Origin: Candidatus Curtissbacteria bacterium | GTDB lineage: Bacteria; Patescibacteriota; Microgenomatia; Curtissbacterales; GWA2-41-24 | Assembly (NCBI GenBank): GCA_030647775.1 | Contig: JAUSJC010000010.1 | Span: 433,334-497,333 of the forward strand | DNA: 64,000 nucleotides | Direction of reading: 5' to 3' | Shown: positions 1 to 64,000 of the stretch, in pieces | Position numbering within the stretch: the stretch's first letter is position 1 | How the letters are laid out: the number at the start of each line of letters is the position of its first letter | The notes under the pieces: generated by a model | What the model saw: the letters and a program-made list of their open reading frames with translations, nothing else | Databases searched by the model: none | Told to the model about the DNA's origin: nothing | Program-made: the position numbers and the translations under genes

Positions 1-134
1 TGTCCTTTGAAAGCAAATTAAATAAATTAGGTTACTCAGAGGTCGTATCCAAGATTATTCCGGTTGTAGTTATGGATAACTATAACGAGGTATTGCAACA
101 ACTGGCCGATAACCAATCAAAACAAAAGGCATGA
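1..134 (+). CDS. 3' end of a CDS that starts upstream of the window (...VVMDNYNEVLQQLADNQSKQKA*); its TGA overlaps the ATG of the next ORF
   Basis: open frame to TGA at 132-134 forming an ATGA overlap with the 131 ORF; too short for the ORF track. Confidence 0.3.
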   Translation, partial: SFESKLNKLGYSEVVSKIIPVVVMDNYNEVLQQLADNQSKQKA

Positions 135-340
135 ATGGCATTATGTTGAAAAAAATTAAAAGTCAGTATATTCACCTAATAATTTCTCTGGTTTGTTTAG
201 TTATTGTCCTCTATTTTGGAATCCTTATTTACAAAGAGTTTAAACCACAAAGTTACGATGCGAAGTATATGCATTGCCTAGAACTTCGAAACGATTTGGG
301 GTTGGGGTTATGCCTTAAGCAATTAGGCTCGAAAAAATAA
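131..340 (+). CDS. small hypothetical membrane protein (one TM helix)
   Basis: 69-aa ORF with a hydrophobic segment LIISLVCLVIVLYFGILIY. Confidence 0.35.
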   Translation: MNGIMLKKIKSQYIHLIISLVCLVIVLYFGILIYKEFKPQSYDAKYMHCLELRNDLGLGLCLKQLGSKK

Positions 341-374
341 AGAGGATTATTTCTCCAAATTAATTACGGATGTT

Positions 375-1004
375 ATGGACAGAAACGGTGATTATTCAGA
401 TTATTTAACAATTATTAAGTTTGCTGTAGAAAATATTTCTAAAGTAAAAAGTGTTGATGGGATAATATCATGTTTTCAAAACTCAATTGAAGACATCACA
501 GACAGAGATGAATTACATATGGCTCAACTTATATCAATGAATATCCCTGGACATGAAAACTATTTATTCAAGTTCAAAGAAAATTGCAGCTCATTTGGTG
601 AATTTAGTGTGGATTTTATTCCTACTAATCCGGAGGAGTTTACGAGAAATGGGATACGAGCTCTAGGGGGTCTAACTACTGAACCTTTATTTGATCAAAA
701 GCAACTCGCAAACTTTCGAGTTCAATTATTTGCAGACGGTTTATTGTCATTTACAAAACTAAGATGTAAAGTGATATTTGACTACATTATTAAGCAGTTT
801 GGTGAACCTAACCAATCTCCAATAGCAAAAGAGCACGCAAAGTTTTTAGAAGAAACCTGTGGAACTGAAATTAACTGCTGGCATTTTCAAAAAGAAGAAA
901 AAGATTACTTAATAACATTCTACTTTTTTAGGGATCCTAATAATATTAGGTCTTATGCTTCATTTTCAATATCGCTAGTCTTTCAAAATAAAGATAGATA
1001 CTAA
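375..1004 (+). CDS. hypothetical protein
   Basis: 209-aa ORF with no recognisable motif; AT-rich accessory context. Confidence 0.5.
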   Translation: MDRNGDYSDYLTIIKFAVENISKVKSVDGIISCFQNSIEDITDRDELHMAQLISMNIPGHENYLFKFKENCSSFGEFSVDFIPTNPEEFTRNGIRALGGLTTEPLFDQKQLANFRVQLFADGLLSFTKLRCKVIFDYIIKQFGEPNQSPIAKEHAKFLEETCGTEINCWHFQKEEKDYLITFYFFRDPNNIRSYASFSISLVFQNKDRY

Positions 1005-1055
1005 TTAAGCTCTGCTTTGAATTTTGGACTAAAATGATAAAAGATTAAGATAAAG

Positions 1056-1631
1056 ATGGACAAAACTTCTAAAACTCCCCTCCAGTACTTCGCTTTTACT
1101 AAAAATAACAAGCCCGATGGGAAATACTTGGCTATTGAAGTTTGGCCAGATGGATCTCCGAATAGAGTGAAAGGACGATACCTAGAGATAGATGCAAACA
1201 CTTTTTCTACAGACGAGACGAAATTAGACAGCCTCATTGCATATTGGGAAAAGGTAGCAAGTGATGAGGGATTTGAAAAGCCAATGATTACCATTCAGGC
1301 AGACTTTGGAATTGGCAGTGAGCTTGCCTACGCTTATACGGACGGTAGAGAAGAAGTGCCGCCAAATGCTAAGTCATATACTATCAAACCCCGATTTGAC
1401 AAAAATATCTTTCTGATGAGAACCGGAGGAGACGGTAAATCTCTTGTATACAGCAGCCCGCTCGACTCACCGACCATACGGGAAGAAATCTCTAACTTCA
1501 ACAAATTATTGGTGCAGTTTTTCAATGGAGCCTTTTATGAGGTGCTTACGGAATACTCGGACAGAGATATGGGGTGGGAACTGCTTAATGATCTTGTGAT
1601 TGATAACGCAAAACTTAGATCACCCAAATAA
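1056..1631 (+). CDS. hypothetical protein, translationally coupled to the downstream PP2C phosphatase
   Basis: 191-aa ORF; stop TAA overlaps the ATG of the next gene (TAATG at 1629-1633). Confidence 0.55.
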   Translation: MDKTSKTPLQYFAFTKNNKPDGKYLAIEVWPDGSPNRVKGRYLEIDANTFSTDETKLDSLIAYWEKVASDEGFEKPMITIQADFGIGSELAYAYTDGREEVPPNAKSYTIKPRFDKNIFLMRTGGDGKSLVYSSPLDSPTIREEISNFNKLLVQFFNGAFYEVLTEYSDRDMGWELLNDLVIDNAKLRSPK

Positions 1632-2422
1632 TGAACCCCAATCGTAGTAATAGTCCGGGGGAAATCTCCTTTAGGTATTCTGGACGATCTATTCCAAGTA
1701 TTGAGCATCCGGACCGGAATGAAGATTCAATCGCTTATGATCCTGAAGGAAGCTGGGCGGCTGTACTGGATGGTTTAGGTGGGACAAAGGCGGGTAAAGA
1801 AGCTAGCAACAAGGCACTGGAGGTAATAAAACTTAGACTCGAAGGCTGGAAACTAGAGGATGACCTTAAGGTTGAAGAGAACCTCAAAACAATGGTTAAA
1901 AAGGCTTCTTTGGCAGTAAGTAGGCAAGTTCCGGATGGATTAACTACAGCAGTTATTACCAAAATAGTTAGCCTTGAGGGTCAGAAGATCTTTTTTATAT
2001 CCAGCGTTGGTGACTCTAGGGTTTATTTATTTAGGAAAGGAACTCTGATCAAAATTACTCACGATGACAGTATTGTTCCCAACCGGATAGCCCAAAAACT
2101 CGAAAATGCTACTTCTGCTGACGAACTAAGCGAATTGGAAGGTAAGGCATTTTTGCTACGAAGCATTGTTACTCAATCTGTCGGTCAACTTGAAGAATTG
2201 GAAGTTCATGGTTATTCGGTAATTGCGATGATCGGCGATAAGTTGATCCTGACTTCTGATGGCATCCACGATAACTTAACCTTTAACGAAATAGAAGAAG
2301 TCGTTGGACACAGCGGTGATGTGGCTAAATTACTGGTTGAGGCGGCAAGCAAAAGATCCAAAGAAAATCATTTCAGGTCAAAGCCTGATGATATATCAGC
2401 CATTGTTATTGAGGCGTATTAA
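1631..2422 (+). CDS. PP2C-family Ser/Thr protein phosphatase
   Basis: motifs AAVLDGLGGTKAG (PP2C DGxGG), ISSVGDSRVYLF, LTSDGIHDNL. Confidence 0.8.
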   Translation: MNPNRSNSPGEISFRYSGRSIPSIEHPDRNEDSIAYDPEGSWAAVLDGLGGTKAGKEASNKALEVIKLRLEGWKLEDDLKVEENLKTMVKKASLAVSRQVPDGLTTAVITKIVSLEGQKIFFISSVGDSRVYLFRKGTLIKITHDDSIVPNRIAQKLENATSADELSELEGKAFLLRSIVTQSVGQLEELEVHGYSVIAMIGDKLILTSDGIHDNLTFNEIEEVVGHSGDVAKLLVEAASKRSKENHFRSKPDDISAIVIEAY

Positions 2423-2442
2423 ATCCTCCGGGTCATGGAATT

Positions 2443-2928
2443 TCATTTTGATTCCGGAAGGATTTCATTCAGACGGGCTAGTGCTGCCTCTACCGCCTCA
2501 TTAAGACTATCGTTGACCTTTTCTGCCTTATATCTACCTCTAAGTTTATAAGTCATATCAATCGCATCTTTTCTGACTTTATTATTGGGAAGGCTAAAAT
2601 AGGCTCTAGCCGATTGTTGGTTACGTTGGATTTGAATTAACTTTGCATCGGGGATTTTCCTTACTACGAACTCGATTTCTTTGTCTGTCATATCATTGGG
2701 AAAAATAAATTTGTCTATCTCCGAAGAATTAAGAAGTTGCCCATGTTTTTTAAGCACATCTTCTTCCGGTAAGTATTTTTCCATCAACGGCTGCCATCCT
2801 TTACTTCTGGTTAATTTCTGGGGGTTTTTAGCACTCGCCTTGGAATATCCGGCGTCGATCATAGATTTGCTGACATTTCCACCATTTTCCACCAATTTTG
2901 TAGCTGCTAATTTTTGCTTGGTGGTCAT
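2443..2928 (-). CDS. phage terminase small-subunit-like HTH protein (TerS-like); the full-length copy
   Basis: N-terminus MTTKQKLAATKLVENGGNVSKSMIDAGYSKASAK matches the TerS HTH pattern (KQ..F...Y...GN...A...AGYS); the ORF could extend to 2964 if the upstream Met is used. Confidence 0.6.
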   Translation of the reverse strand: MTTKQKLAATKLVENGGNVSKSMIDAGYSKASAKNPQKLTRSKGWQPLMEKYLPEEDVLKKHGQLLNSSEIDKFIFPNDMTDKEIEFVVRKIPDAKLIQIQRNQQSARAYFSLPNNKVRKDAIDMTYKLRGRYKAEKVNDSLNEAVEAALARLNEILPESK

Positions 2929-3029
2929 TTTTTGCGATTCTTTCCGATAAAAAAAGCGACTCACATAAAGATTCGATCTACATCTTCATATGAACCGCGC
3001 CGGTTTTTCCGTTAAGCGATACGATTTAA

Positions 3030-3458
3030 TTATAACATTGGCTCTGGCAATTTCCTTACCATTTTTTCAATTTCAGCTACAACTTCATCGGCAAACTTGT
3101 CTAAAAACTGATAGTCTTTAAGAATTGCCCTTTTAACTCCTCTTTGCTTCGCCTGTTCGTTAAATTCCGGCACAGATGAAATTGCAATAACTTTGTCTCC
3201 TCCAAACCTTTCTATATCAAAAACGTGGAACGAGCCGCCGAGCTTACAATCTCTGTCCAAAAGGACAATATCAAATTCAGCTTTGGGGTTACTGTTGACA
3301 TAATTTTCGACTTGGGTGTAGTCAGACAAGCTAATTATGCAGAACTCGTACGGCTGGTCGCCTTCGAGCCGTGAGAGCCTCCCCAAGAGCTTTGAAAGGG
3401 TCAGTAGGTCATCTTCTAAGATCAGAACCTTTTTACTTAATATCATGGAAAAATACAA
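3030..3458 (-). CDS. standalone CheY-like response-regulator receiver domain protein
   Basis: KVLILEDDLL ... DIVLLDRDCKLGG ... KVIAISSV has receiver-domain architecture with no output domain. Confidence 0.55.
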   Translation of the reverse strand: MYFSMILSKKVLILEDDLLTLSKLLGRLSRLEGDQPYEFCIISLSDYTQVENYVNSNPKAEFDIVLLDRDCKLGGSFHVFDIERFGGDKVIAISSVPEFNEQAKQRGVKRAILKDYQFLDKFADEVVAEIEKMVRKLPEPML

Positions 3459-3487
3459 ACGTTTGCTCCATAGATTTGAAAGATTAC

Positions 3488-3961
3488 TTATTTTTCTAGT
3501 TCTTCTATACGTGACTTACTAAGTTTCCAAAGTTTTTTATCAACTAGATAGCCGTTTTGCATTTGAGTTTCTTGATAGTCTTTAAGAGTGAGAATCCTTG
3601 CCTCTCGCCATTTTTTGTTGCTAAATTTTGTTAAAGCTTCTTTGATCGCTTCATCATCGCTTGGGTATTGGATGAGCATAATTTCAGTTTCCTCAAGAAG
3701 TTTCACGTTATCATGCAATCCTTGTTCATAATAGTAGGCTTCCATTTTGTTAAGTGCCCCCTGCAATATACCTTTAGGGTATGGCAATATTGATTCAGGA
3801 ATATTTATGTCAAAAAGCATTCTTACCCCTCCACTATGTTCAAGATGCACTCCCCATATTGAGACAATATTTTGTGCTTCTTCTAGGGTTAACTTTTCAG
3901 CAATATGCTTTGATCGCATTTCGTCAAGTTCTTCTGCTCTTTTCATTAAATCGACACTCAT
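3488..3961 (-). CDS. hypothetical protein
   Basis: 157-aa ORF co-oriented with the receiver gene; no recognisable motif. Confidence 0.5.
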   Translation of the reverse strand: MSVDLMKRAEELDEMRSKHIAEKLTLEEAQNIVSIWGVHLEHSGGVRMLFDINIPESILPYPKGILQGALNKMEAYYYEQGLHDNVKLLEETEIMLIQYPSDDEAIKEALTKFSNKKWREARILTLKDYQETQMQNGYLVDKKLWKLSKSRIEELEK

Positions 3962-4038
3962 ATTTTCACTATTGCATAGTAGTTACAGCAAGACAAGTTG
4001 CTTTCTAATATTATCTATTACTCAACATTTTTGAAACT

Positions 4039-4213
4039 TTAGGATTCTTTGAGATGGACTATTTTCGTGTCTAGCCGGTTTTCATTATAAGTGGGTTGTG
4101 TGTTCAGTGGGTGGGATTCGATTACACCTTTTAAATCATCCACGACCAAATGAGTATATTTTAAAGTGGTATTTAGGTTCGAATGTCCATCAATTCTCGC
4201 CAGCCTTTACTTT
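4039..4213 (-). pseudogene. 3'-terminal fragment (about last 58 codons) of a tyrosine integrase gene paralogous to 7625-8650
   Basis: minus-strand translation ...GHSNLNTTLKYTHLVVDDLKGVIESHPLN... parallels the intact integrase C-terminus VGHSSLNTTLKYTHLVVDDLKGVMENHPLN; nucleotide similarity of 4125-4213 to 7705-7795. Confidence 0.7.
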
Positions 4214-4337
4214 CAGTCAATTTTTGAGGGGTTTTAGCAGTATTTTTAGAATAACCGGCAGACTTCATCGCTTCACCGATATTTCCACCATTTTCCACCA
4301 ATTTTGAAGCTGCCAATTTTTGTTTAAAAGTAGCCAT
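4173..4337 (-). pseudogene. truncated 5' fragment (about 55 codons) of a second TerS-like HTH gene, fused out of frame to the integrase fragment
   Basis: MATFKQKLAASKLVENGGNIGEAMKSAGYSKNTAKTPQKLTESKGW..; 4205-4337 is about 80 percent identical to 2800-2930; the reading frame then runs into integrase-derived sequence and stops. Confidence 0.7.
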
Positions 4338-4419
4338 ATCTTTATTATCCCACAGTCCACGGTTATTAGATAAGTTTACCTGGTGATATAATTTCCAGGC
4401 GAAGTAGCGGAATAAATTT

Positions 4420-6180
4420 ATGAAAATTAGAAGTCTCACAATATCGCACTTTCGAGGAATACAAAGCCTGGAATGGAAACCAGCTAAGGATCTGATTTGT
4501 TTGATAGGCCCCGGCAACAGCACTAAAACAACCGTTCTCGACGCTATAAGCATGGCTCTCACTCCTCACTTCTCGGTTAATTTAACAGATGCCGATTTCT
4601 TCAACTGTGATGTCTCCCAAGGAATACAAATCGACGTAGTATTATCCAATATACCTGACGAGCTTCTTAGTTTCGACAATTTAGGTGGCATGATTTGTGG
4701 TGTGAAAGACAATGGTGAGGTTGTTCCAGACCCAATTCAGAACACAGAAAAGGCGATAATAGTGCGATTTAGGGCTGATTCGAGTTTAGAGCCAGTTTGG
4801 GAAGCATACAAACCAGACTCAGAGCTGCCTCCTCTTAGGCTTAGTTCTAGCATGCGAGCAAGCTTTGGACTATTTAGATTGGACGAACGGGTAGATGTGC
4901 ATATGCGTTGGAGTCGAGGGTCTGCACTAGCATTGCTTACAAGCGGTACGGATGCAACGGCTTCTGTAATCGCCCAGGCAAGACGGGCAGCACGAGCAGC
5001 AGTTTTTGGTATCAGTGACGAAGGACTTCGGTCGACAACTCAAATTGTGACAGAAGCAGCTCGTAAATTTGGTGCTACTAATTACACAGAACTTCGTCCT
5101 GGAATAGATCCAGCAAGCTTGAATAATGGCTATGGCTTGACACTCCATGATGGTGAAATTCCGGTGACGAATGAAGGGCTCGGGGTTCGACGACTAACAA
5201 GCTTAGCTATCCAAGATGCAGGAGCGACCAACGCCTCAATTGTTTTAATTGACGAAATAGAGCTAGGTTTAGAGCCTCATCGTCTATTGCACTTGATAAA
5301 CATTTTAAGAAAAAAGGTTGATGGGAACTGCCAAGTTATTTTAACCAGCCATTCCCCGCTAGTAGTGGAATCCTTAGGGACAAATATAGCAAGGGTAATG
5401 AGTCAAGGCTCTACAACGACAATTAAAGAAATTCCAGAAGAAGTTGCCAGTCTGGACTCTGACGCCATGCAAAAGATGATCAGATCAGGACCATCAGCCA
5501 TGCTTGCAACAAGAGTAATTGTGGTCGAGGGGACGACAGAAATGGGCATAATGCGAGCCTATTGTAGGGACTGGGATCGGGAACGAGAGCAAAACAATCG
5601 GAACCCGCTAGCAATTATTGGAACTGCTATTAGGAACGGGCAAGGTGATGATGTATGTCTCAAAAGAGCAGAAAGTCTTGCAAAGCTGGAATATGCGGTC
5701 ATGGCAGTCTTGGATAGTGACAAGCCCCTCCTAGCTGAGGAGCAGGCAGCGATAAGTGCAGGAGCCTCTGTCGTAAGGTGGGGGAATGGAATGGCTATAG
5801 AAGAAAAAATTGCAAGTGAAATTCCTGAAGACAAGCTCTCCGACCTGGTTACGCTCGCAGTTCAATTCAATACTACAGAAAACCCTTCAGAATCAGTGTT
5901 GGGAGCAATATCTGCCCAAATGCCAGGTAGTCCTACTCTTAGTAGTGCTAACCCAACAGACTGGACTGCTCCAATGGCCGACATCCGGGAAGCAATTGGA
6001 AAGGCTGCAAAAAGAAACAAGTGGTTTAAAGTCGAGGATAAGGGAGAAAAATTGGGCGAATTGCTTATTGAATCAATGGCTGATATGCAGGGAACAGATT
6101 TGGCAAAAAAGATGAACCTCATACGAAATTTTGCCTACACAGAAGTAGACCCACAGGAAGCAGAGGGCGAGGATGGATGA
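4420..6180 (+). CDS. gajA: OLD-family ATP-dependent nuclease (N-terminal ABC-type ATPase plus C-terminal Toprim), GajA-like
   Basis: Walker A region LIGPGNSTKTTVLDAI; Walker B IVLIDEIELGLEPHR; Toprim glutamate VIVVEGTTEMGIM and DxD in AVLDSDKP; 586 aa; overlaps the downstream helicase gene. Confidence 0.75.
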   Translation: MKIRSLTISHFRGIQSLEWKPAKDLICLIGPGNSTKTTVLDAISMALTPHFSVNLTDADFFNCDVSQGIQIDVVLSNIPDELLSFDNLGGMICGVKDNGEVVPDPIQNTEKAIIVRFRADSSLEPVWEAYKPDSELPPLRLSSSMRASFGLFRLDERVDVHMRWSRGSALALLTSGTDATASVIAQARRAARAAVFGISDEGLRSTTQIVTEAARKFGATNYTELRPGIDPASLNNGYGLTLHDGEIPVTNEGLGVRRLTSLAIQDAGATNASIVLIDEIELGLEPHRLLHLINILRKKVDGNCQVILTSHSPLVVESLGTNIARVMSQGSTTTIKEIPEEVASLDSDAMQKMIRSGPSAMLATRVIVVEGTTEMGIMRAYCRDWDREREQNNRNPLAIIGTAIRNGQGDDVCLKRAESLAKLEYAVMAVLDSDKPLLAEEQAAISAGASVVRWGNGMAIEEKIASEIPEDKLSDLVTLAVQFNTTENPSESVLGAISAQMPGSPTLSSANPTDWTAPMADIREAIGKAAKRNKWFKVEDKGEKLGELLIESMADMQGTDLAKKMNLIRNFAYTEVDPQEAEGEDG

Positions 6181-7594
6181 AGATTCTGGGCCAAACCCAA
6201 GCAGACTCCTATCAGACCTGCCTTGGTCTATTGTGCTACCCGCTGGTTGTGGTAAGACTCAACTAATTGTTGGAATTGCCGCTGCGACACCTACGGGCTC
6301 TAAGCCTCTTTTAATATTAACGCACACTAACGCAGGAGTTGATGCTCTTCGCAGCCGATTACGGAGACTAGGTGTTGAGCCCAAAAAGTATGATTTGCTC
6401 ACTATAGATAGTTGGGCCAAATTTCTTTCTGGCCACTTCCGTGTTTTGGCAACTAGTAACGACTCCTTAGCGGTAAATGAGGGCGATTGGTCATCAATAC
6501 GTGCAGGAGCCTTAAAAGTTATCGAGTCTGAACATATAGCAGATTTAATAAGAGCAAGCTATTCAGCTTCAATAGTAGATGAGTATCAAGATTGCGATCC
6601 AAGCCAACATGCCATAATTTCCAAGCTAAAAGAATATATACCAGTTGGTGTGCTTGGAGACCCCCTTCAGGGGATCTTTGAATTTGGCAGTTCAAGTGTG
6701 GTGGATTGGGACGCGGTAGAAGCTATTTTTCCAACAAAAAGCCTAGAGATAAAACCCTATCGCTGGATTGAGCGTAATCCTGAGTTAGGAGAGAGTCTGC
6801 TCGCAATACGAAAAAGATTATTGAAATCACAGCCAATCGATTTGTCACAGGAGGAAAAAATAAATTGGATTGAGGCCTCACCGAAGAACCAAAGAGATGT
6901 CTGCTTTGAGGCTCTTCATCGAGAAGGAAAGGTGATCGCCCTCCATCAGCAAGCCAATCAATGTTATAGCTTAGGAAGAAACCTCAAAGGGTGTTTTGGA
7001 GTAATGGAGGAGATTCAGTGCAGGATTGTAAGAGATTTTATAAAAATAGTTGATGAAGGAGACTCTGGCAAAATTGCATCAGCAACATTAAAGTTTGCTC
7101 GTGATTGTTGCATAGGTATTGGCAATCCTCTTGATAAAAAGTGCGAAACGGATTATTCAAATAAAATAAAAAGGAAATTTCAAAAAGGAAGTAAGCCAAG
7201 CGCCTCCATATCTGCCTTGAACGACATAGTTGACAATCCTAGCACGAGAAACATACGCATAGCCCTCAAAGCTTTAAGAGACATAGGGGAAGTTTTTCGC
7301 CGCGAAGCCTGGGTTATCTGCGTTAAAGTGCTTGAAGCGATGGAATTAAATCCGGAGAAAACTGGAATGGAAATATTAGACAAAATCCGAGGGCGAACTC
7401 GATTTATCGGGCGCTTTGAAAGGAAACGATTACTTTCCAGAACTTTACTCGTAAAAGGTCTAGAATATGACGAATGTATTGTTTTGAATGCCGATGGAAT
7501 GAACGCCCGTAATTTGTATGTTGCTCTAACACGGGGCATAGATAAGGTTACAGTGCTTAGTTCTAGCCCAGTCATCACACCCACAGGCTTCTAA
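6173..7594 (+). CDS. gajB: UvrD/PcrA-like superfamily-1 helicase, GajB-like
   Basis: Walker A LPAGCGKTQ; motif II IVDEYQDCDPSQ; 473 aa; 8-nt overlap with the OLD nuclease gene (translational coupling). Confidence 0.7.
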   Translation: MDEDSGPNPSRLLSDLPWSIVLPAGCGKTQLIVGIAAATPTGSKPLLILTHTNAGVDALRSRLRRLGVEPKKYDLLTIDSWAKFLSGHFRVLATSNDSLAVNEGDWSSIRAGALKVIESEHIADLIRASYSASIVDEYQDCDPSQHAIISKLKEYIPVGVLGDPLQGIFEFGSSSVVDWDAVEAIFPTKSLEIKPYRWIERNPELGESLLAIRKRLLKSQPIDLSQEEKINWIEASPKNQRDVCFEALHREGKVIALHQQANQCYSLGRNLKGCFGVMEEIQCRIVRDFIKIVDEGDSGKIASATLKFARDCCIGIGNPLDKKCETDYSNKIKRKFQKGSKPSASISALNDIVDNPSTRNIRIALKALRDIGEVFRREAWVICVKVLEAMELNPEKTGMEILDKIRGRTRFIGRFERKRLLSRTLLVKGLEYDECIVLNADGMNARNLYVALTRGIDKVTVLSSSPVITPTGF

Positions 7595-7624
7595 GTTTTT
7601 GTCTTGATTAAACTTTGTCAAACA

Positions 7625-8650
7625 CTAGTTAATCGTAAAATCGGGAACTTGCAGATTTTCCGCGCTCTCTGGCTTTTTAGCCACATTTAGAGGATGGTTT
7701 TCCATTACCCCTTTTAAATCATCAACCACCAAGTGTGTATATTTTAAAGTGGTATTAAGGCTCGAGTGGCCAACAATCCTTGCTACCTTTAGTGCCGGAG
7801 CTTCTGCTCTTATCAATTCCGTAATAAAACAGTGGCGCAGAAGGTGTAAATGTACCCGTTTCTTAATACCAAGGATTTTTGCCCGTGTTTTAAGTTCGTT
7901 TATGAAGGAGTGGGCAGCAATACGTTTGCTATCCTTAAAAAATGATTTGAAAAGGGGATCTTCCGGTTTAGCCTTTCTTATACTAAGCCACTCTTCTAAC
8001 CTTAAGCCTAAATCGGTAGGTAGGGGCACTAGTCTTGGTTTATTAAATTTGGCGTGTCGTATACGGATAACCATGTCGCCAAAATCAACATCCCCGACAT
8101 CAATAGCCACGGCTTCTGACCGTCTAAGCCCAGTACACGCCACCAACTCAATAAAAAAGTCGTAATATGCCCGATCAAGATACATGTGGCATTTATCATA
8201 GTTTCGTGGGCAGTTAATAATAGCCCTAATTTCATCTACAGTTAGCAGATCCGGGAAGAACGGATCGCTTCTGTTAGCTTTAATACAATATGAAATGTCG
8301 TCCGGCAAAAATCCCTCTTCCAGCCACAACCAACGCAAAAACTGCTTTGTGGATGAAATAATCGAGTTCACCGAAGCCGTAGTAAGACCCTTTTTCTTTC
8401 CCAAGCCGTTGGTTGATTTAGATTTCTGGTCTTTGCAAAAAAGGATGTAATCTCTGGCGGTATCTTTGTTTATTGGTTTCCCATCTATAAAAATAGGAAA
8501 TCGGCGCAAATTGTACCAATTTCGTTGGATTGTCTTTTCTGAAAGCCCTCTATAGCGGTAAAAATCGCCAAATTTGGCAAGAAATCGCTCCATTTGGGAT
8601 TTTTTTACTATTTTGCCCCTTTTACTTGTGTATGACATATAATAAACCAA
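7625..8650 (-). CDS. int: tyrosine site-specific recombinase / phage integrase
   Basis: C-terminal catalytic region HLHLLRHCFITELIRAEAPALKVARIVGHSSLNTTLKYTHL (R..HxxR..Y signature); N-terminal SAM-like domain. Confidence 0.85.
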   Translation of the reverse strand: MVYYMSYTSKRGKIVKKSQMERFLAKFGDFYRYRGLSEKTIQRNWYNLRRFPIFIDGKPINKDTARDYILFCKDQKSKSTNGLGKKKGLTTASVNSIISSTKQFLRWLWLEEGFLPDDISYCIKANRSDPFFPDLLTVDEIRAIINCPRNYDKCHMYLDRAYYDFFIELVACTGLRRSEAVAIDVGDVDFGDMVIRIRHAKFNKPRLVPLPTDLGLRLEEWLSIRKAKPEDPLFKSFFKDSKRIAAHSFINELKTRAKILGIKKRVHLHLLRHCFITELIRAEAPALKVARIVGHSSLNTTLKYTHLVVDDLKGVMENHPLNVAKKPESAENLQVPDFTIN

Positions 8651-8691
8651 GCATTTTGGCCACTTTTGCAGACCAAAACGTTTTAATTAGT

Positions 8692-9804
8692 ATGTCCTAT
8701 CAACCCAAAGTAGCATTAGTACATGATGATTTCGTCCAGCAAGGCGGAGCGGAAAATCTGTTTGCCGAGATCGCCCAAATCTATCCAAATGCCCCAATTT
8801 ATACATCACTGGTCGATTGGAATAAACCGCCTATGGGAATAGACCGAAATAGGGTCCGACCCTCTTTTATGCAGAGAATCCCCTTTGCCGCAAAATTTTA
8901 TAAATTACTTTTGTCTCTCTACCCTTTGGCATTTGAAAGTTTCAATCTTTCCGCCTTTGACGTGGTTATTTCATCAACCACCCGTTTTGCCAAAGGCGTT
9001 GTAACCCCGCCAGATACGATCCATATTTGTTACCTAAACTCCATTCCCAGGTTTCTTTGGCATACCGACCATAAGAAAAGTTATTTGCCGTCCTCTCTCG
9101 AATCTATTTTTCGGCCCATCATAAATTGGCTAAAGCGCTGGGATATGGCTGCTGCTTCACGGGTAGATTTTTTTATTGCCAACTCCCAAAATGTTAAAAC
9201 CCAAATCAAAAAAGTCTATAACCGAAATTCCCAAGTTATCTATCCATTTGCCGATACAGATTTTTTTAAGCCCCCCAAAATTCATAACTGGAGACTGAAG
9301 AGTCAAAAATATTATCTTATTGTTTCGCGCCTGGTTCGCTGGAAGAAAATCGAAATCGCCATTCGTGCCGCCAATAATTTAGGAATCAACCTTTTTGTTA
9401 TTGGTGAAGGGCCGGACAGGAGTCGACTGAAGCACTTTGCGGGGAAGAGCACTAAATTTATAGGCAAAATTTCAAAAGAGGAGCTGCGTCAACTCTATCA
9501 AAACGCCCAAGCGCTAATTGTTACCCAAGAAGAAGATTTTGGTATAGTAACTGTTGAGGCTCAAGCATGTGGCCTTCCTGTTATTGCTTATGACCATGGC
9601 GGCCAAAAAGAAATTATCAAAAATGGCCTTACTGGTTTATTTTTCCCCTCGCAAAGCACCAAGGCTCTGGAAGATGCAATTAATGCGTCAAGTGCGGTAA
9701 AATGGAATTTAGCCGAAATTGTAAAGAACGGTCAAAGGTTCTCAAAGAAACAGTTTGTCAAAAATTTAAAAGCGAAAGTAAAAGAGTATGCCAGCCAAAA
9801 ATAA
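8692..9804 (+). CDS. GT4-family glycosyltransferase
   Basis: KVALVHDDFVQQGGAE N-terminus and the EEDFGIVTVEAQACGLPVIAYDHGG (E-x7-E) motif; start moved to 8692 to avoid overlapping the integrase. Confidence 0.8.
   Translation: MSYQPKVALVHDDFVQQGGAENLFAEIAQIYPNAPIYTSLVDWNKPPMGIDRNRVRPSFMQRIPFAAKFYKLLLSLYPLAFESFNLSAFDVVISSTTRFAKGVVTPPDTIHICYLNSIPRFLWHTDHKKSYLPSSLESIFRPIINWLKRWDMAAASRVDFFIANSQNVKTQIKKVYNRNSQVIYPFADTDFFKPPKIHNWRLKSQKYYLIVSRLVRWKKIEIAIRAANNLGINLFVIGEGPDRSRLKHFAGKSTKFIGKISKEELRQLYQNAQALIVTQEEDFGIVTVEAQACGLPVIAYDHGGQKEIIKNGLTGLFFPSQSTKALEDAINASSAVKWNLAEIVKNGQRFSKKQFVKNLKAKVKEYASQK
8850..8863. repeat. copy of the 15-bp REP-like quasi-palindrome TAGGGTC[C/G]GACCCT(A), in frame inside the GT4 gene (encodes NRVRPS)
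   Basis: exact core GGGTCCGACCC. Confidence 0.7.
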
Positions 9805-10900
9805 TCAGCGAGATTTAAAAATCGTCCTTTTCTGTGGAGGCTCCGGGACGCGCATGTGGCCGGCCAGCCGCAAAGAAAAACCCAAGCAATTCCAACCCCT
9901 GGTGGGCGATACTTCGATGTTCCAGCAGGCAATGGCCCGCATCAAAAAGGGTTTTCCCATAAGAGACGTTTTCGTTATCACCGGCAGGCAATATGTCGGC
10001 CTTGTTGTTCAGCAGGAACCGGATCTGCCCTTAGAAAACGTCATTATCGAACCGGAAATGAGGGATACCCTAGCCGCCGTCGGTTTTGCCGCCGCAGTCC
10101 TGGATAAAAAATTTGATAACCCTATCGTTGCTTCCCTTTGGGCAGCCGACCACTTGGTCAAAAATGATGACCAGTTTATTAAATCCTTAAAAGCCGCTTA
10201 TGAATATGTTAAAGATACCGGCAAAATGGTCTCAATTGACGTCAAACCGACATACCCCAATATCCATGTTGGCTACATCCAGATCGGTAAAATGATTAAA
10301 AAAGTTAACGGTCATGCTTTCTTTGAATACGTAAAACAAATCGAAAAACCGGATCTGGCAACCGCCAAAAAATACGCTGCCTCGTGGGAATACCTCTGGC
10401 ACGCCGGTTACAAAGTCTGGCATACCCAGAAAATGCTTTCTCAGTTTAAAAAATTTACACCCAAAGTTGCCAGCGGACTTGAGACTATCCAAAAATCATG
10501 GGGGAGCGATAACCAGGATGAAGTTGTCAGGCGTGTTTATCCGGATTTTGAAAAGCAATCAATCGATTATGCAATTTTTGAAAAGATGGATCCGGATGAC
10601 CTCGTCGTTTTACCGGCCGATATTGGTTGGTCTGATATCGGTGCCTGGAATATTCTAAAAGAAGAGCTTGCCCAAAACCAGACGGATAATGTTGTTTCCG
10701 GTGACGTTATTGATTTTGATTGTGAAGACTGTTTAATTTACAACAAAAGCGAAAATAAAATTGTGGCCACAATCGGTCTCAAGGGTTTAATCGTCGTCGA
10801 TACCCCGGATGGCCTCTTGGTCTGTGATAAAGATAAAATTTCCCAAGTCAAAAAAGTCATAGAGAAAATCAAAGAGACAAAGCAAGATAAATTTCTCTAA
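9788..10900 (+). CDS. manC: mannose-1-phosphate guanylyltransferase-like sugar nucleotidyltransferase
   Basis: KIVLFCGGSGTRMWPASRKEKPKQFQPL matches the ManC/GMPP N-terminal signature. Confidence 0.75.
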   Translation: MPAKNNQRDLKIVLFCGGSGTRMWPASRKEKPKQFQPLVGDTSMFQQAMARIKKGFPIRDVFVITGRQYVGLVVQQEPDLPLENVIIEPEMRDTLAAVGFAAAVLDKKFDNPIVASLWAADHLVKNDDQFIKSLKAAYEYVKDTGKMVSIDVKPTYPNIHVGYIQIGKMIKKVNGHAFFEYVKQIEKPDLATAKKYAASWEYLWHAGYKVWHTQKMLSQFKKFTPKVASGLETIQKSWGSDNQDEVVRRVYPDFEKQSIDYAIFEKMDPDDLVVLPADIGWSDIGAWNILKEELAQNQTDNVVSGDVIDFDCEDCLIYNKSENKIVATIGLKGLIVVDTPDGLLVCDKDKISQVKKVIEKIKETKQDKFL

Positions 10901-10909
10901 AACCCCAAA

Positions 10910-11560
10910 GTGCTATACGATTTATTAAAACGCACGATCGATATTATTGGCAGCCTCATAATTTTGGCCGTCTTTTCTCCTGTTATCTTAATTACTGCCG
11001 TTTTAATTAAGATTAGTTCCCCCGGGCCGGCCATTTATACCCCCCTGCGTGTCGGCAGGGACGGCAATCTTTTCAAGATGCTTAAGTTCCGCAGTATGTA
11101 CATGTATAAAATTAACGGCAAATTTGTGCATGCTAAAAAATACCTTGAGAAAAATCCCAAACTTATGCGCGAGTACCGGGAAAATAGTTTTAAGCTTGCT
11201 CACGACCCGCGGGTTACGCAGATTGGCAAATTCATTCGTAAGTTTTCCATCGATGAACTGCCGCAGCTTATTAATGTCGCCAAAGGCGATATGTCGCTTG
11301 TCGGCCCTCGGGCTTACCAGGAGGATGAGCTTACCCATCAGCAAAGGGTCTATCCGCATACCAAAAAATATGTAAAAGTTATTTTAGAAGCAAGGCCCGG
11401 CGCATCCGGCCCCTGGCAGGTTTCCGGCCGTTCTTTTATTAATTTTGATAAAAGGGTCATAATGGATGCTAAGTATGTCGAGAGGAGATCAATCTTATAT
11501 GATCTTTGGATCATGATGAAAACTCCAATTGCCATGATTACCGGCAGAGGAGCGGTATGA
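10910..11560 (+). CDS. polyprenyl-phosphate sugar phosphotransferase (bacterial sugar transferase, WbaP/EpsL-like)
   Basis: LKFRSM ... DELPQLINVAKGDMSLVGPR motif; N-terminal TM helix. Confidence 0.8.
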   Translation: MLYDLLKRTIDIIGSLIILAVFSPVILITAVLIKISSPGPAIYTPLRVGRDGNLFKMLKFRSMYMYKINGKFVHAKKYLEKNPKLMREYRENSFKLAHDPRVTQIGKFIRKFSIDELPQLINVAKGDMSLVGPRAYQEDELTHQQRVYPHTKKYVKVILEARPGASGPWQVSGRSFINFDKRVIMDAKYVERRSILYDLWIMMKTPIAMITGRGAV

Positions 11561-13371
11561 GAAAAAGAATCATCTTCATTTTAATAGCAATCGTTATCAT
11601 ATACGTCATCTTTGGCGTTCTTACGGCTCTTTCCATCAAAAAGGCAATTGGTACTATAAACAGTGCGTCCTCCGCTATCAAAGTCCAGGATTTGGATAAG
11701 GCAAAAGCAGATCTAAAGACCGCTAAAGGGGAGTTCCAAACCTCCCAGAAGATAATGGTAGTTTTTGCCCCAATTCGTGTTATTCCGCTTCTTGGCTGGT
11801 ATGTTGCCGATGCCCAGAGGGGCGTCGCGGCCGCCGTTTCCGGGCTTGATGCCGCCTCAACCGCGGCCGACGCAATTACTCCTTACGCTGATGTCCTTGG
11901 CTTAAAAGGTAAAGGTACTTTCTTAGGCGGTACTGCCCAAGAAAGGTTAGCAAAAGCAATCGAAGCACTTTCCAAAGTTGGCCCCCAGCTTGACGAGGTC
12001 GGTGCAAGTCTTGCTTCAACCAGGAAAGATGTCGACCAAATAGAGTCTTGGCGCTATCCAAATTTTTTGCCCGGCAGTCCGGGCGCCAAAATCGACAATA
12101 TTAAAAAAGCCGTCGACCAATTTGAATCACTAATCGTTGATTCGCGCCCCCTGCTTTTGGTTCTTCCCCAAATCATGGGTCAGGACAAAGAGCGAAAGTA
12201 TCTCGTCCTTTTCCAAAACGACAAAGAGCTTCGCCCCACCGGCGGGTTTATTACCGCTTACGCTGTTTTTCGGGTCAACAAGGGTGTTATTTCCTCAGAG
12301 GGATCCGATGATATTTACCGTCTGGACAGTACGCTCTTGAAAAAGGTCTCGGCACCCGCTCCAATGGTTAAGTATTTAAATGTTTCAAACCTTAACATGC
12401 GGGATTCCAATTTTTCACCTGATTACCTTGCCTCAATGAAAACCTTTGAAGACCTTTATCAGTCTTCATCCGGCAAAAAAGATATTGATGGCATCATCTC
12501 TTTAGATACCCAATTTGTTCTTTCGATGATGCAAGTTTTAGGCCCTGTCGATGCTTACGGCACCAAGTTTACCATTGATAAAGTTGATGCCTGCTCCTGT
12601 CCGCAGATAATTTATGAACTCGAAAGATACGCCGATCAAATCGTCGCTTATGAAAAAGGTTCCCGAAAAGATATTATCGGCGTTTTAATGCAAAGCCTGA
12701 TGGCCAAAGCTTTCAATGCGCCAAAAGGCCAGTGGCCAAGCCTCCTTGAGGCAATCGTCAATGACCTTCGCCAAAAACATTTGCTTCTCTATTTCCATGA
12801 TCCCCCAAGCCAGGCCGCCGCTGAAAAAATTAATTTCGCCGGCAGAATTTACAACTACGACGGTGATTATTTGCACATTAACGAAGCCAATCTTGGAGGC
12901 GCCAAATCCAACCTTTATGTTCAGGAGAAAGTGAGCCAGGTTGTTAAAAAGGCCAAAGACGGCAATTTGGATAAAACGGTTACGATTAGTTACAAATATC
13001 CGAAGGAAATGGATAATTGCAATTTGGAGCGTAAAACCGGCCTTTGTCTTGCCGGAATCTACCAGGATTATATAAGAATTTATGTTCCCAAGGGATCAAA
13101 GCTGATTAAATCCTCCGGAGCCGAAGTTGCCTTCACAGCCTCCGAAGACCTGGATAAAACGGTATTTGAAGCTTTCTTTACGGTCCGCCCTCAGGGCACG
13201 GCCAAAATCGAGCTCGAATACTCTGTTCCTATCAAAGTTACAAACCAGTACAAGCTCCTAATCCAAAAACAGCCGGGCACGGAAGGCATCATGTACGATA
13301 TCGATGCCCTCGGCCACCGCCAAAAAGCTTTCCCGCTCACAAACGACAAGGAATTGATCGTTAAGCTTTAA
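11557..13371 (+). CDS. DUF4012 domain membrane protein (cell-envelope polysaccharide associated)
   Basis: LVLFQNDKELRPTGGFITAYAVFRV is the DUF4012 hallmark; N-terminal TM; ATGA overlap with the previous gene. Confidence 0.7.
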   Translation: MRKRIIFILIAIVIIYVIFGVLTALSIKKAIGTINSASSAIKVQDLDKAKADLKTAKGEFQTSQKIMVVFAPIRVIPLLGWYVADAQRGVAAAVSGLDAASTAADAITPYADVLGLKGKGTFLGGTAQERLAKAIEALSKVGPQLDEVGASLASTRKDVDQIESWRYPNFLPGSPGAKIDNIKKAVDQFESLIVDSRPLLLVLPQIMGQDKERKYLVLFQNDKELRPTGGFITAYAVFRVNKGVISSEGSDDIYRLDSTLLKKVSAPAPMVKYLNVSNLNMRDSNFSPDYLASMKTFEDLYQSSSGKKDIDGIISLDTQFVLSMMQVLGPVDAYGTKFTIDKVDACSCPQIIYELERYADQIVAYEKGSRKDIIGVLMQSLMAKAFNAPKGQWPSLLEAIVNDLRQKHLLLYFHDPPSQAAAEKINFAGRIYNYDGDYLHINEANLGGAKSNLYVQEKVSQVVKKAKDGNLDKTVTISYKYPKEMDNCNLERKTGLCLAGIYQDYIRIYVPKGSKLIKSSGAEVAFTASEDLDKTVFEAFFTVRPQGTAKIELEYSVPIKVTNQYKLLIQKQPGTEGIMYDIDALGHRQKAFPLTNDKELIVKL

Positions 13372-13399
13372 AGTGGGAAAACCTCAACGTGAAGAGACA

Positions 13400-14215
13400 A
13401 TGAAATCCCCAAATCACGCTTGGCTTTTCGATGTCGATGGCGTCATAACTCACCCGGAGAAAAAGCAAGTTGTACGCAAGGGAATTTTTACCGAGATTAT
13501 CAAGCGTTTAAAATTAGGAGAACCCGTGGCGCTCGTCACTGGACGGGCGCTTTCTTGGGTCATGGAGCGCGTCGTTAATCCGCTTTCAAGCGAGATCGAT
13601 GACAAAACTGTTCTTGATAGACTTTTTGTATCAGGCGAGTTTGGCGCGTCGCGAATTCAATGGAAGAATGGAAAACCATTTCACGGTATAGATTCTTCAA
13701 TTTCTCTTCCAAAGAAACTTGCAGAAGAAGCACGCAAAGCTGCGGAAGCCTATAAAGATACTCAACACATCGACCCTGATAAAGAGACAATGGTCTCAAT
13801 TGAAATGAACGATGGGCTAACAGTTGATGAATTCAGACGTAATCAATTGCCTTTGGCAAAAAGACTGAATGAAATTCTCGCAAGCCAAAATGCAGAGCGA
13901 AAATTTGAAGTTCATGTTGACAGAATTGCGACCAACGTCAGGCATAAAGCTATAAATAAACACTATGCCGCACAACAAGTAATTCGCTGGCTTTCAAAAA
14001 TAGGGCTTTCGCCTAAGCAATTTTTTGCGTTTGGCGATAGCGCCGGAGACCGTGAAATGGCAGATGAGTTACACCGAGAAGGGAAAGCGGTAACATTTGT
14101 CTTTGTAGGACATAAAGAAGAGCTAGGTTCAAAAGGGAAAGGGTATAAAACAGTTATTACAGAAGAACAATGTGATGACGGAACAGTAGAATTTCTTAAA
14201 AGTAAAGAGAGCTAA
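13400..14215 (+). CDS. HAD-superfamily hydrolase
   Basis: motif I WLFDVDGVIT close to the N-terminus; FGDSAGD motif III/IV; an alternative GTG start at 13373. Confidence 0.7.
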   Translation: MKSPNHAWLFDVDGVITHPEKKQVVRKGIFTEIIKRLKLGEPVALVTGRALSWVMERVVNPLSSEIDDKTVLDRLFVSGEFGASRIQWKNGKPFHGIDSSISLPKKLAEEARKAAEAYKDTQHIDPDKETMVSIEMNDGLTVDEFRRNQLPLAKRLNEILASQNAERKFEVHVDRIATNVRHKAINKHYAAQQVIRWLSKIGLSPKQFFAFGDSAGDREMADELHREGKAVTFVFVGHKEELGSKGKGYKTVITEEQCDDGTVEFLKSKES

Positions 14216-14751
14216 GCCTTCTTATTACTGGTTGATTTAAGATATTCTTTAATGTCACTGCGAAAAAATTTAGCATACTTTTTCGGGGAAAAGGAAATCT
14301 TCCTTAAAAGAGTTTCCCATTCTACCCATTCGGGTTTTTCTTCCGACTCTCTATTAGTAAAGGATTCACCGTCAAGAATAATTTCAAAGAGATAAGCAAT
14401 TTCGTGGTTATTAGGCAAGTCATTATTAAAGAAAGACAAAAGTCTCTTAATCTTAATGCCGTCAGGCAATGATCGGCCGCCAAACAGCTCTTCTTGCAAT
14501 TCACGCATGATCGCCTCATCCGGCGTCTCATCGGAGAGGATGTGACCAGCAACCGAGGCTTCATACAAACTCGCTCCTTGTACGGCGTTTTTGCTTCTTT
14601 TTTGTACCAAAACCCTTGTCTTTTGTTCGTCACTAAAGACTAATGCATGAGCGCATTGATGGAGAAGCCCTTTTGTATGGCATTGCGTCCAAGTAGCGGT
14701 ACCGATTTTATTGCCCTTTTTATCTACAACGTCGTATATTTCGTCAGCCAT
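14212..14751 (-). CDS. NUDIX hydrolase
   Basis: Nudix box GHILSDETPDEAIMRELQEELFG. Confidence 0.8.
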   Translation of the reverse strand: MADEIYDVVDKKGNKIGTATWTQCHTKGLLHQCAHALVFSDEQKTRVLVQKRSKNAVQGASLYEASVAGHILSDETPDEAIMRELQEELFGGRSLPDGIKIKRLLSFFNNDLPNNHEIAYLFEIILDGESFTNRESEEKPEWVEWETLLRKISFSPKKYAKFFRSDIKEYLKSTSNKKA

Positions 14752-14764
14752 TTAAAAGTTAGTA

Positions 14765-15535
14765 TCAGGCAATGACCGTTAAAAGATCAGCAAAATTTTC
14801 TACAGTCGCATCAGGTTTATCGGCCGAAACTGAATAATCACGCCAGCGTTTTGTAGATCTGTATTTTTCCGGAGGAACGTATAATATAGCCTTTGCCCCA
14901 GCCTTATGTGCGCACTCGACATCACGGATAGGGTCATCACCGACATAGATAATATCTGAAATAGGCCGGCCAAACCTCTCGGACGCAACTTCGAAAACTC
15001 TCGGGTCCGGTTTTTCAATTCCAATTTCCTCACTTGTTAAAAAATGATCAAAAAGATCGGCTACACCAAGCCAAGCCAGCGTTGATTGTGGAGTAAAACT
15101 TCTATCGTTGGAAATTACAGCTAAATGTTTCCCGCGATCCCGCAACCCTCGTAAGGTTACTCTAAGTTCTTCTTTTCTTGGATTATTCTCGAGTAACTCT
15201 TTAAAACTCTTACGATACTCTGCAAGAATCAGCGGACCAAGAAGGAACCTGATTTCTGCCGGAACATTTGCTTCGTGAAGCCCTGCTTGTATAAATGGTT
15301 CTTCTTGTGAAAAATGAGAAGCAAACTGAAAGTTTAAATTACTGTTTGCTTGGCTCCAAGATTCTACAAATAAATTCTCATCTAACTGAAAACCAAAACT
15401 GCCCTTTGCTATCTCGACAGCTTTTTGGCCAACCTCATTCTTTAAATCATCAAATGGGTCCAAAACCAACGTATTACCCCAATCAAATACAATGCTATTC
15501 CCTTGCAACCTCTCAGATTCTGCCACTTCCACCAT
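14765..15535 (-). CDS. HAD-superfamily hydrolase
   Basis: IVFDWGNTLV motif I; YVGDDPIRDVECAHKAGAKAIL motif IV. Confidence 0.75.
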   Translation of the reverse strand: MVEVAESERLQGNSIVFDWGNTLVLDPFDDLKNEVGQKAVEIAKGSFGFQLDENLFVESWSQANSNLNFQFASHFSQEEPFIQAGLHEANVPAEIRFLLGPLILAEYRKSFKELLENNPRKEELRVTLRGLRDRGKHLAVISNDRSFTPQSTLAWLGVADLFDHFLTSEEIGIEKPDPRVFEVASERFGRPISDIIYVGDDPIRDVECAHKAGAKAILYVPPEKYRSTKRWRDYSVSADKPDATVENFADLLTVIA

Positions 15536-15612
15536 ATTGATATTCTACAGTAGTGCTTGTACTAGTTCCACCCATACTTGATCCAAGCTCCCGGATACGA
15601 CATACTTAATAT

Positions 15613-16239
15613 ATGTACTTTGCAACCGAAGGAGTAATCCTAGCCCGCAAAAATTTCGGTGAAGCCGACAGGCTCCTGACAATCTACACCAAGGACCATG
15701 GCAAAATCTCCGCCATTGCCAAGGGCGTGCGCCGTCCACGTTCCAAAAAGGCCGGGCATTTGGAACTTGGCAACTGGTGCAAGGTTTTTGTGGCCAAAGG
15801 TAAAAACATTGATCTCTTAACGGAAGTGGAGGTTAAACGCGCCTTTGGCATCGCCGAGTTCGGCGAGAAAAAGGCCAATAAAATCTATCATCTTTTGGAA
15901 ATTGTCGATATTCTTACTCCTCATAATCAGAAAAATCTTCGCGTTTTTTCGCTTCTCGTCAGTTTTTTGAAAAAAACATCAAATGGTGAAGATTTTAATC
16001 TTGTTTCCAGCGCTTTTAAGACCAAACTTCTCTCCGCACTTGGTTTTTTCTCAAGCCACAACTTAAAAGACTCCAAAGCCAAAGACGTCTTATTAGTTTT
16101 AGAAAACGAGGACTTCTCCGTTGTCGCGGGGAAGTTAAATCTAACCGACTCATCGTATTTGAAACTCTTATCGTTTCTTGATAGCATGATAGAAAGTATC
16201 GCCGGCCAAAAATTAAAAACTGCCCGCTTCCTGACTTAA
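15613..16239 (+). CDS. recO: DNA repair protein RecO (short form)
   Basis: N-terminal OB-fold region GVILARKNFGEADRLLTIYTKDHGKISAIAKGVRR typical of RecO. Confidence 0.75.
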   Translation: MYFATEGVILARKNFGEADRLLTIYTKDHGKISAIAKGVRRPRSKKAGHLELGNWCKVFVAKGKNIDLLTEVEVKRAFGIAEFGEKKANKIYHLLEIVDILTPHNQKNLRVFSLLVSFLKKTSNGEDFNLVSSAFKTKLLSALGFFSSHNLKDSKAKDVLLVLENEDFSVVAGKLNLTDSSYLKLLSFLDSMIESIAGQKLKTARFLT

Positions 16240-16243
16240 TTGG

Positions 16244-17092
16244 ATGGATCAATCTAAGAAAAATACATACGTTATTGCCGCAGTAGTCTTTGTCGCACTC
16301 CTCGTCGGCATTTATTTTTTATTCATCTTTAAAAAAGGTCCAAGTCAAATTAAATCTCAAGACAACCAGGCGACTGATGTTAAGCAAATTACCGATATCG
16401 AGCTTGCCAAGCGCCCATATATAACCCTAACCCCGACTTCCGACGGTGCCGAGGTCATTATTTCCATTGAAAATATGGGTGCTTTCGACCGCATAGAATA
16501 CGAACTTACTTATCAGGCCGATAACCCGACTTCTCCGGGAACAAAAATCGAAAGGGGTGCAACCGGTACGGATATTAATACCAAGGATCCCAAGTACAAA
16601 AAAGATATTCTCCTTGGAACCGCTTCCCGCGGCGTTAGGAATCCCGATACCGGTGTTACCGAAGGCAAACTTGCTCTCCATATGTTTAAAGGCGATACCC
16701 AGTACGATTCTCAAACTCCATGGGATCTGGTTAGTGCCGGTCTGGCTGCTGCCTCCATTTCGGATAGGGGGAATAATATTACCCTCAAGCTTCCGGCTCT
16801 CGGCAAGAATTACTGGATAATTTTGGCAGATACTTTGGGTATTCCGAAAGGCGGTACTTTTGACGTTAAAAACGTTACTCTTCCCGTTTATGGTGCCTTT
16901 TCTATTGCCCCAACTTTCCCGTCACCGGTAAATCTTACGCTAAAATCAGGTGCCGCCAGCCCGACACTTTTTGCCTACAATCTTGCGGATCAGACGTGGC
17001 AAAAAGTAGACTCAACTTATGCGTCCGCTAGCAAAACTTTAACCGCCACTATCAATAATTTTGCTACTTTTGTTGTCACCGGCTCCAAATGA
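16244..17092 (+). CDS. hypothetical membrane-anchored/secreted protein
   Basis: N-terminal TM helix; Thr/Gly/Ser-rich extracellular region. Confidence 0.5.
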   Translation: MDQSKKNTYVIAAVVFVALLVGIYFLFIFKKGPSQIKSQDNQATDVKQITDIELAKRPYITLTPTSDGAEVIISIENMGAFDRIEYELTYQADNPTSPGTKIERGATGTDINTKDPKYKKDILLGTASRGVRNPDTGVTEGKLALHMFKGDTQYDSQTPWDLVSAGLAAASISDRGNNITLKLPALGKNYWIILADTLGIPKGGTFDVKNVTLPVYGAFSIAPTFPSPVNLTLKSGAASPTLFAYNLADQTWQKVDSTYASASKTLTATINNFATFVVTGSK

Positions 17093-17198
17093 TCATTTCA
17101 AATATTCTTCGAGCGCAGCGAGAAGTCCTAAATTTCTTATATAATAGTTCTCGATAAGAGCGCTTGTTTTTTGAAGACTCAAAATAAACTCGAACAAT

Positions 17199-18518
17199 AT
17201 GGTTAATCTAGAAAAGCTTGTTTCCCTAGCAAAACGAAGAGGTTTTATCTATCCCGGCTCCGAAATCTACGGCGGCCTTACCGGCACTTGGGATTATGGC
17301 CCTTTGGGCGTGGAGCTTAAAAACAATATTAAAAAAGAGTTCTGGAAAAGCATGGTCTACGACCGCGATGACGTTGTCGGTCTTGATGCGGCAATCCTTA
17401 TGAACCCCAAAGTTTGGGAAGCCTCCGGCCACGTTCAGGCTTTCACGGACCCCCTTGTCGAATGCAAAGTTTGTCATGCTAGGTTGCGCGCTGATCAAAA
17501 AGAAGAAATCGAAACACACGAAAACTCGCACAAGGGCCAGAAGGTTGTCTGGACCGAACCCAAGAGATTTAATCTTCTGGTTGAGGCCAAACTGGGTGTT
17601 TTGGAAGATGCCAAGCAAAAAGTTTATCTGCGCGGTGAGATTACCCAGGGTGTCCATGTTAATTTTAAAAACGTCATCGATTCTTCCCGTATGCAAATTC
17701 CCTTTGGTATTGCCCAAATAGGCAAAGCTTTTAGAAACGAAATTACACCCGGCAATTTTACTTTTCGCTCCCGCGAGTTTGAACAGATGGAACTGCAATT
17801 TTATGTAAAGGCTGACCTAAAAGAAGCAGAAAAATGGTTTTTGTATTGGAAAGAAGAACGGATGAAATGGTATGTCTCGCTTGGCATCGATAAATCAAAA
17901 CTCCGTTTCCGCCAACACGAAGAAAACGAACGGGCCCATTATGCCAAAGATGCGTGGGACATTGAATACGATTCGCCGTTTGGCTGGAAAGAATTTGAAG
18001 GTATCCATAATCGCGGTGATTGGGATCTTTCCCAGCACCAAAAACATTCCGGCCAGGATCTTACGTACTTTGATCAGGAGGAAAATAAACATTATCTGCC
18101 GTGGGTTATCGAGACTTCCGGCGGCGTTGACCGCGCCACATTATTTTTCCTTGCCGATGCTTATACCCAAGATGGGGATCGGACTGTTTTAAAACTTCAC
18201 CCGAAACTGGCGCCATACAAAGTAGCGGTTTTCCCTCTTCTTGCCAACAAACCCGATCTTGTTAAAAAAGCCCGCTCTGTCTATGAACTATTAACTATGA
18301 ACCATCAACTTGCTCCTGTCGTTTGGGATGATAGGGGCAATATCGGCAAGCGCTATTTATCTCAAGATGAAATAGGTACGCCTTACTGTATAACAATTGA
18401 TTTTGAGACATTGGAAGATGATACCGTTACCATCCGCGACCGTGATACGACCAAACAGGAAAGGGTCAAATCCGAAAAATTATCTGAAATCCTGATAGGG
18501 AAAATTGCCGCTGGTTGA
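17199..18518 (+). CDS. glyQS: glycine--tRNA ligase (alpha2 dimeric type)
   Basis: N-terminus LVSLAKRRGFIYPGSEIYGGLTGTWDYGPLGVELKNNIK is the GlyRS signature. Confidence 0.9.
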   Translation: MVNLEKLVSLAKRRGFIYPGSEIYGGLTGTWDYGPLGVELKNNIKKEFWKSMVYDRDDVVGLDAAILMNPKVWEASGHVQAFTDPLVECKVCHARLRADQKEEIETHENSHKGQKVVWTEPKRFNLLVEAKLGVLEDAKQKVYLRGEITQGVHVNFKNVIDSSRMQIPFGIAQIGKAFRNEITPGNFTFRSREFEQMELQFYVKADLKEAEKWFLYWKEERMKWYVSLGIDKSKLRFRQHEENERAHYAKDAWDIEYDSPFGWKEFEGIHNRGDWDLSQHQKHSGQDLTYFDQEENKHYLPWVIETSGGVDRATLFFLADAYTQDGDRTVLKLHPKLAPYKVAVFPLLANKPDLVKKARSVYELLTMNHQLAPVVWDDRGNIGKRYLSQDEIGTPYCITIDFETLEDDTVTIRDRDTTKQERVKSEKLSEILIGKIAAG

Positions 18519-18570
18519 CAATAAATTCCAAAAGAAGTCATACTGAAAGTAATCCGCCTGTTTCATCGAT

Positions 18571-20121
18571 ATGTTTCAAGACTTGGACTTTGATAATAAG
18601 CCCCATGATCACTGTGGCGTTGCCGGTTGTCTTGCGCCCAAAAATGTAAACGCTTCGAGCGTTGTTATAGAAATGGGCAAAGCCCTCCAGCATCGCGGTC
18701 AAAACGGGGGCGGTATTGCCACCAAAGCCCACGGTAAAAACCTTAAGGTCTACAAAAAGGCCCAAGCATTCAATGAAATTTTCCGCTCGACAGGAATTAT
18801 CGATGAAAATTCTCTGCGCGGTGAAGTTGCTATAGCCCATCTTCGCTATCCAACAGAGGGGAATTTGAGGCGGGATTGTGATACACAACCGTTTTTTGCC
18901 TCTTATAAAGGTTGGGAGCTGGCACTTGGCCATAACGGTAGTATTGTTGATCTGGCAAGACACAGGAAAAAGCTTGAAAAGTTCGGGATCGAACTGGAAT
19001 CTGATTCCGATTCCGAGATTCTGACTTGGCTCATTGTTACCGCCCAGGGCGCCAACTGGAGACAAAAAATCTCAAATGCCTTTTTGGACGTTAAAGGCGC
19101 TTATTCGCTTGTTATGCTAACTGGCGATGACAAGCTTATGGCTCTTCGTGATCCCTGGGGTGTTAGGCCGCTTGTTTGGAGCCAGGATAATGGTCACGTT
19201 TTCGCCGCCTCGGAAACTTGTGCCCTTGATAGAATCGATGTCCGTCATAGCCAAAGAATAGAACGGGGGCAGCTTTTAGTGGCAGATCAGGATGGCGTTT
19301 CAATTTCAAGCTTTATAAAACCTGCCAAAAGGAGTTTTTGCGTTTTTGAAAAACTCTACTTTTCGCACGAGACCTCACTTTGGGATGGTGTCATTGGGGA
19401 AAATAGGGAAAGCTTGGGTCGCCAACTGGCGAAAGAAGAGATTGAAAGAATTAAAAGCGGCGAGTTAAAAGCAGAAATCATCCAAAAAATAGATTATGTA
19501 GTTGCCGTTCCCGATACCGCGTCCCCCGGAGCGCATGCTTTTTGTGAAACTTTGATAAATGAATCCGCAGTAGGCGGCTTAAAACTTAAATACAAAAGGG
19601 GGCTTGTTAAAGAAAGGTACGATTATGCCAAAAGGACATTTATTGAAGACGATCCTTATCTTCGTCAAAAAAACATCGAAAAAAAGTTTTTCATCTCTCC
19701 TAGCATTATCGGTAAATCAATCTATCTGGTTGATGACACGGCTGTTCGCTTGAATACCTTCAAAATCCTTGTTGCTTATCTTCTGCGGGTAGGCGTTCGG
19801 GAGATCCATTGCCGCTTTTTAGCTCCCCGTTTCCTAAATCCCTGCTTTTTAGGTGTTAGTATCGGTTCTCGGGATGAGCTTGGGGCCGTCAGAACCACCA
19901 AGTCGGGTAAATACGAAGCGCTGGAAGAAGACGAAATAAAAAACAAGCTTAAGGTCAGCTCATTGCACTATTTGAGTATCTATGGCATGGCCGCATCCCT
20001 TGGTATGAATTTGGATGAACTAAAAACAACTCATTGCACCGGCTGTCTCGACTACAACAACCCCTTCGATATGCGCCCCTTCGACCCCGAGTTTCGAAAA
20101 ACCACATACCTCACCAAATAG
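18571..20121 (+). CDS. purF: amidophosphoribosyltransferase (PurF-like; N-terminal Ntn glutaminase domain plus PRTase domain)
   Basis: propeptide then CGVAG nucleophile region; PRTase motif IYLVDDTAVRLNTF; C-terminal Cys cluster CTGCLD (Fe-S-type PurF). Confidence 0.75.
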   Translation: MFQDLDFDNKPHDHCGVAGCLAPKNVNASSVVIEMGKALQHRGQNGGGIATKAHGKNLKVYKKAQAFNEIFRSTGIIDENSLRGEVAIAHLRYPTEGNLRRDCDTQPFFASYKGWELALGHNGSIVDLARHRKKLEKFGIELESDSDSEILTWLIVTAQGANWRQKISNAFLDVKGAYSLVMLTGDDKLMALRDPWGVRPLVWSQDNGHVFAASETCALDRIDVRHSQRIERGQLLVADQDGVSISSFIKPAKRSFCVFEKLYFSHETSLWDGVIGENRESLGRQLAKEEIERIKSGELKAEIIQKIDYVVAVPDTASPGAHAFCETLINESAVGGLKLKYKRGLVKERYDYAKRTFIEDDPYLRQKNIEKKFFISPSIIGKSIYLVDDTAVRLNTFKILVAYLLRVGVREIHCRFLAPRFLNPCFLGVSIGSRDELGAVRTTKSGKYEALEEDEIKNKLKVSSLHYLSIYGMAASLGMNLDELKTTHCTGCLDYNNPFDMRPFDPEFRKTTYLTK

Positions 20122-20125
20122 ATCC

Positions 20126-20203
20126 CACGGCCTAGGGCCGTGGTTCTCTGGTCTTCGCTCAAAATCCGCCACGTCAGACGTGGCTTGTCGAGTCTGACTC
20201 GAC
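20126..20203 (+). terminator. three consecutive perfect hairpins downstream of purF (CCACGGCC-TAGG-GCCGTGG; GCCACG-TCAGA-CGTGGC; GTCGAGTC-TGA-CTCGAC)
   Basis: inverted repeats read directly; no strong U-tract, so terminator function is uncertain. Confidence 0.3.
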
Positions 20204-20309
20204 GCTTCACCTCTGTTCTTAAGGCGGAGTTTTTCGTTCAGAATAAACTTTTTCAAGTAAAGAGAGATTAAATTGATCTTCTTTTAGGGGGTTGACAACG
20301 TATACGGTT

Positions 20310-20346
20310 ATGGTGAAAAATGGTAATAGATGGTGATAAATGGTGA
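20310..20346 (+). promoter_or_regulatory. four direct repeats of ATGGTRA at exact 10-bp phasing, immediately downstream of a TTGACA (20292-20297), upstream of mraZ; candidate MraZ operator/promoter
   Basis: repeats start at 20310, 20320, 20330 and 20340; MraZ proteins are known to bind short direct repeats in their own promoter. Confidence 0.5.
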
Positions 20347-20468
20347 TCTGCCAGCTGGCGGAACCACCTACTCCTGATAGCATATCGCTGCCCGGGAGAA
20401 AAGTCCGCTAAATGCGGCGAGGATGTAAGGGACCCTCCTTCACATAAAGTTTCGGAGGGTTAAAAAAA

Positions 20469-20870
20469 ATGTTTCTGGGCAGCTACAAACCTTCATTTGA
20501 TCTAAAATCACGAAGAATTGCTTTACCGAAAAAAATACGTGGCTATCTTGCGACAAGTGAAATCATATTGTCTTACGGTTTCGAGAAGTGCATTTTTGGC
20601 TTTGACACCAAGACTTGGGAAAAACAATCTGCTAAACAGCTGGAGGAATCTATTAACACGAGAAGCGCACGTGATATCAGGCGCTTCTTTTTCGCCTCTG
20701 CAGCTAGCAGTCCACTCGACGATCAGGGTAGGTTTATTATCCCTGGCAATTTACTGGAATACGCAAAAATTACGTCTCCAGTAATAATCGGTGCGGGTGA
20801 TCATTTCGAGATTTGGGAAGACTCTGTTTGGGAGAAGTTAAGAAGAGGTCTGGAGGAGAAGATGAAATGA
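20469..20870 (+). CDS. mraZ: transcriptional regulator MraZ
   Basis: MFLGSYKPSFDLKSRRIALPKKIR and a second DxxGR-type half-domain; first gene of the dcw cluster. Confidence 0.9.
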   Translation: MFLGSYKPSFDLKSRRIALPKKIRGYLATSEIILSYGFEKCIFGFDTKTWEKQSAKQLEESINTRSARDIRRFFFASAASSPLDDQGRFIIPGNLLEYAKITSPVIIGAGDHFEIWEDSVWEKLRRGLEEKMK

Positions 20871-21733
20871 TCTATCACGCGCCAGTACTTTTACATGCCT
20901 GTTTAGATTTCATAGACCCAAAACCGGGCGATTTGATAATAGACGCGACGATTGGGGGTGGGGGACACACAGAGGAGATTTTAAAAAAGGGTGCAAAAGT
21001 TTTAGGCATAGACAGAGATCCGGACGCGATCGAGCACATTAAGCGTGAATTGGAAATTGCAGAAAATTTACGCTTGGCAAAAGGCAACTTTAGCGACCTC
21101 GGTCAAATAGCACGGGAGAATGGATTTGACAAAGTCGATGGAATAATTTTCGACTTGGGCGTTTCATCTCATCAACTGGATGAACCGTCAAGGGGTTTTA
21201 GTTTCAGGCGCGATGGGCCCTTAGATATGCGCATGGACCCATCCTTAACTTTAAGGGCAAAAGATATAATCAATAATTTTCCAGAAAGGAAGCTCGATGA
21301 AATCTTTAAAACGTATGGTCAAGAAAAGTTTAGTCGGGCAATTGCTCATGCTGCTTGTATCTCCCGTCAAATAAAACCGGTAGAGACAACGGGGGAGTTG
21401 GCAGAAATTATTAGGGAGGTGTATGTCAAAAGACACGTTAGGGAAAAAATCGATCCGGCGACAAGAACTTTTCAGGCTTTAAGGATAGTTGTAAATAGTG
21501 AACTTTTAAATCTAGAAGAAAGTTTACCGCAGACTGAGGAACTTTTAAAAATAGGCGGCCGATTGGTAATAATAAGTTTTCATTCGCTTGAAGATGGCAT
21601 AGTCAAACGTTTCTTCAAACAAAGTAGAAGCTTTATGGTTTTAACCAAAAAACCAATCGGCCCGCAAGATGAAGAAATGCGCGCAAACCCGCGCAGCAGG
21701 AGCGCCAAACTGCGCGCCGCCGAAAAAGTGTAA
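20867..21733 (+). CDS. rsmH: 16S rRNA (cytosine1402-N4)-methyltransferase RsmH (MraW)
   Basis: HAPVLL, DATIGGGGHT, GIIFDLGVSSHQLD motifs. Confidence 0.9.
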   Translation: MIYHAPVLLHACLDFIDPKPGDLIIDATIGGGGHTEEILKKGAKVLGIDRDPDAIEHIKRELEIAENLRLAKGNFSDLGQIARENGFDKVDGIIFDLGVSSHQLDEPSRGFSFRRDGPLDMRMDPSLTLRAKDIINNFPERKLDEIFKTYGQEKFSRAIAHAACISRQIKPVETTGELAEIIREVYVKRHVREKIDPATRTFQALRIVVNSELLNLEESLPQTEELLKIGGRLVIISFHSLEDGIVKRFFKQSRSFMVLTKKPIGPQDEEMRANPRSRSAKLRAAEKV

Positions 21734-21790
21734 GGGGGCTATTAAAAAAAATTGGGCAGCAAGTAAATTTCCGCATATAAGGAGAAAACT

Positions 21791-22153
21791 TTGTTGTCAC
21801 AAGTAGACTTTAGAGTCAAACAAGAATATTACAAGCCTGTTTTTACAATCAGTGGCGCCGCGTCCCAGCGAAGCCGGTTATTTGATTGGGGATCAATCGG
21901 AAAAATAAAATTAAGAGTGCTCATAACTTTTAGTATTCTTTTAACTTGTTTATTTTTAACTCAATTGGTTTTTGCCGCCAACCTTTCAACGGATGGCCAA
22001 AAGTTAGCAATTGCCCAGGAGGCTATCGCCAAATATGAATCGGAAAACGCCGACATAAGAGCCCAAATTGCCCGGCAGTCTTCTCTTACAAATCTTTCCC
22101 AAAAAGCCGAAGCTCTCGGCTTTAGCGCCAATCCAAAGATAATTAACCCCTGA
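21791..22153 (+). CDS. ftsL: FtsL-like cell division protein (TTG start)
   Basis: single TM helix then a coiled-coil; position between rsmH and ftsI; AAGGAG RBS 7 nt upstream of the TTG. Confidence 0.6.
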   Translation: MLSQVDFRVKQEYYKPVFTISGAASQRSRLFDWGSIGKIKLRVLITFSILLTCLFLTQLVFAANLSTDGQKLAIAQEAIAKYESENADIRAQIARQSSLTNLSQKAEALGFSANPKIINP

Positions 22154-22170
22154 ACTGCTAAACTAAAATA

Positions 22171-23994
22171 GTGATAGACAGGCTTAATATTTTTAAGTTC
22201 CTAATTTTCGTTTTTGCCCTGGCTATTGTCGCCAGGCTTTTTTATTGGCAATTCCTTTCCACTTATAGCGGACGGAATGTCTATAGCCAGGAGAATGAAA
22301 TTCCGCCTACCCGCGGTGAAATCTTTGCCTCCGACAATTTCCCTCTTGTTACAAACCAGGAGGCGTTTTTAATCTATGCCAAGCCAAAGGAATTAAAAGA
22401 GGATCCGGCCGCACTTGCCAAAAAGATTGCCCCTTTTTTAATTTCTGAAAAATACGCCCGCCCGCCATCGACTGAAGCCCCGCCTGACTTCGAGTTGACG
22501 AAGTCAAGTCGGGCAGGCGTAGGCTCTGTCGGGCAGGCTACGAATTCTGCCGCTCTTTCCCCCGAAGAGCAAAAACAAAAAGACGGCGAAATTAAAAATA
22601 TAGAGGCAGATCTGACCAAAAAGCTTTCGGATAAAAATCTTTTTTGGGTACAAATTGCCAGAAAAATTACGAAGGATATTAAACAAAAAATAGAAGATCT
22701 TAAAATCGCAGGGTTTGGTTTTGAATCTGACGATAAACGCCTCTACCCCGAAGCCTCTATGGCCGCCCAGCTTTTAGGTTTTGTCGGTTCGGATAAATTT
22801 GGTAAGGATATAGGTTACTTCGGTTTGGAAGGTTATTATGACAAGCAAATACGCGGCAAACCCGGAAGGATTGGTAGTGAAAAAGACCCATTCGGCTTCC
22901 CGATTCTTGTTGGTAAATACCGCGAGGTTAAACCCCAAAAAGGCGCCTCGCTTTACACGACTCTTGATAGAGTAGTCCAGTTTATTGTTGAGCAGAAGTT
23001 AGCCCAAGCCGTCGAAAGGTACGGCGCCAAAGACGGTAGTGTCATAGTTGTTGATCCAAAAACCGGCCATATTTTGGCAATGGCGACTTACCCGAATTAT
23101 AATCCGGCATTTTTTTCTGAATTTGACCCCAAACTTTATAGGAATCCTGTTGTAGCCGATACTTATGAACCGGGTTCGACGTTTAAACTGGTCACCATGT
23201 CGGCCGCCCTTGAACTTTCTGTTGTCGGGCCCGAGACGCGCTGTAATGTTTGTTCCGGCCCGCGGCAGATTGGCGGTTTTGAAATTTCAACCTGGAATAA
23301 GAAATATTATCCCGATACGACAATGACCGAAGTTATTCAGCATTCCGATAATATTGGTATGACCTTTGTTGCGGATAAATTGGGGCTAGATCGTCTTTAT
23401 AGTTACATTAATAAGTTCGGGTTTGGCCGAAAAACAGGAATTGATCTTCAGGAAGAAACCCCGGCCCCAATAAGGGCGAAGGATGATTGGCGCAAAATCG
23501 ATCTTGCCACTGCCTCGTTCGGTCAAGGTATCGCCGTTACTCCAATTCAAATGCTTGAAGCCGTCGGTGCTATTGCCAATGGGGGCAAATTAATTTCCCC
23601 AAAGGTCGTCGCTAAAATTGTTGATAGAGGACAGGAAGAATTGATCAGGCCGGATCTTGAAAAGCAGATAATATCGCCAAAAACGGCAGCGCAAATAACC
23701 GAAATGATGGTTAATGCCGTCGACCACGGAGAAGCGCAGGCATTTAAACCGCAGGGCTTCAGAATTGCAGGCAAAACCGGTACGGCGCAAATTCCCCTTG
23801 CCGGTCATTACGATCCTAATAAAACAATTGCTTCGTTTGTTGGTTTTGCACCCGCCGACGATCCTAAATTTGTCATGATTGTTCGCTTCACGGAACCAAC
23901 TTCGTCGCCCTTTGGCTCTGAAACTGCCGCTCCCACTTTCTTCGCGATCGCCAAAGACCTTTTCAATTATTATGGTATCCCTCAAAATCGCTAG
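22171..23994 (+). CDS. ftsI: penicillin-binding protein, peptidoglycan D,D-transpeptidase FtsI/PBP2-like
   Basis: STFK (SxxK), SDN and KTGT active-site motifs; N-terminal TM anchor. Confidence 0.9.
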   Translation: MIDRLNIFKFLIFVFALAIVARLFYWQFLSTYSGRNVYSQENEIPPTRGEIFASDNFPLVTNQEAFLIYAKPKELKEDPAALAKKIAPFLISEKYARPPSTEAPPDFELTKSSRAGVGSVGQATNSAALSPEEQKQKDGEIKNIEADLTKKLSDKNLFWVQIARKITKDIKQKIEDLKIAGFGFESDDKRLYPEASMAAQLLGFVGSDKFGKDIGYFGLEGYYDKQIRGKPGRIGSEKDPFGFPILVGKYREVKPQKGASLYTTLDRVVQFIVEQKLAQAVERYGAKDGSVIVVDPKTGHILAMATYPNYNPAFFSEFDPKLYRNPVVADTYEPGSTFKLVTMSAALELSVVGPETRCNVCSGPRQIGGFEISTWNKKYYPDTTMTEVIQHSDNIGMTFVADKLGLDRLYSYINKFGFGRKTGIDLQEETPAPIRAKDDWRKIDLATASFGQGIAVTPIQMLEAVGAIANGGKLISPKVVAKIVDRGQEELIRPDLEKQIISPKTAAQITEMMVNAVDHGEAQAFKPQGFRIAGKTGTAQIPLAGHYDPNKTIASFVGFAPADDPKFVMIVRFTEPTSSPFGSETAAPTFFAIAKDLFNYYGIPQNR

Positions 23995-24030
23995 TGGTGA
24001 CATGTGCAGCCGTAAAGTGTACAATTATTC

Positions 24031-24288
24031 TTGATGGATAACTTTTTTGGGGGTATGAATCTACAGGGGAATTACGCACTCAATATACTTTTTGCTTTAA
24101 GCTTTGTTTGGTCAACTGCTTGGAAAGGGCTTGGGCTCTGGAATGCCGCTAAGAATAAACAGCAGTACTGGTTTGTGGCGATGCTGATTATAAATACGCT
24201 GGGTATTCTCGAAATCGTTTATCTTTTCCGCTTTGCCACAAAAAGGCTAACTATAAAAGAGCTTTTAAGCCTCGTCAAAAGGGGATAA
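24031..24288 (+). CDS. small hypothetical membrane protein (two TM helices)
   Basis: 85-aa ORF with two hydrophobic segments inside the dcw cluster. Confidence 0.4.
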   Translation: MMDNFFGGMNLQGNYALNILFALSFVWSTAWKGLGLWNAAKNKQQYWFVAMLIINTLGILEIVYLFRFATKRLTIKELLSLVKRG

Positions 24289-24376
24289 TCCCCAAAAATA
24301 GCCCGTCCTCTTCAGATTGTAATATCCCATAATAAATGGTACAATTTAGCTTCGGGACGGGATATAATATAAATAC

Positions 24377-25570
24377 ATGTGGCAAAGAATTAAAAACTAT
24401 TACCACCTAGCCCAAGCTTTTTTAGCAGCAGTCATTTTTAATTTTCCCTCAAATAAAATTAAGGTAATCGGCGTTACGGGAACAGACGGCAAGACAACGA
24501 CCGTCCATATGATTTATGAAATTATAAAAGCATCGGGGCAAAAAGTATCCATGATTTCCTCGGTGGGAGCCGCCATTGGATCTAAAGCTTTCGATACAGG
24601 TTTCCATGTTACAACTCCATCAAGCTGGCAGGTTCAAAAATATCTAAGAAAAGCGGCCGACAGCGGACATAAGTATTTCGTCCTGGAAACCACTTCCCAC
24701 GGCCTTGATCAAAACCGCCTGGCCTATGTGCACTTCGAAATTGGAGTCCTGACCAATATCACTCACGACCACCTTGATTACCACGGTACTTGGGAGAACT
24801 ATGCCGCCTCCAAAGCAAAACTTTTCAAAAACGTTGCTTATTCAATTTTGAATTACGATGACCATAAATCATTCTCTTTTCTCCAAAATAAAGCAGCAGG
24901 TCAAGTTATTCCCTATGGAATCAAAAGTGGTGCCGATATCAATACAAAAAATTTTCCGCTTAAGCTCAAAATTAAAGGGGACTACAATTTAGAAAATGCC
25001 TTAGCATCGGCCGCCGCAACCAAAGCGCTAGGTGTTTCAAAGCAAAAAATCGTGAGAGCCCTCGCCAAGTTTTCAAAGGTTCCGGGTAGGATGGAAGAAA
25101 TAAACCTTGGTCAGGGCTTTAACGTTATTGTTGATTTTGCCCATACCCCAAATGCCCTGTCCCAAGCCCTCAGAACCCTAAAACCCAAAAGGCCGGGCCG
25201 TCTCATGGCCGTTTTTGGAGCAGCGGGAGAGAGGGATAAACTCAAAAGGCCGATTATGGGCAGAGTTGCCGATGAGAATGCCGATATCATTATCCTGACT
25301 GCCGAAGATCCAAGAAACGAAAAGGTTTTAGATATCGCCAGCCAGATTAAAAAGGGTATTAAAAATAAAACCGAAGGCAAAAGTCTTTTTGTAATTGAGG
25401 ACAGGGAAAAAGCTATCGGGTATGCCATAAATCTGGCTGCCAAAAATGATATTGTCGGAATTTTTGGCAAGGGTCACGAGAAGAGTATGTGTTTCGGCAA
25501 GAAGGAATCGCCTTGGGACGAATTCCATGTTACTGCAACCGCTATTAGAAGGAGGGTAAATGGCAAGTAA
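24377..25570 (+). CDS. murE: Mur ligase, MurE-like (UDP-MurNAc-L-Ala-D-Glu:diamino acid ligase), lacks the N-terminal domain
   Basis: VIGVTGTDGKTTT P-loop; DYHGTWENYAASKAKLF; the position after ftsI is the conserved murE slot. Confidence 0.75.
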   Translation: MWQRIKNYYHLAQAFLAAVIFNFPSNKIKVIGVTGTDGKTTTVHMIYEIIKASGQKVSMISSVGAAIGSKAFDTGFHVTTPSSWQVQKYLRKAADSGHKYFVLETTSHGLDQNRLAYVHFEIGVLTNITHDHLDYHGTWENYAASKAKLFKNVAYSILNYDDHKSFSFLQNKAAGQVIPYGIKSGADINTKNFPLKLKIKGDYNLENALASAAATKALGVSKQKIVRALAKFSKVPGRMEEINLGQGFNVIVDFAHTPNALSQALRTLKPKRPGRLMAVFGAAGERDKLKRPIMGRVADENADIIILTAEDPRNEKVLDIASQIKKGIKNKTEGKSLFVIEDREKAIGYAINLAAKNDIVGIFGKGHEKSMCFGKKESPWDEFHVTATAIRRRVNGK

Positions 25571-27554
25571 AAATAATTTCGCGGCAGTGGTGCTTGCGGC
25601 GGGTGTCGGCAAAAGGATGAAGTCCAAGACCTCAAAAGTTTTGCACGAAGTCGCCGGCAAACCAATAATTACACGCACCGTGGGGATCGTTGCATCCCTA
25701 AACCCCAGCCAAATAGTTATCGTTGCCAGTTCGCAAAATGCTAAAGACGTAAAAAGAATATTAAACGAAAAACCGGCCATCGCAATTCAAAAAGAGGCCC
25801 TAGGTACTGCTGATGCGACGAAGGCGGGATTGACAAAAATTAAAGAAGGCATAAAAGATATTGCGGTTCTCTATGGTGATGACACCGCCTTTTACAAGCC
25901 GCAGACTATCCTAAACGTCTTTGCGCTTCACCGAAAAACTTCTGCAAAAATTACTTTCGTCACTTTAGAAAAAGAAAATCCGTCTGGTCTTGGCAGAATC
26001 GTCAGAGAGAATGGTAAGCTTATCGGCATTGTCGAGGAAAAGGACGCGACAAAAAAAGAAAGGCAAATCAAAGAAATAAATGACGGTTTATATTTTTTCA
26101 GCAAAGACTGGCTTTTACAAAATCTTTCCAAACTTTTACCCTCTCCAGTAACAGGAGAATATTACTTGACCGATCTTATCAAAATTGCCCTTTCCCAAAA
26201 TCAAAAGGTCGAAACCTATAAATTAAAAGATCCCGGCCAGTGGCACGGAATAAATACCCCCGAAGAGTTGGAAGAAGCCAACAGCAAACTCAAAAACAAA
26301 ATCCATATTATGGGAATCGTCGGTGCCGGTGCAGCGGCCGTTGCCGGAATTGCCAAAGCATACGGTTTTAAAGTTTCTGGATGCGATATTTCGCCGCAGT
26401 CGGCTTACTCAAAAGGGTTAGGTATTAAGGTCCAAAAAGGCCATGACTCCGGCCATTTGAAAGCAGCCGACATGCTTATAATCTCTCCGGCCGTCTTAAA
26501 ACTAGATCCCAAAAACCGGGAGGTGGCAAAAGCAAAAAGTTTAAAAATCCCCGTTTCAACATGGCAGGAATTTCAGGGGGAATATTTACAAGAAGGTAAA
26601 TTTGTTATTGCCGTGGCGGGAGCTTATGGGAAATCAACGACAACCGCCATGGTTTCTCAAATATTAATCGATGCTGGTCTCGACCCGACATGTGAAGTTG
26701 GTGCAAAAGTCCTTTCATGGGATAAAAACTTTAGAGTCGGCAAGTCAAAATACTTCGTCTGCGAGGCGGACGAATACAATAATAACTTTTTAAATTACTC
26801 GCCGGATATTGCCGTCATCTTAAATATCGTCTGGGAGCATCCGGACTTTTTCAAGTCCGAAAAGGATATCACCGCATCGTATCAAAAATTTATTGATAAT
26901 ATCAAACCCGGCGGCACCCTAATCACAGGGTCCGACCCTCTGATACTTAAGCACAGAAAAAACGTCAAAACAGAGAAAATAGGGTCCGACCCTAACATTA
27001 CTAACATTAAACTTTCAATAATCGGTAATTTCCGAAAAGAAAACGCCGCCGCCGCGCTTTCCGTCGCCAAAGCGCTAAACCTTGATCTCCAAAAAGCCAA
27101 AAAATCGATAGAAAATTTCAAAGGCTTGGGGCGCCGTTTGGAGTTAAAAGGGGAGATAGACGGCGTCAAATTTTACGATGATTATGCCGTTCAGCCTTAT
27201 ACGGTCAAAACTACCGCGGACGCGTTAAAAGAAGAATTTAAAGATAAAAAAGTTTTGCTCGTTTTTGAACCACATACTTTTTCTCGCATCGAAACTTTTT
27301 TTGGCGATTTTGTCTCTGCGCTTAAAAAATCAAATGTCGATAAAATCTATATAACAGAAGTTTTTACGGCTAGGGAAAAAGGCAACAAAAAAACACTCGC
27401 TAAAAAACTGGCTAAAAAGGTAGGGAAAAAGGCAAAATTTACCGGATCGCTTGCCCAAACAGCGCAAGAAGTTAAAGATAATCTCGGGAAGTTTGAGATT
27501 GTCCTCTCGATGGGCGCCGGCGATATTTATAAGTTATACGATTTTTTTAAATAA
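25560..27554 (+). CDS. murC: fusion protein: N-terminal GlmU-like sugar-1-phosphate nucleotidyltransferase domain (no LbH acetyltransferase domain) plus C-terminal UDP-N-acetylmuramate--L-alanine ligase MurC
   Basis: N-terminus VVLAAGVGKRMKSKTSKVLHEVAGKPII ... LGTADA ... YGDD (GlmU pyrophosphorylase motifs); C-terminus IMGIVGAGAAAVAGIAKAYGFKVSGCDIS and VIAVAGAYGKSTTT (MurC). Confidence 0.75.
   Translation: MASKNNFAAVVLAAGVGKRMKSKTSKVLHEVAGKPIITRTVGIVASLNPSQIVIVASSQNAKDVKRILNEKPAIAIQKEALGTADATKAGLTKIKEGIKDIAVLYGDDTAFYKPQTILNVFALHRKTSAKITFVTLEKENPSGLGRIVRENGKLIGIVEEKDATKKERQIKEINDGLYFFSKDWLLQNLSKLLPSPVTGEYYLTDLIKIALSQNQKVETYKLKDPGQWHGINTPEELEEANSKLKNKIHIMGIVGAGAAAVAGIAKAYGFKVSGCDISPQSAYSKGLGIKVQKGHDSGHLKAADMLIISPAVLKLDPKNREVAKAKSLKIPVSTWQEFQGEYLQEGKFVIAVAGAYGKSTTTAMVSQILIDAGLDPTCEVGAKVLSWDKNFRVGKSKYFVCEADEYNNNFLNYSPDIAVILNIVWEHPDFFKSEKDITASYQKFIDNIKPGGTLITGSDPLILKHRKNVKTEKIGSDPNITNIKLSIIGNFRKENAAAALSVAKALNLDLQKAKKSIENFKGLGRRLELKGEIDGVKFYDDYAVQPYTVKTTADALKEEFKDKKVLLVFEPHTFSRIETFFGDFVSALKKSNVDKIYITEVFTAREKGNKKTLAKKLAKKVGKKAKFTGSLAQTAQEVKDNLGKFEIVLSMGAGDIYKLYDFFK
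26926..26994. repeat. two copies of the REP-like 15-mer 54 bp apart, in frame inside the MurC fusion gene (each encodes GSDP)
   Basis: cores at 26928-26938 and 26982-26992. Confidence 0.75.
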
Positions 27555-27555
27555 A

Positions 27556-28551
27556 ATGCCAAATTACGAAGAATTAAAAAATATTCTAGGGCCACTAAGG
27601 GTTTTTGAAAATGAACCACTGGCAAACCATACCTATTTTAAAATCGGCGGCCCGGCGCGGCTTTTTTTCGAGGCTAAAAGCTTGGATGATCTCAAGCTGG
27701 CCATAACAACAGCCAAAGAAAATAAAATCCCATTTGTTATTCTTGGCGGCGGCGCTAACGTACTTGTATCGGATAAAGGCTTTAACGGACTGGTTATTAA
27801 AAACAGGGCGGATGGTATAAAACTGGTTGGTTTAAAAGGGACAATCGACAAAACCGGGACCGGGATCAAAAACGCTCTTGTTTGGGCTTCATCTGGTACG
27901 CCGATGAATCAGCTTGCCCGCTTTACCATTGATCAAGGCTTGGAGGGGTTGGAATTTTTACTGTCTGTCCCCGGAACTATTGGCGGCGGGCTTAAAATTA
28001 ATGCCCATTTCGAAGTTGAGAAAGGCGATTTTATCGGCAGCCGGTTAGTTTCCGCGCTACTCTTTAACACAAAAACCAACCAAATAAAAAACGTAGACCA
28101 GACTTATTTCGAATTTTCTTACGACTATTCCAAAATCCAACAAACCGGTGAAATAGTTCTAGAAGCCGTTTTTCGGCTGGACAGAGCCCAAGATTCCCAA
28201 GGCCTTTGGCAAAGAGCGATGGATAATGTCAAAAGAAGAAATGACCAGCAGCCGGTCGGAATTGCCTGCTCCGGTTGTGTCTTCCGCAACATTTCACACG
28301 AGGATGCAGTTCATCTGGCCACTCCTAACCTGACAACATCAACCGGCTACATTATCGATAGCCTTGGCCTTAAAGGTACCAAAATTGGAGGCGCCGAAAT
28401 TTCTACCCACCACGCCAATTTTATCTTAAATACCGGAGGCGCCATGGCCCAAGATGTTATAGAATTGATTAACCTGATCAAGGCCAAAGCTAAAGAAACA
28501 TACGGTTTGGATTTAAAAGAAGAAATATTTTTGATCGGAGATTTTTTATGA
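27556..28551 (+). CDS. murB: UDP-N-acetylenolpyruvoylglucosamine reductase MurB
   Basis: FKIGGPARLFFEAKSLDDL ... FVILGGGANVLVSD FAD-binding signature. Confidence 0.9.
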   Translation: MPNYEELKNILGPLRVFENEPLANHTYFKIGGPARLFFEAKSLDDLKLAITTAKENKIPFVILGGGANVLVSDKGFNGLVIKNRADGIKLVGLKGTIDKTGTGIKNALVWASSGTPMNQLARFTIDQGLEGLEFLLSVPGTIGGGLKINAHFEVEKGDFIGSRLVSALLFNTKTNQIKNVDQTYFEFSYDYSKIQQTGEIVLEAVFRLDRAQDSQGLWQRAMDNVKRRNDQQPVGIACSGCVFRNISHEDAVHLATPNLTTSTGYIIDSLGLKGTKIGGAEISTHHANFILNTGGAMAQDVIELINLIKAKAKETYGLDLKEEIFLIGDFL

Positions 28552-29804
28552 TTACTTATGAGATAACTGGCGGCACAAAACTTTCAGGCAAAATCAAAGT
28601 TGCCGGTAATAAAAACTCAATTCTGCCCATTATGGCCGCTTGTCTTCTAACAGAAGACACTTGTACCATCAAAAACGTTCCCCAAATTTCCGATGTGGAT
28701 GTGATGAAAAAGCTGCTCGAGCTAACCGGAGCAAAAATTGAGTGGAAGGATAAATCAACGCTTGTTATAAGCGCCAAAGAAGTAAAACCAGTAGATTTTC
28801 CCCAAGAATTGACACAAAAGCTAAGAGCGGCTGTCCTCCTCATGGGGCCGATGTTGGCTAGATGCGGTGAAGTTAAAATGGGCCACCCGGGAGGAGATAT
28901 TATTGGCAGAAGACCTCTAGATACCCATATCCAATCACTTATTGCCCTCGGTGCCAAAATAAAAGAAGGCGATTTTTATGAAGGCTCGACCAAAGGCTTT
29001 AAGGGTACAGGTATCTTTTTAGAAGAGGCCTCTGTTACTGCTACCGAAAACGTCATTATGGCATCTGTTTTAGCAAGCGGTACAACCACGATCAGGAGAG
29101 CTGCTTCAGAGCCACACGTTATCGACCTATGCCAGTTTTTAAACAAAATGGGGGCACAAATCTCCGGTATCGGCTCAAACGTTCTAACAATTGTCGGCGT
29201 AAAACGTCTAAAAGGTACAACTTTCAAAGTCCGCCCCGATCATATTGAAGTTGGTACTTTTGCGATTTTGGCACTAGTTACCGCTACCAAGTTGGAAATA
29301 GCCCCTGTCATCAAAGAAGATGTCGAAATGATACTTCTTACTCTTTCAAAGTTCGGAGCCAAATATAAGCTGGGGAAAGAAACGCTTACTGTTTTCGGCA
29401 GTAAGCTTAAAGCCATAGAAAAAGTAGTAACTGGCGTCTGGCCGGGTTTTCCGACTGACCTAATTGCACCAATGATTGTTTTGGCAACCCAGGCCAAGGG
29501 CGTGACTATTATTCACGATTGGATGTACGAATCGCGGATGTTTTTTGTCGACAAACTTCTTTCGATGGGTGCTAAAGTTGAAATTGCTGATCCTCACAGA
29601 GTGCTTGTGTACGGCCCAACGAAGCTTTTCGGCCAAAGGCTGGACACTCCCGATATTAGGGCCGGTATCGCCATTGTTATCGCCGCACTTTCTGCAACAG
29701 GTAAGAGCCAAATCGATAAAGCCGAGCTTATCGAGAGAGGTTATGAAAATATAGTGGAAAGACTTTTAGCTCTCGGTGCCCAAATAACCCGTAGGCAGTC
29801 ATAA
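28548..29804 (+). CDS. murA: UDP-N-acetylglucosamine 1-carboxyvinyltransferase MurA
   Basis: ITGGTKLSGKIKVAGNKNSILPIMAACLL EPSP-synthase-fold signature. Confidence 0.9.
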   Translation: MITYEITGGTKLSGKIKVAGNKNSILPIMAACLLTEDTCTIKNVPQISDVDVMKKLLELTGAKIEWKDKSTLVISAKEVKPVDFPQELTQKLRAAVLLMGPMLARCGEVKMGHPGGDIIGRRPLDTHIQSLIALGAKIKEGDFYEGSTKGFKGTGIFLEEASVTATENVIMASVLASGTTTIRRAASEPHVIDLCQFLNKMGAQISGIGSNVLTIVGVKRLKGTTFKVRPDHIEVGTFAILALVTATKLEIAPVIKEDVEMILLTLSKFGAKYKLGKETLTVFGSKLKAIEKVVTGVWPGFPTDLIAPMIVLATQAKGVTIIHDWMYESRMFFVDKLLSMGAKVEIADPHRVLVYGPTKLFGQRLDTPDIRAGIAIVIAALSATGKSQIDKAELIERGYENIVERLLALGAQITRRQS

Positions 29805-30731
29805 ATGTCCAAGAAATTAAAAGTTGGTGTTCTTTTTGGCGGCAAATCACCCGAGCACGAGATTTCAAAAATTTCCGGCAGGGAAGTCATCAAAAATCTG
29901 AATAAGGATAAATACGAAATAATCCCAATTTATATTGACAAAGACGGCAATTTTGATTCCCCCGCAAAAGTAGGATCGCTAAAAAAGCTAATCGATATTG
30001 CTTTCATTGCCATGCATGGTCCGTTAGGGGAAGATGGCACGATTCAGGGACTCCTTGAGTTTTTAGGAATCCCATATACCGGTTCCAGAGTTCTAGCATC
30101 GGCTTTGGGCATGGACAAAATTTCCTCGCTCGCAATATTTGCTCAAGAAGGTTTAAAAATACCCAAATATGTGGTTGTCGACAATCCCCATGTAGATATT
30201 AAAGATTTCAAACTGCCAGTTTTTGTCAAACCGGCAAATCATGGATCTTCAGTCGGCGTCTCAAAAGTTATACATAAAAATCAGCTCAAGCAAGCAATCA
30301 CTCTCGCCCTAAAATACAGTCCAGAAGTTCTCGTACAGGAATTTATTGATGGGGTAGAGGTAACCTGCGCAATCCTTGGGAATGACAAGCCAAAAGCTCT
30401 ACCTCTTGTTGAAATCGTTCCCAAAAAAGAATTTTTCGATTATGAAGCCAAATATGATGCAAATCTTACCGACGAAATCGTTCCGGCAAGAATCAGCAAG
30501 TCTCTAACAAAAAAAGCTCAAGAAGCCGCCTTAAAAGCTTACAGAGCGATCGGTTGCAAAGATTTTGGACGGGTAGACATGATCATTCGCGGCAAAGATA
30601 TCTATGCCCTCGAGATCAACACAATTCCCGGACTTACACCCGTTTCTCTTTTCCCCAAAGCCGCCAAGGCTGCCGGCATCTCATACGAAAAACTGCTGGA
30701 TAAAATTATTTCCCTCTCGCAAGAAAATTAA
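29805..30731 (+). CDS. ddl: D-alanine--D-alanine ligase
   Basis: KVGVLFGGKSPEHEIS N-terminus; ATP-grasp motifs. Confidence 0.9.
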   Translation: MSKKLKVGVLFGGKSPEHEISKISGREVIKNLNKDKYEIIPIYIDKDGNFDSPAKVGSLKKLIDIAFIAMHGPLGEDGTIQGLLEFLGIPYTGSRVLASALGMDKISSLAIFAQEGLKIPKYVVVDNPHVDIKDFKLPVFVKPANHGSSVGVSKVIHKNQLKQAITLALKYSPEVLVQEFIDGVEVTCAILGNDKPKALPLVEIVPKKEFFDYEAKYDANLTDEIVPARISKSLTKKAQEAALKAYRAIGCKDFGRVDMIIRGKDIYALEINTIPGLTPVSLFPKAAKAAGISYEKLLDKIISLSQEN

Positions 30732-30776
30732 CTCCAGTTCTTTGAATTAAGTGCCCAAAAAAGATATAATAGCAGA

Positions 30777-31985
30777 TTGATGATGTTTAATACCGATATT
30801 TTTGAAGAGGTCAGATCATGGAAAAAACCTCTCCATAAATCAAGGAATTATATTGCCAAAAATTACCTCAAACTTCTTCCGGAAGTCGAGGTAATCGGTA
30901 TTACCGGTAGCGTTGGTAAAACCCTAACCCAAAACGCAATTTATTCGGTACTTTCCCAAAAATTTAACGTCGCCACCGGCGGCGAAAATCTTGATCCTAC
31001 ATTTCGTATTCCCCAAACGATTCTTGCAACCAAGCCGTGGAATCAAAAAGTAGTCCTCGAATATGGAGTCGAAAAACCCGGCAATATGGATCATTACCTT
31101 TCTATCGTCAAACCTAAAATTGCGGTTGTTACGACTATCTCCCCGACCCACACAAAATATTTTAAAGATATCGAGGGTATCTATAGTGAAAAGGTTAAGT
31201 TGGTAAAGGCTCTTGGTAAAAGCGGCTATGCAGTCTTAAACGCCGATGATCCAAACGTCACGAAAATGGCAAATGAAACCGAAGCCAGAATTTATTGGTA
31301 CGGTAAAAAGGCAGCCGACGGCGTAAAAATATCGCATTTTTCGCAAAGTCTTACCGGGTCAACCTTTCGTTTGCACTACAAAAGCCAAAAAGCTACTGTC
31401 AGCTGGAAGGCAGTGGGCGAACATCAATTAACTTCGGCATATGCCGCTGCAGCCGTCGGTCTTTTGGAGGGTTTGACTTTAAAACAAATCGCCAAGGGGC
31501 TTTCCCAAGTGAAATTGCCCGTGCACCGTCTGACTCCGCTTGTTACCAAAAACTTCAATATTATCGACGATACTTATAATTCTTCTCCAAAAGCGGCTCT
31601 TGAAGCCTTGAAAACGTTCCTCAAATTATCGAAAAATTTGCATAAAATAATTGTCCTCGGTCCGATGAAGGACTTGGGTCATTTATCCCTCGAAGAACAC
31701 AAAAAACTTGGGTCAGCCATTGCCAAATCTAAAATTAATGTTCTTATCACATACGAAAAGGTTGCCGAAATTATCGGCAAATCAGCCAAAAAATACGGCT
31801 TTGTCGGTAGAGTTCTAAATTCCGATTCAACGCAAGAAATTATAAAAGAAATTAAAAAACTCAAAAAGGCAAACAGCGTAATTCTAATTAAGGGCTCCCG
31901 CCATGCCCACCTGGAAAGAGTCGTTAATGGGCTTTTAGGAAAATCGACAAAGCTAAACTGTTACCACTGTGGTAATCTTAAATAA
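30777..31985 (+). CDS. murF: UDP-MurNAc-tripeptide--D-alanyl-D-alanine ligase MurF
   Basis: VIGITGSVGKTLT P-loop; position before mraY. Confidence 0.85.
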   Translation: MMMFNTDIFEEVRSWKKPLHKSRNYIAKNYLKLLPEVEVIGITGSVGKTLTQNAIYSVLSQKFNVATGGENLDPTFRIPQTILATKPWNQKVVLEYGVEKPGNMDHYLSIVKPKIAVVTTISPTHTKYFKDIEGIYSEKVKLVKALGKSGYAVLNADDPNVTKMANETEARIYWYGKKAADGVKISHFSQSLTGSTFRLHYKSQKATVSWKAVGEHQLTSAYAAAAVGLLEGLTLKQIAKGLSQVKLPVHRLTPLVTKNFNIIDDTYNSSPKAALEALKTFLKLSKNLHKIIVLGPMKDLGHLSLEEHKKLGSAIAKSKINVLITYEKVAEIIGKSAKKYGFVGRVLNSDSTQEIIKEIKKLKKANSVILIKGSRHAHLERVVNGLLGKSTKLNCYHCGNLK

Positions 31986-32004
31986 CTGCTCAAAATTAAT
32001 TTAG

Positions 32005-33036
32005 ATGGTTCAAATTTTAGGCTTACTGCTATTATCATTTTTTACAATCAGTATTCTCCTGGTTCCGTTTATAAACGCCCTCTATAAAATAAGATTTCAA
32101 AGACGCAGTCAAAAAACTCGCGACATCTTTGAGGCTAGGACTCCAATTTTTGATAAACTTCATGGCCATAAAGTCGGCACTCCGGTAGGCGGTGGAGCCC
32201 TGGTAATTTTAGTTGTGACTGCCCTTTATCTGGTTATTGTAAGTCTTGCCCCGCAGTTGGGGATTGAAAGAACCGCCGTCTACCCTTACAAAAAAGAAGT
32301 CCAAGTTCTCCTCTTCACTTTTCTCTCATTTGGTCTTTTAGGTGCATACGATGATCTTAGAAAAACTTTCGGTTTTACAAAAAATAAATTCTGGGGGATG
32401 CGCTTTCGCCATAAATTCGCTGTCCAGTGGGCCTTAGCACTGGCAGTTGCCTGTTTTCTTTATTTTGGCTTGGGAATTCACATTGTTAACGTCAGATTTT
32501 TTGATGTTTTTGACCTCGGCCTTTTATATATCCCTTTTGCCGCTTTTGTCATCGTTTCTTTTGCCAACGCCGTCAATATTTCAGATGGTCTTGACGGCCT
32601 GGCAACGGGGCTTCTCTTAATTTGCCTCCTAGCCTTCTTAATAATATCCCGCACGATTTTAGATACCACTCTTTCAACATTTTTGGGCCTTTGGATCGGC
32701 GCCCTTATCGCTTTTCTTTATTTCAACATTTGGCCCGCCAGGATTTGGCTTGGCGATGTCGGTGCTCTCTCCTTCGGCGCCACTCTTGCCGTTATCGGTC
32801 TTATTTTAGGAAAGTCAATTGCCCTTCCGGTTATTGGCGGCATGTTTATTGTTGAAGTTGCCTCCTCGCTCGCGCAAATAGTTTCTAAAAAAATCAGGCA
32901 TAAAAAACTTTTCGAGGTTGCCCCGATTCATCTCTGGCTCCAGAATAAAGGCTGGGAAGAATCAAAAATAGTTTTCCGGTTTTGGCTGGCTCAAATTATG
33001 TTCGCCGTATTTGGCCTCTGGCTCTCCTTTTTCTAA
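32005..33036 (+). CDS. mraY: phospho-N-acetylmuramoyl-pentapeptide transferase MraY
   Basis: NISDGLDGLATG and other MraY motifs; polytopic membrane protein. Confidence 0.9.
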   Translation: MVQILGLLLLSFFTISILLVPFINALYKIRFQRRSQKTRDIFEARTPIFDKLHGHKVGTPVGGGALVILVVTALYLVIVSLAPQLGIERTAVYPYKKEVQVLLFTFLSFGLLGAYDDLRKTFGFTKNKFWGMRFRHKFAVQWALALAVACFLYFGLGIHIVNVRFFDVFDLGLLYIPFAAFVIVSFANAVNISDGLDGLATGLLLICLLAFLIISRTILDTTLSTFLGLWIGALIAFLYFNIWPARIWLGDVGALSFGATLAVIGLILGKSIALPVIGGMFIVEVASSLAQIVSKKIRHKKLFEVAPIHLWLQNKGWEESKIVFRFWLAQIMFAVFGLWLSFF

Positions 33037-33074
33037 TTTTATGAGCGAAAACGAAGAAAATAAGCTCTCTTAAG

Positions 33075-33857
33075 ATGCAAGATAAACGACCAATAGGACT
33101 TTTTGATTCCGGTGTTGGCGGCCTCTCCGTTCTTTTGGAAATTGCCAAAATCCTCCCCAACGAAAACTTCATTTTTCTGGCTGATCAGCTAAACGTTCCC
33201 TATGGCGGCAAAACTAAAAGGGAACTGGAAGACCTAACTGAACGAATCACTTACTTCTTAATGAAGAAAAAAATAAAAGCTCTGGTGGTTGCCTGTAACA
33301 CGGCAACTTGTTACGCCTTGGATTATTTAAGGTTCAATTTCGATATTCCCATAGTCGGCGTCGTTCCGGCCGTTAAGCCCTCCGCCAAACTTACCAAAAC
33401 CGGGAAAATTGCCATTATGTCCACACCAGCCACAGCCAAAAGCGCCTATTTGGCTTCTCTAATAGTAGAATTCGGTAAGCATAAAAATTTCCTTAAACTA
33501 GGATGCGATGGTTTAGAAGATGCTGTCGAGACCTTAGATACAAATGCACTTGAGAAGCTTTTAGATAAATATTGCGCACAGATTAAAAAATTTGGTGCGG
33601 ATGTTGTGATCTTAGGTTGTACCCACTTCCCATTTCTAAAAGAAGATATTAAAAAAAGGCTTGGCCCCAATGTGAAAGTTATTGATTCAGGCCAAGCAAT
33701 TGCTAGGCGTGTTAAGTATCTTCTCAAGAGGAAAGACATTCTTTCTTCATCAAAAGATAGCGACCTTTTTTTTACTACGGGTGACGAGAAAGAATTTTCG
33801 CGCGTTGCTTCCCAACTTTTAGAATCTATTATCAAGTCCCAAAAAGCAGAGATCTAA
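33075..33857 (+). CDS. murI: glutamate racemase MurI
   Basis: IGLFDSGVGGLSVL and VVACNTAT motifs. Confidence 0.9.
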   Translation: MQDKRPIGLFDSGVGGLSVLLEIAKILPNENFIFLADQLNVPYGGKTKRELEDLTERITYFLMKKKIKALVVACNTATCYALDYLRFNFDIPIVGVVPAVKPSAKLTKTGKIAIMSTPATAKSAYLASLIVEFGKHKNFLKLGCDGLEDAVETLDTNALEKLLDKYCAQIKKFGADVVILGCTHFPFLKEDIKKRLGPNVKVIDSGQAIARRVKYLLKRKDILSSSKDSDLFFTTGDEKEFSRVASQLLESIIKSQKAEI

Positions 33858-33858
33858 A

Positions 33859-35208
33859 ATGAATAGAAACAGCGGCGTGAAGATTCTAAGAGAAAAATAT
33901 CCAGTATTTGAATACTCAAGTTTTTCTTATAAGAAAAAGGCTAAATCACTTGTTATCTCTTTTCTTTTTAAGATCCGTCCGGATATTGTATTTGAACCCG
34001 TTTTAGAAATTAAAAATGTTGATAATTTTGAAAATATAGAAAACTTTATTTTCCATTTAGGGTTAATTGAAATGTTGAGCTATTGGAAAGTCACCTGCTC
34101 TCCACTCATAAAAATAAAAGCTGGGTCATTAAACCAAAAACAAATAAATTGGTGGAAAAACTTACTTATAAAAGGTCTTGGAGAATTCTTCTATCAAAAT
34201 GATATCGACTTTAAAGAAGAAGATTTTGTGAGAATTGAAAGTGCTGGCAAAAAACTTTTTCAATATGACAAAGTCGGCCATAAAGATCGTTATTTAATTC
34301 TAAATGGAGGGGGAAGGGATTCTGTTGTCTCATTAGAATTTTTAAAAGAGCTTAAAAAACAAACAAAAATTTTAATGCTCAACCCTACCCAAGCCCAATT
34401 AGCTGTAACCAGAGTTTCTGGCGTAGATAATCCGATCATTGTTAAAAGAGAAATTGATAAAAGATTACTAGATCTAAACCAGAAAGGATATTTAAATGGC
34501 CATACTCCATTCTCGGCATATTTATCTTTCCTTTCTATTCTATGTTCTAAACTTTTTGACTATAAATACATTATTTCTTCAAATGAAAGAAGCTCTAACG
34601 AAGGAAACCTTGAATTTAAAGGCGAGAAGATTAATCACCAATATTCCAAAAGCTTCGAATTCGAGAAATCTTTTAGACAATATGCAAAAGAGAATCTATC
34701 AGATGACATAGAATATTTAAGTTTATTAAGGCCGCTTTACGAAATTCAAATTTCCAGGATATTTTCGAATTACAAACAATATTTCGGTGCATTTAAAAGC
34801 TGCAATAGGGGGCAAAAAACCAACAGCTGGTGTGGGAAATGCCCAAAGTGTCTTTCAATTTTTATTTCCTTATATCCATTCGTAGGTGAAGGTCAGGCAG
34901 AAATAATCTTCGGGAAAAACTTATATAAAGACACAGATCTCGTTGGTCTTCTCGGAGAAATCAGCGGTGAGGGCGAGAACAAACCTTTTGAGTGCGTAGG
35001 AACTTTTGAAGAAATTTTAACAGGTCTTTATCTAAGCTCAAAAAAGGCCGGAGAACAATTAAAAGAACTTCCTCTTTTGGAATTTGCGGTTTCTGAAATT
35101 TTACCTAAATATAATATGGAAGAAATTCAAGAAAGAATCATTAATGGTTGGGACGACGAAAATTTTCTGCCGGGAAAAATTGTTACTACACTCAAAAATA
35201 ATGTTTGA
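33859..35208 (+). CDS. uncharacterised protein with a PP-loop-like motif and a C-terminal Cys cluster, embedded between murI and murD
   Basis: LILNGGGRDSVV resembles the SGGxDS adenine-nucleotide alpha-hydrolase PP-loop; CNRGQKTNSWCGKCPKC Cys cluster; about 140-aa N-terminal region without a recognisable motif. Confidence 0.5.
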   Translation: MNRNSGVKILREKYPVFEYSSFSYKKKAKSLVISFLFKIRPDIVFEPVLEIKNVDNFENIENFIFHLGLIEMLSYWKVTCSPLIKIKAGSLNQKQINWWKNLLIKGLGEFFYQNDIDFKEEDFVRIESAGKKLFQYDKVGHKDRYLILNGGGRDSVVSLEFLKELKKQTKILMLNPTQAQLAVTRVSGVDNPIIVKREIDKRLLDLNQKGYLNGHTPFSAYLSFLSILCSKLFDYKYIISSNERSSNEGNLEFKGEKINHQYSKSFEFEKSFRQYAKENLSDDIEYLSLLRPLYEIQISRIFSNYKQYFGAFKSCNRGQKTNSWCGKCPKCLSIFISLYPFVGEGQAEIIFGKNLYKDTDLVGLLGEISGEGENKPFECVGTFEEILTGLYLSSKKAGEQLKELPLLEFAVSEILPKYNMEEIQERIINGWDDENFLPGKIVTTLKNNV

Positions 35209-36571
35209 AGAATTCAAAGATAAAAATATTTTGATTCTGGGAGCAGGTCGGGAAGGGTTTTCTGCTTTAAAGTTGCTAAGAAAGATTTTCCCACGGAAAA
35301 GATTAACTATCTGCGATGAGAAAAATTTAGAGAAACTTGATAAAGAAATTCAGGAAATCGTCAGGGGTGATAAAAATTTAGAAGCAAATTTTGGCAAACA
35401 CTATTTAGATTTTCCTGGAAATATCGATCTTATAATTAAATCTCCTGGTATCCCGCGAAAAAAATTGGGAAAAATATCTGCGCAGATAACATCAGCAACG
35501 AAAATATTCTTCAAATACTGCAAAGGGACCATAATTGGTATCACCGGAACTAAAGGCAAAAGCACTACATCGTCACTTGTTTATAAGATTCTCAAAGACA
35601 ATGGTTTTAATGTTGAACTGGTAGGTAATATTGGTAAACCGGCAATTATATATCTTGACGCAAAAACAGAAGACAAAATTTTTATTTATGAACTATCAAG
35701 TTTCCAGCTTGAAGATCTACGTCAAAGCCCGCATATTGGGGTTATTTTGAATATCTATGAGGAACATCTGGATTATCACGAAAGCTTCGAAGATTATAAA
35801 AAAAGTAAAGTAAATATTACCCGGTGGCAAAAACCTAATGATTTTTTAATTTATAATTTTAATGCAGACTTAAAAGCGGTAATTATTTCCCAGACAAAGG
35901 CACAAAAAATCCCCTTTAGTATTTCAGAAGCAATAAATGACGGCTATTCTATTGAAAACGACTGGATAGTTAACGCAACGGACGGAAAGAAAGAAAAAAT
36001 AATGTCGCTTGATAATATAAATCTTATCGGAAAATTTAATTTGAATAATGTAATTGCTTCTATTGCAGTTACTAAAATTTTTGGGATCGAGAACAGAAAA
36101 ATAGAAAAATCCGTTAAATCATTTAAACCGCTGGAGCATCGTCTTCAGCTTGTAGGCACTTTCAGAGGCATTACATTTTATAATGATTCTATAGCCACAA
36201 ATCCGGGGGCAACGATAGCAGCAATGGATGCTCTTGGGGATAATTTGCAAACGATAATCCTTGGCGGATACGAACGGGGATTAAATTTCGATAATCTGGC
36301 AACGGAGTTAATCAACAGCAAGGTTGAAAACACTATTCTCTTTCCCGTAACCGGCAAGAGAATAAAGGAAGCAATACTTACACAAAAGCCGGACTGCAAG
36401 ATTCATTTCTATGATGCTAGTAATATGTCAGAAGCCGTGGCACTTGCTTGCTCAAATACGCAAGAGGGCAAAATTTGTTTACTCTCCCCAGCTTCGCCGA
36501 GTTTTAACATGTTCAAAAATTACGAGGACCGCGGCAGGCAGTTTGCCGCCGAAGTTAATAAACTAACGTGA
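35201..36571 (+). CDS. murD: UDP-N-acetylmuramoylalanine--D-glutamate ligase MurD
   Basis: ILILGAGREGFSALKLL; IGITGTKGKSTT P-loop; start set at MFEEFK (overlaps the stop of the previous gene). Confidence 0.85.
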   Translation: MFEEFKDKNILILGAGREGFSALKLLRKIFPRKRLTICDEKNLEKLDKEIQEIVRGDKNLEANFGKHYLDFPGNIDLIIKSPGIPRKKLGKISAQITSATKIFFKYCKGTIIGITGTKGKSTTSSLVYKILKDNGFNVELVGNIGKPAIIYLDAKTEDKIFIYELSSFQLEDLRQSPHIGVILNIYEEHLDYHESFEDYKKSKVNITRWQKPNDFLIYNFNADLKAVIISQTKAQKIPFSISEAINDGYSIENDWIVNATDGKKEKIMSLDNINLIGKFNLNNVIASIAVTKIFGIENRKIEKSVKSFKPLEHRLQLVGTFRGITFYNDSIATNPGATIAAMDALGDNLQTIILGGYERGLNFDNLATELINSKVENTILFPVTGKRIKEAILTQKPDCKIHFYDASNMSEAVALACSNTQEGKICLLSPASPSFNMFKNYEDRGRQFAAEVNKLT

Positions 36572-37686
36572 GAAATTATTTGGTCAGGTCAAAACAAAAG
36601 GCACTGGACCTGCCTTTTATTACTGCCACTGTCCTTATGGTTATACTTGGTCTCGTCATCATCTATGATGCCACGCCGGTTGCCGCCTTTCATGATTTTG
36701 GCGACAAGCTTTACTACTTCAAAAACCAGCTCATTTGGGCAACATTAGGTTCTTTTGCCCTCATCTTCTTTAGTTTTTTTGATTACCATAAGCTCTTGAA
36801 ATTTGCTTACCCGCTCCTTTCGGCAAGCGTTCTTCTTTTATTGGCAGTTCTTGTGCCCGGTATCGGTTCTAAAATTTACGGGGCCCGCCGTTGGATTTCT
36901 ATTGCCGGTTTTTCTTTTCAACCTTCGGAAATTGCCAAACTGGCGCTAATTTTCTACGAAACTGCGGTTATCTCCAAATTTGAAAACTTTAAAATTTCTT
37001 TTAAAGATGCTTTTTTAGTAATCTTTCTGCCGGCGTTTGCCGTTACCGGTCTTGTCCTAGTCCAGCCGGACCTGGGAACAGCCTTAATTTTGGCTAGCCT
37101 TACTTTAACAATTTACTTTGTAGGCGGTGGTCCACTTAAACATCTTGTTTTGGCCCTTTCTGCCATAATTGTTGCGGGAGTTGGTGCAATAATTCTTGAA
37201 CCATACCGTTTTGCTAGGTTCAAATCGTTCCTCGACCCCGCTCACGACCCGCAAGGTGCTTCTTACCAGATAAACCAAATATTAATCGCTCTTTCCCAAG
37301 GCGGGCTTTTCGGTGTCGGGCTTGGAGGCTCCCGCAGCAAGTTTGACTTCATCCCCGAAGTTCAGGGAGACGCAATTTTTGCCGTTTTTGTTGAAGAACT
37401 GGGCTTTATTGGTGCCGTACTTTTAATTGCGCTTTTCCTTTTTATCATCTCCAGGGGCATCGCCATTGCCAGAAATGCCCCGGACCCGACCGGCAAAATT
37501 TTGGCAATCGGACTGGTTGGCTTAATTGCCGTCCAGGCGCTTTTTAATCTGGCTTCTGTCGTTGCCCTTGTCCCCCTAACCGGTGTACCGCTTCCGTTTA
37601 TTTCCTATGGTGGTTCGTCGCTTTTTGTTATAGTTGCCGCGATTGGTATTCTTATTAATATTGAAAGGCAATCGCAAAAAGCATGA
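36568..37686 (+). CDS. ftsW: FtsW (SEDS family peptidoglycan polymerase / lipid II flippase)
   Basis: SEDS motifs (FQPSE, PDLGT, ISYGGSS); position between murD and murG. Confidence 0.9.
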   Translation: MRNYLVRSKQKALDLPFITATVLMVILGLVIIYDATPVAAFHDFGDKLYYFKNQLIWATLGSFALIFFSFFDYHKLLKFAYPLLSASVLLLLAVLVPGIGSKIYGARRWISIAGFSFQPSEIAKLALIFYETAVISKFENFKISFKDAFLVIFLPAFAVTGLVLVQPDLGTALILASLTLTIYFVGGGPLKHLVLALSAIIVAGVGAIILEPYRFARFKSFLDPAHDPQGASYQINQILIALSQGGLFGVGLGGSRSKFDFIPEVQGDAIFAVFVEELGFIGAVLLIALFLFIISRGIAIARNAPDPTGKILAIGLVGLIAVQALFNLASVVALVPLTGVPLPFISYGGSSLFVIVAAIGILINIERQSQKA

Positions 37687-38780
37687 AAAAGATTGTAATC
37701 ACAGGGGGACATCTAACGCCGGCACTGGCCGTGGTAGAAGCCTTAGCAAATAAAAAAGAATACAAAATAATCTTCTTCGGCCGCAAGATTGCCACGGACG
37801 GATCCGATAGCGTGTCGGCCGAATTCCGGGAAATCGGCAAAAGGAATATTACTTTTGTAGATATCGTCTCGGGGAGGCTTACCCGAAAATTTACAAAATA
37901 CTCAATTCCTTCGCTGCTCAAGATTCCGCTGGGGGTTTTAATGTCATTTCTTTATCTCGCCAAATACAGACCTTCTCTTGTTGTTTCTTTCGGCGGATAC
38001 TTATCTACTCCCGTAGTCTTTTGCGCCTGGCTTTTGGGAATCGACTGCCTAACTCACGAGCAGGCGGTGGTTCCCGGTTTTGCCAACAGGCTGAATAGTC
38101 TTTTTGTTAAAAAAATCTTTTTGTCTTGGGAGCAGACAAAAAATTACTTTCCCAAAGAAAAATACCAGGTAATCGGAACCCCTCAACCCCAATCGTTATT
38201 GGAAAAATCCGCGGGCGAAAAAAAGGTCAAAGCAATTCTTGAAAGAATTGGGGACATGGTCGTGGTAGCCGGCGGTTCCCAGGGTTCACACATCATCAAT
38301 AACCTGGTTTTTGAAAATCTTGATCTTTTCGCGAGAAACTTGGTTTTTCACCAGATAGGTACTGCCAATTATAAAAACGACCACGCCAAAGCGGCCAAAA
38401 TCAGGAAAAATAATTATTTCGCCATTGACTACGTAAGCCCCGAAGATATTGGTGCCGTATTTTCTCGCGCCAAGTTCGTTATCTCACGCTCCGGCGCCAA
38501 CACCGTTTGGGATCTGGCAATGCTTGCCAAACCGGCCATTTTAATCCCCTTGGCCATTGCCGCGGGGGATGAACAAACCAAAAACGCCCAAATTCTCGAA
38601 ACCGCCGGTTCGGCAATTATCCTCAGCCAAAATAGCCTTTCCCGCGCCTCCTTAAAAGAAGCAATCAAAAAAATGGAAGACAATCTCTCTGAATTTGAAA
38701 AATCTGCCCGCGCCTTCCAAAAAACTCTACCCCAAAATTCAACCGAAAAACTCGTTCAGTATATTTATCAAATCCTCTAA
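37683..38780 (+). CDS. murG: undecaprenyldiphospho-muramoylpentapeptide beta-N-acetylglucosaminyltransferase MurG
   Basis: ITGGHLTPALAV N-terminus; GT28 C-terminal motifs. Confidence 0.9.
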   Translation: MKKIVITGGHLTPALAVVEALANKKEYKIIFFGRKIATDGSDSVSAEFREIGKRNITFVDIVSGRLTRKFTKYSIPSLLKIPLGVLMSFLYLAKYRPSLVVSFGGYLSTPVVFCAWLLGIDCLTHEQAVVPGFANRLNSLFVKKIFLSWEQTKNYFPKEKYQVIGTPQPQSLLEKSAGEKKVKAILERIGDMVVVAGGSQGSHIINNLVFENLDLFARNLVFHQIGTANYKNDHAKAAKIRKNNYFAIDYVSPEDIGAVFSRAKFVISRSGANTVWDLAMLAKPAILIPLAIAAGDEQTKNAQILETAGSAIILSQNSLSRASLKEAIKKMEDNLSEFEKSARAFQKTLPQNSTEKLVQYIYQIL

Positions 38781-38818
38781 TCCCCACCGCTACCACCTAC
38801 ATCCCAACTAAGATTAGA

Positions 38819-38887
38819 CCCGAGCGTTTGCGAGGGTCGCATGGTACTGTATTAGATTTGTTTAACAAATCGCATGGCACTGTATAT
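38819..38887. repeat. intergenic (murG-ftsQ) repeat: CCGAGCG..CGAGGG.CGCATGG.ACTGTAT with an internal direct repeat of CGCATGGYACTGTAT separated by the hairpin GATTTGTT-TAA-AACAAATC
   Basis: a second copy of the same motif at 55021-55052. Confidence 0.6.
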
Positions 38888-38896
38888 ACTTAAATC

Positions 38897-39415
38897 ATGC
38901 GCAAGATTTTGTGGGCTGTTTTTACTATACTCTTGGCAGGACTGATTTTTTTTGGGCTGACTAAAATCTCCAAAAATTTCAGCTTTAAAAAATCTGCCGC
39001 TGTTCAAAGTGTAAACGTTGAGCCGGTTGTCCAAATCGAAGGTACCGATCTTTATCTTGCCGAAAACGGAGAAGTAGTTGCCAGATCTGGTTCTAAAAAG
39101 CCGCTTCTATATCTGGACAAAAATATAAAATTCGCGGCCGGTCAAAAAATTACCCAGGGGCAGATTTTATTTGCCGCCAAAATCGCCGCCGGTTTAATAA
39201 AATCGGATTTCACAGTTGCCACTATCAGGCTTTTGGATTCTCGCGATATCGCCGTTTATAATCCCCAGGACGCGATTGCCGTTTTTTCCAGCAATAAAGA
39301 CGCGAATTTGCAGATTGACTCTTTACAGCAGGTCCTGGCCAAAGCTAAAATAGATGCGACAAAAATTGTAAAAATCGATTTGCGTTTTGATAAGCCTGTT
39401 ATCGCCTTTAAATAA
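38897..39415 (+). CDS. ftsQ: FtsQ/DivIB-like cell division protein (short, TM plus POTRA-like)
   Basis: N-terminal TM; position between murG and ftsA. Confidence 0.6.
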   Translation: MRKILWAVFTILLAGLIFFGLTKISKNFSFKKSAAVQSVNVEPVVQIEGTDLYLAENGEVVARSGSKKPLLYLDKNIKFAAGQKITQGQILFAAKIAAGLIKSDFTVATIRLLDSRDIAVYNPQDAIAVFSSNKDANLQIDSLQQVLAKAKIDATKIVKIDLRFDKPVIAFK

Positions 39416-39420
39416 TCTCT

Positions 39421-40698
39421 ATGCCTAAAGATAAAATTATAACTGGAATCGATATCGGTTCATCCAAAATTACCACCATCATCGCCCAGGCCACGGAAGC
39501 TTCAAAGCTCAATATTATCGGCGTCTCGTCTGTCGGGGCCCGCGGCTTAAAAAAGGGCCAGGTCGTCGATATCGAAGAGGCTGTAAAGGCAATTACCCAG
39601 TCTCTGGAATCGGCAGAGAGGATGGCCGGTTACTCCGTCGGCAGCGCCTTTATTTCAACAGATGGTACCCACATTGAGTCACAAAACAGTAAAGGAGTTG
39701 TCGCCGTTTCTAGCCCCAGCGGGGAAATATCCGAGGAAGACGTCATCCGCGTTGTCGAAGCCGCCCGCGCCATTTCCCTTCCCTCATCAAAAGAAATTCT
39801 TCACGTAATCCCCAGGTTTTTCATCATCGATTCCCAAAGCGGCATCAAAGACCCGATCGGCATGACCGGTGTCCGGCTGGAGGTTGAAACCCACATTATA
39901 ACCGGCGCCACCACAGCCCTCAGGAATATCGCCAAGTGCGCCAGCCTTGTCGGCATCGACGTAGATGGGTTGGTTTTTTCCGGGCTGGCGGGTGCTTACT
40001 CGGTTCTTACCGATACCGAGCGGGAACTCGGGGTAATTTTGGTCGATTTCGGAGGCGGAACTACCGATATTACCATTTTCACCGACGGTGCCCCGGTTCA
40101 TAGCGCTGTTTTGCCAATCGGTGCCAAAAATGTCACCAACGATTTGGCAATCGGCCTTCGTGTTTCTTTGGAATCCGCCGAAAAAATCAAGCTGGCGCTT
40201 TCATCTGCCCCAAAAATAGCCGTAGAAATGGACGAAGAAGGTAACGCGCAAGACAAAAAGGAATCCGATAAATTGGACCTTGCCGGCCTTGGCATCGAAG
40301 AAGATTTAAGAAACATTTCCAAAAAAACCTTAACCGACGGCATTATCAAGCCGCGCCTGCGCGAAATCATCAATATGGTTAAACTCGAAATCCAAAAATC
40401 CAACTACGCGGGCCTCACGCCCTCGGGCGTCGTTTTAACGGGCGGCGGTGCCCAAACTACCGGCATGATGGATCTTGCCCGTCAGGAACTCGGTATGCCG
40501 GTTCGAATTGGCAGCCCTATGGGTGCCACCGGCTTAGTCGAAGAAGTTTCCTCGCCCGCCAGTGCTGCCAGCCTTGGTCTTGTCGTCTATGGCAGCCAGT
40601 TCCAAACCGATGACGTCCGCCTGCCCCTGGTCGGCCGTATCCAGATTAAAGGCGCCGTCACCCGCGGCCTCGGCTGGATCAAATCTTTATTACCTTAA
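39421..40698 (+). CDS. ftsA: cell division protein FtsA
   Basis: IITGIDIGSSKITTIIA actin-fold phosphate-1 motif; VDFGGGTTDITIF. Confidence 0.9.
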   Translation: MPKDKIITGIDIGSSKITTIIAQATEASKLNIIGVSSVGARGLKKGQVVDIEEAVKAITQSLESAERMAGYSVGSAFISTDGTHIESQNSKGVVAVSSPSGEISEEDVIRVVEAARAISLPSSKEILHVIPRFFIIDSQSGIKDPIGMTGVRLEVETHIITGATTALRNIAKCASLVGIDVDGLVFSGLAGAYSVLTDTERELGVILVDFGGGTTDITIFTDGAPVHSAVLPIGAKNVTNDLAIGLRVSLESAEKIKLALSSAPKIAVEMDEEGNAQDKKESDKLDLAGLGIEEDLRNISKKTLTDGIIKPRLREIINMVKLEIQKSNYAGLTPSGVVLTGGGAQTTGMMDLARQELGMPVRIGSPMGATGLVEEVSSPASAASLGLVVYGSQFQTDDVRLPLVGRIQIKGAVTRGLGWIKSLLP

Positions 40699-41016
40699 CT
40701 CTATATTTTAATCCTGAGCGAAGTCGAAGGACCTCCTCCCTTAACACAAACTGTCATCCTGAACTCGATTGCAAATTTATGAGTAATAAGCTCTCTTATT
40801 CAGGATCTGGTGTTGGTTCAGGATCTTTTTTAGATTCCGGATCAGGTCCGGAATGACGATGAGGTGCGGGTTGCAAACAGCCTCAGATTATGTTGTTTAG
40901 GGAGTGCTATTGAAACAACGATTTCAATAGCTTTCGTACTAACATCCGGACGAAGTCGGAATAAATTCGCGCACGATAATTACTTCCTCGGTGACTGTTG
41001 CAAATAGGGTTGTATT
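40699..41016. repeat. ftsA-ftsZ intergenic region (318 bp) composed largely of fragments of the palindromic element family (ATCCTGAGCGAAGTCGAAGGAC; GTCATCCTGAACTCGATT; TTCAGGATC x2; CCGGATCAGGTCCGG; TCCGGACGAAGTCGGA; hairpin CTATTGAAA...TTTCAATAG)
   Basis: motifs read directly; the same motifs recur at 42140, 45459, 52532, 53388, 55070 and 58939. Confidence 0.65.
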
Positions 41017-42132
41017 GTGCTTAAATGCCGCTTGCAAATGTTAATCAAGCCCGACGTCAATCGTTTTGCCAAAATTAAAGTCCTCGGCGTTGGCGGGGGC
41101 GGCGTAAACGCCCTCAATTCCATGGTTGCCAATTCTCAAATTCAAGGTGTCGATTTTGTGGCCGTCAATACCGACCAACAGCATCTTTTGGCCTCCATTG
41201 CCCAAACCAAAGTCCAAATCGGGGACGGCATCACCAAAGGTTTAGGTGCCGGTGCCGACCCGGAAATTGGCAAAAAAGCGGCCGAAGAATCTCTCGAGCG
41301 CATTAAACAGGTAATCTCCGGTGCCGACATGGTTTTTATTACTTATGGCGCCGGCGGCGGAACCGGAACCGGTGCCGGTCCGGTAATTGCCGATCTGGCG
41401 CGCAAAATGGGGATTCTGACAGTTGCCGTTGTCACCAAGCCTTTCGGTTTTGAAGGCACCCGCCGAATCGTTGTTGCCGACGAGGGCATAGAAAACCTCC
41501 GCGACCGCGTGGATACTTTAATCGTTATCCCAAACCAAAAACTTTTGGAAGTTGTCGATAAAACCGTTTCCCTTCTGGAAGCTTTCAAGCTTGCCGATTC
41601 CATTCTTTCACAAGGAGTTCAGGGGATTTCCGATATCATTGTCATGCCGGGCCTGATCAATGTTGATTTTGCCGACGTTAAGACCATTATGACCAATGCC
41701 GGCACAACCCTGATGGGTGTTGGTGTCGCCTCCGGCGAAAACCGCGCCGCCACAGCCGCCCGCGCCGCTATTGTCTCACCGCTTCTGGACTCTTCCATCG
41801 AAGGCGCCCGCGGAGTCCTATTTAACATTACCGGCGGTACCGATATGACCATGAACGAAGTCGATGAAGCCGCCAAAGTCATCACCGCCCAGGCCGACCC
41901 TGATGCCCAAATTATTTTTGGCGCCGCCATCGACGAAAAGTTAATCGATCAGATCAAAGTCACCGTTGTCGCCACCGGTTTTGACGAGCAGAGAAGAAGA
42001 TACGTTCAAATGACCACGGAAGATAAAGAAATTCAGGAGCAAGTCCAGTCGCAATCCCAAAACCAGGAAGAAGAACCGGTCATCGACGAAGACGAATTCG
42101 ACATCCCCACCTTCCTCCGCCAAATTCGATAA
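41017..42132 (+). CDS. ftsZ: cell division GTPase FtsZ
   Basis: KVLGVGGGGVNA tubulin signature and GGTGTGAGPV T7 region; the start could be the ATG at 41038. Confidence 0.95.
   Translation: MLKCRLQMLIKPDVNRFAKIKVLGVGGGGVNALNSMVANSQIQGVDFVAVNTDQQHLLASIAQTKVQIGDGITKGLGAGADPEIGKKAAEESLERIKQVISGADMVFITYGAGGGTGTGAGPVIADLARKMGILTVAVVTKPFGFEGTRRIVVADEGIENLRDRVDTLIVIPNQKLLEVVDKTVSLLEAFKLADSILSQGVQGISDIIVMPGLINVDFADVKTIMTNAGTTLMGVGVASGENRAATAARAAIVSPLLDSSIEGARGVLFNITGGTDMTMNEVDEAAKVITAQADPDAQIIFGAAIDEKLIDQIKVTVVATGFDEQRRRYVQMTTEDKEIQEQVQSQSQNQEEEPVIDEDEFDIPTFLRQIR
42089..42132 (+). repeat. left copy of a 44-bp direct repeat (the 3' end of ftsZ)
   Basis: GAAGACGAATTCGACATCCCCACCTTCCTCCGCCAAATTCGATAA versus 42894-42937 (2 mismatches). 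Confidence 0.8.
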
Positions 42133-42139
42133 CCTACCC

Positions 42140-42166
42140 ATCATCATCCTGAACTCGATTCAGGAT
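42140..42166. repeat. hairpin element CATCATCCTGAACTCGATTCAGGATC directly after the ftsZ stop
   Basis: 8-bp stem ATCCTGAA/TTCAGGAT; same family as 40753-40770. Confidence 0.65.
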
Positions 42167-42235
42167 CTATTCAAATATAACTGTAGTATAATAAATCCGT
42201 AATGAAAGATTGCAAAGTAGTATAATATTCGTATT

Positions 42236-42472
42236 ATGAAAGTAATATTTGGAAAAAACATTGTTGCAGATCCAGAAGTTCTTGCAGGTAAACCCGTGAT
42301 TCGCGGGACAAGAATTCCTGTGGATTTAATTCTTAAAAAACTGGCTGAAAATATAACCACGGATAAAATTTTAAAAGATTACCCAAGGCTTACAAAAGGA
42401 CATATCCAGGAAATTCTAAAATACGCCCACTCACTTGTTGCTAGAGAAGAAGTTTATCCAGCGAACCCCTAA
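42236..42472 (+). CDS. DUF433-family antitoxin-like protein
   Basis: 78 aa; GKPVIRGTRIPVDLIL is the DUF433 hallmark; paired with a PIN-like partner. Confidence 0.65.
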   Translation: MKVIFGKNIVADPEVLAGKPVIRGTRIPVDLILKKLAENITTDKILKDYPRLTKGHIQEILKYAHSLVAREEVYPANP

Positions 42473-42481
42473 AAGTACTAA

Positions 42482-42853
42482 ATGTCCAAAAAATTGAAAT
42501 TTCTTGCAGACGAAAGTCTGGAATATTCAATTGTGTTATGGCTCCGCAGCTTAAATTACGATGTAACATCGATTGCCGAAGATTGTCCTTCCGTTGAAGA
42601 TGGAAAGGTACTTAAAAAAGCCACTCAAGAAAACAGAATTATAATTACCAATGACAAAGATTTCGGTGATCTTGTATTTCTCAATAAACTTTCCCACAAG
42701 GGAGTAATCCTGCTAAGGTTTAGGACAGAAGAAGTAGAAACTAAAATTAAATTCCTAAAATCTTTCTTGAACAATTATTCGGACAAAATTACCAATAGAT
42801 TTACCGTAATTGACGAGTCAAAAATTCGCATTAGACAATCTGACGACGCGTGA
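42482..42853 (+). CDS. DUF5615 / PIN-like (Mut7-C-like) putative toxin nuclease
   Basis: KFLADESLEYSIVLWLRSLNYDV ... IIITNDKDFGDL matches PIN-like DUF5615 proteins that partner DUF433. Confidence 0.6.
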   Translation: MSKKLKFLADESLEYSIVLWLRSLNYDVTSIAEDCPSVEDGKVLKKATQENRIIITNDKDFGDLVFLNKLSHKGVILLRFRTEEVETKIKFLKSFLNNYSDKITNRFTVIDESKIRIRQSDDA

Positions 42854-42893
42854 AAATTTTTCAGAATAATTGAAGTAATGGAGTTGAAGACGA

Positions 42894-42937
42894 ATTCGAC
42901 ATCCCCACCTTCCTCCGACAAATTCGTTAATTGTTCT
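42894..42937 (+). repeat. right copy of the 44-bp ftsZ-3'-end direct repeat, non-coding, downstream of the DUF433/PIN-like cassette
   Basis: GAAGACGAATTCGACATCCCCACCTTCCTCCGACAAATTCGTTAA. Confidence 0.8.
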
Positions 42938-42999
42938 TATAACATTAATTGTGCGACGCTCTAATAATTTGTTAACTTTAGTACAATAGTAAATAAAAA

Positions 43000-43299
43000 A
43001 TGAAGTATTCAGAGATGGACGATGAAAGCCTAATACAACACATCAAGGATGGTATTGGACCAGGAGGTACTGCTGCCGCTCAATCCGAGCTGATGAAGCG
43101 GTGGCTTTCAAAGCTAAATGGTGCAGTAAGTAAGGTTGAATCTTCTGCTTTGTCAGTTTCAAGTGCCGTCGATGAATTGCATAAGACGATTAAGAATTTT
43201 AATAAACAATCCGCAAGGTCAACGAAATGGATCATTGTACTTACTATAGTCATGGCTCTGCTAGCATCGGCACAAATAATCGTATCATTTGTTAACTGA
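43000..43299 (+). CDS. hypothetical protein with a C-terminal TM helix
   Basis: 99-aa ORF; hydrophobic C-terminus. Confidence 0.4.
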   Translation: MKYSEMDDESLIQHIKDGIGPGGTAAAQSELMKRWLSKLNGAVSKVESSALSVSSAVDELHKTIKNFNKQSARSTKWIIVLTIVMALLASAQIIVSFVN

Positions 43300-43359
43300 C
43301 AAGTTACGACTTCGGGTAAAAGAGGAAGGCACCTATTTTTGTATAAGTGAAGTTAAGCT

Positions 43360-43809
43360 CTACTTTTTAAGTAGACTTTCGTATCTTTTTTCGATTTCTT
43401 CCATTCTAATGCTCCAGTTTCTGATTTCGTCATAGTTTATATCTACCCCAAGTCCAGACCATTCAAAACCAGTCACCCATTCATCCAAATTTTTTGTGTA
43501 ATCCCGCCAATCGGTTGTGACCTCAAACAGCTTCTTGGTGTCGTGTTTAAGTCTTTCTGACAGCTTGACAAAATTCTCTCTTGTTTGCTGTGCACCAAAC
43601 TTTGCCTCAACTAAGTTTTTTCTAACATCTTTATCCTCCTTCTCGTCAATGAAAGATTCAAGTCTCTTAATGGATTTAGAATATGCACGATTAGCGAATA
43701 ACTGGAGGATTGGGATTTTTATTCCTTTTGGAGCGTAGTGAAGCGCAAACCAATATACAACAACTCCGATGGCCAAAGAAAAGATAAACCTGAGAATATT
43801 GTCTAGCAT
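43360..43809 (-). CDS. hypothetical protein with an N-terminal TM helix
   Basis: 149-aa ORF. Confidence 0.45.
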   Translation of the reverse strand: MLDNILRFIFSLAIGVVVYWFALHYAPKGIKIPILQLFANRAYSKSIKRLESFIDEKEDKDVRKNLVEAKFGAQQTRENFVKLSERLKHDTKKLFEVTTDWRDYTKNLDEWVTGFEWSGLGVDINYDEIRNWSIRMEEIEKRYESLLKK

Positions 43810-43902
43810 ACTGCTAACCTTTCTCAGAACCTAAATAGGGTAGATGACTTAGGAATGCCAACTTCCCTCCGCCGAAAAGTTAGTTAGCTTATAATAACAT
43901 CT

Positions 43903-44457
43903 ATGAAAGTTTTAGTAACGAGGGAAGAAGCAATTATTGAAACTATGCCCTTTTCCAGGGAACTGGTATTGTGGTGTAAAACATACCCCGATTTTGCAAA
44001 AGCATTAAAAATTGTGTACCCAGACAAATTTCTCACTTTAGGTGCTATTGTAACCAGTTTCTGCTCATATAAGCCCAAAGACCAGGTTATCGGAATTTAC
44101 GCCTATGCCTATACGATGAAAGAACCAATCTTCAAGCAAGATTTCGTAATAAACAAAGGGAGTTTACATAAACGATTCATTCTTTATACAAGATACCCAA
44201 CTGCAAGCAAAATGATAAAGGACATTTCTGATTTTTATCGAACTTATGGCATGGATAACAACTATATTAATACTCATCATTTGACCTTCGAGCAATTACC
44301 TGACAAGGTAAAACCAGCGGGACTGAGAGCAGTACAGCTTGCCGAAAAAATTCGCAAAAATGGTCTTTTAAAGAATGACCCGTTCCATACAAAAAAAATA
44401 TATGAAGGTATCATACGAGCTAAAAAAACTGATTGGTTCACAAAAGAAAAATTGTAA
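43903..44457 (+). CDS. hypothetical protein
   Basis: 184-aa ORF; no recognisable motif. Confidence 0.45.
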   Translation: MKVLVTREEAIIETMPFSRELVLWCKTYPDFAKALKIVYPDKFLTLGAIVTSFCSYKPKDQVIGIYAYAYTMKEPIFKQDFVINKGSLHKRFILYTRYPTASKMIKDISDFYRTYGMDNNYINTHHLTFEQLPDKVKPAGLRAVQLAEKIRKNGLLKNDPFHTKKIYEGIIRAKKTDWFTKEKL

Positions 44458-44615
44458 AATTTATTTGTGTTTTATAAGTAGCCAGGCGTTGCTGAGGCCG
44501 GGCGGGAAGCCGTGCGTTTTTACAAGCGCGAACGAACCCTTTACCTTTGATTGGTACAAATAGTGAATATCCGGTGTTGGTGTGGGAGAAATCGGTACAA
44601 TTCCTATAACGAATA

Positions 44616-44840
44616 TTATTCGGTTGAAACGGTTAGACCCAAATGATCTTCAATTGTAGTAATCCTTCTTGTATGAGATTCTAATGTTTCTTTGATTTCC
44701 GTTACATCTTCAGAAACTTCAGAGAGTTGAGCTACAATGCCATCCAGCTTGTTAGTGTGCTCGTCAAGGGTTTCCTTAATGGGTTCTAGTTTTTCTTCAA
44801 TTAGTGCTCCGATTTGTTCCAAATCAGTTTTATTCATCAA
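44616..44840 (-). CDS. small acidic coiled-coil protein
   Basis: 74 aa, Glu/Leu-rich heptad pattern. Confidence 0.35.
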   Translation of the reverse strand: MMNKTDLEQIGALIEEKLEPIKETLDEHTNKLDGIVAQLSEVSEDVTEIKETLESHTRRITTIEDHLGLTVSTE

Positions 44841-44918
44841 TAGCCATTATTGGCGCGTCACAATTATATGTCAATAAGTACTTTACCAAACCCGCCACGG
44901 ATAAGGTAAAATCATCTA

Positions 44919-45455
44919 ATGATTGTCGCCCTTGGCTCCAAAAACCCCGCCAAAATTGGGGCGGCAAAAATCGCTTTCGAAAAAGTTTTTTCTAAGGAAA
45001 AAATAAAAATTGTCGGCGTGGAAGTTAAATCGGGCATTTCCAGCCAGCCCATGTCAGACAGGCAGTCAATCCGCGGGGCTATTAACCGCGCAAAACAAGC
45101 ACTCAAATCAATCAAAGGCGCGGATTTTGGGGTTGGTATGGAGGGTGGTATCCACAAAATCGGCAAAAAGTGGTTTGAATCCGGCTGGATCGCCGTTGTC
45201 GATAAAACCGGCAAAATCGGCCTTGGCACTTCCGCCCGCTGGGAAATGTCGGCTAAAGTCATGGGCAAATTGGAAGGAAAAGGCGAACTGAGCCATGTCT
45301 TTGAAGATTTGGCCAAAATCGAAAACGCCAAAGATGTCGGTGGGGTCATGGGCCTTGTCACCAAAAATATCCTGCCGAGGGATCTGGCTTATTCCCACGG
45401 CGTCATCTTCGCCCTCGCTCCATTTTTCTCCGACCCGGTTTTCTGGGATGAGTAA
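44919..45455 (+). CDS. non-canonical purine NTP phosphatase (YjjX/ITPase-like, DUF84)
   Basis: IVALGSKNPAKIGAAK ... GVGMEGG ... similar to YjjX inosine/xanthosine triphosphatase. Confidence 0.65.
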   Translation: MIVALGSKNPAKIGAAKIAFEKVFSKEKIKIVGVEVKSGISSQPMSDRQSIRGAINRAKQALKSIKGADFGVGMEGGIHKIGKKWFESGWIAVVDKTGKIGLGTSARWEMSAKVMGKLEGKGELSHVFEDLAKIENAKDVGGVMGLVTKNILPRDLAYSHGVIFALAPFFSDPVFWDE

Positions 45456-45458
45456 AAT

Positions 45459-45507
45459 TGTCATCCCGAACTTGTTTCGGGATCTAAATCCTCTAAATCG
45501 GGATTTA
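45459..45507. repeat. two adjacent hairpins (GTCATCCCGAA-cttgt-TTCGGGATC; TAAATCC-tctaaatcg-GGATTTA) between convergent yjjX-like and GIY-YIG genes; the first supplies the last codons and stop of the GIY-YIG gene
   Basis: palindromes read directly. Confidence 0.65.
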
Positions 45508-45757
45508 CGCTCTTTATCAAATTTATTTTCCAATCTCTGTGCCAATTTTTTAATTGTTTTTCTCGAGCAATAGCTTCCTTGGCCTGACTATACTGTTCTA
45601 GATAGATAAGTTTTTTTAATTTATATTTCTTTGTAAACCCGTCAACAAATTCGTTTCTGTGCTCGTAAACCCTACGAGTCAAATCATTTGTGACGCCGAT
45701 GTAAAAAGTAGTGTTATGGAAATTAGTTAGGATATAGACAAAATAATTTTTTGTCAT
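45461..45757 (-). CDS. GIY-YIG nuclease-domain protein (UPF0213/YhbQ-like)
   Basis: YFVYILTNFHNTTFYIGVTNDLTRRVYEH contains GIY...YIG and the conserved Arg and Glu; the last about 9 codons and the stop come from a palindromic repeat element. Confidence 0.8.
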   Translation of the reverse strand: MTKNYFVYILTNFHNTTFYIGVTNDLTRRVYEHRNEFVDGFTKKYKLKKLIYLEQYSQAKEAIAREKQLKNWHRDWKINLIKSVNPDLEDLDPETSSG

Positions 45758-46367
45758 GAGCTATTATATACAGATGCTGAAGCGAGTTCAGCATGACAAA
45801 TTAATGGACGAACAAAAACTCCTTGACGAAATTGCCGAAGAGATAGAAAAGTGCAAAACCTGTAAAGTTGGTAAAACAGGCAAGCCTGTTCCCGGTGAGG
45901 GCGATCCAAACGCCGAAATTGTTTTTATCGGTGAAGCACCGGGCCGGACGGAAGGGGAGACAGGTCGGCCGTTTATCGGCCGTTCCGGCCAGTATTTAAC
46001 AAAACTGATCGAGTCAATCGGCTTGAACCGAAGCGACGTTTTTATTACCAGCCCCGTTAAATATTTCCCAATTAAATCCGGCAAAGGCAGGGCGCCGACC
46101 GACGCCGAAATTGCCCACGGAAGGAAGCATTTATTAAAACAACTAGTAATAATCGATCCAAAACTCATCATCCTTCTAGGAAAAGTTGCCTCAAAAGCCA
46201 TCCTAAAAAAAGATATACTAGTATACTTGGACCATGGAAAGCTCTTGAGAGAAAATGGCAGGACATATTTCATCACCTATCACCCCGCCGCCGCCATCCG
46301 TTTCCAGAAATTTAAGGCTTTAATAGAACAAGACTTCAAACTGCTCAAACGGTTAATAAAAAAGTAG
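45756..46367 (+). CDS. family-4 uracil-DNA glycosylase
   Basis: CxxC N-terminus; GEAPGRTEGETGRPFIGRSGQ motif. Confidence 0.85.
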   Translation: MSYYIQMLKRVQHDKLMDEQKLLDEIAEEIEKCKTCKVGKTGKPVPGEGDPNAEIVFIGEAPGRTEGETGRPFIGRSGQYLTKLIESIGLNRSDVFITSPVKYFPIKSGKGRAPTDAEIAHGRKHLLKQLVIIDPKLIILLGKVASKAILKKDILVYLDHGKLLRENGRTYFITYHPAAAIRFQKFKALIEQDFKLLKRLIKK

Positions 46368-46432
46368 TAATAATCTTTTCTCGCGTGCGTTACAATATAA
46401 GTTAGCTTGTTTCTCACAAGCTCGAAATAGGG

Positions 46433-47725
46433 ATGGAAAAAGAAGACGTAATCGAAAAAGACTTAGAAATAACAGCCGCCACCGGTGGTGCCGCGCCTGT
46501 TCAATTACCGGGTAAGGTTATTTCGGTTTTCCCGGCATTGGCGCACCGGAATTTTCAGCTCTATTTTGCCGGCCAGGCAATCTCTTTAATTGGTTTTTGG
46601 CTGCAGCAGGTTGGACTCGGCTTTTACGTTTTCCATCTTACCAATTCCCCGTTTTGGGTCGGTGTTGTCGCATCTGTCGGCGGATTGCCGGTTCTGCTTT
46701 TTACCACATTTGCCGGCGTTTATATAGATAAAGTCGATAAGCAGAAACTTTTGATTTGGACGCAGGTTGTCGAGGCCGCCATTGCTTTTATTTTTGGAAT
46801 TGCCGTTTTCACCCACACGGCCACTTTGCCCCTCATCATTGTTTTGGCTTTTGCCGGCGGAACGGTTACGGCACTCGACCTTCCGGCCCGCCTCACTTTT
46901 ATAGTGGAAATGGTTGGCAAAAAAGATTTGGCTAGCGCCATTCCTATCAACAACGGCGTTTTCAACTCCGCCCGTTTTATCGGGCCGGCAATCGCCGGGG
47001 CTTTAATTGCAACAGTCGGAGTGGGCTGGACCTTTATTTTAAACGGCCTAAGTTTTATTGCCGGTATCTGGGCAATTTCCAAAATGCGCCCCGTTTTTTC
47101 TCACGAACCGGAGAAAAATGTCCACCCCTTCGAATCGCTCAAGATTGGTATTAAATATTCATTTACCCACCCCCAAATTTTCTATTTGATGATTCTTGCC
47201 GCTTCCGCCGCCATTTTTATCTGGCCGTACCAGCCGCTTATGCCCGTAATTTCCGGGGAAGTATTTCAGTCTGGCGCCGCCGGTCTTGGCTCCCTTCTTT
47301 CTGCCGCGGGTGCCGGTTCCTTAACGGGGGCTTTTGTAACTTCCGCCCTGTCTCGTAGGAAAAACAAGGTACCGCAGATTATGGCGGGGCTTTTAATATC
47401 AAGTGTAACCATGATTCTGTTTTCCCTAAATACGAATTTTCTTGTTGCCCACATTCTTCTTTACATCATCGGGTTCGGGGTGCTGATTCAGGTCTCAACA
47501 ATTAACACTCTTGTCCAGCTGGCTTCGCCGGACCAGATGCGCGGCCGCGTGATGTCGGTTTACTTAACAATGTTTGTCGGCATGATGCCCGTCGGCGCTT
47601 TTCTTTCCGGGTTCATTGCCGATAGGACATCGGCACTGTTTACCATTGGGCTTGGGGGAAGCGCGATGCTTTTAATCGGCACAGCCTTTTATTTTAAAGG
47701 AGTCTTCAAAAACCTTGCACTTTGA
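46433..47725 (+). CDS. MFS transporter
   Basis: 12 predicted TM helices and MFS-like loop motifs. Confidence 0.75.
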   Translation: MEKEDVIEKDLEITAATGGAAPVQLPGKVISVFPALAHRNFQLYFAGQAISLIGFWLQQVGLGFYVFHLTNSPFWVGVVASVGGLPVLLFTTFAGVYIDKVDKQKLLIWTQVVEAAIAFIFGIAVFTHTATLPLIIVLAFAGGTVTALDLPARLTFIVEMVGKKDLASAIPINNGVFNSARFIGPAIAGALIATVGVGWTFILNGLSFIAGIWAISKMRPVFSHEPEKNVHPFESLKIGIKYSFTHPQIFYLMILAASAAIFIWPYQPLMPVISGEVFQSGAAGLGSLLSAAGAGSLTGAFVTSALSRRKNKVPQIMAGLLISSVTMILFSLNTNFLVAHILLYIIGFGVLIQVSTINTLVQLASPDQMRGRVMSVYLTMFVGMMPVGAFLSGFIADRTSALFTIGLGGSAMLLIGTAFYFKGVFKNLAL

Positions 47726-47732
47726 AGTAAAA

Positions 47733-47747
47733 TAGGGTCCGACCCTA
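47733..47747. repeat. REP-like 15-mer TAGGGTCCGACCCTA immediately upstream of the RAYT gene (overlaps its ATG)
   Basis: perfect quasi-palindrome with a C centre. Confidence 0.8.
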
Positions 47748-47904
47748 TGCCGGCTAAAAATTCTATTAAACAATTCGTAGAAAACGGAATCTATCACCTT
47801 TACAACAGGGGAGTGGAGAAACGGAATATATTCCTTGACGAGCAAGATTATTCGGTTTTTCTTGGTTACATCAAGCAGTACCTAGATGACACAGAGCCTG
47901 ATAC

Positions 47905-47919
47905 AGGGTCGGACCCTAA
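47905..47919. repeat. REP-like 15-mer (G-centre orientation) inside the RAYT gene, in frame (TGSDP)
   Basis: CAGGGTCGGACCCTA. Confidence 0.75.
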
Positions 47920-48173
47920 ATCATTAGCAGGTGAGATAGATCTTCTGGCCTTTTGTCTTATGCCGAACCATTTTCATTTTCTGGTTAAACAGACCACAAA
48001 AGATGGTATCACTAAGTTTATAAGGGCAGTGTGCACAAATTACGTCATGTATTTCAATAAGAAATACGACAGGGTCGGCACTTTATTTCAAGGCAAATAT
48101 AAAGGGCTTTTAATCGATAACGATGTTTATCTTTTGCATCTTTCTCGCTATATTCACCTCAACCCTCTTAAAA

Positions 48174-48188
48174 TAGGGTCCGACCCTA
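48174..48188. repeat. REP-like 15-mer (C-centre) inside the RAYT gene, in frame (IGSDP)
   Basis: TAGGGTCCGACCCTA. Confidence 0.75.
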
Positions 48189-48407
48189 AACAAAGCTATT
48201 CTAGTTACAGTTATTACCTCGGCAGAAAGCAGGCTAAATGGTTAAAGCCTGATACGGTCCTTGACTTTTTTAGAACAGCCAGCAAAACTAGCTTAACAGA
48301 TTATTTATCCTACGAAAGCTTTGTAGATGATTATGTTGAAGAGCCCGGAACGGTCATCGAGGATCTGACTCTTGAAGACGAGAGCGAAGATTAGGATAAA
48401 TTAGTAA

Positions 48408-48423
48408 ATTAGGGTCGGACCCT
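48408..48423. repeat. REP-like 15-mer (G-centre, inverted relative to the upstream copy) just downstream of the RAYT gene
   Basis: TTAGGGTCGGACCCTT. Confidence 0.8.
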
Positions 48424-48432
48424 TGGATTTGA

Positions 48433-48738
48433 ATGATTTTAATTCTCACAACCTTTCCCAATAAAACCGAAGCGGTAAAAATCGGCGAGGCGATTTTAGA
48501 CGAAAAACTGGCTGTTTGCTGGAATCTATTTCCGGTGGATTCAAATTATCGCTGGAAAGGCAAAATAGTAAAAGATAAAGAACTTTTGATGATCATTAAA
48601 ACCAAAGACGAAAACTTTGAGAAGATCGAAGATTTTATAAAAAAGAATCATTCCTACGAAGTTCCGGAGATTATATCCGTAAAAGCAAATAAAATAAACG
48701 CTTCTTATTTAGCTTGGGTCAATCAAGAAACTTCATGA
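48433..48738 (+). CDS. cutA: divalent-cation tolerance protein CutA
   Basis: ILTTFPNKTEAVKIGEAILDEKLAVCWN ... YEVPEI CutA1 signature. Confidence 0.8.
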   Translation: MILILTTFPNKTEAVKIGEAILDEKLAVCWNLFPVDSNYRWKGKIVKDKELLMIIKTKDENFEKIEDFIKKNHSYEVPEIISVKANKINASYLAWVNQETS

Positions 48739-49346
48739 GACTAATCGATCTGTCAGTACCGATCAACGAAGATACTCCGATTTATCCGGGAGATCCGAAA
48801 ACAGAGATTAAGCCAAATGGAGTTATGGATACAGATGGTTACGAGGACCATTTTGTTTGTGTCGGTACTCATGTGGGGACTCACGTTGATGCTCCTCGGC
48901 ACATGATTAAGGACGGCAAATCATTAGATCAAATAACACCTGATAACTTTGCGGGGAGAGGAATTGTCATTGACGTTAGAAATGGCTTTAGCCTCGAAAA
49001 GGTTAAAGCAGCTGATATAAAAGAGGGGGACATAGTGCTTTTCTACACCGGTATGAGCCATCGCTACCACCAGTCAGCTTATTATGATGCCTATCCGGCG
49101 ATTACGGAAGAAATTGCCGGATACCTAGTCGAGAAAAAAATAAAAATGGTCGGTGTCGATATGTGTAGCGTTGACCATGAGCCGTTTAAAGTCCACAAAA
49201 TTTTTCTAAAAGAGCAAATTCTCATAATCGAAAATCTCACCAACCTTGAAGCATTGATTGGCAGAGAATTTAAAATCTATGCTTTTCCGATAAAACTGCA
49301 AATCGACGGAGCACCGGCAAGGGTTATCGCAGAAATTTTAGGTTGA
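48735..49346 (+). CDS. cyclase-family protein (kynurenine formamidase-like)
   Basis: HVGTHVDAPRH metal-binding motif. Confidence 0.8.
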   Translation: MRLIDLSVPINEDTPIYPGDPKTEIKPNGVMDTDGYEDHFVCVGTHVGTHVDAPRHMIKDGKSLDQITPDNFAGRGIVIDVRNGFSLEKVKAADIKEGDIVLFYTGMSHRYHQSAYYDAYPAITEEIAGYLVEKKIKMVGVDMCSVDHEPFKVHKIFLKEQILIIENLTNLEALIGREFKIYAFPIKLQIDGAPARVIAEILG

Positions 49347-49715
49347 TTTCCTCTTAATTTCATTAATCCTCTTGTCGGAAATCCCGAAATGATGGGCAAT
49401 TTCATGCTCAACGGTGTCGATAATCAGCTTACGGATTTTCTCCTCATCTCCTCTTGCCAAAAATTCAATCGGTCCTCGAAAAATAGTGATTTTGTCAGGA
49501 ATCTGTAACCCTTGCCATCTTCCCCAAACCGTTTTTGGAATTCCGTGATAAAGCCCTAAAAGCAGGAGTCCTCTAGCAACTCTGCTGTTTGGCCACTCCT
49601 CGACCACGATACTTACATTATCCATTGCCGCCTTAAATTCTTCAGGCAAATCTTCGATAGCTTCATCAACCAGCTTTTCGAACTTGCTAATTTCCATCAA
49701 CTCAAATTTTACCAT
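49338..49715 (-). CDS. zincin-like metallopeptidase family protein (DUF1025-like)
   Basis: HEIAHHFG (HExxH) motif; N-terminus FEKLVDEAIEDLPEEF typical of the family; start moved to the internal Met (the ORF track gives 49838). Confidence 0.6.
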   Translation of the reverse strand: MVKFELMEISKFEKLVDEAIEDLPEEFKAAMDNVSIVVEEWPNSRVARGLLLLGLYHGIPKTVWGRWQGLQIPDKITIFRGPIEFLARGDEEKIRKLIIDTVEHEIAHHFGISDKRINEIKRKST

Positions 49716-49736
49716 TCTGCTAGAATTATTCCTGTC

Positions 49737-50420
49737 ATGTATAGAGAAGAAAGAAGGTTTAAAAATAGCAGAAGCCTGACACTTGCCGCCATTTACGAAG
49801 GCAAAAACAAAAACGCCCCGGTAGTTATCATGTGTCATGGCTATAGCAGTAGCAAAACAAGACCCTCTACAAGAACTTTAGCCAAAAGATTAACCAATGC
49901 AGGGCTGAGTGTTTATCGTTTCGATTTTACAGGCAATGGAAAGTCAGAAGGGAATTTAAAAAACCTTACACCAATTGTGGGTCTAGATGATTTAAAAAGC
50001 GCAATTAAAGATTTGGGCAGAAAAGATTTTGCCCTTTTTGGCTCCAGTTTCGGTGGCTATGTAGCATTGTTATACGCATTAGAAAACCCCATTATGGCAC
50101 TGGCACTGCGCGCGCCGGTTTCTAGCTACCCAGCCGTTTATGAGCCGAAATATAAAGAAGAAATGAAGAAAATTGTAAAAGAGGTAGCGGCAATAGATAT
50201 TTATAAGGAAGCAAAGAATATTAAATGCCCCGTACAAATTACCCATGGCGACGCCGACGATGTAGTACCAATTGCTCAAAGCAAAAAACTCCTCGAATCT
50301 TTATCAGGCATTAAACAGCTGGAGATCATTAAAGGGTCTAGGCATGCTCCAAAAGGAAAGTATTTGTCTAAATCAAATAGAGTTTTAGCCCAATTTCTTA
50401 CACAAACTCTGTTGAAGTAA
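49737..50420 (+). CDS. alpha/beta hydrolase (dienelactone hydrolase-like)
   Basis: GSSFGG nucleophile elbow; HGDADD; VIMCHGYSSS. Confidence 0.7.
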   Translation: MYREERRFKNSRSLTLAAIYEGKNKNAPVVIMCHGYSSSKTRPSTRTLAKRLTNAGLSVYRFDFTGNGKSEGNLKNLTPIVGLDDLKSAIKDLGRKDFALFGSSFGGYVALLYALENPIMALALRAPVSSYPAVYEPKYKEEMKKIVKEVAAIDIYKEAKNIKCPVQITHGDADDVVPIAQSKKLLESLSGIKQLEIIKGSRHAPKGKYLSKSNRVLAQFLTQTLLK

Positions 50421-50449
50421 GCATTTCCATCTGACATAATTAGCTTCAT

Positions 50450-53383
50450 ATGGCAAAACAGCAAAAATTTAAGCCCGTTGACCCAAAACAGGATTTTGTG
50501 GCGATGGAGAAAAAGCTTTTGGACTACTGGTACAAAGAGGGGATAGTCGAAAAATATCTCAAGAAAAACCGAAGTTCCAAAAAGAAATTCTCATTCCTCG
50601 ACGGCCCGATAACCGCCAACAACCCAATGGGCATCCACCACGCATGGGGAAGGACTTACAAGGATCTTTGGCAGCGTTTTTACAATATGCAGGGTTACGC
50701 CGGCCGTTTCCAAAACGGTTTTGACGAGCAAGGTCTTTGGGTCGAAGTCGAAGTCGAAAAAGAGCTGGGTTTTAAAAATAAAAAAGATATCGAAAAATTT
50801 GGAATCGACAAGTTCGTTAATCTTTGCAAAGAACGTGTCAAAAAATTCTCGCGCGTTCAAACCGAGCAAAGCAAACGCTTGGGTTACTTTATGGACTGGG
50901 AAAATTCCTATCACACCTCTTCTGACGAAAATAACTATGCCATCTGGAATTTCCTGAAAGTTTGTAATCAAAAAGGATATTTATATAAAGGCCGCGATTC
51001 CGTGCCCTGGTGCCCCCGTTGCGGCACGGCCATTTCCCAGCACGAAATCTTAACAGAAGAATACAAAGAAATAACCCACGATTCGATCTACTTCAAACTA
51101 CCTCTTATCGACCAGCCACACAAGTATCTTCTAGTATGGACAACCACACCCTGGACCATTCCCGGGAATGTTGCTGTAACCGTCGACCCTAAAGAAACCT
51201 ATACCGAATATCCCATTAGCAGTAACGAATATGTTTTAGTAATGAAAAAGGCCGTTGAGAGGCTAATAAAAGAAAAAGTATTAGAAAGAACTACCGCAAT
51301 AATAACGGATGAGGTTCTGGGGGCATCACTCCTCGACAAAAAATATATTGCCCCATTTGACGATTTTGAAGGAGTAAAGAAATCTCTAGATGGTTACGTA
51401 CATAAAGTCGTAGCAAGTGATGAGCAAATATTACCTATCTCGTCAGAAGAGGGAACAGGGATTATTCACCTTGCTCCGGGCGCAGGGGCAGAAGATTTTG
51501 CTATTTCAAAAAAAGAGAACTTACCAGTAGTCGAGCTAATCGATGAAGAAGCGAATTACCTTTCCGGCTTAGGCAAATTTTCTGGCCAAAGTGCTAAAGA
51601 CCATCCGGAATTAATCACGTCTTATTTAAAAGAAAAAGACAAGGGAAACTTTTTGCTCACAGTCCAACCTTACACTCATCGTTACCCGACTTGCTGGCGC
51701 TGCAAAACAGAACTGGTTTGGCGAGTCGTCGATGAATGGTATATCGCCATGGACCGTAAAGATCCCGATGACAAGAAGGGTCGGACCCTACGCCAGGAAA
51801 TGGTCGATGTCGCCAAAAAGATCACGTGGATTCCAAAGTTTGGCTTGGGAAGAGAGCTCGACTGGCTTAAAAATATGCACGACTGGCTGATTTCCAAAGA
51901 AAGATACTGGGGGTTGGCGCTGCCAATTTGGGAATGCACCAAGTGCGGCAGCTTTGAAGTCATTGGATCAAAAGAAGAACTAAAAGAGAGAGCTGTAGCC
52001 GGCTGGGACGGGTTTGAGGGGCAGTCTCCCCACAGGCCTCAAATTGACGAAATAAAAATAAAATGTTCCAAGTGCGCTGAAACAGTGACCAGAATTAAAG
52101 CGGTCGGCAATGTTTGGCTGGATGCCGGCATCGTGCCTTTTTCTACCATGTCCCAAGACTGGTTTCCGGCGGATTTCATTACCGAATCTTTTCCCGGCCA
52201 GTTTAAAAACTGGTTTTATAGCTTAATTGCCATGTCCACGGTTTTGAAAAATGAAAATTCTTTTAAAACCGTTTTAGGCTTCGCCACACTACTGGACGAA
52301 AAAGGCGAGGAGATGCACAAGTCGAAAGGTAACGCCATCGAATTCAACGAAGCCGCCGACAAAATCGGCGTCGACGTCATGCGTTGGATGTACGCAAAGC
52401 AAAACCCCGTTAATAATCTTTTATTTGGTTATCATGTTGCAGATGAAGTCCGAAGACGCTTTTATTTAATTCTTTGGAATGTTTATTCATTTTTCGTAAC
52501 CTACGCCAATCTAAACGACTTTTCTCTTCCCCGTCATTCTGGGGAGCGAAGCGACTCCAGAATCGATTCTGGACAAGTCCTTCGACTTCGCTCAGGACCT
52601 CAGGACCGTGAGTTTACCGAATCGGCCAGAGTGACAAAGAATGCCCTCGATAACTGGATAATCTCCCGACTAAACTCAACTATAAAAATGGTTACCGATT
52701 CGCTTACCAAATACGATGCTCAAATTGCCTCTACCGCCATTGAAGATTTTGTCATCGGCGATCTTTCTACCTGGTACATAAGAAGAAGCAGGGACAGGGT
52801 AGAGGAGGCGCTGCCTACGATCTACGATATTCTAGTCACGCTCTCAAAATTACTTTCACCATTCACGCCCTTTATCGCCGAAGAAATATATATGAATTTG
52901 GTAGAGGAGCAGTCCGTAAACCTTGCCGACTTCCCTACTTCCAACGCAAAACTCATTGATAAAAATCTCGAAGACCAAATGGCAATTGCACGGACTATTG
53001 TTGAAAAAGCCCATTCGGCAAGAAAAGAAGCCGGCATCAAAGTCCGCCAGCCGCTTGCATCTCTAACTTACGGTGAAGAAAAACTTCCCGAGCAAATCGA
53101 GAAAATAATCGCTGACGAAGTTAATGTTAAAGAAGTAATTACCAAAAAGGGATCAAAAATTACTCTCGATACTAAATTCACTCCGGCGCTAGTTGCAGAG
53201 GGTCAAGCCCGCGAGATAATCCGCAGTATCCAGCAGGCCAGAAAAGATGCCGGCTGTGATCTTGCCGAAAAAGTTACGGTGACACTCCCCGATTGGCCCA
53301 AGGAATTTGAGGAAGAAATTAAAAAGCAAACATTAACGTCGAAACTTGTTAAAGGCAAGAAGCTTGAAATCATTAGGTCTTAA
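50450..53383 (+). CDS. ileS: isoleucine--tRNA ligase (type 2-like) with a degenerate HIGH region and an in-frame repeat-derived insertion
   Basis: GFDEQGLWVEVEVEKELGF (compare IleRS GWDCHGLPIE), DWLISKERYWGLALPIWEC, KMSKS as HKSKGN; about 30-aa Ser/Arg-rich insertion at 52532-52610. Confidence 0.8.
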   Translation: MAKQQKFKPVDPKQDFVAMEKKLLDYWYKEGIVEKYLKKNRSSKKKFSFLDGPITANNPMGIHHAWGRTYKDLWQRFYNMQGYAGRFQNGFDEQGLWVEVEVEKELGFKNKKDIEKFGIDKFVNLCKERVKKFSRVQTEQSKRLGYFMDWENSYHTSSDENNYAIWNFLKVCNQKGYLYKGRDSVPWCPRCGTAISQHEILTEEYKEITHDSIYFKLPLIDQPHKYLLVWTTTPWTIPGNVAVTVDPKETYTEYPISSNEYVLVMKKAVERLIKEKVLERTTAIITDEVLGASLLDKKYIAPFDDFEGVKKSLDGYVHKVVASDEQILPISSEEGTGIIHLAPGAGAEDFAISKKENLPVVELIDEEANYLSGLGKFSGQSAKDHPELITSYLKEKDKGNFLLTVQPYTHRYPTCWRCKTELVWRVVDEWYIAMDRKDPDDKKGRTLRQEMVDVAKKITWIPKFGLGRELDWLKNMHDWLISKERYWGLALPIWECTKCGSFEVIGSKEELKERAVAGWDGFEGQSPHRPQIDEIKIKCSKCAETVTRIKAVGNVWLDAGIVPFSTMSQDWFPADFITESFPGQFKNWFYSLIAMSTVLKNENSFKTVLGFATLLDEKGEEMHKSKGNAIEFNEAADKIGVDVMRWMYAKQNPVNNLLFGYHVADEVRRRFYLILWNVYSFFVTYANLNDFSLPRHSGERSDSRIDSGQVLRLRSGPQDREFTESARVTKNALDNWIISRLNSTIKMVTDSLTKYDAQIASTAIEDFVIGDLSTWYIRRSRDRVEEALPTIYDILVTLSKLLSPFTPFIAEEIYMNLVEEQSVNLADFPTSNAKLIDKNLEDQMAIARTIVEKAHSARKEAGIKVRQPLASLTYGEEKLPEQIEKIIADEVNVKEVITKKGSKITLDTKFTPALVAEGQAREIIRSIQQARKDAGCDLAEKVTVTLPDWPKEFEEEIKKQTLTSKLVKGKKLEIIRS
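51777..51790. repeat. REP-like 15-mer inside ileS, in frame (KKGRTLRQ)
   Basis: AGGGTCGGACCCTA. Confidence 0.7.
52532..52610. repeat. palindromic element (GTCATTCTGGGGAGCGAAGCGACTCCAGAATCGATTCTGGACAAGTCCTTCGACTTCGCTCAGGACCTCAGGACC) inserted in frame in ileS
   Basis: shares the core CCTTCGACTTCGCTCAGGA with intergenic copies; encodes RHSGERSDSRIDSGQVLRLRSGPQDRE. Confidence 0.7.
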
Positions 53384-53525
53384 ACTGGTCATCCGAACTC
53401 GTCTCGGCATCTAGATCCTGAAACAAGTTCAGGATGACGCTAAGATTGCTTCGCGGAGTTTACCCCGACCTGAACAGATCCTTCGCTTCGCTCAGGATGA
53501 CAGGGAGGGGCGCGCAATGACATAA
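53384..53525. repeat. ileS-SEDS intergenic cluster of palindromic elements (GTCATCCGAAC...GATCCTGAA-acaag-TTCAGGATGAC; GATCCTTCGCTTCGCTCAGGATGACAG; CGCAATGAC)
   Basis: read directly. Confidence 0.65.
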
Positions 53526-53532
53526 TCTAAAA

Positions 53533-54576
53533 ATGCAACGTAAGTGGGATCTTCCGGCGCTTTTCCTGATTCTGGCGCTTGGCGCGATTTCTCTTTTGGT
53601 TATTTTCTCAATCAGCAGAAACCTTGCCACAAATCAGCTTATCTTTTGGATTATTGGCCTTGCCGTTCTTTCGGCAACATCACTTTTTCCCTACAATAAT
53701 TGGCAACGGCTATCCGTCCCCTTTTATATTTTTGTCCTTATTTGTCTTTTCCTCTTATTTTTTATTGGCCAGCCAATTCGTGGTTCTATCCGCTGGATCG
53801 ATTTGGGGCCATTCCGGTTCCAGCCTTCGGAACTGGCCAAAATCGCCAGCATTTTTCTTTTGGCCAATTTCTATAGCGAAAGGTCCGCCCGACAACTTAA
53901 AAATCTCATCACAAGTTTTGCCATCATTCTGCCGGCCATTGTTCTTATTTTCTTTGAGCCGGATCTTGGCAATTCTCTGGCCTTAATTGCCATTTGGTTT
54001 GGTATTTCCCTTGTTTCCGGATTTAAGCTAAAAACGATTGGCGTTTTTGTTTTGGCTGCCCTCATCTTTACTTTTTTTGGGTATGAGCTATTGTCCGGTT
54101 ACCAAAAGGACCGCATTGCCACGTTTATTAATCCGGCAAAGGATCCGCTTGGCACAGGCTACAACATTATCCAATCTAAAATTGCCATCGGTTCCGGTCA
54201 GTTCTTTGGAAGGGGACTGGGACACGGTTCACAGTCACAGCTTAAGTTCCTTCCGGAGGCGGAGAGCGATTTTATTTTCGCTTCGATTGCTGAACAGCTT
54301 GGTTTTCTGGGCGCAGTCCTAATAGTTTTACTTCAGGGCAGTTTAATCCTAAGGATCATCGGATTTTTGCAAAATGCCGAAAAATTCGGCCGGCTCGTCA
54401 TAATCGGCGCTGTTTCTTTTCTCCTTTTACAATTTATGGTTAATGTCGGCATGAACATGGGCCTTCTTCCCGTTACGGGAATCACTCTCCCGCTGGTTTC
54501 CTACGGCGGCTCCTCGCTAATTTCCACGCTTTTCCTCCTCGGAATTGTATTTTCAGTAAAGCGATATCAGTACTAA
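53533..54576 (+). CDS. second SEDS-family protein (RodA/FtsW-like)
   Basis: SEDS motifs FQPSE, PDLGN, VSYGGSS. Confidence 0.85.
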   Translation: MQRKWDLPALFLILALGAISLLVIFSISRNLATNQLIFWIIGLAVLSATSLFPYNNWQRLSVPFYIFVLICLFLLFFIGQPIRGSIRWIDLGPFRFQPSELAKIASIFLLANFYSERSARQLKNLITSFAIILPAIVLIFFEPDLGNSLALIAIWFGISLVSGFKLKTIGVFVLAALIFTFFGYELLSGYQKDRIATFINPAKDPLGTGYNIIQSKIAIGSGQFFGRGLGHGSQSQLKFLPEAESDFIFASIAEQLGFLGAVLIVLLQGSLILRIIGFLQNAEKFGRLVIIGAVSFLLLQFMVNVGMNMGLLPVTGITLPLVSYGGSSLISTLFLLGIVFSVKRYQY

Positions 54577-54650
54577 CCGAACCCTTCCGTAGCTCCCTTG
54601 GAGCGAAGGAGGGTCGGCGTCGTTTTTTCGGTAGAAAGATACCAGTATTG
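54577..54650. repeat. small GC-rich insert (CCGAACCCTTCCGTAGCTCCCTTGGAGCGAAGGAGGGTCGGCGTC) flanked by an imperfect duplication of the 3' end of the SEDS gene (AAAGCGATATCAGTACTAA / AAAGATACCAGTATTGAAA)
   Basis: read directly; the duplication is imperfect (5 differences over 19-20 nt). Confidence 0.35.
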
Positions 54651-54691
54651 AAAGCTGGAGCCGCAAAATGTTAGAATTCTTCCTTAATATG

Positions 54692-54994
54692 TGGGCAGTT
54701 ATTAAAACCGGCGGGAAACAATACAAAGTTACAGAAGGTCAGTCTTTGGCTGTGGAAAAACTCGATGGTAAAGACGGCAAGGTCACTTTTGATCAGGTTC
54801 TTGCTTTAGGCGGCGACAAAGTCCAGGTTGGCACACCATTCTTGGACAAAGTTAAAGTAACCGGTAAGGTTTTGGAACAATTCAGGGGTGACAAAATAAG
54901 GGTTGTTAAGTTTAAATCCAAATCGCGCTATACCAGGACAACCGGCCACAGGCAGAACCTTACAAGGGTTTTGATCGAGAAAATTTCCACTTAA
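54692..54994 (+). CDS. rplU: 50S ribosomal protein L21
   Basis: MWAVIKTGGKQYKVTEGQ. Confidence 0.9.
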   Translation, partial: WAVIKTGGKQYKVTEGQSLAVEKLDGKDGKVTFDQVLALGGDKVQVGTPFLDKVKVTGKVLEQFRGDKIRVVKFKSKSRYTRTTGHRQNLTRVLIEKIST

Positions 54995-54999
54995 CCAAA

Positions 55000-55130
55000 G
55001 CGTCATGCCGAACTCTAGCCCCGAGCGAAGCGAGGGCGCATGGCACTGTATATTTCGGCATCTTTTTAGATCCTGAATCAAGCCTTCGAGGCCGTGAGCC
55101 CTCAGGCCGAATCGGTTCAGGATGACAAAG
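55000..55130. repeat. rplU-rpmA intergenic cluster of palindromic elements (GTCATGCCGAA...TTCGGCATC including the CCGAGCGAAGCGAGGGCGCATGGCACTGTAT motif; GATCCTGAATC...GGTTCAGGATGAC)
   Basis: read directly. Confidence 0.65.
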
Positions 55131-55206
55131 GGAATAGATCAAATAGTAACGGAAATATCTCATTGACACTGCGTGAAAAGCACGGTAGAATTTCAACGGA
55201 ACTAAA

Positions 55207-55452
55207 ATGGCACACAAAAAAGCAGGCGGAGCAGTAACAAAAAACCGCGACACAGGTGGAAAGCGCTTAGGCGTTAAGATTTACGGCGACCAAAAAGCCG
55301 CGCCCGGCAATATTATTCTTAGGCAGCGCGGTACCAAATTTTTCCCGGGCAATGGTACCAAAATGGGCCGGGACCACACGATTTTCGCTATCGTTCAGGG
55401 CATTGTAAAATTCAAGCAAAAAATCGGCAGAAAGTTTATTGAAGTAGTCTAA
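55207..55452 (+). CDS. rpmA: 50S ribosomal protein L27
   Basis: [24 protein letters not shown]. Confidence 0.95.
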
Positions 55453-55457
55453 GTTTA

Positions 55458-56288
55458 ATGGAAGACTTCCAGATCTTCGAAATCGATATTGATATGTTGC
55501 AGCCAAACCCGCTGCAGCCCCGTGGTTTAATTACCCCCGATTCTTTAATAGAAATAGTTGACTCCGTCAGGGAACACGGTGTTTTGGAACCACTGGTTGT
55601 TGCCAAAACTCCGGCCGGTTATCAGATTATTGCCGGTGAGCGCAGGTGGCGGTCCGCAAAAATCGCCGGCCTTTCCAAGGTTCCGGTCATCATCAAAGAA
55701 ACCACTCCCCAGGGAATGCTTGAGATGGCTATCATCGAAAATGTCCAGAGGGTCGATTTAAATCCCCTGGAACGGGCCCAGGCTTTCAGGAGGTTATTGG
55801 ACGAATTCGGCCTTTCAACCGGTGAAATCGCCGTTAAAGTCGGCAAAAGCGCCCCCTATGTTTCCAATACCCTGCGGCTTCTTACGGTGCCGGATGTTTT
55901 AAAAGACGCCCTTGCTTCCGGTGCAACGACCGAAGGCCACGTCCGCGCTCTTGCTTCTCTTGAGGATCCTCATTTGATACTGGAAGCTTACAAACTCATT
56001 CTTTCTAAAAACCTTTCCGTCCGCGGAGCCGAAGAGCTTTCAAGAAAGATGAAAGCCCGCGAAAATATCGCGCCGAAACAGCAGCAGCCGCAACTCCGGC
56101 TTCAAAATGAAGATATGGATAACTACCAGGAAGAAATGACAGCCAAACTAAATACAGAAGGCGCCGGCGTCAAAGTTAAAATCAGCCAATCAAGGATTGA
56201 AGCAAAGATGTTAATTGTTGTCCGCGGCAAAGTTGAGGCGACTTCAGCGGTAATTAAGCGTGTCAGGGATGCCGTAATTAACTCTTGA
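55458..56288 (+). CDS. parB: ParB/Spo0J-like partition protein
   Basis: ParB box GVLEPLVV ... IIAGERRWRAA-like; HTH region. Confidence 0.85.
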   Translation: MEDFQIFEIDIDMLQPNPLQPRGLITPDSLIEIVDSVREHGVLEPLVVAKTPAGYQIIAGERRWRSAKIAGLSKVPVIIKETTPQGMLEMAIIENVQRVDLNPLERAQAFRRLLDEFGLSTGEIAVKVGKSAPYVSNTLRLLTVPDVLKDALASGATTEGHVRALASLEDPHLILEAYKLILSKNLSVRGAEELSRKMKARENIAPKQQQPQLRLQNEDMDNYQEEMTAKLNTEGAGVKVKISQSRIEAKMLIVVRGKVEATSAVIKRVRDAVINS

Positions 56289-56822
56289 GATGATTCTTAC
56301 CCCCTGGCTTTGACTGGTTTTAAAAATCGGGAAATAAATAAGCCAGGCTCTCCCTCTTATACTCTCTTTCTCAATCGGCCCAAAAACCCTAGAATCCGAA
56401 GATGAGCCCCGATTGTCCCCCAGAACGAAATATTGGTTGTCACCAAGCGTCACATTGATATTGCCCTGGGTCTGCTGTGTTTCGTAAGGTTCTTTTAGTT
56501 TTTGGTTATTGATAAAAATTGCGTTGTCTTCAACCCTTACATTTTCTCCCGGTAGACCGATGATCCTTTTTATAAAGTCAACGTCTCTTGGCCCCGGGGC
56601 CTTAAAAACAATCACGTCCCCCCTCGCCGGTTTATAAAGCCGGTAAGTAACTTTTTCCGTCAACAGGAGTTCGCCATCCGCAAAATTGGGAACCATCGAT
56701 TCGCCCTTGACCCGATGGGGCTGCACCAGGAAAATGTAAACGAAAAAGAAAATCGCCAGTGAAATTGCGATTGTTTGGGCAACTTCTTTGAAAGTATCTA
56801 GAAGAAAACTTTTTAAACTCAT
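56244..56822 (-). CDS. lepB: signal peptidase I
   Basis: GESMVPNF (catalytic Ser), RGDVIVFK, GLPGE motifs. Confidence 0.85.
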   Translation of the reverse strand: MSLKSFLLDTFKEVAQTIAISLAIFFFVYIFLVQPHRVKGESMVPNFADGELLLTEKVTYRLYKPARGDVIVFKAPGPRDVDFIKRIIGLPGENVRVEDNAIFINNQKLKEPYETQQTQGNINVTLGDNQYFVLGDNRGSSSDSRVFGPIEKESIRGRAWLIYFPIFKTSQSQGVRIISRVNYGIPDTLNYR

Positions 56823-56899
56823 AAAGTAATTGTATAATTTCTCAGGCGTTTAATGTAGAGCCAATCAAGGACAACTAGCTCAGCGCCTAATAATTATTT

Positions 56900-56972
56900 G
56901 CACGCATAGCTCAGCGGTTAGAGTGCTTGTATCACACACAAGAGGTCCCTGGTTCGAATCCAGGTGCGTGCA
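56900..56972 (+). tRNA. tRNA-Val (anticodon CAC)
   Basis: cloverleaf folded by hand: acceptor GCACGCA/TGCGTGC; anticodon loop aTCACac; T-loop TTCGAAT; no encoded CCA. Confidence 0.8.
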
Positions 56973-56988
56973 CACTGCCGCCTAATCT

Positions 56989-58185
56989 ATGGAGTTTATT
57001 AAATTACTTTTAATTGTCACTTTCTTAACACTCATCCCCGGCCAGGTTTTAAGGATTCCTCCGGATTCCTCATTTGGGGCCATAACCTTGACCGATATCA
57101 GCGTTTTGGTGCTTGATTTCTCTTTTCTTTTCTATTCGCTGGCCATTAAAAAATCGCTTAAATTTCCGCCAAAAATATTTTTCCCGTTTGCCATTTTTTC
57201 TGTCTGGTCTCTTGCCACGATCATTTGGGCAGCAAGGTTGCTTTCTGCCGGCGAAATTTTGATCTCCTCACTTTTTTTGGTGCGGTTTATCATTTATTTT
57301 TTTCTCGCGGTTATCGCGTTCAATATTGTTGAAAAAGATAAAATCAGGCGCTGGATAGAATTAATCCTTACGATCGGCGTCATTTATATCTTAATTGGGT
57401 TTGTCCAGTTTTTCACCATACCCGACCTTTCGTTTTTAACGCCTTTTGGCTGGGATCCGCACCAAAGAAGAATTGTCTCAACAGTTATCGACCCGAATTT
57501 TTCCGGATTTATTTTTGTTTTGCTTTTCTCGATGGCAACCTCTTTTTATTTTTACTCGGCAAAAAAGCTGCCGTATTTTATTATCGCCCTCGGTTCTTTT
57601 ATCGCCCTGATTCTTACTTTTTCCAGAAGTTCTTATCTGGCATTCATTGCGGCCATTGTCGTAATCGGAATTGTTAAATCAAGGAAATTGCTACTGGGGA
57701 CTCTTCTAGTCCTTCTTTTGATATTTACAATTGTCCCTCAAGTTAGAACAAGGGTTGTTGGCGCGTTGACTCTCGATGAAACAGCCCAGGCAAGGATCGA
57801 AAGCTGGCAAAATGCCCTTACCGTAACCCGTGACAACCCGTTTTTTGGTGTTGGTTTTAATACTTACCGTTTTACCCAGGAAAGGTACAATTTTTTCGCG
57901 AGCGATAATCCCGAAGGCGGCCATTCCGGCGGGGGAGTAGATTCCAGCCTTCTTTTGGTAAGTGCCACAACCGGCATTATCGGCCTTGCACTTTTTATTT
58001 TCTTTTTGGGATCAATTGTTAAAGCTGCCGCGAAAAATGTAAGCGCAAGTCCTCTTCACTTGGCAACGCTGGCGTCGGCAGCTGCACTTCTCGTGCATTC
58101 AATATTTGTAAACTCGCTTTTTTTCCCGCAAATTATGCTTTTAATTTTCCCGCTAGTCGGCCTAGCCGCAAAGGATGATAAATAA
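56989..58185 (+). CDS. O-antigen ligase-like (Wzy_C) polytopic membrane protein
   Basis: multiple TM helices; TFSRSSYLAFIAAIV region typical of the O-antigen ligase family. Confidence 0.6.
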   Translation: MEFIKLLLIVTFLTLIPGQVLRIPPDSSFGAITLTDISVLVLDFSFLFYSLAIKKSLKFPPKIFFPFAIFSVWSLATIIWAARLLSAGEILISSLFLVRFIIYFFLAVIAFNIVEKDKIRRWIELILTIGVIYILIGFVQFFTIPDLSFLTPFGWDPHQRRIVSTVIDPNFSGFIFVLLFSMATSFYFYSAKKLPYFIIALGSFIALILTFSRSSYLAFIAAIVVIGIVKSRKLLLGTLLVLLLIFTIVPQVRTRVVGALTLDETAQARIESWQNALTVTRDNPFFGVGFNTYRFTQERYNFFASDNPEGGHSGGGVDSSLLLVSATTGIIGLALFIFFLGSIVKAAAKNVSASPLHLATLASAAALLVHSIFVNSLFFPQIMLLIFPLVGLAAKDDK

Positions 58186-58240
58186 TATTTTCCATTTTAT
58201 CCGCCACCAAGTGAGGGGTGGCACCAGTGAAAGGGCTCAC

Positions 58241-58273
58241 GGCGGCGCACACCCCGCCCTTTTTGGAATCAAT
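58241..58273 (+). terminator. GC-rich hairpin GGCGG-cgcacacc-CCGCC followed by CTTTTT; candidate intrinsic terminator of the preceding gene
   Basis: 5-bp GC stem plus T5 tract, 56 nt after the stop at 58185. Confidence 0.35.
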
Positions 58274-58363
58274 CTCAATATCCGGAATTTTACTAGAACT
58301 CGAAAAGGGCTGGGGAGCACCGACGGGAGGGAAACTGGTGACAGGACCCCGAACAACAAAAAC

Positions 58364-59506
58364 ATGATACTTAAAATCTTTATCTTTTGGCGCATATCTC
58401 TGTTCGTACTGACATATCTTGGCTCGGTTATTTTCCCCAAAGTTGCCAATGGGGGAATTGGGGCAATCGGTCAGGGCAAAACTTTTGATTTCTTATCCTC
58501 TTGGGCCCAGTGGGACGGCGGCCATTTTATAAATATTGCCCGCCTTGGCTATTTTAATCCGCAGGAATACGCTTTTTTTCCGCTTCTGCCAAATTTAATT
58601 AGGTTTGTAACTATTTTTACTTTCGGAAATCTAGTCCTTGCCGGGTTAATTATCTCGAATGTTTCCTTTTTAGCGTTCCTAATCATTTTTCATAAATTGG
58701 TTAATAAAAAATTTGGCAGTCAGATTGCGAACATATCAGTTTTCACCTTTCTTACATTCCCATCGGCTTTTTTTGGAGTCGCCGTGTATTCCGAATCAAT
58801 CTTCCTGCTTCTTGCCGTACTCGCTCTATATTTTTTGGAAAGCAAAAGATTCTTATATGCGGCCCTCTGTGCGTCTCTTGCCGGCGCCACGAGGGTTGTG
58901 GGGGTTTTTCTTATTATTCCGTTCACAATATCTCTTCTGTCATTGCGAGGAGCCCTTCGACTTCGCTCAGGGCGACAAAGCAATCTCGAACAGATTGCTT
59001 CGCTCACTACGTTCGCTCGCAATGACATTGTTAAAGCGTTATTAATTCCCCTGTCGGTGTCCGGCCTGTTTTTGTATTCTCTTTATCTTTACCTGAAATT
59101 TGGCGACCCTTTTTATTTTTCAACCGTGGAATCTGTTTGGCACCGCTCCTTTGTTAATCCTTTCTCAACGATCTATTCTTATTTAACTATCAACGTTTTT
59201 GCCAAGCCGTTTAATGATTATCTTGATATTGCCGCTACCCTCGGATTTCTGGTAATTCTAGCCCTTGGCTTTAGGAAAATACCAAAATCGTGGTGGTTTT
59301 ATAGCCTTTTGGTTATCTTGGTTCCGGCCTCCACCGGAACCTTAACCAGCATGCCACGCTATGTTCTTTCGGCTTTTCCTGTTTTTATTTTGCTGGGGAT
59401 TTACCTAAAAGACAGGCAGATTTTGAGAATGATAACTTGGGGAATTTTTCTTGTCTTGCAAGTTGCTCTGGCTATTATGTTCGTCAATGGTTTTTGGACT
59501 GCCTAA
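58364..59506 (+). CDS. GT-C-fold membrane glycosyltransferase (PIG-V/mannosyltransferase-like) carrying an in-frame repeat insertion
   Basis: WAQWDGGHFINIARLGY resembles the PIG-V family motif; about 10 TM helices; start moved from 58175 because 58186-58363 is GC-rich, Gly/Arg-rich and lacks TM helices. Confidence 0.55.
   Translation: MILKIFIFWRISLFVLTYLGSVIFPKVANGGIGAIGQGKTFDFLSSWAQWDGGHFINIARLGYFNPQEYAFFPLLPNLIRFVTIFTFGNLVLAGLIISNVSFLAFLIIFHKLVNKKFGSQIANISVFTFLTFPSAFFGVAVYSESIFLLLAVLALYFLESKRFLYAALCASLAGATRVVGVFLIIPFTISLLSLRGALRLRSGRQSNLEQIASLTTFARNDIVKALLIPLSVSGLFLYSLYLYLKFGDPFYFSTVESVWHRSFVNPFSTIYSYLTINVFAKPFNDYLDIAATLGFLVILALGFRKIPKSWWFYSLLVILVPASTGTLTSMPRYVLSAFPVFILLGIYLKDRQILRMITWGIFLVLQVALAIMFVNGFWTA
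58939..59026. repeat. palindromic element with 11-bp terminal inverted repeats GTCATTGCGAG...CTCGCAATGAC and an internal hairpin AAGCAATCT-cgaac-AGATTGCTT, inserted in frame in the GT-C membrane protein gene
   Basis: contains the shared core CCCTTCGACTTCGCTCAGGG; encodes LRGALRLRSGRQSNLEQIASLTTFARNDI. Confidence 0.7.
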
Positions 59507-60770
59507 GAACTTTGCCGATATCGTGTCTTAGGTGCATGCCGGCAAAGTAGACACCCCCCGTGCCGATCGCGGAGTAAACTTTTCTGCGCGCTTCCGGCAT
59601 TGTTTTGCCAAATGCCGTAACTCCCAAAACCCTACCGCCGTTTGTCACAATTTTGCCATTCTCGTTTTTAGTCCCTGCATGAAAAACCTCAATATTCTCG
59701 CCACGGTTTATATCAAGTCCGCCGATAGTTTTTCCGGTTTTATACTCGCCGGGGTAACCTCCGGAAGCAAGCACTACGCAAAGCGCCGCACCCGTCCTGA
59801 AAGAGACTAGATTCGATTTAAGCGTTCCGTTCGCGCACGATTTCAAAACACCAAAAAGGTCAGAGGCAAGAAGCATCATCAGCGGTTGGGTTTCCGGATC
59901 GCCGAATCGGGCATTATACTCAAGCACTTTTGGACCATGGCCTGTAATCATTAAGCCCGCGTAAAGCACTCCTTTATAAATATGTCCCTCCCGGCGCATA
60001 CCGTCTATTGTCCGTTCAAGGATCGTTTCATAAATTTCTTTTTTTAATTTCGCGTCCATCTGTACCGGTGCAAAAGCTCCCATGCCGCCCGTATTGGGGC
60101 CGCGGTCACTGTCATTGATCCTCTTATGATCCTGGGCGGGTAGCATTGGAACAATCGTTTTGCCGTCGCAAAATGCCAGTTGCGAGACTTCCCGTCCAAG
60201 AAGTCTCTCCTGGATCAGTACTTCCCGGGAAGGTCCAAACTCTTCGTCCTTCATGATCCGCCGCAAAGCGTCTTGGGCTTCTTTCAAAGAAGCCGGTAAA
60301 AAAACTCCTTTTCCGGCCGCCAGCCCTGTCGCCTTAATGACGATCTTTTGCGGCCCGCGGGTTTTGATGTAATCCAACGCTTTTTTATAATCCTTGATAG
60401 CCAGCGATTTTGGGTGGGGGATATTGTGCCTTTCCATAAAGGCGGTTGCCCAGGATTTATCGGTTTCTAAAAGTGCCGCCTTGCGCGTCGGCCCAAAAAT
60501 TAGAAGACCGGCCTTTTCAAATGCATCGACTATCCCCGCCTCCAGCGGGACTTCCGGGCCAACCATTGTCAATGCGATTTTATTATCTTTGGCAAACTTT
60601 ACCAGTTTGTCTATTTCGCCGGCGCCAATCTCAACATTTTTTCCAAGTAGACCAGTTCCGGCGTTGCCGGGTGCAAAATACAAATCCGAAACCTTCCGCG
60701 ACTGCCTGATTTTCCAACCCAGGGCGTGCTCTCTTCCGCCGGCGCCAACAATCAATACTTTTGCGCCCAT
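59484..60770 (-). CDS. purD: phosphoribosylamine--glycine ligase PurD
   Basis: MGAKVLIVGAGGREHALGWKI N-terminus; ATP-grasp motifs. Confidence 0.9.
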   Translation of the reverse strand: MGAKVLIVGAGGREHALGWKIRQSRKVSDLYFAPGNAGTGLLGKNVEIGAGEIDKLVKFAKDNKIALTMVGPEVPLEAGIVDAFEKAGLLIFGPTRKAALLETDKSWATAFMERHNIPHPKSLAIKDYKKALDYIKTRGPQKIVIKATGLAAGKGVFLPASLKEAQDALRRIMKDEEFGPSREVLIQERLLGREVSQLAFCDGKTIVPMLPAQDHKRINDSDRGPNTGGMGAFAPVQMDAKLKKEIYETILERTIDGMRREGHIYKGVLYAGLMITGHGPKVLEYNARFGDPETQPLMMLLASDLFGVLKSCANGTLKSNLVSFRTGAALCVVLASGGYPGEYKTGKTIGGLDINRGENIEVFHAGTKNENGKIVTNGGRVLGVTAFGKTMPEARRKVYSAIGTGGVYFAGMHLRHDIGKVLRQSKNH

Positions 60771-61492
60771 TACTTGGAAAAGTTAACTTTCATTTTTACA
60801 ATTTTTGTATTCCCCGCAAGATCCACTGCTTTTATTTCCATATTGTTGTCTCCGGCCGCAAGCGGAACAAAGACTTCAAACGCCCCGTCCAGATTTGTGT
60901 TTGCCAAAAAGCCGTTTGCCCAAACCTGTACATTTTGATCGGTTTTTCCGGATACCCTGATGCGGTTATTCCCCGAAAAGCTCTGCCCGTCTGCGGGATT
61001 GTCAACGTCAAGCCTTGGTTCTTTGTGCAAAAACGCCACCTTTTTTACCTGGGAGAAATCACTTTCTTTCCCCTGGCCGGAAATTGCTTTCGCCGCAATG
61101 TTGTTGTCGCCGTCATTTAAAATAAAATCGTCGTATCTAAACTTTCCCGCTTGCGATGTTGTTTCGCCAACTTTTTCATCATTATCAAAGATTAAAATTT
61201 TACCGTCCGTTGCCGAAAAACCGGAAATAGAAAGTCGAGCACTGTTCGTCGCGTCGGGAAGCGGGTCAAGGATTGGTGCCTGGGGAATAAATTTATCGGT
61301 ACTTACTTGCTCTTGGGTTTTATTTTTAAACACCACATCCAAAAAATCGGCAAATTTCCCAAGCATGGGAACACCGAGAGTAAAAATAAAAATCAAAAGG
61401 AATATACTGACCACAAAAAGATAAACGATCTTTTTAACCGTTGCCTTTTCTTCTCTCCGGTTTAGCCTGTATAATCTCGAACTTCTTTTCAT
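60770..61492 (-). CDS. hypothetical membrane-anchored protein with a beta-rich (Ig-like) ectodomain; stop overlaps the purD start
   Basis: N-terminal TM; start trimmed to the internal Met so that it does not overlap tRNA-Thr. Confidence 0.5.
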   Translation of the reverse strand: MKRSSRLYRLNRREEKATVKKIVYLFVVSIFLLIFIFTLGVPMLGKFADFLDVVFKNKTQEQVSTDKFIPQAPILDPLPDATNSARLSISGFSATDGKILIFDNDEKVGETTSQAGKFRYDDFILNDGDNNIAAKAISGQGKESDFSQVKKVAFLHKEPRLDVDNPADGQSFSGNNRIRVSGKTDQNVQVWANGFLANTNLDGAFEVFVPLAAGDNNMEIKAVDLAGNTKIVKMKVNFSK

Positions 61493-61508
61493 AAGCAAAT
61501 TATACTTG

Positions 61509-61580
61509 AGCCGGTGGTGAGAATCGAACTCACGATCCACTGTTTACGAAACAGTTGCTCTACCACTGAGCCACACCGGC
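61509..61580 (-). tRNA. tRNA-Thr (anticodon CGT)
   Basis: reverse complement folds as GCCGGTG acceptor, TGGCTCAGTGGTAGAGCA D-arm, anticodon loop tTCGTaa, T-loop TTCGATT. Confidence 0.8.
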
Positions 61581-61639
61581 AGCCTAGCCCATTTTAGCTT
61601 TTTAAATCTTTCTATTCAAACTATAGTACAAGTGGGGAA

Positions 61640-62068
61640 TTAATACTCTAGCTCAACAATCTCAGCTTCTTTTTGAAGAATGACCTTTTTGAATCTATCG
61701 AAGAAACCAATTCCACCTAATAGTAAAGTACTCATATCATAACTAAAATCAACTTCGGTCCTGAAATGGAAACCCTGATCAAAAAATAATTCGATACCTA
61801 AGTGTCTATAAGTAATAATTTGATGGTTTCCGATACCTGTTGTCACATATTCTTTACCTTTTTTAACATTCAACCCTAAAACTTCTCCTACTTCAGCAGG
61901 GAATAAATTCCTGTCAGCACCACTATCAATTAAACCTGCAACAGGCCTAGTGAATTTGTGGTTTATTTTAAACATGAACCAAATATGTGGACGATAAATC
62001 ATTTCAAGGAATTTGCCTTCTTTATCTTGAACAACGAAGTTTATGTATTCCCCAACTAAAGTAGGCAT
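61640..62068 (-). CDS. retropepsin-like (clan AA) aspartic protease domain protein
   Basis: LIDSGADRNLFP contains the D-S/T-G-A catalytic motif; 142 aa. Confidence 0.65.
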   Translation of the reverse strand: MPTLVGEYINFVVQDKEGKFLEMIYRPHIWFMFKINHKFTRPVAGLIDSGADRNLFPAEVGEVLGLNVKKGKEYVTTGIGNHQIITYRHLGIELFFDQGFHFRTEVDFSYDMSTLLLGGIGFFDRFKKVILQKEAEIVELEY

Positions 62069-62251
62069 TTATGGAGCAAACGTGCCGATGAACGGAGGCA
62101 ATTTCATTAAATATACCTTTTGTTTTGTATTACCTAAAATTTTTAAAAGCCCTCGATATGTATCCGACGCGTAAATTACCTTGGACCTTTTCTCATCTAA
62201 AGCGATCCATTTGTTCGAGTATTTACGAATGTTTTTAATCTCCTTTTTCAT
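62069..62251 (-). CDS. DUF5678-like small protein, upstream partner of the retropepsin-like gene
   Basis: YSNKWIALDEKRSKVIYASDTYRGLLKIL matches the DUF5678 pattern (..kW.A...dk.v.asgd....l); 60 aa; directly abuts the protease gene. Confidence 0.5.
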   Translation of the reverse strand: MKKEIKNIRKYSNKWIALDEKRSKVIYASDTYRGLLKILGNTKQKVYLMKLPPFIGTFAP

Positions 62252-62398
62252 ATTAGTATTATATTACAACAAACAAACTATATTTTTCGATTAACCGTAG
62301 AGCATTAAGCGGGAGACGCAAATTATTTTGAACCGCTTCTCCCAGACATCCTGACACATTTTAGCAAGTTAATGAAGATTTGTATGTACAATAAATAA

Positions 62399-62647
62399 TT
62401 ATTTTTTTGGATCTAGTACCTCTCCTATAAAATGCACACCTTCTCCTGTAATTCTAATGCCTCTATCATCTACTTCACATAGTTGCGCTTGTGCAAGCTG
62501 TCCTACAGCAATAACGGTTTCTACTGTTAATCCCTGTTCAACTAAGGAAGTATCTATAACTCCCTTATCACCTAATTCACGAAGGATACGATATAATTCC
62601 GTCGGAGTGGGTTCTTCTAGGGCTAGTTCAACAGCTGCCTGGTTCAA
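62399..62647 (-). CDS. hypothetical protein (TTG start), possibly the 3' part of a gene interrupted by an in-frame TGA
   Basis: 82-aa ORF; an upstream 47-codon ORF (62647-62790) ends in a TGA immediately followed by this TTG. Confidence 0.35.
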   Translation of the reverse strand: MNQAAVELALEEPTPTELYRILRELGDKGVIDTSLVEQGLTVETVIAVGQLAQAQLCEVDDRGIRITGEGVHFIGEVLDPKK

Positions 62648-63045
62648 TCAAGTTCTTCTAGTTCTCATCTCGTCTTTTTCAGCAAGAGGTAGAGTTGTTT
62701 TACGATCTGGAGGAATACCCATTGGCCACTCCATAGCCCCTCTTGATCCACGCACAAGTATGCCTGCTAGTGTACATCTTTCAGCCATGCCCGCATCGTA
62801 TCAAAATCTGACGAGAATTTCAAATTTTAACTAACATTATAACTACTCACCATTATGATACGATTTCGTCATCTTGAGGCTGAAAGCCAAAAGGCCTAGA
62901 TTCTTTGCTACGATCAGAATGGCGACTTGTATCAGCAATGGTGAACAGTTACTTAACATTTTGTAAGAAAGGAGTAGGACTCGAACAAATTTGAGGCTAA
63001 ATATTGTTGAAGACATGATTGGAAGACGGGACACCCGATTAAAAT

Positions 63046-63107
63046 ACTATGGAGCGGGATACGAGAATCGAACTCGCGTCTCCAACTTGCCTGCCCGCCA
63101 GCTTGTG
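63046..63107 (-). pseudogene. tRNA 3'-half fragment (variable region, T-arm, acceptor 3' strand, CCA) without the 5' half
   Basis: reverse complement ...GAGACGCGAGTTCGATTCTCGTATCCCGCTCCA has a canonical T-loop and terminal CCA but no matching 5' acceptor/D-arm. Confidence 0.45.
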
Positions 63108-63180
63108 AGCGGTGGACCGGATTCGAACCGGCGACCTTCTGCTTGGGAAGCAGACGTTCTACCAACTGAACTACCACCGC
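63108..63180 (-). tRNA. tRNA-Gly (anticodon CCC)
   Basis: reverse complement GCGGTGGTAGTTCAGTTGGTAGAACGTCTGCTTCCCAAGCAGAAGGTCGCCGGTTCGAATCCGGTCCACCGCT folds as a cloverleaf; anticodon loop tTCCCaa. Confidence 0.8.
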
Positions 63181-63248
63181 AGGCATTGCAGGCGGGGGAA
63201 GCTGGCATACTACCATTGTATTAATCCCGCGATTATGAATAAAACAGC

Positions 63249-63285
63249 ATTCTGCCTAGGCCCGCAGTTCTGCATTGCAGAACGA
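63249..63285. repeat. 37-bp direct repeat TAGGCCCGCAGTTCTGCATTGCAGAACGAGAACCGCA containing the hairpin GTTCTGC-att-GCAGAAC; second copy at 63963-63999
   Basis: two copies with 1 mismatch flank the LysM gene. Confidence 0.7.
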
Positions 63286-63326
63286 GAACCGCATGGCTTT
63301 GTCTCTTAAACCACACCTGCGCTTGC

Positions 63327-63367
63327 ACTATTTTACTATAAACTATGAACGATGAACTATAAACTAT
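63327..63367. repeat. short tandem direct repeat (TATAAACTATGAAC x2, about 21-bp unit) immediately 3' of the LysM gene
   Basis: read directly. Confidence 0.5.
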
Positions 63368-63375
63368 GAACTAAA

Positions 63376-63981
63376 TCAGCGGGGAATTGTAAGTGTAGCA
63401 CCGGCAAAAATTAAAGGGTTGCCGTTTGACAGGTAGCCGACATTATTGGCTTTTGCCAAAACCGGCCATTTCCAGCCGTCGGCGTAGACCTTTTGGGCAA
63501 TAATAAACAGGGTATCGCCTTCCTGTACTTGATACGACGTTGCACTTAAATCCTTTATGATTACATCCGCCTCTGTTTTAGGCGGAACTTCCAAAGTTGT
63601 ATCAGTGTAAATTAAATCGGGGTAGATAATTGCATTTTTTACCGCCAGCACATTCCACATTGCCGGATCGCCGTAAGTTCTTTTGGCAATTACAGATAGC
63701 GAATCACCCTCTTTGACCTTGTATTCCCTCTTTGGCTCAAGCGTTTGGTTTTCTACACTTGTTTTTATACCATCACCGATTTCTCCCATCGGGCTGGAAT
63801 TTCTCGTTAGGAAACTGGCCACCAGAAATCCCAAAACGACGACAACAATCGCTCCAAGAAAAAGTCCGGTGTAGGATTGGTATGGGTTAAACTGTTTTAG
63901 TTTCTTTTTGAAACGCCTAAAAGTAGAATTTCTTGCCATATCAATTTGAAACAAGCTCTCTTTAGGCCCGCAGTTCTGCAT
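63376..63981 (-). CDS. membrane-anchored protein with two LysM peptidoglycan-binding domains
   Basis: YKVKEGDSLSVIAKRTYGD and YQVQEGDTLFIIAQKVYAD LysM signatures; N-terminal TM. Confidence 0.8.
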   Translation of the reverse strand: MQNCGPKESLFQIDMARNSTFRRFKKKLKQFNPYQSYTGLFLGAIVVVVLGFLVASFLTRNSSPMGEIGDGIKTSVENQTLEPKREYKVKEGDSLSVIAKRTYGDPAMWNVLAVKNAIIYPDLIYTDTTLEVPPKTEADVIIKDLSATSYQVQEGDTLFIIAQKVYADGWKWPVLAKANNVGYLSNGNPLIFAGATLTIPR

Positions 63982-63999
63982 TGCAGAACGAGGACCGCA
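63963..63999. repeat. second copy of the 37-bp direct repeat (window ends here)
   Basis: TAGGCCCGCAGTTCTGCATTGCAGAACGAGGACCGCA. Confidence 0.7.
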
Positions 64000-64000
64000 A

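Follow-up and report, generated by a model that had tools for sequence, protein, structure and literature searches.

The window (the whole 64-kb stretch of DNA that was analysed) contains, at positions 58364..59506 on the plus strand, the gene for a PIG-V-like GT-C mannosyltransferase of 380 aa, assigned from Pfam, an AF2 model and fold matches. Compared against NCBI, the protein is identical to an annotated protein of a Candidatus Curtissbacteria MAG. It matched PF04188 (PIG-V mannosyltransferase, E 1.8e-8) in Pfam, and the top fold matches of its AF2 model (pLDDT 90.2) in the PDB were ALG12, ArnT, STT3, EmbC, GPI-MT-I and PimE, in agreement with a sequence-only reading of this DNA that had named a GT-C membrane glycosyltransferase as the host gene. 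A 90-nt element (58938..59027, plus strand; 30 codons, with the tag bases TGTC...GACA included) is embedded in this gene; it begins with the final base of codon 192, extends to codon 221 and leaves the frame of the 380-aa protein intact. The segment that it encodes, SLRGALRLRSGRQSNLEQIASLTTFARND, comprises 29 aa with 5 Arg, 4 Ser and a mean hydropathy of -0.59, and so fits the earlier description of a hydrophilic, Arg/Ser-rich loop of about 29 aa that does not break the frame. Its proposed position between TM helices also held, as both AF2 and hydropathy place the in-frame segment between two hydrophobic helices; hydropathy and helix counts are ambiguous near host residues 163-192. In the AF2 model, the segment is helical, not coil, and prolongs the flanking helices at lower confidence (pLDDT 59-77), and the pLDDT minimum of the host protein falls within it. 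GC content was 53% in the element versus 41% in the remainder of the host gene.

Structurally, the element consists of two tagged hairpin units of the CGTC type that form a heads-outward dimer. Its arms (58938-58949 and 59016-59027) form a perfect 12-nt inverted repeat, TGTCATTGCGAG/CTCGCAATGACA, with the tag TGTC at 58938-41 and the complementary GACA at 59024-27. The terminal inverted repeats previously placed at 58939-59026 are therefore real, but their given length of 11 bp is short by one base per side, and they represent the ends, each a tag plus stem, of two inverted units of the REP type, not transposase-binding ends of the IS type. The left unit (58938..58987, plus strand, read from the sequence) consists of the tag TGTC, a 5-bp stem formed by ATTGC (58942-46) and GCAAT (58980-84), and the 3-nt tail CTC. 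The right unit (58988..59027, supported by the sequence and the ssDNA fold) reads TGTC ATTGC GAGCGAACGTAGTGAGCGAA GCAAT CTG on the minus strand. Loops are 33 nt in the left unit and 20 nt in the right, and nested inside the former is the core CCCTTCGACTTCGCTCAGGG (58953..58972, plus strand), a small hairpin module with the stem CCCT/AGGG around TCGACTTCGCTC that takes the place of the usual GCGNAGC mini-hairpin module. The internal hairpin with a 9-bp stem noted earlier was recovered by repeat search and folds as a central hairpin, AAGCAATCT/AGATTGCTT (58978..59000, plus strand; arms 58978-58986/58992-59000, loop 5 nt), made from the inner stem halves and tails of both units. Within a unit the stem is 5 bp long with an AT start, and an 8-bp stem (ATTGCGAG/CTCGCAAT) is available only between the two units; in the predicted ssDNA fold, the two tags of the element pair together and are not left single.

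A 12-nt inverted repeat is not rare by itself, with about 0.7 expected per 64 kb by our own estimate (spacing of 200 nt or less). The element also folds strongly, both as RNA (-37.3 kcal/mol, z = -5.5) and as ssDNA (z = -4.6 and -5.4 for the two strands), and matches to its core at up to 2 mismatches number three in the window versus none in 100 shuffles. The combination of these features with the recurrence of the end pattern in at least 120 genome stretches is far beyond chance.

The encoded segment among orthologues

Syntenic orthologues, defined by the gene order Wzy_C -> glycosyltransferase -> purD, have a 13-aa loop (ESISFKxKNLNLK) where the window has the element, and the ortholog alignment suggested in the sequence-only reading, once run, showed the segment to be missing from most orthologues. 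A modal, short loop was found in 83 of 116 full-length homologues; because most homologues have the short loop, the segment is not conserved among them. In the loop survey of the 116 homologues, repeat-derived sequence occurred only in P0001, P0006, P0010 and P0011, together with the truncated P0003, P0007 and P0009. Judged from these alignments, the segment is an insertion, as had been claimed, and not a conserved part of the protein; the refuting condition set in the sequence-only reading, conservation of the segment in homologues from genomes that lack the repeat family, was thus not borne out. The net gain was +19 aa (380 vs ~361 aa) rather than a clean +29, because approximately 10 residues of the ancestral loop are gone at the insertion.

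Other loci carry repeats in the same glycosyltransferase loop: L001 has a short GCGAG-type copy, L003 a truncated copy whose left junction is identical to that in the window, and L004 and L005 have CTGG-type copies with different junctions and a different frame. An NJ tree of these 81-85%-identical sequences gave poor resolution between one and two gains for the window, L003 and L001 copies.

Tagged hairpins and candidate partner genes in the window

Canonical tagged hairpins are enriched in the window (9, versus 0.43 in Markov simulations), and the canonical 8-bp-stem hairpins present away from the element have tails that are all CTA, CTG or CTT. The ATTGCGAG-type copy is the only one in the 64 kb, and copies of the core with 2 mismatches are located at 40712-31 (minus strand) and 52578-97 (plus strand). 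A sister element, a CGTC ATTCTGG-type dimer with the same core module, lies in frame in the isoleucyl-tRNA synthetase gene ileS (52532..52636, plus strand), where it encodes RHSGERSDSRIDSGQVLRLRSGPQDREFTESARVT; at this IleRS site, where the window has the CTGG-type dimer, L003 has a different canonical dimer and L004 has none. A canonical hairpin (CGTC ATCCTGAA cttgt TTCAGGAT CTA; 53412..53439, minus strand) follows between ileS and ftsW. Spacers are likewise occupied: a heads-outward CGTC-type dimer sits between rplU and rpmA (55001..55127), and two CGTC-type hairpins (40752-40809, plus strand, and 40831-40858, minus strand; span 40752..40858) sit between ftsA and ftsZ, adjoining the core copy at 40712-31. 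The glycosyltransferase loop, the IleRS loop and the rplU-rpmA spacer are each occupied by different subfamilies in different Curtissbacteria.

A gene for a Ssn-like, single-domain GIY-YIG nuclease of 98 aa (45461..45757, minus strand) encodes the candidate cognate protein of the CGTC-type hairpins. Its only domain is PF01541 (E 3.7e-15), and over 85 aa it shares 46% identity (E 1e-28) with the SsnA orthologue of N. gonorrhoeae (94 aa), the gene of which sits amid NTS repeats; a search of PDB sequences found no match for the Ssn-like protein. Immediately upstream of the gene is a tagged hairpin, TGTC ATGCTGAA ctcgc TTCAGCAT CTG (45771..45798, minus strand; ssDNA fold z = -4.1), and an inverted one, TGTC ATCCCGAA cttgt TTCGGGAT CTA (45459..45486, plus strand; ssDNA fold z = -4.5), overlaps its 3' end and supplies the TGA stop. 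The two point heads outward, which is the geometry of the element. The hairpin-gene-hairpin layout is also found at homologues in Daviesbacteria and Levybacteria, while ssn homologues in Planktothrix and Spirosoma are flanked by TGTC, a 5-bp AT stem and a GAGnGAAnCGA loop, i.e. the architecture of the units of our element.

In N. meningitidis, SsnA is a single-domain GIY-YIG protein of ~94 aa (cd10448), and the NTS/SRM tagged hairpins are ssDNA sites of such small Ssn nucleases (Chenal et al. 2025, Nat Commun 16:2388, PMC11893778). The Neisseria and Wolbachia enzymes bind tagged hairpins only as ssDNA and nick a few bases 5' of the tag, the C right after the hairpin is the most critical base for SsnA binding, and in Neisseria, a change of stem sequence made SsnA inactive even though the structure was retained (PMC11893778). 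Ssn is a nuclease, and transposition is not among its demonstrated activities. The published SRM pattern, HGTCWYN(0-2)YYVSBRHN(0-5)WNVSBRGN(0-2)RNCYNB, had 0 matches in the window versus 0.2 in simulations; the ssn-flanking hairpins are thus also unmatched by it, and the element agrees only in having the HGTCWY head and a C that follows the palindrome. The stems flanking the ssn-like gene (ATGCTGAA, ATCCCGAA) moreover differ from those of the element. Because of this difference, and because a stem change abolished SsnA activity in Neisseria, the Ssn of the window may spare the subfamily to which the element belongs and, by this analogy, may be inactive on it.

A second candidate gene, 10.5 kb from the element at 47747-48394, encodes a Y1_Tnp/REP-associated tyrosine transposase-like protein (PF01797, E 2.5e-9; NF047646, E 2.5e-10, below the NF047646 cutoff). 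Together with the dimer-of-hairpins architecture, which is that of REPINs, its proximity would suit an element mobilised as a REPIN by this RAYT-like Y1 (IS200-like) enzyme. However, the gene goes with another palindrome, TAGGGTCSGACCCT, which has 8 copies in the window versus 0.31 expected, and copies of which at 47735 and 48412 directly border it. The tag of the element, moreover, is TGTC (CGTC type) and not GTAG, and CGTC REPs are reported without RAYT association in Di Nocera, De Gregorio and Rocco 2013 (BMC Genomics 14:522, PMC3733652). We therefore regard mobilisation by the RAYT-like gene as very unlikely.

Relatives in other genomes and the origin of the insertion

The pattern GTCATTGCGAG-N40-70-CTCGCAATGAC was found in at least 120 genome stretches, and among the matches listed, relatives with exact ends span Alpha-, Gamma- and Deltaproteobacteria, Bacteroidota, Chloroflexi, Planctomycetota, Cyanobacteria and Patescibacteria. 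For a set of 126 copies (124 relatives among the matches listed, plus the copy in the window and another in L003), position -1 was occupied by C in 90 and by T in 31, and position +1 by G in 85 and by A in 36, so that a CGTC/TGTC tag is reproduced at both ends. Inside the 124 relatives among the matches listed, GCAAT was present in 226 of 248 halves and directly followed by C in 220 of those 226; this inner conservation, tail included, lies outside the search pattern and was thus unselected. The commonest tail among the matches listed was CCAG, in agreement with the NTS tail CYRG, and by 3-nt tail, CCA occurred in 53 of 103 dimers and CTC in 15 of 103 (also among the matches listed). The usual loop in the listed matches was GAG-CGNAGC-GAA, which is the GCGNAGC mini-hairpin. 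The composite left arm of element plus core was detected in metagenomes at two further distinct sites (three loci, two of them identical), one of which is in frame in a cysteine-desulfurase-like gene. Pairing of at least 3 nt beyond the tag was weakly enriched in the 126-copy set (15 copies versus 6 expected), with few clear cases of nesting in a palindrome (L082, L108 and L003:4883, the last inside another CGTC hairpin). No Y1 or GIY-YIG (ssn-like) gene was found within 4 kb beside the 120 genome copies among the matches listed, and when viral contigs were scanned for a cassette of ssn size with ATTGCGAG ends, there were two matches, both of them gene-less arrays of repeat units.

These copies bear on whether the element is a classical MITE, that is, an internally deleted IS with 11-12-bp terminal inverted repeats that is moved in trans by a DDE transposase. 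Small size, perfect terminal inverted repeats, multiple copies and variable presence among orthologues would all fit a MITE. Target-site duplication, however, is absent at the window copy (flanks TCTTCT / ATTGTT) and, by inspection rather than a copy-by-copy tally, not evident in the flanks of the 126 copies (among the matches listed). Moreover, the ends consist of a CGTC tag plus an AT-stem, as is typical of REP-type hairpins, the two halves are hairpin units in their own right with conserved tails, and no IS with matching ends was found in the window or the compared loci. Repeats of this type are also classed separately from MITEs in Di Nocera 2013 (PMC3733652). A MITE origin is accordingly highly improbable.

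We also considered whether the segment is functional and under selection in the protein or mRNA, for example as a structured RNA or as a loop exapted for regulation. The preserved frame would be expected in this case, as would the Arg-rich composition, which resembles that of many positively charged membrane-protein loops, the continuation of the neighbouring helices through the segment in the AF2 model, the occupation of the same loop by related elements in several lineages, and the strong RNA fold. Against this, most orthologues are without the element, and the DNA family is mostly intergenic, with only 21 of 126 copies (among the matches listed) spanned by an ORF that has at least 60 aa on each side. 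The reading frame of translated copies differs from gene to gene, and pLDDT is lowest in this part of the protein; neutral divergence and free loss, of the kind seen in L003, would also speak against a function. Rfam searches (gathering thresholds on the window, E <=10 on 58800-59150) returned tRNAs and noise, with nothing under E 1.7. Selection for a function of the segment is the least probable of the explanations that we weighed.

We consider it likely that the element is a non-autonomous CGTC-REP hairpin dimer, associated with Ssn, that is tolerated as a passenger in a permissive loop. The dimer would be a miniature, gene-less version of the hairpin-ssn-hairpin cassette, standing to it as a MITE does to an IS element or a REPIN to its RAYT gene. 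Insertion into the gene would have occurred by a ssDNA-based process involving or relying on Ssn. Surviving copies would be those that are length-compatible (a multiple of 3, tags included), stop-free and in permissive surface loops, and the element would persist because only such copies escape selection. The encoded peptide would then be a tolerated passenger and not a functional module.

An extension that we put forward only tentatively, as it is rather unlikely, is that CGTC-type dimers are the gene-less form of an active, selfish hairpin-ssn-hairpin cassette of CPR, in which nicks by Ssn drive copying into preferred sites. If so, repeat occupation of the same sites may reflect site-directed homing or in-place replacement of one subfamily by another, and selection for permissive loops may not be its sole cause. 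Such a cassette would provide a mobilising enzyme for the 'orphan' CGTC REPs, including the Rickettsia RPEs, and would explain why the 11-mer end and the inner GCAAT-C are common to genomes from Bradyrhizobium through Patescibacteria.

For annotation, the tolerated-passenger reading implies that this repeat family inflates and decorates CPR proteins, and that the 29 residues should not be taken as a functional motif of the glycosyltransferase. The CGTC superfamily, translated in-frame copies included, is now placed in Patescibacteria; we found no report of it there in the literature searched, and literature searches with the DNA strings and encoded peptides returned only primers and unrelated text. 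Since no transposase is known for CGTC-tagged REPs, their mode of spread, for which Ssn nucleases may be responsible, is the question at issue. Within 20 kb, the window brings together a ssn-like gene and the hairpins that flank it, canonical hairpins, and translated dimers in two conserved genes, ileS and that of the GT-C enzyme; it is as such a compact natural test case for the spread of CGTC REPs and the possible role of Ssn.

Comparison with known repeat systems

By its sequence features, the element belongs to the CGTC-tagged REP superfamily, in which in-frame translated dimers are already known; it adds a further case to a phenomenon already described and does not represent a new kind of element. 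As described in Di Nocera 2013 (PMC3733652), CGTC REPs have the tag CGTC (variants TGTC and CCTC), a stem of 8-9 bp with A-T and T-A as the first pairs, a loop of 4-5 nt and a 3-nt tail with the consensus CCA. They mostly form HH dimers, including intragenic, in-frame dimers of 20-30 aa, for example in an IleRS, PBP1C and antiporter subunits; a dedicated transposase was not found for them in that study. The superfamily also includes Rickettsia conorii RPE-4/RPE-6 and Neisseria dRS3/NTS. Our element shares the (C/T)GTC tag, the AT stem start, the 3-nt tail, the heads-outward dimer with a short spacer, the multi-phylum distribution of its family without a linked transposase, and the in-frame copies in enzymes and membrane proteins. 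Its SLRGA...FARND follows the same frame logic as SFLRKQES...DSRFRGND of R. conorii. Unlike canonical CGTC REPs, it has unit stems of 5 bp (ATTGC/GCAAT), long structured loops (33 and 20 nt), tails of CTC/CTG instead of CCA, and tagged ends that are paired with each other. Its host belongs to the Patescibacteria/CPR, outside the five phyla for which CGTC repeats are reported in the paper.

The NTS/SRM hairpins are similar in the HGTCWY head, in the C straight after the hairpin, and in that the window holds a ssn-like gene with outward-facing hairpins. They differ in that the hairpins of the window miss the SRM pattern and the stems of the element are unlike those at the local ssn gene. RPE-1, which Ogata and colleagues reportedly described in 2000 (Science 290:347), is said to be a palindromic selfish repeat that is inserted in frame in many protein-coding genes of Rickettsia and translated, at permissive sites on the protein surface. 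The element is likewise a palindromic selfish repeat, in frame, translated and located at such a site; unlike RPE-1, which is restricted to Rickettsia, it is shorter and unrelated in sequence. Intragenic translated copies were not discussed for the NTS/SRM hairpins (Chenal et al. 2025, PMC11893778), whereas the element is translated. Finally, as in the REPIN/RAYT system (Bertels and Rainey 2011), two inverted units form a larger, non-autonomous hairpin, and a single-copy candidate cognate gene is itself flanked by hairpin units; the tag here is CGTC-type and the candidate protein a GIY-YIG nuclease, in contrast to the GTAG tag and HUH Y1 transposase of REPINs.

Anatomy and host gene of the element

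The palindromic element at 58938-59027 consists of two inverted (C/T)GTC-tagged hairpin units with their tags outward, and is a non-canonical member of the CGTC-tagged REP superfamily, its units having 5-bp stems and long structured loops. The terminal inverted repeats, put at 11 bp in the sequence-only reading, were perfect over 12 nt (arms TGTCATTGCGAG / CTCGCAATGACA, 66 nt apart). Inside them, the 9-bp-stem hairpin (58978-86/58992-59000) and the core motif CCCTTCGACTTCGCTCAGGG (58953-72) of that reading were both confirmed; two further copies of the core, each with 2 mismatches, occur in the window (40712-31(-) and 52578-97(+)) versus 0 in 100 shuffles. The 88 nt of the element fold as RNA at -37.3 kcal/mol (z = -5.5), and both ssDNA strands (z = -4.6 and -5.4) fold into a branched structure with a 12-bp outer stem, a central hairpin and side hairpins. 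Its GC content is 53%, compared to 41% in the remainder of the glycosyltransferase gene.

The product of the host ORF (58364-59506; 380 aa from MILKIF) matches an NCBI protein from a Candidatus Curtissbacteria MAG at 100% identity. A match to PF04188 (PIG-V mannosyltransferase, E 1.8e-8) supports the proposed GT-C membrane glycosyltransferase, as does the AF2 model (pLDDT 90.2, built on 30 homologues), whose top solved-structure matches were ALG12, ArnT, STT3/PglB, EmbC, GPI-MT-I and PimE; the protein therefore has a GT-C fold. The element spans the last base of codon 192 to codon 221 and encodes SLRGALRLRSGRQSNLEQIASLTTFARND (5 Arg, 4 Ser, mean hydropathy -0.59), in agreement with the expected hydrophilic Arg/Ser-rich peptide of about 29 aa, and the frame is intact. 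In-frame translation of the element is possible. The proposed placement of the peptide between TM helices is supported: it is flanked by hydrophobic stretches (163-192 and 222-244). AF2 draws it as an extension of both flanking helices, in the lowest-confidence part of the model (pLDDT 59-77).

Occupancy of orthologous sites

The order Wzy_C-like gene, glycosyltransferase, purD was conserved in six orthologous loci. Aligned orthologues with 80-85% identity (P0002, P0004, P0005 and P0008) lacked the segment, reading ...SYL-ESISFKxKNLNLK-xLAIP... where the window protein reads ...SLL-[29 aa]-IVK-ALLIP. Rather than being conserved in homologues without the repeat, the segment was absent from most homologues, with 83/116 full-length homologues having the modal loop length. 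Among the homologues surveyed, repeat-derived loop sequence was found only in P0001, P0006, P0010 and P0011 and in the shorter proteins P0003, P0007 and P0009. The element is thus an insertion, albeit not a clean one: approximately 10 ancestral loop residues are missing in the window protein, and the net gain is therefore 19 aa. The alternative of a functional role, as a protein or RNA module, is disfavoured because most orthologues lack the element, members of the family are mainly intergenic, the reading frame varies and Rfam gave no match.

Two other length differences were observed at these loci. A C-terminal loop of P0008 contains 21 extra residues specific to its lineage (YFERKKNERKSEIHNHQSMYL; alignment A1 columns 386-406), which do not appear to come from CGTC-type repeats. 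A stretch of ~189 bp separating the Wzy_C-like gene from the start of the glycosyltransferase (58174-58362; GC 50% versus 41% in the glycosyltransferase gene; not a CGTC-type element) was absent in three aligned orthologous loci (L002, L003 and L004), where the wzy-like coding sequence continues directly into the glycosyltransferase start.

Site occupancy varies among relatives. In the glycosyltransferase loop, locus L001 (P0006) has a 73-nt copy without the core (GTCATTGCGAG...CTCGCGATGAC), which comes after a retained ancestral-like RSIANSQL and shares the window's right junction (GAC/ATTGTT). Locus L003 (P0007; also P0003 and P0009) has the left part only (GTCATTGCGATCAGCC...AAGCAATCTC), with a left junction identical to the window's (TCTCTYCT/GTCATTGCGA). 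Loci L004 and L005 (P0010, P0011) have another subfamily (GTCATTCTGG...CCAGAATGAC), and their junctions and reading frame differ from those of the window copy. The loop was thus filled in at least two acquisitions, probably three; a neighbour-joining tree gave no finer resolution. Within ileS, the window has an in-frame 105-nt CTGG-type dimer with a core module (52532-52636). The same codon position holds another CGTC heterodimer, fully canonical, in L003 (RHSRPDRESDPRIREDD, ~2140-2200; layout CGTC ATTCTCGA cctga TCGAGAAT CAG ATCCTCGC attc GCGAGGAT GACA) and is empty in L004. Dimers also differ in the rplU-rpmA spacer: the window's (55001-55127) is CGTC-type with expanded hairpin-containing loops and is unrelated to that of L003 (4866-4975), a ATTGCGAG dimer nested in the loop of a tagged hairpin (CGTC ATTCCAC ... 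GTGGAAT). The GTC-to-GAC length was 1 mod 3 in 5/5 in-gene copies, which with two tag bases gives a multiple of three.

Repeat family and competing origins

We scanned one genome per species for the exact pattern GTCATTGCGAG-N40-70-CTCGCAATGAC, which imposes the ends, and found it in at least 120 genome stretches. Hosts among the matches listed were Bradyrhizobium, Sphingomonadales and other Alpha-, Gamma- and Deltaproteobacteria, as well as Pedobacter, Mucilaginibacter, Flavobacterium, Chloroflexi, Planctomycetota, Microcoleus and Patescibacteria. Apart from the imposed ends, the listed matches shared the plan GTCATTGCGAG-[module]-GAAGCAAT-C(CA)-loop-GGATTGCTTC-[module]-CTCGCAATGAC: GCAAT was present in 226/248 halves, directly followed by C in 220/226, the commonest tail was CCAG, and the commonest module, CG[N]AGCGAA, forms with a preceding G a GCGNAGC mini-hairpin with a free N. 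Across 126 copies (124 listed relatives, the window copy and one in L003), the preceding base was C in 90 and T in 31, and the following base G in 85 and A in 36. Also among the matches listed, 77/103 copies were heterodimers, and about one sixth lay inside an ORF extending 60 aa or more in both directions; several such ORFs were 380-1050 aa long.

These features are those of the CGTC-tagged REP superfamily, to which the element belongs: a CGTC/TGTC/CCTC tag, stems starting with AT and a 3-nt tail, mostly in inverted dimers, spread over five phyla (chiefly Alphaproteobacteria), with no associated transposase, and including Rickettsia RPE-4/RPE-6 and Neisseria dRS3 (Di Nocera, De Gregorio and Rocco; PMC3733652). 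Nine canonical tagged hairpins (8-10-bp stem, tail CTN; 5-nt loop in 4/9) were detected in the window versus 0.43 in simulations. Separately, an IMG/VR contig (L146, 241-587) has an array of three left ATTGCGAG-family units with expanded loops of 45-50 nt, then right units, with one frame open throughout (CHCEERSG...SLRGAVWEGY...).

Located in the left unit's loop, the core forms a small hairpin module, its CCCT/AGGG stem enclosing TCGACTTCGCTC; the latter is complementary to GAGCGAAGTCGA, which differs little from the usual module GAGCGAAGCGAC. A metagenome scan with a junction-spanning 32-mer yielded three more loci with the element-core composite, two of them identical, and thus two additional distinct sites: one in frame within a cysteine-desulfurase-like gene but in another frame (VIARSPSTSLR...), the other with a different right module. 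The composite has therefore been propagated as a subfamily and is no local accident.

Origin as an IS-derived MITE is disfavoured: no target duplication is present, no partner IS was seen in the window or the loci compared, and the ends and tails are of REP type. A RAYT-driven REPIN is likewise disfavoured: a RAYT-like gene is present (47747-48394), but it is bordered by another palindrome, TAGGGTCSGACCCT, and the element's tag is not GTAG. There are 8 copies of TAGGGTCSGACCCT in the window versus 0.31 expected (8852, 26928, 26982, 47735, 47906, 48176, 48412 and 51778; one inside ileS). The RAYT-like Y1 (IS200-like) gene, on the (+) strand, has this palindrome at either border and twice within it, and together they look like a small REPtron, distinct from the CGTC-type repeats.

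An Ssn-like cassette and a possible route of spread

The window that holds the element also contains an Ssn-type cassette. SsnA, a single-domain GIY-YIG nuclease of 94 aa, binds the Neisseria hairpin repeat NTS (CGTCATTCCCGCGMAVGCGGGAATCYRG, containing dRS3) only as ssDNA and cleaves a few nt 5' of the tag. Cutting depends most on the three bases ahead of the palindrome and binding most on the C directly after it; homologues in several phyla are typically hairpin-flanked (Chenal et al. 2025, PMC11893778). An Ssn-like GIY-YIG protein of 98 aa is encoded in the window (45461-45757(-)), with a hairpin upstream (TGTC ATGCTGAA ctcgc TTCAGCAT CTG). The gene ends within an inverted hairpin (TGTC ATCCCGAA cttgt TTCGGGAT CTA, 45459-45486), the end of which forms its TGA stop (45461-45463; ...TTCGGGA/TGA/CA), and the repeat therefore defines the gene's 3' end. 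A tblastn search of a plasmid collection (PLSDB) with this protein gave hits that included two N. gonorrhoeae chromosomes listed there as plasmids, with a 94-aa ORF, the SsnA orthologue, lying among 12 NTS copies (46% identity to the window protein, E 1e-28); these misfiled 2.17-Mb sequences are NZ_CP119140.1 and NZ_CP119142.1 (L142). Homologues in Daviesbacteria (L130-L135) and Levybacteria (L136-L141) have the window's hairpin-gene-hairpin layout, with the gene at 1501-1791 between thymidylate synthase and dihydrofolate reductase genes in two arrangements; in L136, the upstream half-units TGTCATCCTGAACTCATTCAT are in tandem repeat. Planktothrix and Spirosoma homologues are flanked by TGTC, a 5-bp AT stem and a GAGnGAAnCGA loop, the same unit architecture as in the element.

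We suggest that the element dimer may be a gene-less miniature of the hairpin-ssn-hairpin cassette, spreading by an ssDNA route dependent on Ssn nicks. Copies within genes would survive only if of suitable length, stop-free and in permissive loops, and the encoded peptide would be a passenger. Several points count against an Ssn link to the element's subfamily. To our knowledge, Ssn has no demonstrated transposition activity. The published pattern for the Ssn-related motif (SRM) had no match anywhere in the window, and the element's stems differ from those flanking the local ssn-like gene, stem sequence being important for the Neisseria enzyme (PMC11893778).

Our literature search found no report of such repeats in CPR bacteria. 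Translated REP/RPE-type palindromes in genes, the CGTC superfamily and the nuclease family are already published, and in-frame intragenic CGTC dimers of 20-30 aa have been documented, for example in an isoleucyl-tRNA synthetase, PBP1C and antiporter subunits (PMC3733652). New here are the occurrence in Patescibacteria of a non-canonical subfamily with ATTGC stems and a nested module, a candidate nuclease cassette nearby, and the re-occupation of orthologous sites by different subfamilies.
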